Below are positions 1-64,000 of a stretch of 64,000 bases of DNA, piece by piece. Every line of letters starts with the position of its first letter. Within the stretch, counting starts at the first letter, position 1. The stretch lies in the NCBI GenBank assembly GCA_951406725.2, contig OX597829.1:16492001-16556000 (forward strand). The letters are read 5' to 3'. The translations under genes and the position numbers were made by a program. This DNA is from Octopus vulgaris (taxonomy: Eukaryota). The notes beneath the pieces were generated by a model. That model saw only the letters and a list, made by a program, of their open reading frames with translations. It had not been told where the DNA came from and did not search any database.

Positions 1-134
1 CCACTCCTGCACCTATACATATATATATATAATATATATGTATAGGTGTATAATATTATATAATAATATTTATTCTCAGGTTTGTTTATGAAAAATATTA
101 TGTATATATGTGTATATATATATATATACACAAC

Positions 135-1105
135 TTTGATAATTTTGATAGGTTTCAGCCAGTATAGGCCCAGGCCATGTCTAACTTAATAGCACCACCT
201 GCTGGAGTCTTTCAGTCATATATGGGGCACCATTGTTGGAGACATATCCGGGTGTAGGAAGTTGGTCCAGGATTTTTTGAAGAAATTTGTCCAGTGAACA
301 TTTGAATTTTATGGGACCTGTTTCCATTTTGACGTATTTTGGTATGGTATTAAAGAGAGCTAGATCGGTTGAGGTAAAGTAATTGTGATGTAATGTTGCT
401 ATGTGTACCGAGTTTGATTTTTCTAGTGAGCGGAGAGCATAGAGGCCAAGTCTTAGATGGATTTTAAAATTGATGCCAACATCATTTGTGCAATATCGAT
501 GGAATATTTTTCACATAATGATGTAGCACTCCCAGCGGCGTTGGAGAGAGTAGTGATTGAGTTTTTTTAGTCGACCCCTATAGTCAGTGCCTCTTATGCC
601 ATGTGTCTTTCTTGTTATTGGCCCCTGGAATGCTTTTACTTTCATAATGAGTTGCTTCATATGGGGGGATCACAATGGGCAACAGTACGCAAGGTGGGGT
701 CGGGCAAAAGTAGAGAAGGATGATGGTGTAGGCATCTCTAGACCGGAAAGTTCTAAGAATCCAGGTGCACATCTTGCGGGACAAGTCAACCTTGCTGTTT
801 ACGTGGGAACTCCAGCTTAGATTGTTATCAACAATTACTCCAAGGTCTCTGATGTTGCTGGGTGAGACTAGGGAGTCGCCCAAGGGAAGAGCATATGGTA
901 ATTTGAGAGTTTCCTCTTTCCTGAAGTGGATCAAATCAAACTTATCCTTATTTAAAAGCATATTGGTTTTTTTTCTGCCCATTGGACAACAGCAAACAGA
1001 TCTGACTGAAGGCATGTTCGGTCTCCCATGCCGTTTATGGCTTTCTGGAGTTTGCAATCATGTGCAAAGATTTTCAATGTGGAATGTTTGATGACATCTA
1101 TTATG
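135..1105 (-). mobile_element. 5'-truncated, degenerate CR1-group (CR1/L2/Crack-like) LINE: RT C-terminus and 3' end
   Basis: Minus-strand peptides FAHDCKLQKAI (YADD-like), RDLGVIVDNNLSWSSHV and WILRTFRSRD, with frameshifts. The same family's 3' end recurs at ~44625-44890 (+). Confidence 0.85.
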
Positions 1106-1204
1106 TCATTGTGTGTGTGTGTGTGTGTGTGTGTGCATGCACGCACATGTTGTCTAAATGTATATATGTATATGTATATGCATATATATATATATGTATG
1201 CATG

Positions 1205-1261
<57 letters not shown>

Positions 1262-1404
1262 TTCGGACCCCTCTTCAATACGCTATTTCACCATGCATTA
1301 CCCCTCTCTTGATTCCTACGTTCTACTTGCCTAGAACCTGTCATTATTTCTCTGAACCACCCCTCCCCACTGGTGCTCCCCTATATTTCTGCACCCCCCC
1401 CCCC

Positions 1405-1654
1405 ACATAAAAAGCACCATCCGAACGTGGCCGATGCCAGACCCCTCTGGCACCTGTGCAGGTGGCACGTAAAAAACACCCACTACACTCGCGGAGTGGT
1501 TGGCGTTAGGAAGGGCATCAAGCTGTAGAAACACTGCCAGACTAGACTGGAGCCTGGGGCAGTCCCTAGCTCCCCAGACCCCGGTCGAAACCGTCCAACC
1601 CGTGCTAGCGCGGAAAACGGACGTTAAACGATGATGATGATGATGATGATGATG
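1405..1654 (+). mobile_element. Short 3'-terminal fragment of the abundant RTE LINE 3' UTR with (GAT)n tail
   Basis: GGCGTTAGGAAGGGCATC...CGGACGTTAAACGATGATG. Similar copies at ~28245-28592, 42830-43033, 51265-51460, 52615-52905(-), 59808-60062(-), 61212-61380 and 61982-62168(-). Confidence 0.8.
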
Positions 1655-1664
1655 TATATATATG

Positions 1665-2399
1665 TATGACTAGCGACCGAGACTTTTAGAAATATGCTGT
1701 GCTTGAGAAGACCTGGGAAGCCAAATGAGACCATAACCTCATGGCCTATGCCAGAGGTGTAACCAGCCCACTTATGTATACCTTTTGCTTCTTTGGTCAC
1801 TAAACTCTGCTTGCGGAGACCTGTTGAGGCAAGTGAAATCAAAATCAAAATCAAATTCGACAACTGGCATCCATGCTAGCGGTGTGCAAAGAGCACCATA
1901 TGAGGGTGATCATTGACAGAGTGGCTAACCGACTTCTGTGCCAGTGACACATAAAAGGGCACCATTTGAGTGTGATCGTTACCAGCGTTGCCTTACTGGC
2001 ACTTGTGCCCGTGCTAATAGGGTGCCAAGAGCACCATCTGAGCGTGATCGTTGCCAGAGCAGCCAACTGGCTTTGTGACGGTGGCACATAAAAGGGCACC
2101 ATTCAAGTGTGATCGTTACCAACGTCGCCTTACTGGCACCTGTGCCGGCGGCACGTGTAAAAAGATTCGGGCGAGGTCATTCCCAGTACTGCCTGACTGG
2201 CCCCGTGCTGGTGGCACGTAAAAAGCACCCACTACACTCTCGGAGTGGTTGGTGTTAGGAAGGGCATCCAGCTGTAGAAACTCCTCTGCCAGATCAAGAT
2301 TGGAACCTGGTGCAGCCGTCTGGTTCGCCAGCCCTCAGTCAAAATCGTCCAACCCATGCTAGCATGGAAAGCAGACGTTAAACGATGATGATGATGATG
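1665..2399 (+). mobile_element. RTE LINE 3' end: ORF C-terminal remnant, modular 3' UTR and (GAT)n tail
   Basis: Starts with TSDRDF*KYAVLEKT (RTE ORF end), followed by ~65-bp modules with a GTGCCRGTGGCAC core. Long copies also at 22150-22460(-), 25817-26535(-), 37430-37953(+), 50835-51238(+) and 53200-53790(-). Confidence 0.75.
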
Positions 2400-2891
2400 T
2401 ATGCATGTATGTATGTATATATATCACCATCATCATCATCATCATCTATATATATATATATATTCACATACGGTATTAAGAACAGCTCTATGATGTAAAC
2501 CTAAGCAATATCACATACCTAATGTATGTGTGTTATTAAACACAACAAAGCTGCAGTTCACTGCCTCGGGAAAATCTCTTTAAGATGTTGATTGATAAAA
2601 AAAATACATAGTAAATTTCAAAGCCGGGTGGACTGAATCATGCCAGAAGTAAACAAGAACACCAGATACCAATAGTTCATTATTTATTTCTACTCATCAA
2701 TGTTGTATATAGATCAAATTAGCAATTCAAATTCAATTCAAAGTGGATCAAGTATAAGATACAGATGAGCTGATATATCTGTGAAACATTGATATATTTG
2801 TCATTCTTGTTCACCTCTGAGACAATTTGTTTTTCAACTGGCTTTGAAATTCACTGTGTTTTTTTTAACTCTTTACAAGTTTGTAGCCAAC

Positions 2892-3276
2892 TGTAGTTAA
2901 ATCCATGCCCGACCGTGGGTCATCTGGAGTTATCTCCCCAGGTCACATCGTTAACAATGAGGTGGCGCTCGTGAAAAGGGGATAAAAAGACAACCAGGGA
3001 GGGGAGCAGCCTTTTTTGCTGCTAACTGCTTTGTCTCACTCTCTGCAACTAGACTACCCGCTCCGATTTGAATCGAGTGGAATCCTCTTTACCAGTCATG
3101 GAAGGTGGCAAGACGAAAACCCTTTTTTGTTCAACTTCATTCTGTTCTGTAAAATGTTAAATGTTCAAGCTACGTACGAATGCTCTCCTCCCAGATCGGA
3201 ATAAACATACCATGTTCACGAAGGCCTCAAAAACTCACACGAATTGTGGTTGTCTTTCATTGGTTTAACTCCTACA
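2892..3276 (+). mobile_element. Possible solo LTR
   Basis: TGTAGTTAAA...TTTAACTCCTACA termini (TG..CA with short inverted ends), GATAAAAAG TATA-like motif and AATAAA near the 3' end. No clean TSD. Confidence 0.35.
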
Positions 3277-3575
3277 GCTATCGAAGGATTACCAGATATT
3301 TTATCAAATTAGTGGGCTTTAAGCTCACTAAAAGTTGTTTGGGTTAAATTTGACACTTTGCATAAAAGGAAAAGAAAACAATATCCCATCCAAAAATAAA
3401 AGTATCGTAAAAAATCAAAAAATACCAACTAGATTATGGTTGGGAAATAACAGTTTACTCAGAGTAGCTGCCCTCAGTTTCCACCACAGCCTCAAGATGG
3501 CTCTGGAACCTGGTGCATGCATTCCTCACTGTGTCACTGAGAAGATCTTTGAACACCTCTATGATCTTGGCCACC

Positions 3576-4375
3576 AGCCCAGCCCAGCCCATCCCAGCCC
3601 ATCCCAGCCCAGCCCAGCTCAGCCCAGCTCAGCCCAGCTCAGCTCAGCTCAGCCCAGCCCAGCCCAGCCCAGCCCAGCCCAGCCCAGCCCAGCTCAGCCC
3701 AGCTCAGCTCAGCTCAGCCCAGCTCAGCCCAGCTCAGCTCAGCCCAGCTCAGCCCAGCCCAGCTCAGCCCAGCCCAGCCCAGCTCAGCTCAGCTCAGCCC
3801 AGCTCAGCTCAGCCCAGCCCAGCTCAGCCCAGCCCAGCCCAGCCCAGCCCAGCTCAGCTCAGCTCAGCTCAGCCCAGCCCAGCCCAGCCCAGCCCAGCCC
3901 AGCTCAGCCCAGCTCAGCTCAGCCCAGCCCAGCTCAGCCCAGCCCAGCTCAGCCCAGCTCAGCTCAGCCCAGCCCAGCTCAGCCCAGCCCAGCCCAGCTC
4001 AGCCCAGCTCAGCTCAGCCCAGCTCAGCTCAGCCCAGCCCAGCTCAGGCCAGCCCAGCCCAGCTCAGCTCAGCTCAGCCCAGCCCAGCCCAGCCCAGCCC
4101 AGCCCAGCTCAGCCCAGCCCAGCTCAGCTCAGCCCAGCCCAGCCCAGCCCAGCCCAGCTCAGCCCAGCTCAGCCCAGCCCAGCTCAGCCCAGCCCAGCTC
4201 AGCCCAGCCCAGCCCAGCCCAGCCCAGCCCAGCCCAGCACAGCCCAGCTCAGCCCAGCTCAGCTCAGCCCAGCCCAGCCCAGCCCAGCCCAGCCCAGCCC
4301 AGCCCAGCTCAGCTCAGCCCAGCTCAGCCCAGCCCAGCTCAGCTCAGCCCAGCCCAGCCCAGCCCAGCCTAGCCC
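3576..4375 (+). repeat. (AGCCC/AGCTC)n pentanucleotide array, 160 units
   Basis: The 5-bp register is unbroken for 800 bp. The array explains ORFs 3335..4372 and 3513..4436. Confidence 0.98.
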
Positions 4376-4693
4376 GGCCATAGTGTTGCAGGCAGAACAG
4401 TTGGTATCTTTCCCAGCTGCCACTCACACATTGTAATTAATAGGATTAAAATTTGGGGAATTAGGAGACCAGAAATTGGGGCAGGTGAAGTCATAGAAAT
4501 TCTCCTAAAACCACTTCTGACACTTTCTGGAGGGATGGCAAAGAGTCCAATCCTGCTGCCATACATATGGCTTTCAAGCAGCAACCTTTTCCAGCTAGGG
4601 TTTGATTTTAGTCTCCAACAGTTTCATATAACTGTCTGAATTGAGACTAAGTCTCTGTTCTTCAGCTGTTGCTTGAATTCAAGCATATGGATG

Positions 4694-4995
4694 TTTGTTC
4701 CTTCTTGAGCCATGCCTGGCTCATAAGGGCCGGTTTCCCGGTTTCCTTGGTGTATAGGTTCCCCACCTGGATGGGACGCCAGCCCGTTGCAGGTGAGCTG
4801 CAAGATGCAAGAGGAAAGAGTGAGAGAAAGTTATGGTGAAAGTGTCAGCAGAAGTTCGCCATTAACTTCTGCCGGAGCCACATGCAGCTTAGGTGTTTCG
4901 TTCATAAACACACACATTGCACGGTCTGAGGTTCGAACCCGCGATCCCTCGACTGCGAGTCTGCTGCTCTAACCACTAGGCCATGTGCATCCACG
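4694..4995 (-). mobile_element. tRNA-derived SINE, family C1 (OR-like), with 12-bp TSD
   Basis: Box A TGGCCTAGTGG and box B GGTTCGAAC. TSD AGCATATGGATG at 4682-4693 and 4996-5007. Confidence 0.9.
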
Positions 4996-5127
4996 AGCAT
5001 ATGGATGCAATCATAATGACTGCTGTATCCCTTTTTGCTGGTCATAGCTTCATAGTCTCCATTGCGCTGTCCACATAGTATATTCATAGTATATTCATAG
5101 TCCACATAGTATATTCATTCTTTACAG

Positions 5128-5424
5128 CAGTGGTTCCCAAAGTGGATGGTACTGCCCCCTGGTTGGTGGGGGGGAGATCTGAGAGGGGACATTGGAGAAA
5201 AGCTGAGTGATAATGGGGTGGCCAAAAAAGGGTGCTGAATGTAAAAAAAAAAACCCCAAAATAATGGGTTAATTAGGTTGAGATTTATTTGTGAGATACA
5301 GTTGTTTTGAATTTGCTGTAAAAAGTAGTCTACGTTTGTGGTGGTGAGGTAGTTGGGAGGGATCGTTAGGAACGTAGCCTGGTTGCCAAGAGGTCAGTGG
5401 CCCCAATAAGTTTGGGAAATACTG
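5128..5424. mobile_element. hAT (Charlie-like) MITE
   Basis: TIRs CAGTGGTTCCCAAA / TTTGGGAAATACTG, with perfect 8-bp TSD CTTTACAG at 5120-5127 and 5425-5432. Confidence 0.9.
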
Positions 5425-5619
5425 CTTTACAGTGTTCATAAAACATTGAGCAGTAGTCATAAAGTCGGCATTTTGAAATCTAGCATGAATCATCATGATA
5501 CAGGTAACTCGTTTCCAATATTCAAACAGCTTCCAGCCCTCCATGTCAACTAAATTTTTTTCTCAACAACAGCATTCATCTTTATGCTCTCCAACACTCT
5601 CTTTACTCTTTCTCTCTCT

Positions 5620-6011
5620 CTTTTACTCTTTTACTTGTTTCAGTCATTTGACTGCAGCCATGTTGGAGCACCACCTTTAGTTGAGTAAATCGATGACCAG
5701 GACTTATTCTTTGTAAGCCTTAGTACTGATTCTATCGGTCTGTTTTGCTGAACCGCTAAGTTACGGAGACGTAAACACATCAGCATCGGTTGTCAAGCAA
5801 TGTTGGGGTGGGAACAAACACAGACACACAAACACACACACACATATATATACACATATACACACGATGGGCTTCTTTCAGTTTCCATCTACCGAATCCA
5901 CTCACAAGGCTTTGGTCGGCCCGAGGCTATGGCATAAGACACTTGCCCAAGGTGCCACGCAGTGGAACTGAACCCAGAACCATTTGGCTGGTAAGCAAGC
6001 TACTTACCACT
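5620..6011 (-). mobile_element. Abundant tRNA-derived SINE family A
   Basis: Head GTGGTAAG..GGTTCAGT, internal CA/TA tract, tail TGACTGAAACAAGTAAAAGAG. More than 12 full or partial copies, e.g. 9985-10143, 17427-17585, 24105-24492, 35858-36338 and 53045-54010. Confidence 0.85.
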
Positions 6012-6191
6012 GACTGTTTACCAATATATCGAGTTGTTCCTGATAAAAAGGGACCCATAAAAATCACAGAATTTAGCCTGAACATCTTGTGTCTTTAAAG
6101 GGACGTACATATTGAATGAAATACTCAATTATGGTTGGGAAAATAACAGTTTACTCAGAGTAAACTGTTTACTTGACATTATACATTATAT

Positions 6192-6470
6192 ATTTCTTTA
6201 CTACCCACAAGGGGCTAAACACAGAGGGGACAAACAAGGACAGACAAACAGGTTAAGTCGATTATATCAACCCCAGTGATTAACTGGTACTTTATTTATC
6301 AACCCCAATTAACTGGTACTTAATTTATCAACCCGAAAGGATGAAAGGCAAGTCAACCTCAGCGGAATTTGAACTCGGAACGTAAAGACAGATGAAATAC
6401 CTGTTTCTTTACTACCCACAAGGGGCTAAACACAGAAGGGACGTGCTAACGTTTCTGCCAGCTCGCCACC
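6192..6470 (-). mobile_element. SINE family B (OK-like, Nin/Deu-type core), nested partial copies
   Basis: Core GCCTTTCATCCTTTCGGGGTCGATAAATTAAGTACCAG and tail GCCCCTTGTGGGTAGTAAAGAAA. Confidence 0.8.
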
Positions 6471-6700
6471 TACATTATACATTATACATATATTAAATAT
6501 GTGACATTGATAATACACTCACACACACACACACACACACATACACACATGATGGACTTCTTTTAGTTTCCATCTATCAAATCCACTCACAAGGCTTTCG
6601 TCAACACAGAGCAAAAGTAGAAAACACTTGCCCAAGGTGCCACACAATGAGACTGAACCTGGAACCATGTGGTTGGGAAGCAAGCTTCTTACCACATGCT

Positions 6701-6733
<33 letters not shown>

Positions 6734-7289
6734 TAAAATAAAGCTTTTGTTACATTGCTAACACAATGCTTATTGTTATTTTGTTTGGTTTTACTTTCTT
6801 TCCTTCTTCATTTTATTTCTGTTACTGTTTCCTTCTTTTACGCTTTCTTTGTTACTTCATCCCTCTTCGACATATATTCTTCATGGCAAATCACTGAAAA
6901 CTGGGTCTTTTGTATTCCCTTGTGACACATTCCTTGCAACAAAACCTAATAGTCTCACCTTCAAAGTCTTTATTTAATTCTGGTTAGATTTCATCTAAAA
7001 TTACTTTTAATTCTTAGTATTGTCATCTTGCTGAATACTGTGTGTTTAGGATTTCCCTGTGGCTTATTCGTGACAATAATGTTTGTTATTCTCACCTTCA
7101 GAGCTTTCCTTTAACTCTAATTGGTTCTCGTCTAACATTACCAATTAATTCTTATTATTATTGTCACATTGCTGAATACTATGTTTTTGGATTCTCTTGT
7201 ATTATATTCCTAACAATAACATCTATTAATTCTTCAATAAGAACTTATTTTAATTTTTTTAGGTTTAGCATTACTATTGTCTATTATTA

Positions 7290-7345
<56 letters not shown>

Positions 7346-7371
7346 GCTGTTATCGTTGTTGTTGTTATTAT

Positions 7372-7945
7372 GGCAGCAGCGAGATGGCAGAATCATTAGC
7401 ACATCAGGCGAAATGCTTAGCAACATTTTGTCTGTTGCTATGTTTCAGTTCAAATTCCACCAAGGTTGACTTTACCTTTTATCCTTTTAGGGTCGGTAAA
7501 TTAAGTACCTGTTGACTACTGGGGTCAATGTAATTGACTATCCTGCTCCTCAAAATTTCAGGCCTTGAGCCTATAGTAGAAAGGATTATTATTATTATTG
7601 TTGTTGTTATCTTTGTAGTGGCAGCGAGGGGCTAAACACAGGGCTAAACATAGAGGGGACAAACAAGGACAGACAAACAGATTAAGTCGATTACATTGAC
7701 CCCAGTGCGTAACTGGTACTTAATTTATCGACCCCCAAAAGGATGAAAGGCAAAGTCGACCTTGGTGGAATTTGAACTCAGAACGTAATGGCAGACGAAA
7801 TACGGCAACGCATTTCGCCCGGCATGCTAACAGTTCTGCCAGCTCTCCACCTTGAAGAATCATTAAGTACCAGTTGAGTACTGGGGTTGATGTTATCGAC
7901 TATCTCCCTCCCCATAATTTCAGGCTTTGTACCAATAGTAGAAAG
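7372..7945. mobile_element. Cluster of family B SINE copies in opposite orientations
   Basis: Plus copy ~7372-7585, minus copy ~7628-7851, and a further tail fragment ~7863-7945. Confidence 0.75.
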
Positions 7946-7949
7946 AATT

Positions 7950-8024
<75 letters not shown>

Positions 8025-8330
8025 GTTATTATTATTATTATCAAAGGTTAGTAGAGTTAGAGGTTGGAATAACCATCTAAAGGATAAAAGTATCCATTAC
8101 ACTATCGGTATAATTACCTATGTTTAACCCTGGACATACATATGCAAGCATATTATGCTCGTAGATTACAGGTAATGACAAAGATAAACATGAGTTTATC
8201 ACCAATATAACATTGGAAGCAGAAACAGCCGTTAGAAGGGATACAATCTACTTTTATTTAATTAAAAAATAATAATTGATATAAGTCGATTGTTGTTGAT
8301 CAATATTTCTCCATCTCCTGGGTAATTTGA

Positions 8331-8442
<112 letters not shown>

Positions 8443-9990
8443 GCCTTTGCACTGCTACTAACGCTGGAGATGCACTATGGTGTCAGCTGCTCACTACCAG
8501 TTAACTAAGGTAACCCTTTTATTTTTCGAGCACCATCCGGAGTATTTGAGCAGTTCCAAGCATTGCTGTTTTCTGCAAGTGCTCCACCCTTATTGCAGCC
8601 CCTATTTGTTCCATGTGCTTCTCAAGATTTTTGCTCACTGTTCCCAGGGCTCCAACAACTATTGGTACAACTGCTACCTTTTTCATTGACCACAACTGCT
8701 TAACTTTCCAAGCAAACCTGTCATATCTCTCAACTTTTCTTTCTTCCTTATCGCATACCTTGTTGTCAGCTGGGCATGCTATATCTATGATCCAGCATAG
8801 TTTTCTTTCTCAACTAAGACTATGTCTGGCTTCCTATTCTCTATCTCATAGTCACACTGAATCATAAAATCCCATAGGATGATGCCTTCAGGTTTGTGGT
8901 CATACCAATTTTTTTCTCTGTCAATTCCAATCTTGTTACAAAGCATTCAGTGGACAAGCCTGACTATATTGTCGTAATGTCTCTTATATTCTTTCTGGGC
9001 TAGTGATGTACATTGGCTGGTAATATACCATACAGTTTCTGATGTTTTGTCTATTCTATACTTTATGTAGTTTCTTCTTAGTGCTTGCTCTTCAGCAGCA
9101 CAGACTAGGTCATCCGTTTCCGGTTTTAAATCGCTGTTAGTCATCCACAGCCATCTTTTTTCTCTGCCTGTCTTATCTTTGACATCCCTATGAAATTGAC
9201 CATGCATTCTTTTCTTTACCCACCTATTTTCAGTTTTATTGGTATTCAATTTCTTGCATAGTGCTTTATCTTTGCAATCTTTCATCCTGCACAGGCCTGA
9301 CTTTCTTAATTGTAATAATAGTGGTTCTGTGACATTTTTTACATACCATGCTATGTTGTTTTCTTCTGCTAAAATGCTGTGTTTGCATCCGATAAGTCCT
9401 CTTCCTCCTCTTTTCTTGGTACATACAGTCTGTCTGTGTCATTTTTTGGGTGGAGTGTCCCATATATAGTTAGCAGCTTCTTTGTCTTTCTGTTGAAGCT
9501 GTCTAGTTCATCTACTGTCCATGCGATTACCCCCTGCTCCATATCTAAGGAGTGAAACCACCCAGGTGTTGATAGCTTCAATCTTATTCCATCTGCTTAA
9601 TTTCGACTTAAGGATCAGTCTCAGTCTGCATAAGTACTCCACCTTAAATTTTTTCTTGTCATTTCTTTCTCCATCAATTTATCCATTTCCAAGATCCCCA
9701 AGTACTTATAGCCCGTCTCTTCTATCTGCTGCATAACCTCCCCCAACAGTATTGTTAGCTCATCCATATATTCGATTTTGCCTCTCTTCAAGACTAATAC
9801 ACCACTCTTTCTCAGTCCAAACTCCATTCTGATATTAGCACTAAAAGTATACATCGTATCATTGAGGGAACTGACTTGGGCTTCATCTTTATTATAAAGT
9901 TTGAGGTCATCCTTGAATAACAAATGGTTGACTTTTTGTAGGCGGCTTTTGAATACATACCCAGCTTTTGCTTTCCTTAGAATCAGTTTC
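8443..9990 (-). mobile_element. 5'-truncated R4/Dong-clade non-LTR retrotransposon (RT C-half, CCHC remnant, restriction-like endonuclease)
   Basis: HLLFKDDLKLY, YKYLGILE, LHPKNDTDRLYVPRK, DLKPET..CAAEEQAL, LAQKEYKRHYDNI and IIDIACPAD..K..RY. The 3' end abuts (TAA)n at 8335-8442. Confidence 0.85.
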
Positions 9991-10699
9991 TTTCAGTTTC
10001 TGTCAACAAAATCCACTGACAAGGCTTTGGTTGGTCTGAGGCTATAGCAGAAGACACATGCCAAGTTACCACACAGTGGGACTGAACTCAGGACCATGTG
10101 TTTTGGAACCAAGTTTTTTACCACACAGCCACACCTGCACCTATGTATGTGTATGTGTGTAGGGGGGCTAGGTATGTATGGGTGTATATATGTATGCATG
10201 AATATATGTGTATATATATGTGTACATATCACATGTACATGTATATATACATCTACACATACATGTATACATATACATCTATATCTATAGAAATACATCT
10301 ATACATATACATATATACATATACATCTATATATATGCACATCTATATCTATACCTCTATATCTATACATCTATATATATAGATTTAAAATAATATGGGT
10401 GAAAAATTGAATATTAATTTGATTAGTATGAATTTAGAACCAGTGGTGTAGCATATAAGACCATAGCAGATCTTCTTTTAGCAGAATGGATGTCCAGTTA
10501 CAGTTCATCCCTGTTATATAATAGTTTCATTTTAATAGTTTTAGTATTAAAGTGAAAGTATCTGACATTACAACAGAGAGATGTATTTCTTTCACTTTTG
10601 ACAGGTAATACTGAAATAGTATAGAAGATATGATATTGCTGTGGGCTCACCCTAGGCAAGAAGGTAAAATTTTTTTTTTGCCCATGAGACTCCATGGAC

Positions 10700-10810
10700 C
10701 CTAAGGCATGTATAAAATTTGAATGAAATTGGTTGTGTAGTTCTCAAGTTTTAGGGATTCACACAGATAGACAGACAGACACACACACATTCTCAGTTTT
10801 ATATATAGAG

Positions 10811-10811
<1 letters not shown>
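10700..10811. mobile_element. Helentron/HINE-like non-autonomous end
   Basis: ...AAATTGGTTGTGTAG..(GACA)n..TTTTATATATAGA terminus. A similar end lies at 15300-15432. Confidence 0.45.
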
Positions 10812-10882
<71 letters not shown>

Positions 10883-11444
10883 GAATGAGAGAGAAGAGCA
10901 TACCATCAAAGTGACACTAAGGTAAATTATATGAAGCCCAGAATACCCATCATGACTACCCGTCTGATAAGGGTACACAAGGCACATGCATCACAACCAC
11001 ATGTGTGCAACATGGTGATCTCATATCAAGATAAACAGTGCATGACATTGCAGGTGGGGCCCCAGATAGAATTTCCTTCTGAGCAAGTAACCCATCCCGT
11101 TGAAAAGGTCCCTGAATAATGGTTGTTTAAGGATGTTGAACGAAATATTATTATTAATATTAATGATGTGCACAAATGTTTTACATTCAGCACCAATATC
11201 CTTGATACAGGGTCACAACCACTGCCAGGATATAGATAGCTAAATCCTCTCAAACTAACTCTCCTTGTCAAGTCTGTAAATCAATAATCATCTTAGTCTA
11301 CATAGCACCCTTTCCCAAATTAAAGAATTAAATGAAAAATCAAAGAAATGTATACTTTTCTCAACAAGACATATTATGCAAAAGAAGAACGCATATCACA
11401 ATGTAAGGTATTCAAAATCAAAGAAAATGAGCATTTGTTATAAT

Positions 11445-11650
11445 TGTGAGTCAAAACTATTGAAAAGGTTGCAAGACGCAACGAAAATTTTAGGAAAATA
11501 AAAATAAGAAAAAAGTGGAAATTTTACCGGTGAGAGTGTTATATTATAAGGCACAAAAAGAAAATGACTCTCCCCAGATACAACAGAAATGCTTCAACAC
11601 ACGAATCATATAAAGAATCTTGCAAACCAAATCCAAAAGCGAATTATAAT
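11445..11650 (+). mobile_element. Penelope-like terminal-repeat fragment with minimal hammerhead-like motif (U3-A8 variant)
   Basis: CTA-TTGAAAA-G-GTTGC-AAGAC-GCAAC-GAAA-ATTT-TAG at 11457-11493. The same repeat occurs as an inverted pair at 57730-58062. Confidence 0.5.
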
Positions 11651-12133
11651 TGTGAGTTTCTTTAAAAAGATTGAAAAGGCTGGAATGCAAGTTCATGAAG
11701 TCTTTAACAGTAAATACACGTACCTATGCAAAAATTAAAGAACACACAGAAAAGACATGGACGCTCGATAGAGTACTTGATGCATAAACAATGGGTGAAA
11801 ACACATGATTAGGATAACAACGATCATGAGATGAAACCAAAACAGCTATCGTGCTAATTTGATTGCTTGAAGTGTTAAATTGGTTGTTCTGAAACGAATT
11901 TGAATGCCCAAAAAGTCGCTTCCTCACATTCCAACTAATCTGAATGCTTTCAAACAGGCATTTTAATTTGAATGATGGGAATGCTAAATTCTTTGACCAA
12001 AGTGTGAAATTGAATGATCGGAAAACAAATTTGAATGACCATCTTCATGGTGCCAATATTTTTCATGATCTTTGAATGACCTGATTATCAAATTGAATGA
12101 CAAACATACTAAAATGGCTGCAAAAACCCATTA

Positions 12134-12188
<55 letters not shown>

Positions 12189-12515
12189 TATTATTATTAT
12201 GAATGCAGTGAGAAGGCAAACTTGCCAGCATGTTGGAAAATTGCTTAGTGGCTTTTCATCCATCTTTGTAACCTGAGCTCAAATTCCAACAAAGTTGATT
12301 TTAATTATGTAACGATGTCACATTTTCTATACCAGTGTGTACCGTAAAAGACATCCATTTCTCTATATGTTATGAGGAAATACAATCACTCACTCACATG
12401 CACACGCAAACATACATACATACATACAAACATACATACAAACATACATACAAAAAAAGGTGTGTGCAAAGTGGAAAACAGGACAAGTGTATATGAAAGA
12501 TAATGTGTGTGTGTG

Positions 12516-12554
<39 letters not shown>

Positions 12555-13296
12555 GTGAGTGAGTGCCACTAACACATAACTGCAAAAAATACATACATGA
12601 CAACACACTGCTTCACTCACTCTCTCTCTCTCACACACACACATGTCCATTTCATATACACGTACATACCGCTTTCACTCCTCTCTTTTACTTTCTGCTC
12701 TCACATTAAAGCAAATGTCACCTTTTCACTTTCTCCTCTCTTTCAATTTCTGCTCTCTTCAAAGCATAAAGAAATAAAAAAAAAATTCTAGAAATTAACG
12801 AAGAATCATATGATCTCAGGATTGACTTGACAACTTTCCTGCTTCAAACGAAAGAATGTTATAAAATAACTTCCTTTGACGTACGCATGCACACACACAT
12901 ACACACTAGGCAAAACTTCTGTATGAATTATTTTATTTCTTGCAATGTTCATGCGCAAAATTACTGCTCAAATTTCATTGAAATCACCTTTTTCTATACT
13001 GTAATTTGTGTTTGTGGTGAGTATAAATTGAAAAGGAAGTTCTCCAAGAAATCCTGTCCTTTACCTGTTGTTTCTAGCATGTCCCAGGTGACATTTGTGT
13101 CCCCACCCCCATCCAATTATTTTCCTTAATTTCTTCCGATTCCTATGATTTCAATACAGATTAGGATTTCGTCCAAAAAAACATGTTCTCAATATCTTAC
13201 TTTTCTCCCTCCTTATCCCAGTTTCTTTTCTCCCTCCTTATCTCCCTCCTTATCCCCCTCCTTATCCCAGTTTTTTTACCATTCCGAATTCTTTTA

Positions 13297-13900
13297 AAAA
13301 TAATAATAATAATGAAATTATTGTATACAATGCTCAGGTGCACCACAACTTGTCAAAAGTGCATATAAAGCACATGCAGTAATGTACAAATGTCTGGAAA
13401 GTGAACAGCGTATGAGTCAGATACATGCTTGCGTGTGTATGGAGGGGAGAAAATCAGGCGTAGTGTTGGCGAATCTCAGGAAGCATGGAAGTTTTGAAGG
13501 ATGCAGTGCTCCGACAACTAACAACTGATGCTGGCAGTTTGTTCCATACTTCAGCCACACTTAGCGTGAAAAAATGTTTCCGAAAGTCATGGGAGCTGTG
13601 CTGTTTTCTGACTTTGTAAACATGTCCACAGGTGTTAGACAGGTGGAGTTTGAAAAGGTGCTCAGAGTTATTGTTTGTAAGATGGTTAATATTTTTTTGG
13701 GTGTCTGCCAAGTCAGCTGCCAGATGTCGGAGTTTCAATGTATCCATGCCCAGGGAAGTAAGGCATTCAGAATATGGCAAGTGCCTGATGGAGGGTATTC
13801 TCTTGGCTGCATGTCACTGAATGGCTTCCAAACGATTGATATCCTGGGCAAGATAGGGGTTCCAGACTGGTGATGCAAATTCCAGGTGAGGTTGTACCAT
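13297..13900 (-). mobile_element. CR1-type LINE 3' end
   Basis: LGMDTLKLRHLAADL, TCGHVYKV, RKHFFTLSVAEVWNKLP, and a (TTA)n tail at ~13300. Confidence 0.88.
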
Positions 13901-14687
13901 AGCTATATAAAACCGCAGATAGATAGCCGGAGAGCAGCTCACAAAAGACTTGGTAATCCACGGAAAAAGGAAAACAGACAGTACGAATCTTTAAAGATTT
14001 TCTTCTTTCTTAAAGAGACACTAAATTTCTTCCCCAAACATCTACCCATCACCTCACTACTTTCAAAAAGCAACAAACTCCCAATGTTTCGCTTTTAGCT
14101 TTTTGCAAAGTGGTTAAGTTTCTTCAGAAATAATGTCATTTACCTGTTGTTTCTAGCATGTTGAGTTTTCTGGTGGTGCTCTAATATTTTTTTTTTACAT
14201 CTGCTATTTCAGTACAATTCTACGCATGTGTGAAACATCAGATGAAAGTGAATTGGATGTTTTTCACTTTAAGTTCAATCACTATTTTCATTGCAAGTTT
14301 TCATTTGCTACTTACAAACAACAACGACAAATTACTGACGGAAAGAAGTTCACAATTACTGATGAAAGTAATTTCATTCCTAATTTACTGACAGAAGTAA
14401 CTTCAAAAATTTCATTTAAATCCATGCACTTTGTCAATTTCCCTAAAAATTTCTTATTTACTTTTGCAACGGTTTTGTGTTTTTCGGTTGTTAAAGGCCT
14501 TTTTCTGGTACCTTTGATATTGGCTCACTAAGTGACAGATTTCGCTTCAACCCATACAATTCTTTATTTTTTGTAAAAATTTTTTTATTTTCTTCCTGTC
14601 GTATTAAGAAATATAATTTCCGTTACCCAGTTACTTTCATTGTTTACTATCTTCTGCACCTGTGTATTTCTGTATATGTATGTAACC

Positions 14688-14935
14688 ATGCCTAGAAGGA
14701 AAGTGTCGAATTTGTCTACAATGTCAAGATTAGCCAAAAGAATGTCTCTGTCCAGGGAAAGAGAGACAGCTGCAGAAAGGGAAGCATGCCAAGAAATGAA
14801 CAGACTGTGCACACAAAAGCCAGAGCATCTCAAAGTGATGAACAGAGGTTTGCACAACTGACAGGAATAGGATCTCCACTGCAGAATGAAGAGCAGTGGC
14901 AACAGTTCAGGGAAGCAACTTCTATGAAGCAGCTT
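14688..14935 (+). pseudogene. Helitron RepHel N-terminal remnant (STPR-like repeats)
   Basis: MPRRKVSNLSTMSRLAKRMSLSRERETAAEREA, then frameshifted ARASQSDEQR, which resembles typical Helitron ORF starts. Confidence 0.5.
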
Positions 14936-15981
14936 TCAATTATATATATATAAAATAAATAGTAAATAATATGTATATAATAGTAAATAATATATATAAT
15001 AGTAAATAATGTATATATATATACATGCATATATGGGTATAGGACATCACCAATGGTGCAAATAACATGAAATACGTAAACAAACGAGTTAAATATGTAA
15101 ACAATGCAAAAAAGTGGAAAACAGGACAAGTAAACACAGAGAAAGGACCCTTCATTAGTTGTCGGCTGTCTATCTACTCCTCATTTTGAGCATTCAAGGA
15201 CAATATGAGTCTTCAAAAACAATTACTTCAATAAATTCTAAAATAGAATTTAGGATTTATGGAGGGTCAAAGTTGGGAACAAAAACATGACAGTTTGACA
15301 CTGGCCTAGACCCTTCCTGAGTAATGAGAAGCCTTCATGCCAAATTGGGTACAAATTGATCCAGCTGTTTGGTCATGCATAGAGGAAACACACACACACA
15401 CATACACACACTGGGAATTTTATATATCAGATCATCATCATCATTATTGAGTGAGAGTTTTTTTTATCTGGTATTTCAGTATTTCAGAAAAATCAGTGAA
15501 TAACAGATTTCCTTGAAACATTTCCTGAGGAAGAGGTCCTAACAAATATCAAAATATCAGGTAAAACTATCAACTATTATTATTTTATAACTTCCATTGT
15601 TTTGGCATTGAAAAAAGATATATAATCAAAAATCATTGATGCACATACGGAGAGCCCTTAAATTGTCCCCTGAATGGGAAATGCAATACAAAAAATGTTG
15701 TCTACAAATGCAAAAATTATTTGTTTTGACACATAACAACAGAAAACTTTTTACATTGAATCTGCTGATTTAATAAAAAAAATGAAAGTTCTGCTCATAC
15801 AAAAATTCTTTTTCTCTCCCTTAACTCCATAAATTACACATACATATATGCATAAGCACACACACACACACACACACAGAAGATTTCTGTGTAGATCCTG
15901 TTGCATGTAATTCATAAATTTTTGGTCGACCAAATTTACAGGAGGAAAGCTATGTACAGTACATGGTTCAGTAGAGTGGTA

Positions 15982-16112
15982 TTAATCCTTTAGCATTTAA
16001 ACCAGCCATATCTGGTTCAAATATTGTATTGCATTTCCCATTCAGGGGACAATTTATATTCAATCTGGCCAGATCAGACCTTTCACTATCTGACCTACAA
16101 TGTTATCCTAAA
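15982..16112. mobile_element. piggyBac-like MITE family (TTAA/CCCTTTAGCATT ends), fragment
   Basis: Other copies at ~39963-40196, 50602-50826, 51627-51785 and 59632-60102 (the last interrupted by an RTE tail). Confidence 0.6.
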
Positions 16113-16140
16113 ACTGTGCAGTCATGTCGTTGCAATTGCG

Positions 16141-16880
16141 AAGCAACACAACAACCAAGCAACACACCAGCCAAACAACACAACAGCCAAGCAACACACC
16201 AGCCAAGCAACAAAACAGCCAAGCAACACAACAGCTAAGCATCGCAACAACCAAGCAACACAACACCCAAGCAACACAACAACCAAGCAACACAACACCC
16301 AAGCAACACAACAGCCAAGCAACATAACAACCAAGCAATACAACAACCAAGCAATACAACAGCCAAGCAACACAACACCCAAGCAACACAACAGCCAAGC
16401 AACATAACAACCAAGCAATACAACAACCAAGCAATACAACAGCCAAGCAACACAACAACCAAGCAACACAACAGCAAATCACCACACCAGCCAAGCAACA
16501 CAACAGCCTAGCAATACACCAGCCAAATAACACAACAACCAAGCAACAAAACAACCAAGCAACACAACAGCCAAGCAACACAACAACCAAGCAACAAAAC
16601 AACCAAGCAACACAACAACCAAGCAATACAACAGCCAAGCAACACAACAACCAAGCAACACAACAGCCAAGCAACATAACAACCAAGCAATACAACAACC
16701 AAGCAATACAACAGCCAAGCAACACAACAGCCTAGCAATACAACAGCCAAGCAACACAACAACCAAGCAACACACCATCCAAGCAATAAAACAACCAAGC
16801 AACACAACAACCAAGCAACACAACAGCCAAGCAATACACCAGCCAAGTAACACAACAGCCAAGTAGCACACCAAAGAAGC
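16141..16880 (+). repeat. 16-bp minisatellite AAGCAAYACAACARCC, ~46 units
   Basis: Direct tandem periodicity. Confidence 0.95.
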
Positions 16881-17147
16881 AACCAGCTAACACACTATCT
16901 AACCAACATAGCTAACCATCACACCAGTAAACCAACCAACCAACCAAGCATGTAACAACCCTCACTCACCCATTTACCAACCCACCCATTCTAACTCACC
17001 AGCTAACCCATCCCTAAACCAAAAGACAAACAAAATATCAAAGTAATTTTTTTTGGTCTTTTATTTCATGCACTTTAAGGGAAGACATACTTGAGGCAAG
17101 TAATTCAGTGATTGACTTCTGGTATCAGAGGCTTATTACGTCAAAAG

Positions 17148-17351
17148 AGCTGCTGCTGCTGCTGCCACTGCTGCTGCTGCTACTACTGCTGCTGCTGCTG
17201 CTTCTGTTTTTATTACTGCCACTGGTGTTGTTTTTGTTATTGTGGCTGTTGCTGCTGCTGCTGTTGTTGTTGTTGTTGTTGTTATTGTGGCTGCTTGATG
17301 TTGCTGTTGCTGCTGCTGCTGCCGTTGTTGTTGTTACTGCTGCTGCTGCTA
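17148..17351 (+). repeat. Compound (GCT)n/(GTT)n trinucleotide repeat
   Basis: Direct reading. Confidence 0.9.
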
Positions 17352-17606
17352 ACCATAATTTGTGTCACGCTTACTCACTAATTAGTACAGCCAAGTAAAG
17401 TTAGCTATGTGGAACGTAATTAGTTATAGGTGCAGGTTTGGCTGTGTGGTAAGATATTTCTATCACAAACACATGGTTTTTAGGCTCAATCCCACTGTAT
17501 GGCACCTTGGGTAAATGTTTTCTATAGCCCTGAGCAGACCAAAGCCTTGTGAGTGAATTTAGTAGAGAGAAAATGAAACATGCGCATCGTACATTTCTAT
17601 ATCTAC

Positions 17607-17638
<32 letters not shown>

Positions 17639-17639
17639 A

Positions 17640-20487
17640 TGCATGAAAAGCAACAAAGAACGGACCAACCCAACCAAACAACACCACCACCTGCGCCAAG
17701 AACAGAATCATCACCACCAACAACAACTAAACCAATTCCAACACCGAGAACAACAACGAAGAAGACAAGCACCAAGGATGTAGGAGAGACAATCACCACA
17801 CCAAACCCCCCAGCAACACACCCCGCACACTACAACCGCACAAACAGACCCAGATGCTTTACCCTTGCCCCCTGCTGATTCGTCAGACTTTTCATCTCAC
17901 GATGAAAGTTCGACAGAATGGCAAATAGCCACCGGGGATAAAAGAAAAAGATAAAAAGAAAACAAACAAGAAAACGCAACCAAAGCAGGGAGATAACTGA
18001 ACCCTGAAAGCTCCATACACAACCAAACAAGCACCAACACCACAAAAACACACACAATGCTATCAGCGATAGACACAAAAGACTCCAAACTAATGGAGTA
18101 CATCACAGCCCACACAAACATCTGTGAAGATGACTTCAAAACTAACAACCATCCACGCACTACACCACCCAAACACATCAAAATACTATACATCACACAG
18201 ACAGAACACCACACACTCAAAGCCCTCTTTCCAAATGCTCAATTCAGACCTGAAAATTTTGACAAAGGTGTTAGCCAAGAGGTTGGCGCTTGTCATCGAG
18301 AAACTGGTCGATAACGCATAAACGTGCGCCATGCCGGGCCGGAGCATCCATGACAACCTCCATCTAAAGCGCTACATCATAGACAGAGTAGTTAAGGAAC
18401 CTGGCATGGGTGGGGTCCTGATCAACTTGGATCAATCGAAAGCCTTCGATAGGGTAGACCATCGATACTTGGAGGCAGTCCTGAGAGCGGCTGGTTTCGG
18501 TCCCGTCTTCCGCGGCTGGATAGCTGCCTTGTACAGAGGCATCCGTTCGGTAATTCGCGTAAATGGACATCTATCGAGACCTTTCGACATTGCACGTTCG
18601 GTCCGTCAGGGATGCCCCCTCTCGGCGTTTCTATACGTATTGACTCTTGAGCCACTACTGCGGAAGCTGGCGACTCTGCGGAGCATCCCGCGAGAATTGG
18701 GATGCGGGACGAGCGTGTCTGCATACGCAGACGACGTCACCGTCATAGTGTCGAGCCACGAGCACATCGAGCTAGTCAGCGAGACACTGAAAGACTACGA
18801 AGCGGTGACAGGAGCAAAAATCAACCGGGAAAAGTCAGTGGGCTTGCGGCTCGGCACCTGGAGAAGCAAGCCCATGCCGTCCACCAGTACCTCCGTCGTG
18901 GGACGCTGGACAGACGGCCCGGTCGAGTTGCTCGGGGTCTGGTTCGGTCCGGACCTCCAAATGGAGAAGAACTGGAACGAGATAACGAGTAGGGTGGTCA
19001 CTCTCGCCCAGCAATGGGCCGAGAGGAAACTGTCCGTAAAAGGTCGGGCGGAGGTGGCGAACACGTACATCGCGTCCATCATCTACTACCGCCTGACCGT
19101 CATACCTTGTCCCGACCCTACCATCACCAAACTAGAACGCATTCTCTTCCGTTTCTTGTGGAAAGGATGCGTCCCGATGGTCAGGCGATCCATTTGCTGT
19201 CAACACCCATTAAAAGGAGGGCTGGGTATGCCATGGTTGATGATGCGCAGAAACGCGCTGAGACTGCGACATCTCCGGCTCTATGTAGACGACGGTGAAC
19301 AGGTGTGGTCGCCGTTTGTGAGGCACGCGTTCCCGCAGCTCGTCTCCATGACCGAACTGCAGTCGTGGATCAAAAACAGGCCGAGGAAGGGCGAATGGCA
19401 CCGCGAGTGTTGCGTTGCTCTCAAGCAACTCTGCCGTCCCGGGTCGACCTTGAGTGACTTCAACACAACCAAAGCATTCTATAGGGGATTAGTGGAGGCG
19501 AGGTACGACGACGATCTTGGGGCAAACCTGGGCGTCGACGAGGAATACCTGACCTGCCTATTTGAAACGACTTTCGGCCCGGGACCTATGGACAACTTCC
19601 AGAGATCCCTGGCCTGGTGGTGCTACCGAGAAGCGTTACCCGTTCGGGATAAACTCTATAGGCATGGCTCGAGAAACACGGGCCGACCTGCCCGAGATGC
19701 GGGCAGAGCGACGAAACCGCTCTGCACGCAATCGTGCAGTGTCCAACAATCTCCGACCTGTGGGCTTATGTCGAACGACTGGTGTCACGTGTGGGACGTG
19801 TCGGTTTATCAGCCGAGTCTATCGTTAATATCGTCACGCCTCCTTCCTTCAAACGGGAAGGAAGAGCTATTTTTATCATACTTGTGGCTATGGCGAAAGA
19901 ATGTATCTGGTTGACGCGCCTGAAAGGATTAGAGACAAACACTTTCCTCTCTGGTCAATCTCTCATCAACTTTTTCAAGTATCACTTGAAGAGGAAAGTG
20001 AGAGTAGAGAGGCAAGTTTTGTCTAGTGAATGCTTTAAAAAAAGATGGGTGAATGTAGCAAGGATGGCACGTATGAATGACGAAGCCACCTTGACTATGA
20101 TTCTATGAACCGCAAAAATTAATACAGAGAGTTGCTTATTTGCAAAAAAAAAAAAGAAATATAACATGTGACTTCATTGACCGAGGTTACCGTGGTCTTT
20201 TCCGTAGGCATTTCTTTCCACGGGTAAACCTCACCTGTCCTCCCCTTTACACTTCATATTGACATTTCTGTGATAACGATCCCTATTGATCAATTTTTTT
20301 TCCTTTCCCTTCCCCCCCTTTTTTAATTTTTAATTTTTTATTTTATCCTCTCCTTTTTTGTCCTCTTTTCTTTCCTTTTACGATCCCTTTTGATCGAAAA
20401 CCAAACCCCCTTTTTACCCCCAAAAGAAAAGCTCTACCTTGTAATTTGTTCTGTCTGTGTGCAGCCCTGTGTGGCTAATAAAGAAAC
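17640..20487 (+). mobile_element. Tx1-clade (L1 group) LINE, internally deleted, inserted in (TATC)n
   Basis: An ORF1-like C/A-rich remnant is fused directly to RT (LNSDLKILTKVLAKRL) with no endonuclease domain. The 3' UTR ends CTAATAAAGAAACA, and (TATC)n lies on both flanks. Confidence 0.9.
18234..20108 (+). pseudogene. Tx1-type ORF2 reverse transcriptase and C-terminal zinc knuckle (one stop, one frameshift near 19680)
   Basis: LDQSKAFDRVDH, SVRQGCPLS, AYADDVTV, KGGLGMP and CPRCGQSDETALHAIVQC. GC-rich relative to the flanks. Confidence 0.92.
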
Positions 20488-20488
20488 A

Positions 20489-20538
<50 letters not shown>

Positions 20539-20566
20539 ACTATCTATCTATATCTATATATCTACG

Positions 20567-20606
<40 letters not shown>

Positions 20607-20704
20607 ACTATCTATCTATATCTATATATCTACGTTTATCTATCTATCTATCTAGCTAGCTAGCTATCTCTCTATCTATCTGTCTATTTATCTATCTATC
20701 TATT

Positions 20705-20834
20705 TATTCCCTTTTACAATCCCTTTTGATCGAAAACCTACCCCACCTTTTTTTTTCTCTCTCCAAAAAAGAAAAGCTCTACTTTGTAATCTGTCCCGTC
20801 TGTGTGCAGCCCTGTGTGGCTAATAAAGAAACAT
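20705..20834 (+). mobile_element. Second Tx1 3'-end fragment in the same TATC tract
   Basis: Repeats 20372-20487 (ATCCCTTTTGATCGAAAA...GTGGCTAATAAAGAAACA). Confidence 0.85.
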
Positions 20835-20844
20835 CTATTTATCT

Positions 20845-21250
20845 ATCAAATGATAACAAAGGAGATCTACTGCAAACAGCTTGAGTAGCCTAAGTCAGCA
20901 CTAGAAGAAAAACGACCGTCTTTGGTTTCAAGATGAAAAGTGTTCTTCCATCAGGATAATGCTCAGCTACATACAGGAACGATGACATTCCAAAGGCTGG
21001 AGCATTATGGGAAATGATGCCCCACCCACCATATTTGCTGGACATTGCCCCATTTGATTATCATTTATTCTATAGTCTTCAAAACAATTTGGACGGAAAA
21101 AATATGAATTCCATAGATGAGGTCAGAACTGTACTGGATGAGTATTTTTTGTCCAAGGACAAGTGAATTTTGGAAGCGGGATCTTGCAAGTCCACCAGAT
21201 AGATGGAAGAGCATTGTAGAAAATGAAGGAGAGTATATTTTAGATTAAAA
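20845..21250 (+). pseudogene. mariner (DD34D) transposase C-terminal fragment
   Basis: FHQDNA, HPPYLLDIAPFDYHLF, RWKSIVENEGEYILD. Confidence 0.85.
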
Positions 21251-21550
21251 AACAACTTTGTTTATCTTAATTTTGAAATTTGTTCACCTAGATAATAAAA
21301 ACTATCTAATACATTTAATCCCCACTGTCTCCAGATATAGTACATAATTTTCATTAATATATACACAGGAACAGATCTTGGTGTGTGTTAAGACGTTTGC
21401 TTACCAACCACATGGTGCCGCATTCAGCCCCACATTGTGGAATCTTGAGCAAGTATATTCTAACACAGCCCTGAATCAACAAAGCCTTATGAGTGGATTT
21501 GGTTGATGGAAATTGAAAGAAACCCATTGCATGTCATTGTGTATGAATGA

Positions 21551-21581
<31 letters not shown>

Positions 21582-21585
<4 letters not shown>

Positions 21586-22138
21586 AAAGTAAGATAGGGG
21601 TTATGGGTGTAACCCACTATGGGATATCAATTATCCAATATACTGGTGGTAAAGTACCCAAATTCTTAATACATAAATGTTTTTAATTGCAATGCAATTA
21701 ATTCATTTATTGTATTAAACAGGTGAAAGTAAAGAAATATTTTTACCGTAAATTTATAATACAAATAAGAAAATGGAGAAACAAATTTAGTTTGTTCATC
21801 AACTTTCGGATATTAGAATGTAAGATTATTTATTCATTTTACAAATGAGAACATCAAAAGCATACAAAATATTATATAAATCAATAGATAAGATAATAAT
21901 ACAAATACAGATTTTAAAAGTCATAGTATAAATTAATGAAACCCTAATAATTACTTCTTACAGCTGTTTCAGCCTATGGTCAAAAGTGAATCCAATTTTC
22001 ATTGCTTATAGATGTCAACATATTAGGGTTGTAGACATTTAAAAAACATATCATACTTATATGTTAAAAGAACCATAGGCCTCGTCAGAGGTTATAATTA
22101 ACTTTAAAAACATGATAATAATATTAATATACTAATAT
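21582..22138 (-). mobile_element. Penelope-like terminal repeat carrying a hammerhead ribozyme
   Basis: HHR at 21948-22098(-). A related copy at 29445-29762 ends in an inverted duplication. Confidence 0.65.
21948..22098 (-). ncRNA. Type I hammerhead ribozyme with ~90-nt loop II
   Basis: CUGACGA-GGCCUAUGGU...ACCAUAGGCU-GAAA-CAGCU-GUA: 10-bp stem II and palindromic ACAGCUGU stem III. Stem I pairing is weak. Confidence 0.65.
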
Positions 22139-22480
22139 ATATCATCATCGTCATCGTTTAACGTCCACTTTCCGTGCTAGCATGGGATGAACGATTTTGA
22201 CTGAAGACTGGAGAACTAGATGGCTGTGCCAGGCTCCAATCTGATCTGGCAGAGTTTCTACAGCTGAATGCCCTTCCTGACACCAACCACTCTGAGAGTG
22301 TAGTGGGTGCTTTTTATGTGCCACCTGCACAGGAGCAAGTCCAGCAGCACTGGCTATGACCTCACTCGAATGTTTTTTCATATGCCACCAGCACAAGTGC
22401 CAGTGAGGTGATGCAGGTAACGATCATGCTCGAATGGTGCTTTTTACATGCCAACGGCACAAATATATATATAAGTATAT

Positions 22481-22511
<31 letters not shown>

Positions 22512-22729
22512 GTTAATCCAAACATATATATAAAATAAGAATAGGGATCAAAGAATCAAACACAGCTCACAGCAAGTGTTACTTATGTTACTGACACAGA
22601 TTATGAAACAGCTGTTAACTAGTGCTCGCAGGGCAGTACCCCAGCATAGCTGCAGGCAGTCTAATGACTGAAACAAGTAAAAGATTATAGAACAAACATC
22701 TATTCTCTCACTACACTTCAATATGCATG

Positions 22730-22762
<33 letters not shown>

Positions 22763-23103
22763 ACCTTTGTGTTTACCCCCTCCCCAATCAGGTTTCACAT
22801 CTGGTGTTAATTTGTTTACATCCCTTCAACTTTGCAATTCAGCAAAGGAAAATGATATAACAAGTACCAGATTTTGAAAATAAACACTAAGGTAGATTTT
22901 TCAAGTCAGTGCTTCAGCCATTGACTGAAATAAGTAAAAAAAATAAAAGATAAAAAGCTAGTTACAACACACATAATCACTCACTCTCACACACACATGC
23001 ACTGACATTTATTCCCATGCATTAGATACATTAGATTACATACTTTTGTCATAAACTTTATTGTGTATTTCTGTTTTAATTTTTGTTCAACAAAATACAT
23101 GCA

Positions 23104-23137
<34 letters not shown>

Positions 23138-23343
23138 CCATGCACACACATCCATGCACAAACATTTGTGTATATGCACACATATAATCCTTTCTGTCAA
23201 TGAGCGTAGGCTTGAAATGTCAAAGAGTTTTCCGTTCTTCTCGAACATTAAATTAATACACCTGCTTTTTGTTCTCTCACCTTTGTCTTTTGTTTTTTCC
23301 ATATATATTTATATATATATGTATGTATATATATAGAGAGAGA

Positions 23344-24090
<747 letters not shown>

Positions 24091-24489
24091 TTCTTTTTTT
24101 TTCTCTTTTTCTTGTTTCAGTCATTTGACTGCGGCCATGCTGGAGCACCGCCTTTAGTCGCGCAAATCGACCCCGGGACTTATTCTTTGTAAGCCCAGTA
24201 CTTATTTTATCGGTCTCTTTTGCCGAACCGCTAAGTGGCGGGGACGTAAACACACCGGCATCGGTCGTCAAGCAATGCTAAGGGGACAAACACAGACACA
24301 CAAACACATACATATATATACATATATACGACAGGCTTCTTTCAGTTTCCGTCTACCAAATCCACTCACAAGGCATTGGTCGGCCCGGGGCTATAGCAGA
24401 AGACACTTGCCCAAGATGCCATGCAGTGGGACTGAACCCGGAACCATGTGGTTGGTTAGCAAGCTACTTACCACACAGCCACTCCTGCG

Positions 24490-24532
<43 letters not shown>

Positions 24533-24594
24533 GTATATATATATATATATATTATATATATATATCTGTGTATATATATATATATGTGTGTGTG

Positions 24595-24633
<39 letters not shown>

Positions 24634-25061
24634 ATATAGAGAGACAGACAGACAGAAATGAAAGATCCAAGGATCAAAGTGCAGGAAGGAAGTGAGCTCC
24701 AATCAATCCGTAGATAATAAAAGGAAAACAGCTTTCAGGAACAATAGTCGTTTATTGAGGTGGAAGGTTGCGAATTTTTCCCATCACCATAGGCAACCAG
24801 GGTCACCAGGTATGTGAATAAGAATACAAGAGTTAAGGAATGGAGTAGATAAAATCTGAACTACATATGTTTAATAGTGAGTGGAACCTTGGAAGTGGTA
24901 AATATCCAAGCGAGGTGTATACCACAGGCTACTCTTCAGACCAAGGGTATCTTGTTTATATGAAGATTACTTTGTTGCCAACCACTTCTGACATTCTCTG
25001 GAAGTATGGTAAGGAGCCAAATCTTGCTGCCACACATATGGTCTTCCACCAACACCCTTCA

Positions 25062-25455
25062 CATCAGAGCTTGACCACAAACTATAACTTCACTTAACTG
25101 TCTGAACTGAGCTTGAGGCCCTGTTCTTCAGTTGTTAAATTAATTCCACTGTTTAGACACGGTCAGACTGTCTGCTATGTCCCTTCCTGTTGGCCATAGC
25201 TGCTTTGTTGTCTCCATTGCAGCTGTCCATGTCATGTCTTACTTTCCTTACAATGTTCACAGAGCATTGACCACAAACTATAATAACTTCACATAACTGT
25301 CTGAACTGAGCTTGAGGCCCTGTTCTTCAGTTGTTAAATTAATTCCACTGTGTGGACACGGTCAGACTGTCTGCTGTGTACCTTCCTGTTGGCCATAGCT
25401 GCTTTGTTCTCTCCATTGCAGCTGTCCATTGCAGTGTTCACAGAGCATTGACCAA
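25062..25455 (-). repeat. Tandem duplication (~195 bp) of a maT transposase N-terminal fragment
   Basis: ACTGTCTGAACTGAGCTTGAGGCCCTGTTCTTCAG occurs twice and is homologous to 4630-4670 and 5010-5075. Confidence 0.7.
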
Positions 25456-25815
25456 CAGTCGTGATGGTGACATTATGATAGCCAGCATAATGAATCCACA
25501 TGATTCCTGGTGAATTTATGCAGCCTCTAGACATATTCACAATCTCAAAATAAAGAAAAATGTATTAGATTTAATATTCAAGTCAATGTAAGTCGAGTAT
25601 TTTCTATGGAAATATATTTTATCATATATTTGTTATACAAAAAGAGAAAAGTAATGATTCTGTATAACTTGAGAATCTGGTGTGATAAAATGAATAAAAA
25701 GAAGCATGAATCATTATTTTTCGTATATATTTTGAAAAAAAAAATACCACAGAGTCAATAAAAAAATTTATACAGACCAGCATTATCTGGACAGATACTG
25801 TGGTAGCTCTCAGTT

Positions 25816-25848
<33 letters not shown>

Positions 25849-26865
25849 GTTTAACGTCTGCTTTCCATGCTAGCATGGGTTGGACGATTCTGACCGAGGG
25901 CTGACGAACCAGATGGCTGCACCAGGCTTCAATCTTGATCTGGCAGAGTTTCTACAGCTTGATGCCCTTCCTAACGCCAACCACTCCGAGAGTGTAGTGG
26001 GTGCTTTTACGTGCCACCAGCACGGGGTCAGTCAGGCGGCACTGGCAACGACCTCACTCGAATCTTTTACTCATGCCACTTGCACAGGTGCCAGTAAGGC
26101 AATGCTGGTAACGATCACGCTCAAATGGTGTCTTTTACATGCCACTGGCACGGAGGCCAGATAGCCGCTCTGGCAACGATCACGCTGGGATGGTGCTCTT
26201 AATACCCTACTAGCATGGGCTTGAGTGCCAGTAAGGCGATGTTGGTAATGATCCCGCTTGAATGGTGCCCTTTTATGTGCCACTGGCATGGAAGCCAGTT
26301 GGCTGCTCTGGCAACAATCACGCTCGGATGGTGCTCTTGGCACCCTACTAGCACGGGCACAAGTGCCAGTAAGACGACGCTGGTAACAATCACGCTTGAA
26401 TGGTGCCCTTTAAGTTCCACTGGCACAGAAGCCGGTTACCAGCTCTGTCAATGATTACACTCGTATGGTGCTCTTTGCACCCCACTAGCACAGACACCAG
26501 TCATCAAATTTGATTTTGATTTTTGATTTTGATCTACAACTACTGGGAGTCATCACTCAAGCTGTGAATTATTCCAATGGATAATTTTGTGTTCCCTTCA
26601 CTGGATGGTTATATTATCTGGAGTGTATAATAGCAATAATTATTACAACAGAGAATATGGTGACTGGTACATCCTCAAAATTTATTTCCTTTTATTTTAT
26701 AGTTTGTCATATAGCATATTTTTATGGTCATAATGACTTATGCAGGTTTCCATTGCGTCAAATATGAGCAGCTGCATATACAACTGGCCAAAACTTTTTG
26801 TGCAGCTTCGTTCAGGGTCTTTCAGCCAGCTTAGCAGGAAGCAAACTGAGTTCGGTTAGTTGTAT

Positions 26866-26905
<40 letters not shown>

Positions 26906-26937
26906 CATGCAGGATGTATGTATATGTATATACATAA

Positions 26938-27165
26938 GAGGCGGCGAGCTGGCAGAAACATTAGCACGCCGGATGAAATGCGTAGCCATATTTCGTCTGC
27001 CGTTACATTCTGAGTTCAAATTCCACTGAGGTCAACTTTGCCTTTTATCCTTTCGGGGTTGATAAATTAAGTACCAGTTACACACTGGGGTTGATATAAT
27101 CGACTTAATCTGTTTGTCCTTGTTTGTCCTCTCTATGTTTAGCCCCTTGTGGGTAGTAAAGAAAT
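26938..27165 (+). mobile_element. Full-length SINE family B
   Basis: GGCGGCGAGCTGGCAGAAA head, box B GAGTTCAAATTCC, Nin/Deu-like core and tail. Confidence 0.9.
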
Positions 27166-27556
27166 ATATATATATATATACATACAGGGTGTCCATAAAT
27201 TCCCTTTAGAATATAGAGTTTAAAACTATGGAAATTGTAAAAATGAATTATGGACAATATCTTTTATCTTTCACTTGTTGCAGTGATTAGACTCCAGCCA
27301 TGCTGGAGCACCACCTTACATTTAAAATCAAATGAATTGACCCCAATACAGCTTGGTATGTATTCTATTGGTTTCCTTTGTCAAACTGCTAAGTTACAGG
27401 AACGTAAACACACCAACAACAGTTGTCAAGTGGTGATGGGGGGAGGGTACAGAATCAGACACAGACACACACACATGCATATGCATATGTGTGTGTGTGT
27501 ATGCATACACACACACGCACACAAACACACACACACTCACACACATATATATATAT

Positions 27557-28224
27557 TAGCTCGCTTCTGCTCATAATATATATAATTTCAATCCAGAAGG
27601 TCACTGATTTTGCAACAAGCAAAAATGGTAGTTTTAAAACCTCTCTAAGAGATCAATGCAGTAGTTGCACTAAGAAGTAATGTTCAGAGCCACTTCAACC
27701 TGGCCATCCATTTGAATGGACTTCACTGTGATTTTTTAACCCCTCTAGCTGGTTAACGATGCACAGCTGCATCTGAGATATTGTGACCAGGGGAGCAAAT
27801 CCCTACCTCCTTCTAGCGACAGGACCAGCAGACCAGTCTGGTTTTAGAACTAGCTTTTTTGCTTGTTGCAAAATCAGTGACTGTATGCCGCTTGAACTAT
27901 ACATATATTGCGACCAGAAGGGTGCTACTGCCATCTCTAGCAGATGAGGTGTCCAGTACTGAAGAGAAGCAGAAATAGCCCGAAACCAGACTGATCTACT
28001 GGTCCCATCGCTTGAAGGTGGTAGGGGTTCACTCCCCTGCTTGCAATATCTCAGATGCAGCTCTGCACCGTTAACCAGTTAGAGGAGTTGTCTTTTTGGG
28101 GTTAAAAAATTGCAATAAAGTCCGTTCAAATAGATGGCCATGTTGAAGTGGCTAAAAATATTACTTGTTAGCATGAATACTGTGTTGACCACTTACAGTA
28201 ATTATAGAATGTGCATTTTTGCTT
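27557..28224. mobile_element. Hammerhead-containing ~360-nt repeat (retrozyme/Penelope-like), inverted pair, locus 1
   Basis: Minus copy 27557-27845 and plus copy 27842-28224. The end of the plus copy repeats its start (period 360). Confidence 0.75.
27938..28014 (+). ncRNA. Type I hammerhead ribozyme
   Basis: CCAGUA-CUGAAGA-stem II-GAAA-CCAGACUG-AUC-UACUGG, with a 6-bp stem I plus distal pairing. Confidence 0.75.
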
Positions 28225-28764
28225 ATATATATATATATATAGAAATCGAAATCGAATTGAACCAGCCAGGATCCCTGGTCTGGTGGTACGTAAAAAACAC
28301 TATCCGACTCGTGGCCGATGCCAGCACCGCCTCGACTGGCTTCCGTGCCGGTGGCACATAAAATACACCAATCCAACCGTGGCTGTTGCCAGCCTCGCCT
28401 GGCACCTGTGCAGGTGGCACGTAAAAAGCACCCACTACACTCACGGAGTGGTTGGCGTTGGGAAGGGCATCCAGCTGTAGAAACATTGCCAGATAAGACT
28501 GGAGCCTGGTGCAGCCTTCTGGCTTCCCAGATCCCCGGTCGAACCGTCCAACCCATGCTAGCATGGAGAACGGACGTTAAACGATGATGATGATAAGGGG
28601 CTTCTTTCAGTTTCCATCTACCAAATCAAAATTCCACTCACAAGGCTTTTGTTTGCCCAAGGCTAGTGTAGAAGATACTTGCCTAAGGTGGCACACAGTA
28701 GGACTGAATCCAGAACCATGTGGTTGGGAAGCAAGCCTCTTAACACACAGATATGCCCTCTATA

Positions 28765-28800
<36 letters not shown>

Positions 28801-29040
28801 GCCAGCAGTTGTCCTGTACCAAGGAAAGGAAATTACCCAGAAACCATTGGTCTACAGGTACCGTTACAGCTAGAAAGAAAGCAGTAGACTCCCTTGCTCA
28901 CAGAATATGGACTCAGATCATGTGTCGGTAGCCAGCTGGAAAAAAAGTTTTCCTGGGGCTAAAAAGTAATACCATCATCCTATGTGGAACTGCCACATTG
29001 CATTGGCAAATATATATTATATATATATATATATATATAT

Positions 29041-29340
29041 CACCGTGACCGACCAGGCTATCAGATGTTGCTACACATCGCTGGTCACAATGCGCTTCGC
29101 ATTGTTTTAGCCTTCAAATGACGCCACCCTGCTGGCCAAGCAAGCAGGCCAACAGAAGAAAGAGTGAGAGAAAGTTGTGGCAGAAGAGTACAGCAGGGAT
29201 TGCCACCACCCCCTGCTGGAGCCTCGTGGAGCTTTTTAGGTGTTTTCGCTCAATAAACACTCACAACACCCAGTCTAGAATTCGAAACCGCGATCCTACG
29301 ACTGTGAGTCCGCTGCCCTAACCACTGGACCATTGCACCT

Positions 29341-29344
<4 letters not shown>
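29041..29344 (-). mobile_element. tRNA-derived SINE family C2 (head shared with C1, different tail), in TA tract
   Basis: Box A TGGTCCAGTGG and box B GTTTCGAAT. Copies at 54660-54959(-) and a tail fragment at 36056-36162. Confidence 0.88.
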
Positions 29345-29391
<47 letters not shown>

Positions 29392-29393
29392 AA

Positions 29394-29444
<51 letters not shown>

Positions 29445-29816
29445 CCAAGTAAGTTAGGGGTTGTGGATCCAACCCACTAAAGGATAATACAGTTGGTATA
29501 ATACCCAAATTATTAATACACAAGTGTTTTTAATTGCAATGCAATAAACTTACTTATTGTATTAAATGGGTGAAGGTAAAGAAATATTTTACCATTAATT
29601 TATATTACAAATAAGAAAATGGAGAAACACATTTGGTTGGTTTATCAGCTTTAGGATATTAAAATGTTGACTTATTTATTTGATAAATAAATAAGACAAC
29701 ATTCTAATATCCTAAAGCTGATAAACCAACCAATGTGTTTCTCCATTTTCTTATTTGTATTATATATATATATTACATCTATATAGATTATATATATATT
29801 ATATATATATTATACA

Positions 29817-29910
<94 letters not shown>

Positions 29911-29914
<4 letters not shown>

Positions 29915-30718
29915 TATAATAAAAGGCAGATTTTCTCTGCCTGTTCCCATGTTTCTTTTTAATACAATTCTACAATATAGAATTTCTTCAATTGGAATTT
30001 ACCTATGATTTTTCCAGGTAGATTCGATTGGGTCATGGCATAAAAAGTTTTTTCAATTTGACCCCCAATTAAGCAAAAATTCGAGAAAACTCAATATTTT
30101 ACGATTTCCCCTCTCATTTCAAGTGGTTTACTCCTGCTATTACTTCTCCTACTTTCTCTTTGCAAGTGTGAAACTATCAAAGTGAAAGTATTATATAACA
30201 GGGATGAGCCATTAATACTGGTCATCCTTTTTGCTAGAGGAAGATCCACTATGGTCTTATATGCTACACCACTGGTTTTCAATTCATATTGATCAAATTA
30301 ATATTCAATTTTTCACCCTTATTATGTGTGTGTATTAGCAATTCATATAAAATTGCATCAATGACTTGAACTTGAATAAGTGGTTTCACATAAATGGGGA
30401 TAAATTAAAAAGGTTTGTTGTTATTATTATTACTGTTTGACTATTGTAATCATGTTTGTTGTTAAATAATTGTAAACCATAACCCTCCCCCTTTCGGAGA
30501 AGGGGCTTTGGTTATTGTTTAAAAATTGAATTGTGTCCCTGTTTGGGAAAACTGACAATATTTTCACCGTCTTTACGGAAACATTTTTGTTAAAATGCCT
30601 TCGATAGAAGAAAGTCCAAAAATGAATTTCGCTGCAGCCGTATACTTCTATACAAGAGGGAGGACAAGATCCAATTGATCGAAATTGCAAGAGACGGGCC
30701 TACAATTCCAGTCTGGTA
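29911..30718 (+). mobile_element. Non-autonomous Helitron-like element
   Basis: A/TCTTATAATAAAA 5' start and ACGGGCCTACAATTCCAGTCTGGT 3'-like end. Confidence 0.45.
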
Positions 30719-30939
30719 TATATTTTGAGTATTGTTATCACTAGCGATATCAAGATATAACTTTGTATTTTGTATTTTATGTGTAGATGTATATATATAG
30801 ATGTACATGTAATATGTACACATATATATATACACATATATACATGCATAATATATCTACCCATACACACATACACACACACACACACACACACATACAT
30901 AGGGGCAGGTGTGGCTGTGTGGTAACAAACTACGTTCAA

Positions 30940-31585
30940 AGATACTGTACTTGATATGGGCAGTAGTGCCTTGCCGGTCTATGGCCTACCTTCAACAAAC
31001 CGGGAAGGCAGAAACACTCTGTCTTCACATTTGCTGCGTGAGACATATTTTAATGTTGACGAGCTTGCCGAGTACATAGCCGACAATGAGCCAAAGCTCC
31101 TTCCAGAACAGAAGTTCGCTTACAACTCCGTTGTTAATTCAGTCCGGGCCAAAGCTGGGGGAATTTTTTTCCTGGATGCTCCTGGGGGCACTGGGAAAAC
31201 TTTTGTCAACAAATTAATATTGGCTGAGATTAGGCGAACACAAGGCATTGCCCCAGCTGTGACATCATCTGGAATTGCGGCTACTTTGTTGCCAGGCGGC
31301 AGGACAGCTCAATCCACTTTCAAGCTCCCGCTTGACTTAGCGAAGACTGAGATACCAACTTGCAACATCAGTAACAGCTCCGATCAGGCAGAAGTCTTCA
31401 GACGATGCAAGCTTATCGTTTGGGATGAATGCACGATGGCCCACAGAGGTGCTCTTGAGGCACTAGATAGATCTCTCAGAGACATCAAACACTCTTCAGC
31501 TCCCATGGGAGGCATACCACTTCTTCTTTCAGGGGACTTCCGACAAACACTTCCCGTTATTCCCAAAGGGACTAGAGCTGATGCA
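30940..31585 (+). pseudogene. Helitron PIF1-like SF1 helicase fragment
   Basis: FFLDAPGGTGKTF (motif I), SSGIAATLLPGGRTAQSTFKLP, IVWDECTM (motif II) and SGDFRQTLPV (motif III), then truncated. Confidence 0.93.
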
Positions 31586-31674
31586 TTAAGTGCAGAAATA
31601 GGCCTGGGTATAGATATATATATATATATACACACACACACATATATATGTGTGTGTATGTATATACATATATA

Positions 31675-32507
31675 CAGGGTGCGTTATGTAAATTGTCACC
31701 GTTTTATAGTTTTAATTTCATGTGTGTGCACTGATTGTTTTGATTTTGTCAACTACACAGTAGTCTTCCAAGAGTTTGGAAATGACATGCTGTACTGCTT
31801 GGTTTTCACACCAGAAGCTCCAATACAAACAGATGGTGAACGCACAGAACAACTGTTGGCTTGCTGTGTCCCCAAAACATGTACCGAGAGTGATAAAAAT
31901 CAAACATCCAGTCAACATCATGCTATTTGGAGTGATCACTAGTGGTGGTGACGTTATGCTACCATTCACCTTCCCACACACCCTCAGACTCAATACAGAG
32001 GCCTACATCAAGTGCCTGGAGGAGGTAGTGCTGCCCTGGGTTAAGAAGGTGGCTGCTGGAAGATCCTGTATCTGGCAACGAGACTCTGCACCATGCCACA
32101 CAAACAGACAAAGCCAGTCATGTCTATCAGACAATTTTTGTGATCACATCACCCCTAACATCAGGCCATCTAACTCCCCAGACTGCAACCACCTTGATTG
32201 TTATGTGTAGGGTGCAGTTGAGTGAGAGACTAACAAAATTCCTTGTAACACCAAAGATGAACTGAAGGCAAGGATTATGGCAGCATTCACCATCTTAAAC
32301 AAGAAGACCATTCAGAAGAGTTGCAAGAGATTCTGAAGTTGTCTGGAGGCCATGGTTGAAGCCAATGGCGATTTTATTGAATAAATTTACTCTTCAGTAT
32401 TTCAAGATATTTTCATGTAATTTTGGTAAATATATCTATTAAAATGATATATCAGTGTTATTTTGATTTTTGCGTAAATTTGACAACAATATATTCACGG
32501 CATCCTG
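31675..32507 (+). mobile_element. maT (DD37D) internal-deletion derivative
   Basis: TA-CAGGGTGC...GCATCCTG-TA ends. WQRDSAPCH to DCNHLD gives 37 residues between the catalytic Asp residues. Confidence 0.88.
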
Positions 32508-32509
32508 TA

Positions 32510-32550
<41 letters not shown>

Positions 32551-32578
32551 GTGTGTATGTATTTATGTATGTACATCT

Positions 32579-32644
<66 letters not shown>

Positions 32645-32689
32645 TACCTATAATATGTCTTGCAACCCCCATGGCTTTTTTTGCTGTAT

Positions 32690-32908
32690 ATCTCTCTATA
32701 TATAAATCAATAGAAGTGACTTTTTTGTGAATTTTCTATCCAAAACCCAATCAAAGTGCCCGAAACCTGATACGCCAATTGAATGCCAGCTAGCTGTATG
32801 TGATTGGTCAGAGATTTGGAGAGTACTCGCATGTTTGTGCGCATGCACGCAGCTGTATATGCATGCACTAGCACTATGACCCGGCGTTACCAGGTCATAG
32901 TGCTAGTG
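32690..32908 (+). mobile_element. Short Helitron/Helentron-type element with terminal hairpin
   Basis: TCTCTCTATATATAAA start and ACTAGCACTATGACC..GGTCATAGTGCTAGT palindrome ending CTAG-T. Confidence 0.55.
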
Positions 32909-33423
32909 TATTGTTATTATAATTTTTTGCTGTCTTCGCCTGGCCCCAAGACAATATTCTGTTTGTTTATTTTGCTTTTTGTCCCTCATCCATCCACTAA
33001 CAGTCTCATCTTGAATTACTTTTATCCATTTTTGTATATCCGTTTCTGAAATACTTGTTCATCCATTTATTGTATATCCATCTCTTTTCGTTATGTTTTG
33101 ATCCAATTCCGACAAGAAACTTGCCGGTGCCTCCACAGTAGAAACACTATTATCGATAATGGCATGAAATTGCATTTGACAGCCTGGCCGATAACTGATT
33201 AGATAATGGTGACCATCTGTGTTTGTTTTTCCGTCATCTCTGCATTTTCTATGTTTCTCAATTTGACCTTCAGCGTCTGTTTTCTGTTCATTTCACAAAT
33301 TTATTTCCTGTGTGTTATGTTTTTGTCAAATTTTCCTTTTGCTGAAAAAAAATGTAATTATGTGTGTATGCATACACACATATATATATATTTATATGTA
33401 TATGTATATGTATGAATATGTGT

Positions 33424-33483
<60 letters not shown>

Positions 33484-33677
33484 TATTAGGGTAATAAGAA
33501 TTATAGAAATTATTATTACCAGTGGCCTAGCACAACAAATAGCCAATAGACTAAACATTTTTAATTTTCAATCCTTTCGAGAATTTATCCATAATTAGTG
33601 GTTTGAGTTTTCTACTGCTCTTTCTAGCACAATGCTTTCCTATTTGGAAGCCTCTTAATGTGTTCTAATGTACATGA

Positions 33678-33730
<53 letters not shown>

Positions 33731-33870
33731 ATGTATTCGAACCCACAAGAGTAAACAAGAGAGACAGAGACAGGCAGAAACAAGGAAAATGCCACTTGTA
33801 TTTGAAAACTATATAAATATTCTTTTAAAAAAACTTTTCTTTTAATTTTTCAAAATTTATTTGTTTAATT

Positions 33871-33914
33871 GTTACAGTTGAAAAAGTCTCAATGACTGAA
33901 ACCGGTACCGAAAT
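33871..33914 (+). ncRNA. Minimal hammerhead-like motif, U3-A8 variant
   Basis: UUGAAAA-AGUC-UCAAU-GACU-GAAA-CCG-GUA with an ACCGGU palindrome. Stem I is imperfect. Confidence 0.5.
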
Positions 33915-34134
33915 GTTTTTATAAAATTATTTTTGCATTTTCTATCTTGACCTTTTTTTTTCAATATATATGAAAGTATGCATCTGTATATATGTATATG
34001 TGTATACATACATACACACGACCGCTGGTCAACCAGCCTTTCGGCTTCTAACCAGCGCTACGAGAACATTGTTGTCTTCGTCTGCAGATAAAGGCATTTT
34101 CTCCAAATACGCCAGCTAAACTTGTACTGTTTAT

Positions 34135-34448
34135 TAGTCATAAGACACCCGCTGTTTTTGTCCTGTTTTTACCATTATTGTTTTTTGTATTTTATATTCA
34201 TGTGTCATCGTCCGTTTTTCTGTCCCTGTTTCGTATACATTCGATCCTTCTTCTAAGAAATCTAATGCTCGTAGCTTAGTTTTTCCTTGGGGCTGGGCGG
34301 ATCGGAGCGATCTCAAGATTAATCAGCCGAAATTGCTAGGATGATCCGGTTCTTGACTGAAGATTGGAGGCTTCGAATGTCCTGTCCGTGTTTTTTGTAT
34401 CGTCTTCTAAATGTTTTACGTTCTTGTCCCAGTTTGTATTTTTCTACA
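34135..34448 (+). repeat. Unclassified dispersed repeat (possibly a Penelope-like terminal repeat)
   Basis: Second copy at ~62238-62605 on the opposite strand. Confidence 0.6.
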
Positions 34449-34597
34449 TATAATATATATATATATATATATAGATAGATAGATACATACATACATACAT
34501 ACATACATACATACATGCATACATACACATACATACATACATACATACATACATACATACATACATACATACATACATACATACATACATACATACA

Positions 34598-34629
<32 letters not shown>

Positions 34630-35382
34630 GATACTTACTCTCGTGCCTGCATACATATATATATGTCTGTGCCTACCATTTTGAGTGGTTTTTTTTTGTG
34701 TTTGTGTGTGTTTGTAACCTGTAGTACTTCATTTAATATTTATATTGCTGTATGTATATATTTTCTATGCTAATTGATGAGGTTTTTACATTGGTTCACT
34801 CATCAAAAAAACCAGCAAAACAAAAGAAAACAAAAGAAAACAAAAATAACGAGTACACCTAATGTACTTTCAGCTCACAACCGGAGGTAAAAGGGAAAGT
34901 GTCAGAGAGGAAGGGCAGTTATGGAGGTGGGGTGGGGGTGGGGGGTAAGGGCGGGGGGGGTGACTGAGTGTGTGTGTATGTGTGTGTGTGTGTGTGTGCG
35001 CGTGCGTGCATGTTTGGGTTGGGTTTAAATATTGAAAGGAAGTGTGTTAAATGGAGGTATTCTATCCCCCACCCAACCCACTCACTTCCAAACCCTATCA
35101 TTCGGTGGGGGGGGGGGAGGGTTTGGCCTCAGGCACAGTGATATAAATACTTATAGGAAGCAGTGATGGGGGCAACTGTATGTTTAGGCACTTGCATAAA
35201 CCATTTGGTAAGGAACGGGGTGGGGTGGGGGGGAGAACTGGAGGAAAGGAAAGGGTACAATAAATGAGCCGATTCTACACAGATGCTTAACTTAAAATGA
35301 AAAAGAAAATCTCACAATAGTAGTGGTGGTGGTGGTGGTAGTAGTATTAGTAGTATTAGTAGTGGTGGTAGTGGTAGTAGTG

Positions 35383-35424
<42 letters not shown>

Positions 35425-36160
35425 TGGTGGTGGTGGTGGTGGTGGTGGTGGTGGTGGTATGATGGTGGTGGTGGTGGTGTTAGTAGTAGTAGTAGTAGTA
35501 GTAGTTTGGCCCCTTGTTCGAGCAGACCAAGACAATTTGCATGATTGTAACCTTGTAGCCCTTTTCTTTACCAACTCCCCTGTGACCGCCCCAGGTCATG
35601 TGATTAAGATTTCAGTCTTTTTAAAGTAATTCGATTTTAAAATTTTCAATAAAATTCTATCTTAATTCACGTTGCAAAACATCAACTTAATAATAATGGC
35701 CAAGTCATTTTACCAAATTCTTCATTATCTTCCTAATTGGAACCAAGATGGTATATTTAAATGGCAATATGCCTACAAAAGTGCTGAAGCGATTGAAGTT
35801 AAAAACCTCCCATCAAAAGTTCATCTTCATTTATGATTCAAACACTTGATTAATATTTACTCTTTTACTCTCTTTTATTTGTTTTAGTCATTTGACTGCA
35901 GCCATACTGGAGCACCGCCTTTAGTCGAGCAAAATGACCCCAGGACTTATTCTTTGTAAGCCTAGTACTTATTCTATTGGTCTCTTTTTGCTGAACCACT
36001 AAGTTACAAGGACATAAACACACCAGCATTGGTTGTCAAGTGATGTTGGGGGGACGGTGACTGACCAGGCTATCAGATGTTGCTACACATCGCTGGTCAC
36101 AATGTGCTTCGCATTGTTTTAGCCTTCAAATGATGCCACCCAGCTGGCTAAGCGAGCAGG

Positions 36161-36203
<43 letters not shown>

Positions 36204-36341
36204 CGAGCTTCTTTCAGTTTCCGCCTACCAAATCCACTCACAAGGCTTTGGTCAGCCTGAGGCTATAGTAGAAGACACTTGCCAAAGGTGCTACACAGTG
36301 GGACTGAACCCAGAACCATGTGGTTGGTAAGCAAGCTATCG

Positions 36342-37425
36342 TTATCTTCAAAATAAATTGAAATAAAGACAGCGTAATTTCAAGAGAAATATGGTAACAA
36401 AAGGGTTAAAGTGATCTAAAATCGAAACCTTTCATCAAAATTTTTGGGTTAATTATATCAGCTTAATAAGGACAGGGTTATTTCACTAAATTCTTCGATA
36501 TCGTCAAAATTAATTGAAACAAAGTGTAATTTCAAGAGATATATGGTAACAAAAGGGTTAAAGTGATCTAAAATCGAAACCTTTCATCAAAATTTTTGGG
36601 TTAATTATATCAGCTTAATAAGGACAGGGTTATTTCACTAAATTCTTCGATATCGTCAAAATTAATTGAAACAAAGTGTAATTTCAAGAGATATATGGTA
36701 ACAAAAGGGTTAAAGTGATCTAAAATCGAAACCTTTCATCAAAATTTTTGGGTTAATTATATCAGCTTAATAAGGACAGGGTTATTTCACTAAATTCTTC
36801 GATATCGTCAAAATTAATTGAAACAAAGTGTAATTTCAAGAGATATATGGTAACAAAAGGGTTAAAGAGATCTAAAATCGAAACCTTTCATCAAAATTTT
36901 TGGGTTAATTATATCAGCTTAATAAGGACAGGGTTATTTCACTAAATTCTTCGATAACGTCAAAATTAATTGAAACAAAGTGTAATTTCAAGAGATATAT
37001 GGTAACAAAAGGGTTAAAGTGATCTAAAATCGAAACCTTTCATCAAAATTTTTGGGTTAATTATATCAGCTTAATAAGGACAGGGTTATTTCACTAAATT
37101 CTTCGATATCGTCAAAATTAATTGAAACAAAGTGTAATTTCAAGAGATATATGGTAACAAAAGGGTTAAAGTGATCTAAAATCGAAACCTTTCATCAAAA
37201 TTTTTGGGTTAATTATATCAGCTTAATAAGGACAGGGTTATTTCACTAAATTCTTCGTTATCTTCAAAATTAATTGAAACAAAGTGTAATTTCAAGAGAA
37301 ATATGGTAACAAAAGGGTTAAAGTGATCTAAAATTAAAACTTTCTATCAAAATTTTATGTTATATTCAAAAGACCATCTTAATAATAATGATATCATACT
37401 AAATTCTTCACTATATTCAAAAGCC
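36342..37425 (+). repeat. 152-bp tandem repeat, ~7 units
   Basis: AAAGTGTAAT recurs at 36521, 36673, 36825, 36977, 37129 and 37281. Degenerate units flank the array. Confidence 0.97.
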
Positions 37426-38366
37426 ATATCAAAATCAAAATTAAATTCGATGACTGGCGTCCGTGCTAGCAGGGTGCAAAGAGCATCATACGAGTGTGAT
37501 CATTGACAGAGCGGGTAACCGGCTTCTGTGCCAGTGGCATTTAAAGGGCACCATTCGAGTGTGATAGTTACCAGCATCGCCTTACTGGAACTTGAGCCCC
37601 GTTCTAGTAGGGTGCCAAGAGCACCATCCGAGCATGATCGTTGCCAGAGCAGCCAACTGGCTTCTGTGCCAGTGGCACGTAAAAGGGCACCATTCAAGAG
37701 AGATCATTTAAAAGGATTCGAGCAAGGTCGTTGCCAGTACTGCCTGACTGGCCCCCGTGCCGGCGGCACGTAAAAAGCACCCACTACACTCTCGGAGTGG
37801 TTGGCGTTAGGAAAGGCATCCAGCTGTAGAAACTCTGCCAGATCAAGATTGGAGCCTGGTGCGGCCGTCTGGTTCGCCAGCCCTCAGTCAAAATCGTCCA
37901 ACCCATGCTAGCATGGAAAGCAGACGTTAAACGATGATTATGATGATGATGATGAAGGGTGATGGATTTCAACAGAAAATTTGCTAACAAAAAAGTGTTA
38001 ACGAGATCTCAATTAAAACCATACTCCAAAATTTCATGATAATTTATGTTCTGAACAATGGATCAATAACAACAAAGTTGTTTTGCTAAATTCTTCATTA
38101 TCTTCGAAATTAAAAGAAACAAAGACACAGCATTTCAACAGAGAAAACAGTAACAAAACAAAGCAAAAACAAAAAAGAAGAAAAAATAGCGTGATCTAAA
38201 TCAATTTGAACAAAGATAGGATAGTTTGACCGAAATATTGTAACAAAGGATTCTAGCAGGTTCTTTGACTGATTGCATAGAAGCTTGTACAAGTTAAGGA
38301 TTTCTTACTACCCTTATTTTTTTTATTATTCTTTATTTTTATTCTTTATCATTATTATTATTATTA

Positions 38367-38494
<128 letters not shown>

Positions 38495-38768
38495 TTCTTT
38501 ATTTGAAGCCCCCATGCTGGTAATCTAAGAAAGGGGTCCGGATTGATAGAAGGCATACTCTTCCCATCGGTAAAAGGCAAAAGTTTTTTTTTTCCTTCTT
38601 TATTTGTTTTTTTTTCTTCCCCTTTTACAGGGAGGTGTGAGGTGTGAAGAAGGCAAGGTGGGTGAGTATAAATTTTTTATTCTCTTTTTATATTAAGTTA
38701 TTTTTCTTTATCTCGGTTTATATTTCATTTTATTTATTTGTTTTTCTTCTTCCCTTCCCTTTCCGTAG

Positions 38769-38990
38769 AGTCTCAGCTGACTTCTACCATCTCCTGCTCT
38801 CTCTCTTGCTCCCTCTCTCTATATGTGTGTGTGTGTGTATATATATGTGTGTGTGCATGTGTATATATATATATGTGTGTATAGTCTCAGCTGACTTCTA
38901 CCATCTCCTGCTCTCTCTCTTGCTCCCTCTCTCTATATGTGTGTGTGTGTGTGTATATATATGTGTGTGTGCATGTGTATATATATATGT
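38769..38990 (+). repeat. 114-bp direct duplication
   Basis: AGTCTCAGCTGACTTCTACCATCTCC at 38769 and 38883. Confidence 0.9.
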
Positions 38991-39025
38991 GTGTATATAT
39001 ATATATGTATATATATATATGTATA

Positions 39026-39077
<52 letters not shown>

Positions 39078-39150
39078 TATATGTATGTATATATATATAT
39101 ATATGTATATATGATGTATATATGTATGTGTATATATATATATATATATA

Positions 39151-39201
<51 letters not shown>

Positions 39202-40599
39202 TATATATATACATATATACATCTTATCTTTTACCTGCACTTTACCCCTCTCGCTGGTAACAAATTACAGATGATAGCAGGATAGCCTTCTACTCTATAG
39301 GTATTTATTTGTGTGTACAAGCTCTTCCTTTTCTCTCTCTCTCTCTCCCTTTCACACACACCACACACAGACACACACCACACACACTCACAAGCACACA
39401 CACATGCACACACAGACATAAGTAAACAGATATATATATGTGTATATATGTATATATATATATATGTGTGTGTGTGCATAACATGTGTATATTTATATAA
39501 ATATATATATATATGCACATACATATACATTTGATCATATATGTGTGTGTTTAAGTATGTGTATATGCATGTATGTGTCTGTATGTATATATATGTGTGT
39601 GTGTGTGTGTGTGTGCATGTATATATATATATATATATATGCACACACATATGCACCAATATACCTGTATGTATGGGTGTATGTGTATGTACATATGTAT
39701 ACATGTGCGCATGTATGAGCATGAATGTGACGTGGGTGGGGGGATGAGAATGTAGGTGTTTTGGGGTGGATGAAAAAATATCGCTAAGCCACCTCCACCA
39801 CCTCCACCACCACCAACAATAACAACAACAACAACAATAACCGCAACACCAATAACAACAGCACTGTCCTCCACCACCTCCACCACCACCACCACCATCA
39901 CAACCATCATTACCTTCACCGGAAGAAGTTTCGTTTAGAAGGTAGGTAAGACAACATATTCAGTCCTTTAGCATTCAGATTTCGCTATATCAAATGTATT
40001 GCTTATTTATTCACATTGTTTTGAATTAATCATGGATTATCTTTCATAGCTTCAAGATTTTCATGATGAGATTGTTTATTTTTAAGAATGACATTTTAGG
40101 ATAGGTGTGAGAAGCTAGATCTGTCCAGCCTCAACTTAAAAAAAAAAGGGCTGAATACTTGGCCTTATAGGGCCAGCTTAAATGATATTAGGGTTGGGCA
40201 GGGAGAAAGATTTTTTGGTGGGGCGGGGTTGAATGAGAGTATTATATAGTGTTTTCAATAGAGAATTAGGAATTTATGTCTGTGATTCATGATTGAGAAG
40301 GGAGCAAACCCCTTTTCCTTGGGTGTAGTGTATTGTTGATAGTAAGAAATTATAGGGAGAGCTGAACAGCAGAGGGTCTTCAGAGAAGTCTCACCACATG
40401 CTAGTGCTTCAGCCCTTAACTCCATAAACTTTGAGGGAGCTGGGCCACATTCAGGTCACACTACCTGGATAGCCCTCTACTTCCACAGTCTGTGCCTTTG
40501 TCTACAATGTAACTCTCTTGAATGACTAAGGTGTCCCAGGGTCCAAGGTACTTCAGGTGTTGCAACTAGTTCAACCAAAGATGCCAACTGATTGCATGG

Positions 40600-41700
40600 T
40601 AAATGATGCTTATTGAAACTCTTTGGGATCTCCTCCATTCTGATGACCTTGTCCTTGTAGCTGAATCATTGTCAGAACTGGTGAAGAAATTTCAGGTGTG
40701 GAAGTAAGGTCTGGAATTGAAGGGCCTTTGAATTGATTTAGCAAAGGCCAAAGTTAGTTTCGGGAGGAAAATAGACAAATTATTAATCCCTTTAAAGATA
40801 TGGCCCTGCTCAATACATAGAAAATGTGTAGGTAGAAATTCCATATGGTGTACCCAGTACAAGCTATGAATACATAAGAGGTGCAGCAGTATCACAGGAA
40901 GGTTAATAAAGGTGGCAAGCTGGCAGAACCATTAGCACGCCGGGTGAAATGCGTAGCCGTATTTCATCTGCCATTATGTTCTGAGCTCAAATTCCGCCAA
41001 GGTCGACTTTGCCTTTCATCCTTTCGAGGTCGATAAATTAAGTACCAGTTATGCACTGGGGTTGATGTAATCTACTTAAATCCGTTTGTCCGTCCTTGTT
41101 TGTCCTCTCTGTGTTTAGCCCTTTGTGGATAGTAAAGAAATAGGTTAATAGAGAAAGTGGTCCTTACGTGTGGCAGATGTTGTGGGTACTGTAAACATTA
41201 AGAATGTGCAGAAAACAGATTTCTTCAGCATCCACGAAGGTGGCAACAGAGGAGGATGCTCTGAAAGTGTAGCTGCTAGAATAATAACTGTTTAGGAAAA
41301 GTTCAGTGCTGTTGCCTTTGTTGGTAACAAAGGGCCTCTCCCTCAGAATGAAAGGCAAATTGTATGGTTCCTGTGTTCAGACAGCTATGCTACATGGCAG
41401 CAAAACATGGACTGTGACTGCAGAGAACATGTGAAAGCTTGAAAGAAATGAAGCTAGCATGCTCCACTGGATAGGTAAAGTCAACAGAGCGTAAATGATT
41501 TAAGAGGAAAATTAGGTATAAGAGGCATTGGTTGTGTATGCATAAAAAAGTGCTAATCTCTGATTGTGGAAGGAACCTGTGGAATGGTTATACCCAAGAA
41601 GTGAGATGAAGTGGTGAGAAAGGATCTTCAAATGTTGATCCTCACAGACGAGATGATAAGAGAGCAAGATCTCTTGTGATTTGCTTATGAAATGAAGTAA
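40600..41700 (+). mobile_element. Degenerate RTE LINE ORF fragment, interrupted by SINE B (40909-41141, TSD AGGTTAATA)
   Basis: LLHSDDLVLVAES, WPCSI..GRNSIWC..IHKRCS, KGLSLRMKGKLYGSCVQTAMLHGSKTW. Confidence 0.82.
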
Positions 41701-41746
41701 AACCATAATCATCCATGCATACAGACATGTCCTTTATGACCATACC

Positions 41747-41977
41747 TATTTCTTTACTACCCACAAGGGGCTAAACACAGAGGGGACAAACAAGGACAGA
41801 CAAACGGATTAAGTCGATTACATCGACCCCAGTGCGTAACTGGTACTTATTTAATCGACCCTGAAAGGATGAACGGCAAAGTCGACCTTCACGGAATTTG
41901 AACTCAAGACGTAACAGCAGACGAAATACGGTTACACATTTCACCCAGCGTGCTAACGTTTCTGCCAACTCACCGCC
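41747..41977 (-). mobile_element. Full-length SINE family B with 14-bp TSD
   Basis: TTTATGACCATACC at 41733-41746 and 41978-41991. Confidence 0.92.
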
Positions 41978-42354
41978 TTTATGACCATACCGCCCACCCA
42001 CATGCACACACACACACACAAAATCTGTTCTCTGTCAAATTATCCCTATAATCCATCTCTCCAACATCCCACACGATCACTGCCCACTGCAGGCACCCCA
42101 CACTATCCTTTGTGTGCCTATCCTCTGCATGTTCCAATATATCCTCCACTCCATTTCCTCTCACCATCACTCACTATAGTAACATCTTCCCCATCTCTAA
42201 ATATTTCTTCAGACTCTTAAGGAACATCCACATCCACTTGGTACTACTTATACCCCTCCACCACTGTTCCCTTCTGATGGGTCCTGATACATCCCCAACA
42301 CCATCTAGTTCTCTTTCACTTTAACTGTCTCACTGTCTTTTTCTACCTCTCTGG

Positions 42355-42692
42355 ACCCCTGCCTTCCCTTCTCTGTCCCCTGCTTCCCATCTCTGTCCCC
42401 TGCTTTCCCTTCTCTGTCCCTTGCTTTCCCTTCTCTGTCCCCTGCCTTCCCTTCTCTGTCCCCTGCCTTCCCTTCTCTGTCCCCTGCCTTCCTTTCTCTG
42501 TCCCCTGCCTTCCCTTCTCTGTCCCCTGCTTTCCCTTCTCTGTCCCCTGCCTTCCTTTCTCTGTCCCCTGCCTTCCCTTCTCTGTCCCCTGCTTTCTCTT
42601 CTCTGTCCCCTGTCTTCCCTTATTTGTCCCCTGCTTTCCCTTCTCTGTCCCCTGCCTTCCCTTCTCTGTCCCCTGCCTTCCCTTCTCTGTCC
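42355..42692 (+). repeat. 21-bp pyrimidine-rich minisatellite CCCTGCYTTCCCTTCTCTGTC, ~16 units
   Basis: Direct periodicity. Confidence 0.95.
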
Positions 42693-43143
42693 TACAGACG
42701 TAACCAAGTATCCCCCTTTATAGTAAGACAACTATCTCCATCCTAATAAACCCTAACCTCTCACCTGGCTTGCATCCACTTCCTTCGGTTCCACTCCCTC
42801 TCAGGTATTGCAAGCTATTTAGCAACACTGCTGGTACCACATAAAAAAAGTACCCGTTCTGGTTGGTGCCATATGAAGAGAACCCAGTACACTCTGTGAA
42901 AATGATTGGCATAAGGAAGAGCATAGAGCTGTAGAAACCATGCTAAAAAGGACAAATGGAACATGGACAGTTCTCTAACTGGCCAATTCATATCAAACCA
43001 TTCAAACCACGATGATGATGATGATGATGATGATGCATGTCTATTTATCAATCTATCTATCTATCTATCTATCTGTTTGTCTATCTATCTATGTCTGTCT
43101 GTCTCTATCTCTCTATCTATCTCTCTTTCTATCTATCTTTCTA

Positions 43144-43185
<42 letters not shown>

Positions 43186-44486
43186 CGAGGGGCGTTCAAT
43201 AAGTAATGCCCCTGACCCACTTCCCATAGCAGTAGAGCAACGAAACTTGGCACAGTTATTAGTCTTTTTCTACATAAGAAGCACCTAGAGTTACACATTT
43301 CTCCCATCATTTGATGCAGCTCTGGAGACCATTTTTGTAGAAGACCCCAGCTTGGTCCTCCAACCACGATGTGACTTCAGAAATCAAGGCTGCATCATCT
43401 GGGAAACGCTTTCCTTTCAAAAACAACTTCATGGCTGTGAAGAGGTGAAAATCAGAGGGTGCAAGGTCAGGAGAGTAGGGGGGATGGGGGAGGATTTCAT
43501 AGCCGCACGCCTGTGCTTCTGATCTGGCGACACGCGAGTTGTGGACCGGAGCGTTATCCTGCAGGAGGAGGATGCCTTTGCTGATCTTGCCCCGCCTCTT
43601 GATTTTGATAGCTTCTCTTAATTTCCTCAAAAGTGAAGCATAATAGGCTTCTGTAATTGTGGTACCCTTTGCCAAGAAATCTGTCATCACTACTCCATCC
43701 TGGTCCCAGAAGTTGTGAGTATGACCTTGCCAGCGAAGGGCTGCACCCTTGCCTTCTTTGGAGGAGGTGAGTCACGGTGCTTCCACTGCATTGACTGGTC
43801 TCTGGTCTCTGGTCTCTGGATCATAGTGATGGACCCAGGTTTCATCCTGTGTAATCAGTCCTTTGAAAAATTTTGACTCATTTTCCTGGCACCTCTCCAA
43901 ATTCATCCTTTAGCACTCGACGCGTTCATGCTTCTGGAAAGGTGTGAGCAGCCTGGGAATCCATCTGGCAGACACCTTTTGCATATGCAAATGGTCATGA
44001 ATGATAGTTTCCACAGACCCGGTACTAATCTTGACCTCAGGGGCTATTTGGCAAATAGTTATGCGTCGATCTTCCAAAATGGCAGCCTCAAATTGATGGA
44101 CAGATGCCTCATCAATGGCAGAAGGTGGGGGGCACCAGATCTGGGAGCTGTTTCCACAGAGTTCGGACCATGTTTGAATTCATGATGCCAGCGTTTTACA
44201 AGATCATATGATGGGGCATCATCATCATAAGTTACTTTCATTTCATCAAAAGTCTCCCGTGGTGTGCGTCCTTTCAAACACAAAAACCGGATCACTGCTC
44301 GACACTCAACAGGCTCCATTTCACACTTGACTCGGTTCAAACACCTGTAAATCAGAAATCACAATTAATTCATAGCTGTAATTTGCCACTTACTCTATAG
44401 AGATATAAATGATTGCACATACAAAATTTCAGCAAGATCAAACAACTGCAAGTGGGTCAGAGACATTACTTATTGAACGTCCCTCA
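43186..44486 (-). mobile_element. Full-length mariner element (irritans-like), ~1.3 kb
   Basis: TIRs CGAGGGGCGTTCAATAAGTAATG / CATTACTTATTGAACGTCCCTCA, with TA flanks. Confidence 0.95.
43259..44340 (-). pseudogene. mariner DD34D transposase, frameshifted
   Basis: RAVIRFLCLKG HTH, ITQDETWVHHYD, LLQDNAPVH, HPPYSPDLAPSDFHLF. Confidence 0.93.
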
Positions 44487-44558
44487 TATATATATATATA
44501 TATATATATCTGTCTGTCTGTCTATATCTATCTATCTATCTGTCTCTCTCTCTCTCTT

Positions 44559-44596
<38 letters not shown>

Positions 44597-44954
44597 CATA
44601 TATCCATCCATCCATTAATATACATTGTTTTGTCCCAAAACAAATGAAAGGGGAAAAATATCCCATTAAATTTAAAAGGAATCTGGACAAATTTTTTGAA
44701 GGGATATGAAATAAGCCACCTATACTTGGATACAACTCTCTCAACAAGAACTCAAGAACTTCCTACTTGAATGGGTCATGAATGGGCCACAAAGCTTGAC
44801 TTAAAAAGGATTTTGCAAATCCTGTCAGGAGGTGCTATTAAGTTAGATATGGCCTGGTCCAATCTTTGTTTGAAACATATCTAAGTTTGATTGCCAAATC
44901 CACTATCAAGGTTATAAGTGAAGACACTTCCCAAGGTGCCACACATTGGGACTG

Positions 44955-45267
44955 TGGAGGCACATGGCCTAGTGGTTAGAGAAGCGGACTCGTGGTCGAG
45001 GGATCGTGGGTTCGAATCTCAGACGGGGTGATGTGTGTGTTTATGAGCGAAAACACCTAAGCTCCACGCGGCTCCGGCAGAAGGTAATGGCGAACTTCTG
45101 CTGACTCTTTCGCCACAACTTTCTCTCACTCTTTCCTCCTGCATCTTGCAGCTCACCTGCGACGGTCCGGCGTCCTGTCCAAGTGGGGAACCTATACGCC
45201 AAGAAACCAGGAAACCGGCCCTTATGAGCCAGGCATGGCTCGAGAAGGAACAAACAGCAGCAAAACA
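44955..45267 (+). mobile_element. SINE family C1 inserted in a family A SINE
   Basis: TSD ACATTGGGACTG at 44943-44954 and 45268-45279. Confidence 0.92.
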
Positions 45268-45649
45268 ACATTGGGACTGAATCCAGAACAATGTGCTTGA
45301 AAAGTAAACTTCTTAACATGTACAACTGCAACATAAAATCACGTAAAAAATGTGTCTAAAATATTTTACCTCGTTCCACGACCATGATGTAAAATTCTGA
45401 AATAAAAGATAAGAACCATCGAAAGGTACCATGAAAAGCTTGAACACACGTAACAACATGAGCACCTTGAATTCATTAAAGATTTTAACATTTGATATGC
45501 TATGACGAAACATGTACGCGTTATCTTAGAATGATCCTTCCTCAATGTTTATCGGTAAATTTAGAGGAAATTTATCACACATCACACATTACTGAAATAA
45601 AACACTGCACCAACACTAACATACACAACACCAAAACAACAAAACACTA

Positions 45650-47965
45650 CAACAACACTACCATACACCACACCAAACCTACCATACACCACACCAACAC
45701 TACCATACACCACACCAACACTACCATACACCACACCAACACTACCATACACCACACCACACCAACACTACCATACACACACCAACACCACCATACACCA
45801 CACCAACACTACCATACACCACACCAACACCACCATACACCATACCAACACTACCATACACCACACCAACACTACATACACCACACCAACACTACCATAC
45901 ACCACACCAACACCACCATACACCACACCAACACTACCATACACCACACCAACACTACCATACACCACACCAACACTACCATACACCACACCAACACTAC
46001 CATACACCACACCAACACTACCATACACCACACCAACACTACCATACACCACACCAACACTACCATACACCACACCAACACTACCATACACCACACCAAC
46101 ACTACCATACACCAAACCAACACTACCATACACAACACCAACACTACCATACACCATACCAACACTACCATACACCACAGCAACACTACCATACACCAAA
46201 CCAACACTACTTTACACCACACATTACACCAACACTACCATACACCACACCAACACTACCATACACCACACCAACACTACCATACACAACACCAACACTA
46301 CCATACACCATACCAACACTACCATACACCACACCAACACTACCATACACCACACCAACACTACCATACACCACACCAACACTACCATACAACACACCAA
46401 CACTACTATACACCACACCAACACTACCATACACCACACCAACACTACCATACAACACACCAACACTACCATACACCACACCAACACTACCATACACACA
46501 CCTACACTACCATACACACACCTACACTACCATACACCACACCAACACTACCATACACCACACCAACACTACCATACAACACACCAACACTACTATACAC
46601 CACACCAACACTACCATACACCACACCAACACTACCATACAACACACCAACACTACCTATACACCACACCAACACTACCATACACCACACCAACACTACC
46701 ATACAACACACCAACACTACTATACACCACACCAACACTACCATACACCACACCAACACTACCATACAACACACCAACACTACCATACACCACACCAACA
46801 CTACCATACACCACACCAACACTACCATACAACACACCAACACTACTATACACCACACCAACACTACCATACACCACACTACCATACAACACACCAACAC
46901 TACCATACACCACACCAACACTACCATACACCACACCAACACTACCATACACCACACCAACACTACCATACAACACACCAACACTACCATACACCACACC
47001 AACACTACCATACACCACACCAACACTACCATACACCAAACCAACACTACTATACACCACACCAACACTACCATACACCACACCAACACTACCATACAAC
47101 ACACCAACACTACTATACACCACACCAACACTACCATACACCACACCAACACTACCATACACCACACCAACACTACCATACACCACACCAACACTACCAT
47201 ACACCACACCAACACTACCATACAACACACCAACACTACCATACACCACACCAACACTACCATACACACACCAACACTACCATACACCACACCAACACTA
47301 CCATACACACACCAACACTACCATACACCACACCAACACTACCATACACCACACCAACACTACCATACACCAAACCAACACTACTATACACCACACCAAC
47401 ACTACCATACAACACACCAACACTACCATACAACACACCAACACTACTATACACCACACCAACACTACCATACACCACACCAACACTACCATACACCACA
47501 CCAACACTACTATACACCACACCAACACTACCATACACCACACCAACACTACCATACACCACACCAACACTACCATACACCACACCAACACTACCATACA
47601 CCAAACCAACACTACTATACACCACACTAATACTACCATACACCACACCAACACTACCATACAACACACCAACACTACTATACACCACACCAACACTACC
47701 ATACAACACACCAACACTACCATACAACACACCAACACTACTATACACCACACCAACACTACCATACACCACACCACCACTAACATACACCACACCAACA
47801 CTACCATACACCACACTAACACTACCATATGCTACACCAACACTACCATACACCACAGCAACTCTACCATACACCACACCAACACTACCATACACCACAC
47901 CAACACTACCATACACAACACCAACACTACCATACACCACACCAATGCAACTATACACTACACCA
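45650..47965 (+). repeat. 21-bp minisatellite CACCACACCAACACTACCATA, ~110 units
   Basis: Direct periodicity, nearly G-free strand. Source of the HHTNTTI ORFs. Confidence 0.98.
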
Positions 47966-47969
47966 ATAC

Positions 47970-48014
<45 letters not shown>

Positions 48015-48393
48015 TACATATGTATTTATGTGTGTGTATGTCTTTGTGTCTGTGTTTGTCCATGCATCACTGCTTGACAACCGGTGTTGTTGTGTTTATG
48101 TCCTTGTTGTTTAGTGGTTCTGCAATAAAAAACACCCGATAGAATAAGTACTAGGCTTAAGAAATAAGTCCTGGGGTTGATTGGTTTTAACTAAAATTCC
48201 TCAATGTCTTGCTCCAGCATGGCTGCAGTCAAGTGACTGAAACAAGTAAATGAATAAATGAATATATATGCATATATATGTATAAATGCATGTACAAATA
48301 TATATATATATATTTATATGTATTTGTAAATATGTATATATTGATTGCCAGCCACTAAACCTTTTTTTATTTTCACTCTCTGCTTATTTGTGT

Positions 48394-48432
48394 TCCTTTC
48401 TGCTGAAGAGCATAGGCTCGAAAAGTAAAAGA
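48394..48432 (+). ncRNA. Degenerate minimal hammerhead-like motif
   Basis: CUUU-CUGCUGA-A-GAGC-AUAG-GCUC-GAAA-A-GUA-AAAG. Stems I and II pair, but the core has an A6C change. Confidence 0.4.
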
Positions 48433-48768
48433 CTTTTTTATTTCCTGATTGTTAAACTAATGCATCTGTTTGTTGTTTACACACCTGTCTTCGTTGTTTG
48501 TTTTGTTAGTTTTTTTGTAAATTCCAACTATATATTATTTATATGTGTGTACATGTATGTAAATATATATATATATATCTATTTATAATGTTGGCAAATG
48601 AAATAAGTATAAGAATGTGTATTGTCCGTTTAATTAAAAAATTCTATAAGTGGCGGAAGATTGCTCGACATTTTAAAATTGATGTAATACTTACATTGTT
48701 TAATAAAATGAAGTACCATGAAACAATTGTACTACACTACCTTGGATATCCTTGTTGCTTATTTTGAG

Positions 48769-48800
<32 letters not shown>

Positions 48801-48821
48801 TATGTAGATATATGTATGTAT

Positions 48822-49380
48822 AAGCAAAAATGCTAGTTTTAAAACCTCTCTAAGAGATCAATGCAGCAGTTGCACTAAGAAGTTATGTTCAGAGCCACTT
48901 CAACATGGCTATCTGTTTGAATAGACTTCACTGTGAAGCAACATCTCCTCTAGTGAGTTAACAATGCACTGTCCATTCAAACGGAGAGCCATGTAGAAGT
49001 GGCCACGAACATTACTTGTTAGTACAAATACTGCATTGATTTCTCACAAATATTATAGAACTGGCATTTTTGTTTGTTGCAAAACCAGTGACTGTATGTC
49101 ACTAGAAATTATATACATTGTGAGCAGAAGCGAGCTACTGACATCTCTAGCAGACAAGATGTCCAGTACTGAAGACAGGCAGAAGCAGCCCGAAAACAGG
49201 CTGGTCTACTGGTCCTCTTGCTAAAATGTAATAGTGGTTCATTCCCCTGCTCACAATATATTGGAGGCTGTGTGTATTGTTAACCAGCTAGAAGAGATGT
49301 CGTCTTTGGGTTAAAAAATCGTAGTGTAGTTTGTTCGAACAGCCAGCCATGTTGAAGGGCTATGAACATTACTTGCTTGT
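48822..49380. mobile_element. Hammerhead-containing ~360-nt repeat, inverted pair, locus 2
   Basis: Minus partial copy 48822-48969. Plus copy 48970-49380 has terminal redundancy (GCCATGT at 48988 and 49346, period 358). Confidence 0.75.
49148..49223 (+). ncRNA. Type I hammerhead ribozyme
   Basis: CCAGUA-CUGAAGA-CAGGCAGAAGCAGCCC-GAAA-ACAGGCUG-GUC-UACUGG. Confidence 0.75.
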
Positions 49381-49538
49381 ATGTATATATATATTTATAG
49401 AAATATATATGTCTATACATGTATGTATACATGTCTATCTATCTGTCTATCTATCTGCCTGTCTGTCTCTCTCTGTCTCTCTTTCTCTCTCTCTCTCTAT
49501 CTTCTATCTATCTATCTATCTATCTATCTCTCTCTCTC

Positions 49539-49587
<49 letters not shown>

Positions 49588-50108
49588 GCATGTACATTAT
49601 GTATGTGTACATGTATATATCTATATAAGAGGATGTGAAAGTGAGAGAGAAAGAGAGAGAGAGAAAGTGAAAGATGTGGGGAAGGAGGAACAGAGAAATA
49701 GAAGAGAGGAACGGTAGGATAAAGTTGACAGCATGTTTGTGTGTGTGTATGTGTGTGTGTGTGCATGCATGTGTATGTGTATGCATATGTCTGTGTATGT
49801 GAGATGCTTATTATTTAAGTTTATAGCTATCCTTCACCATCACCCATCAACTAAAAGCCTTCAAGTTGGTGCTCCAGCTTGGCCACAGTTCAATGTCTGA
49901 AACAAGTAAAAGGTAAAGGATAGAAATAAGTCCTTGTGGGGTTGATTTATTTAACTAAACCACTTCAAGGTATAACCCCCAGCCAGCATGGCTGCAGTCC
50001 AATGACTGAAGCAAGCTTTAAAAGAATATTCTATGGGCCACAGATATTTCTAGCACTTTCTATATTTATCCAAGTTTTATTTCTGCCTGGAACCAAAGTA
50101 GGAAAACA

Positions 50109-50176
50109 ATGTACCTGAGACGCCCATCAATGCTGAAATTCCTGCTGCTCACCATTGTTCTTTTATCTCCAGACAA
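50109..50176 (+). CDS. Candidate first coding exon encoding a signal peptide (MYLRRPSMLKFLLLTIVLLSPD)
   Basis: AAACA-ATG context, basic N-region with hydrophobic core, GTGAGT donor at 50177, in non-repetitive sequence. No downstream exon identified. Confidence 0.4.
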
Positions 50177-50257
50177 GTGAGTTTTCTTTTTTTATTAATT
50201 AAGGTTTGCTGATTCTGTGAGGCTTTCATCTTACTTGTTCACAGTCATTTGCTGTTT

Positions 50258-50470
50258 CTCATCCTCTCACCAATTGATGTCTCTCACCCTCTCTCCAGTT
50301 CCTCTTCCTCACCCTCTCACCAAATAATATTCCTCATCTTCTCACCAATTGATGTCTCTCATCCTCTCTCCAGTTCCTCTTCCTCATCCTCTCACCAAAT
50401 AATATCCCTCATCCTCTCCCCAATTGATGTTCCTCACCCTCTCTCCTGTTCCTCTTCCTCATCCTCTCTC
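50258..50470 (+). repeat. 75-bp tandem repeat, ~3 units
   Basis: CAATTGATGT at 50271, 50346 and 50421. Confidence 0.9.
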
Positions 50471-53400
50471 TAAGTGACTATGATTTTATTAGAACTAAAA
50501 GTTTACAATCTATGTTATTCAGTGTAGCTTTATTGAAACAAAGAACTCATACAAGGTTCATTTATTGACTTCTGTCTCCTGACAAAGCCTCAAATAGGAC
50601 TTTAGCCCTTTAGCCCTTCAGGTTACTCTACGAAATGTAATGCTTATTCATTCACATTGTTTTAAATTAATTATGCATTGTCTCATAGCTTTGAAATTTC
50701 AATGGCGTGATTGTTCATTTTTAAAATGACATTGTAGGGTAGGTGTGAGAGACACCTGGTTTGGCCAGATTGAACATAAAATGGGTGGGAAATTTAGGCC
50801 AAATTTAGTCAGGTTAAAAGCTAAAAGTGAAATTGTAGCCACGGCTGATGCTGGTGTTATGTAACTAGCATGTAAAAAGCACCTTTTGAGCGTTGAACCT
50901 CACGGAGGCAAAGTGGCCAATGCTGGTGGCATGTGGAAAGCTCCTTTCAAATGTTGAGCCTCACGGAGGCAATGACAAATGACCGACACCATGGCATTAA
51001 GTGGGGCTTGAGAAAAAGACCCATCAAGCCAAGTAAAATTGAAGTTGTGATAGATACTGGTGTCACGCAAATGACACCCATGCTGGTGGCATGTAAAAGC
51101 ACCCATTACATTCATGGAGCGGTTAGCATTAGGAAAGGAACCATGCCAAATCAGTCTAGAGTCTGGTGCAGCCTTTCAGCTTGCCAGCCCTGATCAGACC
51201 ACCCAACAAGCATTAAAACAGATGTTAAATGATGATGAATATATATATATATATATATACATAGTCTGTGCCAGTGGCACGTAAAAAGCACCCACTACAC
51301 TCACGAAGTGGTTGGCATTAGGAAGGGCAGGCATCCAGCTGTAGAAACACTGCCAGATCAGACTGGAGCCTGGTGCAGCCTCCTGGCTTCCCAGACCCTG
51401 GTCGAACCGTCCAACCCATGCTAGCATGGAAAACAGACGTTAAACGATGATGATGATGATACGACAGGCTTATTTCAATTTCTTTCTACGAAATCCACTC
51501 ACAAGGTTTTGGTTGGCCCAAGGCTATAGTAGAAGACATTTGCCCAAGGTGTCACACAGTGAGACTGAACCTGGAACCATGTGGTTCAGAAGCAAACTTC
51601 TTTCCACACAGCCATGCCTGCACCTCATTCACATTGTTTTGAATTAATCATGATTTATCTCGTAACTTTCAAGATTTCAATGATGTGATAGTTTATTTTT
51701 AAGATGACATTGTTGGGTTGGTGTAAGAAGCTGGATCTGGTCAGTTTGAACACAAGACAGGTGGAATATTTGGACCAGTTAGATTTAACAAAACTATATC
51801 CCATATTGATTCTGTAGAAGGATAATTTAGTATGTTTCCTATGGGACTCCATACGGTTAATCAGGAACTACACAGTATGTCCCATGCTTAATCAATACAG
51901 TTATTGATCTGTCTTTGTGGTTGTTCTCCCCCAATGCTTGACAACCCGTGTTGGTTTGTTCACATCCCATGACCTAGTGGTTCGGCAAAAGAGACTAATA
52001 GACAAAATACGAGGATTAGTAAAGTAAAATAAGTCCTTGGGTCAATTTATTCAACGAAACCCCTTCAAGGCAGTGCCCTAGCATGTCTAATGACTGAAAC
52101 AAGTAAAAGATAACAGAAAAATAAGATCTGGGGTTGATTTGTTTGATTAAAGCCCTTCAAGGTGGTGCTCCAACATGGCCACAGTCCATTGACTGAAACA
52201 AGTAAAAGATAAAAGATAAAAACAAGTATTGGGGTCAATTTGTTTCACTAAAACCTCTCAAGGCGGGGCCCCAGAATGAAATTAAAACCCTTCAAGGCAG
52301 TGCTCCAGCATGGCCACAATCAATGACTGAATCAAAAAAAAAAGATATAAGATAGAGCTAAATTGCCTATGTCAGCTGCAGTGGTGTACAGAGTTCGATA
52401 AATTGTGAATGTCCCCTGGTGTGAGGTGTTTCATAACGTCACATATAAGCTCCTTTGGGTCCATACAGTACTTATATACTCAACTAGTACATTACTAACT
52501 ATGACAGCTGTATCCACAAACAGGACCATGCAGTAACTATGAAACAGCCTTATTCCTTATTTAGAGCAATTTAAGATACATTTATTAACCTGGGTCCCTG
52601 TCTGAGGCAGCACATCATCATCATCATCATCATCATTTAACGTCCGCTTTCCATGCTAGCATGGGTTGGACGATTTGACTGAGGTCTGGCAAACCAGACT
52701 CCAATCTGATCTGGCAGAGTTTCAACAGCTGGATGCCCTTCCTAATGCCAACCACTCCGAGAGTGTAGTGGGTGCTTTTATGTGCCACTGGCACAAGGGC
52801 CAGTTCGGTGGTACAGGCAATGGCCATGCCCAAATGGTGCTTTTTACGTGCAACTGCACAGGAGCCAGTCTAGTGCCACTCGAATATTTCATGTGCCACC
52901 TACACAGGCTTCATTAATTAACTTAAGTCCCCATCAGGGGCAGTACAAAAACAGAATATACTCTATGGAAAGATATTTTTTGATTTTATTTGTGTCAGTC
53001 ATTGACACACATAAATATGTACATATATTCATACATATAAAGTGTCGCTGTGTGGTAATTAGTTTACTTACCAATCACATGGTTCCAGGTTCAGTCCCAC
53101 TACATGGCATCTTGGGCAAGTGTCTTCTACTATAGCCTTGGGCCGACCAAAGCCTTGTGAGTGGATTTGGTAGACAGAACTGAAAGAAGTCTATTGTCAT
53201 CATCATCATCATCATCAACATCGTTTATCACCCGCTTTCCATGCTAGCACGGGTTGGACGATTTGACTGAGGACTGGCAAATCAGATGGCTGCACCAGGC
53301 TCCAGTCTGATCTTGCAGAGTTTCTACAGCTGGATGCCCTTCCTAACGCCAACCACTTTGAGCGTATAGTGGCTGCTTTTACGTGCCACCGGCACGAGAG

Positions 53401-54082
53401 CCAGTCAGACGGTACTGGTAGCGGCCACACTCAAATGGTGTTTTTTATGTGCCACCTGCACAGGAGCTAGTCCAGTGGCCCTGGCAATGACCTCACTCGA
53501 ATGTCTATTTCATGTGCCAGTAAGGCGATGCTGGTAACGATCAAATGGTGCTTTTTACGTAACACCAGCACAGAAGCCAGTTAGCTGCTCTGGCAACGAT
53601 CATGCTCAGATGGTGCTCTTAGCGCTCCACTAGCACGGATTCCAGTCATCAAATTTGATTTTGATTTCACTTGCCTCAACAGGTCTTCGCAAACAGAGTT
53701 TACTATCCAATGAAGGAAAGGTACACATAAGTGGGCAGGTTACACCCCTGGCATAGGCCATGGGGTTATGGTCTTACTTGGCTTGCCGGGTTTTATACAA
53801 GTGTATATGTTTGTGTGTCTGTCTCCCCACCATCATTTGACATCTGGTGTTGATGTGTTTACATTCCTGTAACTTAGAAGTTCGGCAAAAAAGACCGATA
53901 GAATAAGTACTAGGCTTACAAAGAATAAGTCCTGGGATCGATTTGTTCAAATAAAGGCGGTGCTCCAGCATGGCCACAGTCAAATGACTGAAACAAGTAA
54001 AAGAATAAAAGAACATACATACATATTCATGCAAACATACATACATACATACATACATACACTCAAACAGACACACGCATGT

Positions 54083-54159
<77 letters not shown>

Positions 54160-54958
54160 GAAAGAGCCTAAATAATAGGCTTCATCCATTTATTTACTTG
54201 CAGCTCTTCTGATATGCATTTTGGATGCGTTCATGGTTCTGTTTACTCAACTGGTCAATTGATCGATTGAAAAACTGCTGAACAACTGTTAAAAATGCTC
54301 TCGTCTTTGGAGTCAGTACATCAAGTGCCAAAAGTATATATCAAGAGGGGGAAAAATGCACCGAAGGACCATAAAAGAAGACAGGGAAAAAAATAAGGAA
54401 ACACTTAAGCAGTAGATATGCTCATCCCTCATCCGTTATCAGACAAAAATCATCACAGTTTTGCCCCATTATGAATACGATTGTCCATTTTGGTAGTGTC
54501 AAGAGCAAAATGCAGCCAAGATATGTGTGTGGATATAGAGGATGGTGACGAAAAGAAATGATAAACGATGACAGAATAAGGACAAGACAATGGAAAGTGA
54601 CACAGTTGTTTTTTATATACACACACACACACTCACACACATATATATATATATATATCTCACCGTGGCCGACCAGGCTATCAGATGTTGCTACACATCG
54701 CTGGTCACAATGCGCTTTGCATTGTTTTAGTCTTCAAATGACGCCACCCCGCTGGCTAAGCGAGCAGGCCAACAGAAGAAAGAGTAAGAGAATGTTGTGG
54801 CGAAAGAGTACAGCAGGAGTCGCCACCACCCTCTACCAGAGCCTCGTGGAGATTTAGGTGTTTTCGCTCAATAAACACTCACAACCCTGGTCTGGGAATA
54901 GAAACTGCAATTCTATGACCGCGAGTCTGCTGCCCTAACCACTGGGCCATTGCGCATC

Positions 54959-54997
<39 letters not shown>

Positions 54998-55407
54998 TCA
55001 CATTTAAAGGCCTTTTGGCTGTGCAAAAGCATCAAGACAAGACATGTGCAGAAGTAAAACCAATGGAAGAGAATGTCCTTATAGGACTTCAAAAGAAATG
55101 TAGAGAGATAAGAAAGGAAAATGGAAATATAGATAAGGGAGATCAAATGAAAGGTGGGGAAAGATAGATGAACCTGGTGCTGAAAGCATATTTTAAGAGC
55201 AGAGCTCAAAAGAACATGACTGAACAGGTCAGTGGTCAAGCAGGGAGAAAGGGGCTGGTCATGTGGTGCCAATAAGGGAGGGAGAGACGGTGGGGGATGG
55301 GTAGTGAAGAGTAGATAGAAAGGCAGAGAGTGGGGGGAGGAAAGAGAGGAAGAGCAGGAAAAGATGAGAGAGAGTTAGAGAAAGTTGGTGGAGGGTGGGG
55401 ACAGATA

Positions 55408-55818
55408 TGAAAAAAGAGAGAAAGAAAGAAAGGAAAGAAGGGAAGAAGAAAAGACGGAAAGAAAGAAAGAAAAAGAAAGGAAGGAAGGAAGGAAGGGAGG
55501 AAGGAAGGAAGAAAGAAAGAAAGGAAGGGAGAAAGACAGGAAGAAAGAAAGAAGGAAAGACAGATGTAAAAAAGAAAGAAAGGAAGGAAGGAAAGAAAGA
55601 ATGAAAGGAAGGAAGGAAGGAAGGCAAGAAGGAAGAAGGAAGGAAGGAAGGAAGAAGGAAGGAAGGAAGGAAAGAAAAAATGAAAGGAAGGAAGGAAGGA
55701 AAGAAAGAAAGAAAGAAAGAAAGAAGGAAAGAAAGAAAGAAAGAAAGAAAGAAGGGAAGAAGGAAAGAAGGAAGGAAAGAAAGAAAGAAAGAAAGAAAGA
55801 AAAAAAGGGAGGAAGACA

Positions 55819-55859
<41 letters not shown>

Positions 55860-56457
55860 GGAGGGAGGGAGGAAGACAGGAAAGAAAGAAAGAAAAAGGA
55901 AAGAAAGAAAGGAAGGAAAAGAAAGAAAGGAAGGAAAAGAAAGAAAGATGTAAGAAAGAAAGAAAGGAAGGAAGGAAGAAAGGAAAGAAATATTGAAAGG
56001 AAGGAAGGAAGGAAGGAAGGAAGGAAGGAAGGAAAGAAAGAAGGAAAGAAGGAAAGAAGGAAAGGAAAGAAAGAAAGAAAGAAGGGAAGAAGGAAAGAAA
56101 GAAACAAGGAATGAAAGGAACAAGGAATGAAAGAAAGAAAGAAAGAAAGAAAGGAAAGAAAGAAGGAAAGAAAGAAAAGAAGAGAGGAAGACAGGAAGAA
56201 AGAAAGAAAGGAAAGAAAGAAGAAAAGAAAGATGTTAAAAAAGAAAGAAAGGAAGGAAGGAAGGAAGGAAAGAAAGAAAGAAGGAAAGGAAGGAAGGAAG
56301 TAAAGAAAGAAAGAAAAAAAGAAAGAAAGAAAGGAAAGAAGGAAGGAAGGAAAGAAAGAAAGAAAGAAAGAAAGGAAGAAAAGAAAGAAAGGAAGGAAGG
56401 AAGGAAGTAAAGAAAGAAAGAAAGAAAGGAAAGAAAAAAAGAAGGAAAGAAGGGAGA
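55408..56457 (+). repeat. ~1-kb polypurine (GAAA/GGAA)n tract
   Basis: Direct reading. Confidence 0.97.
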
Positions 56458-56476
56458 ATAGTAAGGTTGTAAATAT

Positions 56477-56891
56477 ATTTCTTTACTACCCACAAGGGGC
56501 TAAACACAGAGGGGACAAACAAGGACAGACAAAGGGATTAAGTCTATTATATCGACCCCAGTGCGTAACTGGTACTTATTTTATCGACCCCAAAATGATG
56601 AAAGGAAAAGTCGACCTCGGCGGAATTAGAACTCAAAACGTAACGGCTGGCGAAATACCTATTTCTTTACTACCCACAAGGGGCTAAACACAGAGGGGAC
56701 AAACAAGGACAGACAAACGGATTAAGTCGATTACATCGACCCCAGTGCGTAACTGGTACTTATTTAGGCAATCCAGAAAGGCTGAAAGGCAAAGTCGACC
56801 TCGGCGGAATTTGAACTCAGAACGTAACAGCAGACGAAATACGGCGAAGCATTTCACCCGGCGCGCTAACGATTCTGCCAGCTCGCCGCCT
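56477..56891 (-). mobile_element. Head-to-tail dimer of SINE family B
   Basis: Two tails (56477 and 56660) with junction GAAATAC/CTATTTC. Confidence 0.85.
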
Positions 56892-57138
56892 TTGTACGGG
56901 GTACCACTGAGTGTGGGAAGAGAAAAGAGATGGCACGCGCCGTTATGCTAAAGGTAACAAATTGCACTAAAGAACGACAAAAGGAACACACGGTAAAACC
57001 GCACATAAGATGTGTACTTGTTCATCGCTCATCAGTAATAGGCAAAAATCATTACAATTTTGCGTTATTAGGGGTTAAGATTGTCCATTTTGGTGATGAA
57101 AGCTGCTGAGATAAGTGAGCCAGATATGACAGGACGAC

Positions 57139-57452
57139 GGTACTACTAGCGAACAGTGGTCCCGGTGCGCGCACTCGCGCATCCACGCTAGCTAGTTGTA
57201 AGTAGTCGATCCTACAACGACTTGCGAGTATGTTTGTATTTCAAGGCTGAATACATATAAAAGAAAATTAAATATTTTTCGAACAAAGTAAATAATTTTT
57301 TTAACTAAGTAAATAAATTATTTTTAGAAACAAACTAGGGTTAGGGTTAGGGTTAAAAAATTAGGTTTAGGGTTAAAACGTCGTTGTAGGATCGACTAGC
57401 TAGTGCTGATGTGCGAGTGCGCGCACCGGGACCACTGTTCATAAGTAGTACC
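57139..57452. mobile_element. Merlin-like MITE containing TTAGGG repeats
   Basis: GG..CC termini, ~40-bp TIRs and 8-bp TSD AGGACGAC/ACGACGAC (7 of 8 match). Confidence 0.75.
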
Positions 57453-58333
57453 ACGACGACAATAAGAGACGTGGCAAAATTGAAAACCACACACACGACT
57501 GTTTTCTTTCTGTCTCTTACAAGATCTACTCACATGGCATTAGCCAACCCAGGGTTATAGTAGAAGGCAATATTTGCCCAAGGATCCACGCTATGGAACT
57601 GAATCTGGAACCATGTTGTTGGGAAGCAAACGGTTAGCACACACACTCAAGACTCGCTAGAAATTTGGTCACTTTTAGTAGGGGAAGGGAAATAACTCAA
57701 AAGATATAAATTGGAAGTTACTTACCTTTATTTATAAATCTAATTTAATATTTCCTTTTTGGATTTGGTTTGCAAGATTCTTTATATGAGATCGTGTGTG
57801 GAAGCATATTCTGTTGTGTCTGGGGAGAGTCGTTTTCTTTTTGTGCCTTACCCACCGGTAAAATCTCCACGTTTTTCTTATTTTTATTTTTCTAAAGTTT
57901 TCGTTGCGTCTTGCAACCTTTTCAATAGTTTTGACTCTGTCCGTTATTGCAAGACGCAACGAAAATTTTAGGACAATAAAAATATGAAAAAAAGTGGAAA
58001 TTTTACCGGTGAGTGTGTTACATAATAAGGCACAAAAAGAAAATGACTCTCCCCAGACACAACTAATTGAATATATTTTACACTTCCGGAGTCCACAGAA
58101 ACAAGATGCCAAAATGGATTCATACATCCACTTTCAATTTGTATTAAGTATAAAAGAAGAACCCCAAAGACATTACATACTGTCCGAATGAGAAGAAGAA
58201 ATGAACGAATGGTTTCTGTTTGAAACTATATAAGCATATTTTAAGCATAGTTGCAGGTTTTCTATACAAACATACATACATAAATAGAGATACATAGATA
58301 CACATGTGTGTGTGTATATATATATATATTATA

Positions 58334-58386
<53 letters not shown>

Positions 58387-58564
58387 CATATATACTTATA
58401 CAATAGTCGTGTGTGTGTGTGTGTATATAATTTTATATTTAAGAAAAAAAGATTTCCTATAACCGTTTCTATATTTGTCTAACATTTTATTCTGAAGCAA
58501 ACGTATGTTGAATTCAACACCAAGTTATTAGTATCACCATGTCTAAGCGAAATATAGTTATTCA

Positions 58565-58613
<49 letters not shown>

Positions 58614-60491
58614 CTCTCTTTTTCTCTTTCTCTCTCTCTCTCTCATTGTATACACATACACACATACACACACAAACACACACACACACACGCACGCGCA
58701 CACACACACATACACACACACACACACTTATATATATATTCTTTGCGTTTCTAATTTCTTTATTGCCCACAAGGGGCTAAACATGGAGGGGACAAACAAG
58801 GACAGACAAAGGGATTATGTCAATTACATCGACCCCAGTGCATAACTGGTACCTAATTTATCGACCCCGAAAGAATGAAAGGCAAAGTCAATCTAATCGG
58901 CCTGAAGCTGTAGTAGAAGACACTTGTGCAAGGTGCCACACGGTGGGATTGAACCCTGAACCATATGGTTGGGAAGCTGCGACTTTGCCTTTCATCCCTT
59001 CAGGGTTGATTAAATAAGTACCAGTTACGCACTGGAGTCGATATAATCGACTTAATCCCCATGTCTGTCCTTGTTTGTCGTCTCTGTGTTTAGCCCCTTG
59101 TGGGTAGTAAAATAGGTATGTCCCTTGCATCCATCTTCAGCTGAGCATCCCTAATCTTGCAGACTCATTGGTGCTTGTGCCACATAAATGCACCCTTGCC
59201 AGTGCTGCATATATGCACCCAATACACTCTGTAAAGAGGCTGGTTTTAGGAAAGGCATCCAGCCATAGAAACCAGGTCAAAAGGGACATGAAACCCATGC
59301 CAGCATGGAAAACACATGCTAAATGTTGATGATTATTTACCCAGGGTCAGATTCTGTGATGAGGCTCAGTACTTCAGGTATTTTGGCAAAAATGGTGCTA
59401 TTTCTTACTCCTTGATGGCTCCCAGGTTTGTTCTAACCTGGATTGGTAGTTACCTTTTAGTTGCCCCAGTTGTAGATCAAATGACAGAAGATTGACCTTT
59501 CGTTAAAGTATACAGAACTAGGAGGAGAACTGGCCTTGAAACATGGGTCCTAAAGGCTCACAGGTATGTGGACATGGCTTCATGTCATGGGAACCGGTTC
59601 ACCTACCTAAGATTGAAATGGGCCCTTTGCCTTAACCCTTTAGTATTTAAACCAATCATATCATGGCCACTCATTCTACCTTTCTGTCCAAACTGACCAG
59701 ACCTACCCTAACTTCTCACACCTACCCTCTGATGTCATTTTAAAAATAAACCCTTACATCATCAAAATCTCAGAGCTAAAAGACAGTTCGTGATTAATTC
59801 AAGACAATCATCATCATCATCATCATTTACCGTCCGCTTTCCATGCTAGCATGGGTTGGACGATTTGACTGAGGTCTGGCGAACCAAACTCCAATCTGAT
59901 CTGGCAGAGTTTCTACAGCTGGATGCCCCTCCTAACGCCAACCACTCTGAGAGTGTAGTGGGTGCTTTTACATGCCACCGGCACAAGGACCAGTCTGGAG
60001 GTACTGGCAACGGCCACGCCCAAATGGTGCTTTTTACATGCCACCTGCACAGGAGCCAGTCCAGCTTTACATTTGATAGAATAATTTGAATGCTAAATGG
60101 TTACGGGTAAGTACAGGGGAGCCGGAGACTTGTTGGATAAACTATAAATGAACTAAATAAACTGACAGAAGGCAATACAAACCACTGCTGTATCTTTACC
60201 ACAAGAAATCACGAATCCTCACACTTTGGCATAAAATTCCATGATCGCTGATTCCTACAGACTTGGCCACATGAAAACAGAAAAAAATTTTGTGGAATAT
60301 CTATATATAAGGAGCATAAACAGGATTTTCAAAACACTTTCCATACCATTTTTATTCTCAGAATAAAATACTTAATCAATGAAACTCTACAGAAGACTGA
60401 GAAATTGAGAAAAAGACCAAATATTGTCAATGTATTTGTATCTTGAAAGTCTTAGTAGGACGTCTTTTTTCATTGATATCAATAAATGATG

Positions 60492-61082
60492 CTTGTCTGA
60501 TGTGTTTCAAAGGCTGTCATAGCCGGGAGTGGTAGCGGGGATAAGCTCCCACTGCCTACAAAGTGCTCCCACGGTGTGTGTCTCAAATAGCCTCTGACAG
60601 TCAAGTCCAACTCCTCCATCCCGCGGTGAAACTGTTCCCACTGACAGGAGAAGGGGCAAAGGCGAGTCACTGGCGCCTTAAAACCAGTTGCTTCGGGTAG
60701 TTGGGACTAGACAGCCTTGACTGGCAGCCCAACTAGGAGAGGGAAACTCCAATTTCAAACCTCCGCTGCCTTGCGACAAGACCCCCCCCACTCCTGGGAG
60801 AAGGCTAAGGGAGTAAACCCCGACAGAAAATCCGGAGCTGGAGTCCCTAAGGCGGCCTGACACAACACATCTCACCGGCAACTCCTGTGACTCATCTGGT
60901 ACCAAGCTGTATCGACCCGCCATTCCCTTGGAGCTACCAGCTGTGTGGAGAGGGGGGGAGATCAAACTGCAGAGGCAACAGCTGATCCCTCATACAAACC
61001 TGCCCAGGCCTTGTGGCTCAACAGGAAGAGGACTGGAGAGTTCCGAGCTACACCATTGTCTCTCGAGACGGACGGATGCCAA
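60492..61082 (+). mobile_element. Bipartite non-autonomous RTE element (5' UTR fused to 3' end)
   Basis: RTE-type 5' UTR motif GGCAGCCCAACTAGGAGAGGGAAACTCCAATTTCAAACC, 3' end CCATTGTCTCTCGAGACGGACGGATGCC, and possible TSD AAATGATG. Confidence 0.65.
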
Positions 61083-61874
61083 AAATGATGTGATACTTAA
61101 CTGATCACCAATTGATGTAATCTGCTGTCTACACTTGTAGAATAATTAATTTTATTTTTATGAGTTTATTATCTTTATTCTGAAAACTGATTTTAATAAC
61201 ATTTTAATAACTACACTCACGGAGTGGTTGGCGTTAGGAAGGGCATCCAGCTGTAGAAACACTGCCAGATCAGACTGGAGCCTGGCGCAGCCTCCTGGCT
61301 TCCCAGACCCCAGTTGAACCATCCAACCCATGCTAGCATGGAGAACGGACATTTAAACGATGATGATGATGATGATGATGAACATATATACTTTGCCTCT
61401 TTGTTGCAATTCTTGAAGTAGCATCTTGCAACCACAAGTGTGTGAACACCCAGGTTGTAAGACCCCAGCACAGAAATGCCCGCCCCCCCCTTTTTTTAAT
61501 TGTTATTAGTTGTGTGGCTTACCCTCAGATTATCTCTCTGATTGAGCTGATCCAATGATAAAAGTTGTTTCAGTTATGATCCTACTTTTAGGATATGGTC
61601 CAAGGGAGATTTGACTGCTATTTCTGTTTGTCTTTCTATGCATACATGTCCATACAAATACACATAAAATATGCATTGTGCTTATTTATGTATAGCTAAA
61701 ACCACACAACAATGCTAAATATACACACTTATGATAGAAGCAAGCAAACAATGTTGGTGTATTGTTTAGTATGGTAACTGAGTGCAAACTTGACCTCATT
61801 AAACCTTTGTGATTAATGCAGGCCAACCAGCATGGAAGATGGTCGTTAAATGATGATGATGATGATATATCACC

Positions 61875-61915
<41 letters not shown>

Positions 61916-62184
61916 GTATATATATGTAAATTTTTTTTTTTGTTTTGAAACTCAGAGATAATGCATGATAAATTCAAACCAATCATCATCATCATCATCA
62001 TCGTTTAACGTCCGCTTTCCATGCTAGCATGGGTTGGACGATTTGACTGAGGACTGGCGAACCAGATGGCTGCACCAGACTCCAATCTGATCTGGCAATG
62101 TTTCTACAGCTGGATGCCCTTCCTAACGCCAACCACTCCGAGAGTGTAGTGGGTGCTTTTTACGTGCCAATACAATATATATAC

Positions 62185-62234
<50 letters not shown>

Positions 62235-62528
62235 CATAAAATATACAAAATGGGACAAGAACGCAAAACATTCAAATAGACGATACAAAAAACACGAACG
62301 GGTCATTCGAAGCCTCTAATCTTCAGTCAAGAACCGGATCATCCTCGCAATTTCGGTTGATTAATCTTGATATTGCTCCAATCTGGCCAGCTCCAATGAA
62401 AAACTAAGCTAAGAGCATTAGATTCCTCGGAAAAAGGATCGAATGTATACGAAACAAGAACAGAAAAATGGACGATGTTACACGAATATAAATACAAAAA
62501 ATAATACGAATATAAATACAAAAAAAAC

Positions 62529-62589
<61 letters not shown>

Positions 62590-62989
62590 GGACATAACAA
62601 CCAGCGTCTTTCGACTGAAACGAATTGAATTCAGTTGGCGTATATATATATATATATCTTCACACAGGCATACATGATTGCATATGTAGATGACGTGTGT
62701 GTATGGATGTTATTGTTACACGTGCCCACTCACACATGAAGCAGCTCAGGAACAAAATTTACTTAGGGGGGGTGCAAACCCAGGTCCAAATTTTTTTAAT
62801 GAAGAATGTGGATTTTTTCATTGCTGACAAGATGGAACCAAATCACTAACATAATGGAGGGTGATCAACCAGTTCAAAGTCAGTCATGCACAGCAGCCGT
62901 TGAAACCAATGGCTTGCATGCTGAAGAATTGTCCTAATGAAACAAGACCCCATTTCTCAGTTTAACTGGACATTTGATCTTGATAGCCT

Positions 62990-63917
62990 TTCACAACTGC
63001 CTTAGTAAGTTAGCATTGATGGTTTGATAATTTTGAAGATAGTCTATAAACACAATATGTTTTTGCATTAACGTATAGTATATGTAATAATGTGAAGTAT
63101 ATTTTTGCATATTAAAATGTTTGGATCTTTGCAACGATTTTTGTGTTCACCGCCAACTTCGCGCAATTCATGTGAATGGTATCAACTACAACTCTGTTTC
63201 ATAATGAGCGGTACATTCTTGTTCTTATTAGCTTACAATGTGAACCTGCACTCAATTTGTTGATGGTGTACTGATTTGTGCAGAGAGTGTAGTTATACTT
63301 GAAACACAGCGAAAGAAAATGTTGAGAGAATTTCATGTTGGACATTCTGGTATTTCGAGAATGGAAGTTTAATGTGCAGCTATGAGTACTGGCCAAAAAT
63401 GGATACAGAAATTGAAAATTTTGTGCAAGGCTGTAAAGGATGTGCTCTAGCAGCAAAATTACCGACAATAAAAAGTGAACCTTGGCCAAATGTAGATGTT
63501 CTGTGGTCGAGACTACGGATATTTTCAGTTTGACTGGCAGTTTTTTAAAATAATTTCCACGTGACTAAACACTTTTAAACTTCGATACTAAGTCATAATT
63601 ATGGGTGACAATTTCATATGACACCGCTAGAAAAAACTGCCATTCAAACCGAAAAGATCCGAGACTACATATCGATTTCGCTGGTCATTTAAATGGTTCA
63701 TACTACTTAGTGGTAGTTGATAGTTTTTCAAAATGGCCAGGAATTTGTAAGTGTAAAAAACCAACCTCTTCATCTATGACAAATTTTTTTACATAAACTG
63801 TTTGCGAGATTTGGCATCCCAGACGCTACAGTGTCTGACAATGGAACGCAATTTGTGCCATGAATTTAAAAAGTTCTGTAAAACGTTTGCTGTAGAACAT
63901 GTAATTATGGCGTCATA
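62990..63917 (+). pseudogene. Gypsy-type (K02A2.6-like) pol fragment: integrase zinc finger and core
   Basis: FHVGHSG..C..C, WSRLHIDFAG, LVVVDSFSKWP and VSDNGTQF, with frameshifts. Confidence 0.88.
63517..63660. mobile_element. 144-bp MITE (Merlin-like) inside the integrase
   Basis: GGATATTTTCAGTTTGA..GGCAG / CTGCC..TCAAACCGAAAAGATCC TIRs, with TSD GAGACTAC at 63509-63516 and 63661-63668. Confidence 0.85.
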
Positions 63918-63918
63918 C

Positions 63919-64000
63919 CTATTTCTTTACTACCCACTAGGGGCTAAACACAGAGGCGACAAACAAGGACAGACACACGGATTAAGTCGATTACATCGAC
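63919..64000 (-). mobile_element. SINE family B tail, cut by the window edge
   Basis: CTATTTCTTTACTACCCAC..GGGGCTAAACACAGAG. Confidence 0.85.

Follow-up and report, generated by a model that had tools for sequence, protein, structure and literature searches.

Non-LTR retrozymes of 170-400 nt with circular RNA have been described in coral, mussel and axolotl by Cervera and de la Pena (2020; PMC7229834), who proposed Penelope elements as the helpers of these retrozymes; cephalopods are not named in the available portion of the main text of that paper. Vertebrate retrozymes are presented as non-autonomous Penelope derivatives by Li, Clavereau and Pollet (bioRxiv 10.64898/2026.07.22.740005), whose sample, according to the accessible sections of the preprint, consists of 31 vertebrates, three insects and one coral, with no mollusc. 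As far as the available text of these two studies goes, the copying of animal retrozymes into genomes is proposed and not shown; the octopus families described here leave Penelope-type footprints that can be counted. Penelope-like elements themselves typically show an inverted arm and a tail on one side, as stated in the accessible part of Craig et al. (2021; PMC8557442). For cephalopods, the giant squid genome paper, in the part available, counts 235 matches to Hammerhead_1 without analysis, the available main text on the repeat annotation of Octopus vulgaris mentions no hammerhead, ribozyme or retrozyme, and a search of the published literature found no paper on a cephalopod retrozyme.

The octopus family is a further case of the class already established in corals, mussels and salamanders, with cleavage and circles as predicted properties. 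The nearest likeness in the sections of PMC7229834 that were available is to the Mytilus repeats of 350-390 bp, which also have a non-coding unit of ~360 nt and a type I hammerhead. Copies that are dispersed or arranged in tandem, a self-paired fold and co-existing Penelope-like elements are common to the retrozymes of that paper and to the octopus family. Cleavage and circles were shown for those retrozymes, whereas they are predicted for the octopus family; the ends of insertions are analysed here but not in the available text of PMC7229834. With the preprint of Li et al., to judge from its accessible sections, the octopus family shares the class and the proposed helper, but the link to Penelope is made there by co-occurrence and homology to pseudo-LTRs (pLTRs) and here by the anatomy of insertions and by fused junctions.

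The locus occupies positions 27557-28224 of a microsatellite-rich stretch of 64,000 nt (the window) in an Octopus vulgaris assembly of 2.8 Gb and 227 contigs. In the reading that we hold to be quite probable, a non-LTR retrozyme, likely copied into (AT)n by the RT and GIY-YIG of a Penelope element acting in trans, has left a two-arm insertion here that is now decayed (Table 1). The right arm spans family positions 357 to 20 and stops at the "tail" end point of the family. The left arm, which has lost 14 nt by deletion, covers 304 unit positions, is 75-80% identical to the right arm, and has an outer end (27557) that coincides with neither of the usual end points, lying 62 nt beyond the usual point. 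Because both outer ends of the insertion are (AT)n, a target-site duplication is unreadable. The 359-nt unit is non-coding, and the sole listed frame of at least 120 aa that touches the locus (28161-28625, - strand) lies mostly outside it. The first-pass annotation had noticed that TAGAA at 27845 recurs at 28205, and this stands, as part of a terminal repeat of ~24 nt (18/24 identical), but the period of the family is 359 nt and not the 360 nt then given. The inverted upstream copy with GUC that had been reported is real as well (GUC at 27831-27833), but this arm begins inside GAAA, after the CUGANGA core, which is absent; it is therefore no ribozyme, and the only complete hammerhead of the locus is that of the right arm.

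Table 1. Features of the window and of fused or two-arm loci elsewhere in the assembly (positions without a prefix are those of the window).
Feature	Position	Strand	Remarks
Left (AT)n target	27545-27556		read from sequence
Left arm	27557-27844	-	family positions 138 to 82; 84% to family majority; back to back with right arm
Right arm	27842-28224	+	a complete 359-nt unit and a further 24 nt; 383 nt at 87% to family majority
Long rod extending stem I	27905-28049	+	~47 pairs with bulges; conserved in family, partly broken here
Type I hammerhead motif	27953-28002	+	predicted cut after 27996
58-nt "tail"	28167-28224	+	between the two fixed 3' end points of the family, family positions ~321 and 20
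Right (AT)n target	28225-28241		read from sequence
Short distant relative of the unit	28807-29009	+	between two (AT)n runs; profile match E 7e-16
Second two-arm insertion of the family in the window	48822-49387		one arm at tail end, other near position 328
Two-arm array of young sister family	L082:2097-4768 (G000:C1:20002097-20004768)		359-nt units 98-99% alike
Old-family fragment fused to 5'-truncated Penelope-like element	L182:3033-5450 (G000:C2:61130032-61132449)		
Young unit fused head to head to 5'-truncated young Penelope-like element	L228:6306-8133, L226, L227, L229		

The type I hammerhead claimed in the first-pass annotation is borne out by the letters of the right arm, in which stem I (CCAGUA, 27953-27958; UACUGG, 27997-28002) has 6/6 pairs and the core segments CUGAAGA (27959-27965) and GAAA (27982-27985) are intact, and by GUC as the cleavage triplet of the family. 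The triplet of this copy is AUC (27994-27996), a G-to-A change that breaks the pair adjoining the core, and stems II and III keep 3/4 and 2/3 pairs, respectively. Because its one hammerhead is damaged, the copy is not expected to release a monomer. The core and three stems are present in the family, with a bulge required in stem II of the window subfamily, at a score below the Rfam cut-off: the Rfam check that had been recommended does not detect the motif, no match in the 64 kb of the window reaches the gathering score, the best score for the window copy is 13.4 bits (Hammerhead_HH9, cut-off 52, E 0.92), and a better-kept copy and the young sister family also gave only weak hammerhead matches. 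Folded as a circle, the family majority reaches -150.5 kcal/mol (z -8.7 versus 60 shuffles) with 69% of positions paired; the window copy has z -0.8, and the folds of single copies are unremarkable. In an alignment of 42 copies (22 of the window subfamily and 20 of a sister subfamily, chosen from sampled loci, with the structure drawn from the same sequences), 87.5% of the structure cells are paired, compared to 34-45% in slid controls, and this value was reached by 0/500 shuffles. One pair of stem I is G-C in 20 of these copies and C-G in 14, and one pair of stem II is G-C in 23 and A-U in 11; as these swaps coincide with the division into subfamilies, each of them may have happened just once.

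The motif is spanned by 58 copies, of which 24 have preserved the core and 10 the core together with the stems, and core positions are conserved at 93% versus 89% for their neighbours, a slight excess that fits neutral decay after insertion, as expected. So few complete motifs, and Rfam scores so far below the cut-off, are what might be seen if the unit were a satellite or SINE-like repeat whose likeness to a hammerhead was accidental, or whose hammerhead was dead long before it spread. This alternative is highly improbable in view of the related young family, which has the textbook, canonical minimal type I hammerhead in 7/7 covering units at one locus (none in a reversed control) and aligns to the window family with 65% identity over 116 nt, above all 100 shuffles, and in view of the stems, which are preserved through substitutions.

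A genome-wide search with the unit, also recommended in the first-pass annotation, finds a dispersed family, with 69 matches among 40 scored of 1650 first-look candidates (which is not a copy number); the best other copies among those scored are 84-85% identical to the window unit. In 40 evenly spaced 10-kb stretches, a close relative was found in one and any relative in six, and a reversed-sequence control gave no profile match. Extrapolation from these 40 stretches puts all relatives together at ~40,000 loci (Poisson range 15,000-90,000) and the close group at thousands of loci, the latter with a very wide range as it derives from 1/40 stretches. The family is old because its pieces of at least 200 nt (n=67) have a median identity of 88% and a maximum of 93% to the majority; neither this age nor the decay of the window copy had been recognised earlier. 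The copies are mostly 1-2.5 units long. The window locus is a decayed and probably dead member of this old, dispersed hammerhead repeat, a fossil that adds little on its own. The family is present in 4/4 runs from four other organisms, with 733-1322 contigs at 85% likeness. In two of these organisms (B and C), contigs of 74-100 nt differ at 0-1 positions from the window copy itself and are far closer to it than any other copy in the source genome, which suggests that the window insertion predates their split; for organism E, no near-identical contig was found among the matches listed. An older sister subfamily (L263-L287), 70-78% identical to the family majority, has a two-pair stem III and an end point also near 321, and further related subfamilies are represented by L108:8400-9750, L115, L116, L120 and L066:5613-5806; the tandem units of L108 are near-identical, with the first core segment altered.

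The 3' ends of 97 pieces from 65 loci cluster at two points 58 nt apart (35 + 23 = 58/97; 7.5% expected) when counted in end windows chosen after inspection of the data, and with the windows fixed, the clustering was replicated in 42 new loci (17 + 23 = 40/65 pieces, p 1e-28). The 5' starts are scattered round the circular unit map, with a modest excess at positions 14-26 (11/97) that is partly derived from the query. The 107 loci contain 48 divergent pairs and one convergent pair, and 28 of the 30 divergent pairs in which both ends could be classified have one end of each kind. Runs of (AT)3 or longer are touched by 41/97 of the 3' ends, versus 12/97 of the 5' starts and a background of 6%. 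The two 3' ends, scattered 5' starts, divergent arms and AT targets are Penelope-type footprints and constitute good genomic evidence; the inverted 5' arm, the tail on one side, the 5' truncation and the microsatellite target all belong to the Penelope type of insertion. Autonomous Penelope-like elements of two families in the source genome likewise have inverted arms and a one-sided tail, and Pfam identifies RT and GIY-YIG in two resident Penelope families. From the available sections of Craig et al. (PMC8557442), Penelope-like elements share with the octopus family 5' truncation, partial tandems, an inverted 5' copy, a one-sided tail, a bias towards microsatellites and a hammerhead near the 3' end; they differ in that their tail is 30-40 nt, compared to 58 nt in the octopus family, and in that their pLTR leads into a gene, whereas the octopus unit has no ORF and repeats on itself.

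There is good genomic evidence for Penelope-type mobilisation of the octopus 359-nt family in trans, a process of which cleavage and circles are predicted parts. Tandem source copies would be transcribed and the transcript cut by the hammerhead ribozyme, and RNA of one or several units would be closed into circles. The borrowed Penelope enzyme may then nick both strands of the target and prime at two set points of the RNA that lie 58 nt from each other; reverse transcription would proceed backwards through the cut-and-join site to a random stop, and the joining of two cDNAs head to head would produce the back-to-back arms.

The cleavage site is read through in 64/97 pieces and is the end of 0/97 (stops within 10 nt of it: 3/17), and 28/97 pieces are longer than one unit. 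A cut linear monomer is therefore an unlikely template, and a circle or an uncut multimer fits; read-through alone cannot tell circles from uncut linear multimers. It is conceivable, if rather doubtful, that the same Penelope helper copied the same element from the multi-unit transcripts of a few tandem masters, linear and uncut, with no need of circles. Tandem arrays that could serve as masters exist, of up to 903 nt in the old family (the window locus, with its one complete motif, is not tandem) and of 5.6 units in the young sister family, but an active hammerhead would cut such a transcript, yet the 5' starts are not piled at the cut site, and the strong self-pairing of the majority sequence as a circle also speaks against a linear template. 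The units of a locus usually have locus-specific variants in common, as would follow from repeated copying of one circle but also from a homogeneous master. Across 14 young loci, 21 variants occur in every covering unit of their locus, 43 are confined to a single unit and 32 are partial. In one young array (L158:797-2592), three markers follow one another in the exact order a,b,c,a,b, as checked by alignment. This order needs a template of three units, for which a three-unit circle fits, or a later rearrangement; a linear template with more than one kind of unit would also account for it. At least one array is therefore not fully explained by copying round one monomer circle. A two-unit pattern in array C11 proved to be an alignment artefact, as its four units are alike and the array is uniform.

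The first-pass annotation had taken the unit for a non-LTR retrozyme while noting that a unit always flanking a Penelope ORF would be an ordinary pLTR. None of the 107 loci, as judged with probes from four Penelope families, lies directly 3' of a same-strand RT + GIY-YIG ORF; the unit is therefore a non-LTR retrozyme and not an ordinary pLTR, and the reading holds genomically: the 359-nt unit does not code, it carries a type I hammerhead, its copies are dispersed and also occur in tandem, and their ends are of the Penelope type. It is improbable, although slightly less so than an accidental hammerhead, that the unit is the ordinary pLTR of an old, unsampled autonomous Penelope family, with the copies being short 5'-truncated insertions. 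The layout (a hammerhead, 130-180 nt, a fixed end and a tail) is pLTR-like, homology of Xenopus retrozymes to pLTRs is reported in the accessible part of the 2026 preprint (10.64898/2026.07.22.740005), and the sampling, with four Penelope families as probes and a GIY-YIG search in which 150 of 6136 candidates were scored, leaves some room for such a family; but every copy longer than one unit wraps into another unit and not into a gene, and among 40 free 5' flanks, only one pair is alike in sequence next to the junction, and these two meet the unit at different positions. Fragments of Penelope ORFs occur near 5/107 loci, not clearly above background, and none of the five has the upstream, same-strand position expected of a pLTR host; the single upstream-downstream case carries its own, different 3' end. 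The Penelope match at L128 is just a terminal piece, and the nearby fragments at L024, L030, L299 and L315 are separated from the repeat by spacer or microsatellite sequence or face the other way. Alignment of the unit to three resident Penelope terminal regions gave nothing above shuffles, and profile and local alignment searches for a homology partner in Penelope loci and the three terminal regions gave nothing above chance; weak profile matches near the Penelope loci L060, L066 and L073 were taken as neighbouring relatives. The octopus unit gave no sign of homology to the pLTRs of these three families, unlike the retrozymes in the available sections of the preprint.

The young sister family, which was found by random sampling, also has a 359-nt unit, in 5.6 tandem copies at 98%, and its best copies are 94-99% identical. 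Its ends are 47 nt apart, and target duplications of 7-11 nt were read by eye at three loci. The hammerhead in the young two-arm array of Table 1 is of the canonical minimal type I form with a palindromic four-base loop.

The new observation is that one copy of the old family and one of the young family each directly adjoin a truncated Penelope element in a fused insertion, the two elements being of different types. The old-family junction (L182) has no spacer, and each outer end runs into (AT)n; neither the remainder of the unit nor the missing 5' part of the Penelope element is found nearby. This element shares ~89-90% identity with the young copies of its type, which gives it an age similar to that of the old family. 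Both arms are of the tail type, against the rule of one end of each kind, so a deletion that joined two separate insertions is possible; 0/29 young loci of this Penelope type have either repeat within 1.5 kb. The young fused locus, present three times by segmental duplication, has one tail end and one non-tail end, in keeping with the rule, and a second young-family locus with the same junction point may not be independent. The Penelope type fused to the young family differs from that of L182 and is very young, with 150 scored copies at 98-100% and frames of up to 1312 aa. Pfam names no domain in the 464-aa part of it that was tested; it is presumably a Penelope, a class that we assign by its tblastn likeness to the other two families and by its motifs. 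The young family was considered as the pLTR of a Penelope element and rejected, the three supporting loci being duplicates of one, with the ORF on the opposite strand.

A tentative view, which we think possible but would not favour, is that octopus-like genomes have carried successive waves of one 359-nt ribozyme RNA lineage, a free parasite not derived from the terminal repeats of its helpers. Penelope enzymes of unrelated types would prime on this RNA, copy it as monomer or multimer circles and sometimes change, within a single insertion, between the parasite RNA and the mRNA of the helper itself; if this were true, the fused junctions, with one Penelope type in the old family and another in the young family, would physically record which helper was used and that it changed. 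The young sister family, with intact ribozymes, and the young Penelope family, with long open frames, make a concrete pair that can be tested.

A very young and abundant Penelope-like family is seen at L259:2263-6198, where the open frame is 1312 aa long, with no Pfam domain named in the part examined; its terminal repeat contains a variant hammerhead core, and its tail measures ~55 nt. Another young Penelope-like family (L062:2245-4587) has many intact 781-aa frames with a second frame upstream. Elsewhere in the window, a 152-nt unit is repeated 6.5 times, with a match of 98%, at positions 36374-37356, and three frames are candidates, by their motifs, for a LINE reverse transcriptase (18322-20108), a Helitron-type helicase (30926-31942) and a mariner-type transposase (43307-43771).

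Follow-up and report, generated by a model that had tools for sequence, protein, structure and literature searches.

The segment at 48822-49378 of the window (the whole stretch of DNA analysed, 64,000 nucleotides) is an old, decayed copy of an abundant repeat of about 360 bases with a hammerhead motif. We give a probability of roughly two in three to the reading that at this locus, hereafter locus 2, a ~358-nt non-coding hammerhead repeat was inserted head-to-head and has since decayed, the likely agent, acting in trans, being a Penelope-like (PLE) reverse transcriptase-endonuclease. A Penelope-like integration had been proposed in the first-pass annotation of this DNA, and it is supported by the anatomy of the loci in the window, a flanking duplication, a one-sided extension, and nine contigs in which the same end passes into (TA)n.

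Layout of the two loci

Self-comparison of the 64-kb window, whose DNA is animal-type and rich in simple repeats, returned one relative of 48822-49381, located at 27557-28224 (locus 1). Locus 2 consists of an inverted arm running from 48969 back to 48822 (148 nt) and a direct arm at 48971-49378, joined head-to-head. About 1.14 units of a non-coding 358-nt repeat, with one type I hammerhead motif, make up the direct arm. The first-pass annotation had the range open with a plus copy; the sequence from 48822 onward is the inverted arm, and the plus copy comes only later. Its description of the remaining layout was borne out. The direct arm is terminally redundant with a period of 358 (48976-49024 recurs at 49334-49381 with 79.6% identity), the direct arms start at different phases of the unit (at 48971 and, in locus 1, at 27840), and both loci are head-to-head ("tail-out") pairs adjoining TA-rich tracts. 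Contigs of two other sequencing runs with different organism labels (X2 and X7) cross the junction at 48970 with 2 and 9 other letters, and the junction is therefore not an assembly artefact. The features of locus 2 and locus 1 are as follows.

48814-48821 (+), left copy of the likely target-site duplication GTATGTAT, at the end of a TA-rich tract
48822-48969 (-), inverted arm of locus 2, 5'-truncated, 148 nt, with the family terminus CATTTTTGCTT at its end and without the ribozyme
48970 (no strand), head-to-head junction, one base that belongs to neither arm, no clear microhomology
48971-49075 (+), first part of the direct arm, a 5'-truncated unit of 105 nt up to the terminus-equivalent position (partial tandem)
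49068-49084 (+), 6-bp hairpin predicted by folding, with the terminus position (49075/49076) in its 5-nt loop
49076-49378 (+), second unit of the direct arm, ending TTGCTT, 54 nt less than a full unit
49117-49257 (+), long stem predicted by folding, with the ribozyme motif at its tip
49163-49212 (+), type I hammerhead motif: stem I CCAGTA/TACTGG, CTGAAGA, stem II, GAAA, stem III; predicted cut after GTC at 49206
49379-49386 (+), right copy of the likely target-site duplication GTATGTAT, at the start of a TA-rich tract
27557-27844 (-), inverted arm of locus 1, starting in the ribozyme at GAAA, crossing the terminus at 27617 and ending 60 nt on at (TA)n
27840-28224 (+), direct arm of locus 1, 25 nt plus a full 360-nt unit, ending CATTTTTGCTT/(TA)n; ribozyme core at 27959

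The two arms of locus 1 share a 5-nt overlap (GGTTT). Its direct arm has a period of 360, and the locus closes terminus-to-terminus in 360 nt. These two loci, both in the window, are the ones that were fully compared. Their inverted arms were identical at 97/105 positions (92%), and at 72/75 in the terminal part, while being only 72-79% like the direct arms; at 5/7 listed sites a minority letter was common to both inverted arms (48822-48926 vs. 27617-27721). This likeness suggests that gene conversion has taken place between the two loci, which lie 21 kb apart, or that the inverted arms come from a small subfamily. Either would make loci 1 and 2 less independent of each other. At corresponding positions (48930-48948 vs. 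27725-27743) both inverted arms also lack 14 nt relative to the direct arms, with different 11-nt pieces kept. Divergence of the redundant ends (~20%) exceeded that of the inverted arms (p = 0.003 and 0.03). We considered whether this counts against a circular template and rejected the argument: the value equals the general divergence between direct arms (23%), so that it is explained by age and argues neither way on the template.

The family is abundant, with 801, 471, and 629 contigs aligned to the repeat in three DNA-type runs, and back-jumps of ~349-361 nt in other contigs confirm the unit length. Run X24 (49 contigs) is RNA by guess only and was left out of the expression evidence; counts of unit-end overruns (62, 34, and 52) were left out too, as they may include read-through contigs. 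Same-strand joints from inverted to direct arm were found elsewhere (48852>49126, 48910>49271, 48922>49177, and 48858>49293), each in one contig per run. They were scored at 80% likeness with sides of 30-40 letters, among the 15 of 80 joints and 12 of 20 spacer rows listed, and may be mis-joins; they are a weak hint of further, variable inversion junctions.

Other elements were recorded in the window. The stretch 18322-20105 (+) holds a frame for a LINE-type reverse transcriptase (RVT_1, E 4.9e-22) with a weak match to zf-RVT downstream of it. A PIF1-like helicase frame at 30926-31939 (+; E 2.2e-51) is likely a Helitron remnant, and a Transposase_1/DDE_3 fragment at 43310-43771 (-) is likely mariner-type. 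Two very homogeneous tandem arrays lie at 36374-37356 (152-nt unit, 6.5 copies, 98% matches) and 45608-47966 (21-nt unit, 112 copies, 92%). A second, unrelated repeat at 48350-48520 (+) has a minimal hammerhead-like core at 48403 with a very short stem II. It ends in a TA tract 300 bp to the left of locus 2 and has a decayed relative at 23188-23298 (+). It resembles the minimal ribozymes of PLEs and is possibly the end of a PLE.

The hammerhead motif and its stems

The nucleotide assignment at 49163-49212 follows what we take to be the standard hammerhead layout. Core and stem I are intact and stems II and III pair with the family's commonest letters, as in a canonical type I motif. Searches with Rfam gave no family at gathering score anywhere in the window, and hammerhead was absent among 37 weak matches at 48300-49450. 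A hammerhead core pattern matched 0 stretches in viral contigs; its sole match in metagenome contigs (L001) was dismissed as a chance match in GC-rich, bacterial-type coding DNA.

The first-pass annotation had claimed a conserved core. The core together with the 6-bp stem I was identical at 25/25 positions between the loci, against 226/293 over the remainder of the direct arms (Fisher p = 0.004, from a comparison of only two copies). The claim did not extend to the whole motif, where 43/50 identical positions against 208/268 for the rest was not a significant difference (p = 0.26). Locus 2 has a C.C mismatch at the first pair of stem II and an A.G mismatch in stem III, and in locus 1 two pairs are broken (A.C and C.A). 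In run X2, letters with 78-100% of the aligned depth repair six pairs that are broken in locus 2, both ribozyme pairs included (among 40 of 212 rows listed), and locus 1 carries the listed alternative letter at 20/23 such sites. Because the commonest family letters restore these pairs and locus 1 has most of them, the family looks intact and locus 2 decayed. The locus 2 copy is predicted from its letters to cut poorly. In active family members the ribozyme would likely cut multimeric transcripts to monomers, by analogy with animal retrozymes. In the locus 1 inverted arm, stem III (27835-27844, -) is a perfect palindrome around one base, and cleavage as a dimer could be possible there, as in amphibian retrozymes.

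A claim of covariation in distal stem I (GAUG/CAUC vs. CAAGA/UCUUG) failed. The two sets of pairs sit in different registers and are therefore not homologous. In the homologous register the loci differ by two double changes, one at 49156-49216 and one at 49121-49253, each on a paired CpG site; we infer an ancestral CpG at each from locus 1, the listed letters, and the loose-end rows. With registers that differ and both real double changes on CpG pairs, the covariation argument does not hold, and in the comparison of the two copies covariation was not above that of shuffles (133/500 shuffles). Covariation tests on such repeats must mask paired CpG sites, because their decay mimics compensatory change. 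Folds of the monomers, from decayed copies, had 58-68% of bases paired and were only mildly better than shuffles (z from -0.3 to -1.8 as circles, -0.75 and -2.2 as linear molecules). An "anti-ribozyme" pairing of the terminus with stem II, which falls at the locus 1 junction, was considered and rejected: the terminus window was outside the 12 best, and 74/300 shuffles matched the best duplex.

Insertion ends and how they may have arisen

The sequence CATTTTTGCTT followed by a TA tract ends the direct arm of locus 1 (28224) and the inverted arm of locus 2 (48822), so that one arm of each locus ends alike, as the first-pass annotation had stated. Two of the four arms in the window end exactly at CATTTTTGCTT/(TA)n and one, the inverted arm of locus 1, extends 60 nt beyond the terminus, a tail that was seen once. 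Another, the direct arm of locus 2, probably ended at the terminus before a loss of 54 nt. The terminus lies 227-228 nt downstream of the predicted ribozyme cut. The 6-bp hairpin around it is predicted in both read-through copies of locus 1 as well, that is, in all three read-through copies in the window; the z values of the hairpin segments were -2.7, -0.2, -0.4, -0.4, and +0.4, with 1/5 clearly better than shuffles. In run X11, nine contigs, perhaps not separate loci, go through the terminus into (TA)n and 14 read on into the unit; of the 24 loose-end rows listed out of 646, the X11 row alone passed from the unit into (TA)n. The terminus was read through in 25 contigs of run X2 and 14 of run X7, with no unit-to-(TA)n row among the rows listed. 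The 3' end that had been called defined does recur, in the arms in the window and in nine contigs of another organism label, but with read-through in 25, 14, and 14 contigs it is preferred rather than absolute.

The right edge of locus 2 fits 49378 (or 49377), where the flanking duplication begins, and the outer ends of the locus read AAGCAA at the left and TTGCTT at 49378. This right end stops 54 nt before the terminus, with a TTG on either side of the missing stretch. It is likely the result of a deletion back to the usual end, the reading that we prefer, though it may be an alternative end or a plain truncation near 49381. The duplication measures 8 bp (9 bp counting the last T) and encloses the whole inverted pair. 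The GTATGTAT 8-mer starts at 0.66% of the strand-positions in such TA-rich tracts, and a rival 10-nt match of the flank at 49418 indicates that such duplications are not rare in TA tracts, which makes the support from the duplication moderate. No target-site duplication was discernible for locus 1 within its (TA)n. The flanking duplication (8-9 bp) and the 60-nt one-sided extension are new observations and match the published anatomy of Penelope insertions.

Both loci (2/2) show the PLE-type combination of a partial tandem with an adjacent inverted, 5'-truncated copy, and the family has a PLE-type defined 3' end with an optional one-sided tail. At locus 2 there is also, with moderate strength, a PLE-type duplication of 8-10 bp in an AT-rich target. 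The insertion that we propose would begin with two nicks by a helper enzyme, one in each strand of a target rich in (TA)n and 8-9 bp from each other. Each nick would prime reverse transcription inside the RNA, preferably at the predicted hairpin loop 227 nt downstream of the cut, and a second start site 60 nt on would give the tail of locus 1. One cDNA would pass the cleavage site and exceed one unit, the template being an uncleaved tandem transcript or a ligated circle. The two truncated cDNAs would then be joined head-to-head with an overlap of 0-5 nt, and later decay would have broken stems II and III and likely removed the 54 nt at the right end. Both direct arms span the predicted cleavage site, so a linear monomer produced by cleavage could have templated them on its own only with a jump. 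The circular or multimeric RNA template suggested earlier is needed in this weak form; the arms do not distinguish a circle from an uncleaved tandem transcript.

We consider it unlikely that these pieces are instead 5'-truncated ends (pseudo-LTRs) of an autonomous PLE and not a self-standing small repeat. An identical insertion anatomy is described for autonomous PLEs, whose pseudo-LTRs carry hammerheads too, and in the accessible part of a recent preprint 24/57 Xenopus retrozyme families are homologous to known elements, with PLEs in 21/22 of those (bioRxiv 10.64898/2026.07.22.740005). The loop is nevertheless closed, terminus-to-terminus, within 360 nt in locus 1 and at ~349-361 nt in other contigs, and the longest stop-free frame inside the unit has at most 91 codons. 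The hammerhead here has full stems II and III, against the minimal forms that the accessible text of PMC7761336 gives for PLEs.

An origin of the inverted pairs in the DNA itself, after insertion, by fold-back or repair near unstable TA tracts, would make the shared end a coincidence or a copy from one locus to the other. The likeness of the inverted arms described above (97/105, with the minority letter in common at 5/7 listed sites), pointing to gene conversion or a small subfamily, speaks for such copying. We nevertheless judge this origin quite improbable, less plausible than the pseudo-LTR reading: the end common to the two loci belongs to the direct arm in locus 1 and to the inverted arm in locus 2, the inverted arm of locus 1 runs 60 nt further, a single duplication brackets the whole locus 2 pair, and the same end occurs in nine contigs of another organism label.

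Twin priming is known to produce 5' inversions in L1, and where it operates the inverted arm should stop near the starting point of the direct arm. Mobilisation of the unit by another retrotransposon (LINE), with inversion by twin priming on one RNA molecule, is the least probable of the alternatives, since a LINE reverse transcriptase sequence is present in the window but the arms overlap by 105 nt (locus 2) and ~85 nt (locus 1) against that expectation, the inverted arms end at the family terminus or its tail, and there is neither poly(A) nor a simple-repeat tail, target tract aside.

The preferred reading of a Penelope-like insertion in trans can be put in a stronger and more speculative form, which we regard as possible and rather doubtful. 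A PLE enzyme would prime both strands of a (TA)n target, start on circular RNAs at a fixed place, the hairpin loop 227 nt past the cut, read more than one round, and join cDNAs from different RNA molecules head-to-head, and the dispersed copies of an abundant retrozyme family would record this reaction. If true, the helper class and the RNA recognition site of animal retrozymes would both be identified. What moves animal retrozymes, and how, is still described as an open question in the accessible literature, and the support so far for PLE helpers has been co-occurrence and homology. Direct evidence from the genome would come from insertion scars, namely an internal start that is fixed, a tail on one side, arms joined head-to-head, duplications, and TA targets, and these would also point to an RNA site that is testable with purified PLE protein. 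With hundreds of contigs per run, this becomes a simple mapping job in an assembly.

Comparison with known systems

The repeat is not an autonomous PLE. No reverse transcriptase or GIY-YIG frame was found in locus 1 or 2 or among the 15 of 79 long frames scanned in the window, and these frames held no helper PLE; their only reverse transcriptase was the LINE-type one (RVT_1 and zf-RVT). The unit itself is only ~360 nt, unlike that of an autonomous PLE.

The family is like the metazoan non-LTR retrozymes (Cervera and de la Pena 2020, PMC7229834) in its full-size type I hammerhead motif, its abundance in an animal genome, a duplication of more than 4 bp, and a non-coding unit of 358-360 nt, against 350-390 nt in mussel. 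With a GC content of 0.41-0.43 the unit falls within the retrozyme range (~150-450 nt, non-coding, GC below 50%). Those retrozymes form tandem arrays, whereas here each locus has 1.07-1.14 units and one ribozyme. Two-ribozyme arrays were absent at 2/2 loci in the window, and there was no two-ribozyme piece among the 32 of 2096 pieces listed from other, short contigs. The main text of PMC7229834 uses the words "inverted", "tail", and "microsatellite" 0 times, and it gives no description of arms joined head-to-head, of a fixed end, or of TA targets. For a squid genome, the accessible part of one report gives 235 hammerhead loci with no detail (PMC6962438).

Endonuclease-positive PLEs provide the closer match for the insertion anatomy. 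In the accessible portions of the reports, their insertions comprise a partial tandem, an adjacent inverted truncated copy, a one-sided tail of 30-40 bp, and a bias to (TA)n (10.1101/2021.04.23.441226), and are mostly head-to-head with duplications of 8-10 bp (PMC3846280). As far as those portions go, the loci described here resemble them in the partial tandem, the inverted truncated neighbour, the one-sided tail, the 8-10 bp duplication, and the AT-rich or (TA)n target, and differ in the length of the tail (60 nt vs. 30-40). On AT-rich DNA, purified PLE protein makes nicks in the two strands and extends both; it starts internally in an RNA stem-loop, with two sites defining the tail, and uncleaved RNA is used (PMC11167929). 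The end of our repeat likewise lies inside the RNA, away from the ribozyme cut; it is 227 nt after the cut here, unlike the ~85-92 nt of the anole element (subtracted from the coordinates in PMC11167929).

PLE helpers for retrozymes were proposed in 2020 (PMC7229834), and a homology argument followed in 2026 (bioRxiv 10.64898/2026.07.22.740005, accessible part). That preprint, which treats retrozymes as non-autonomous PLE derivatives, likewise proposes the partnership and has dispersed monomers; unlike the present analysis, it argues from co-occurrence and pseudo-LTR homology, and in its accessible part inverted arms, tails, and insertion ends are not discussed. A search of the openly accessible literature, mostly at the level of listings, returned no account of this family or of such scars in retrozymes. 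We regard the family as retrozyme-like and likely Penelope-mobilised. Both kinds of element are known and the link between them has already been proposed; what is new is a testable mechanistic footprint, from two full loci and partial tables.
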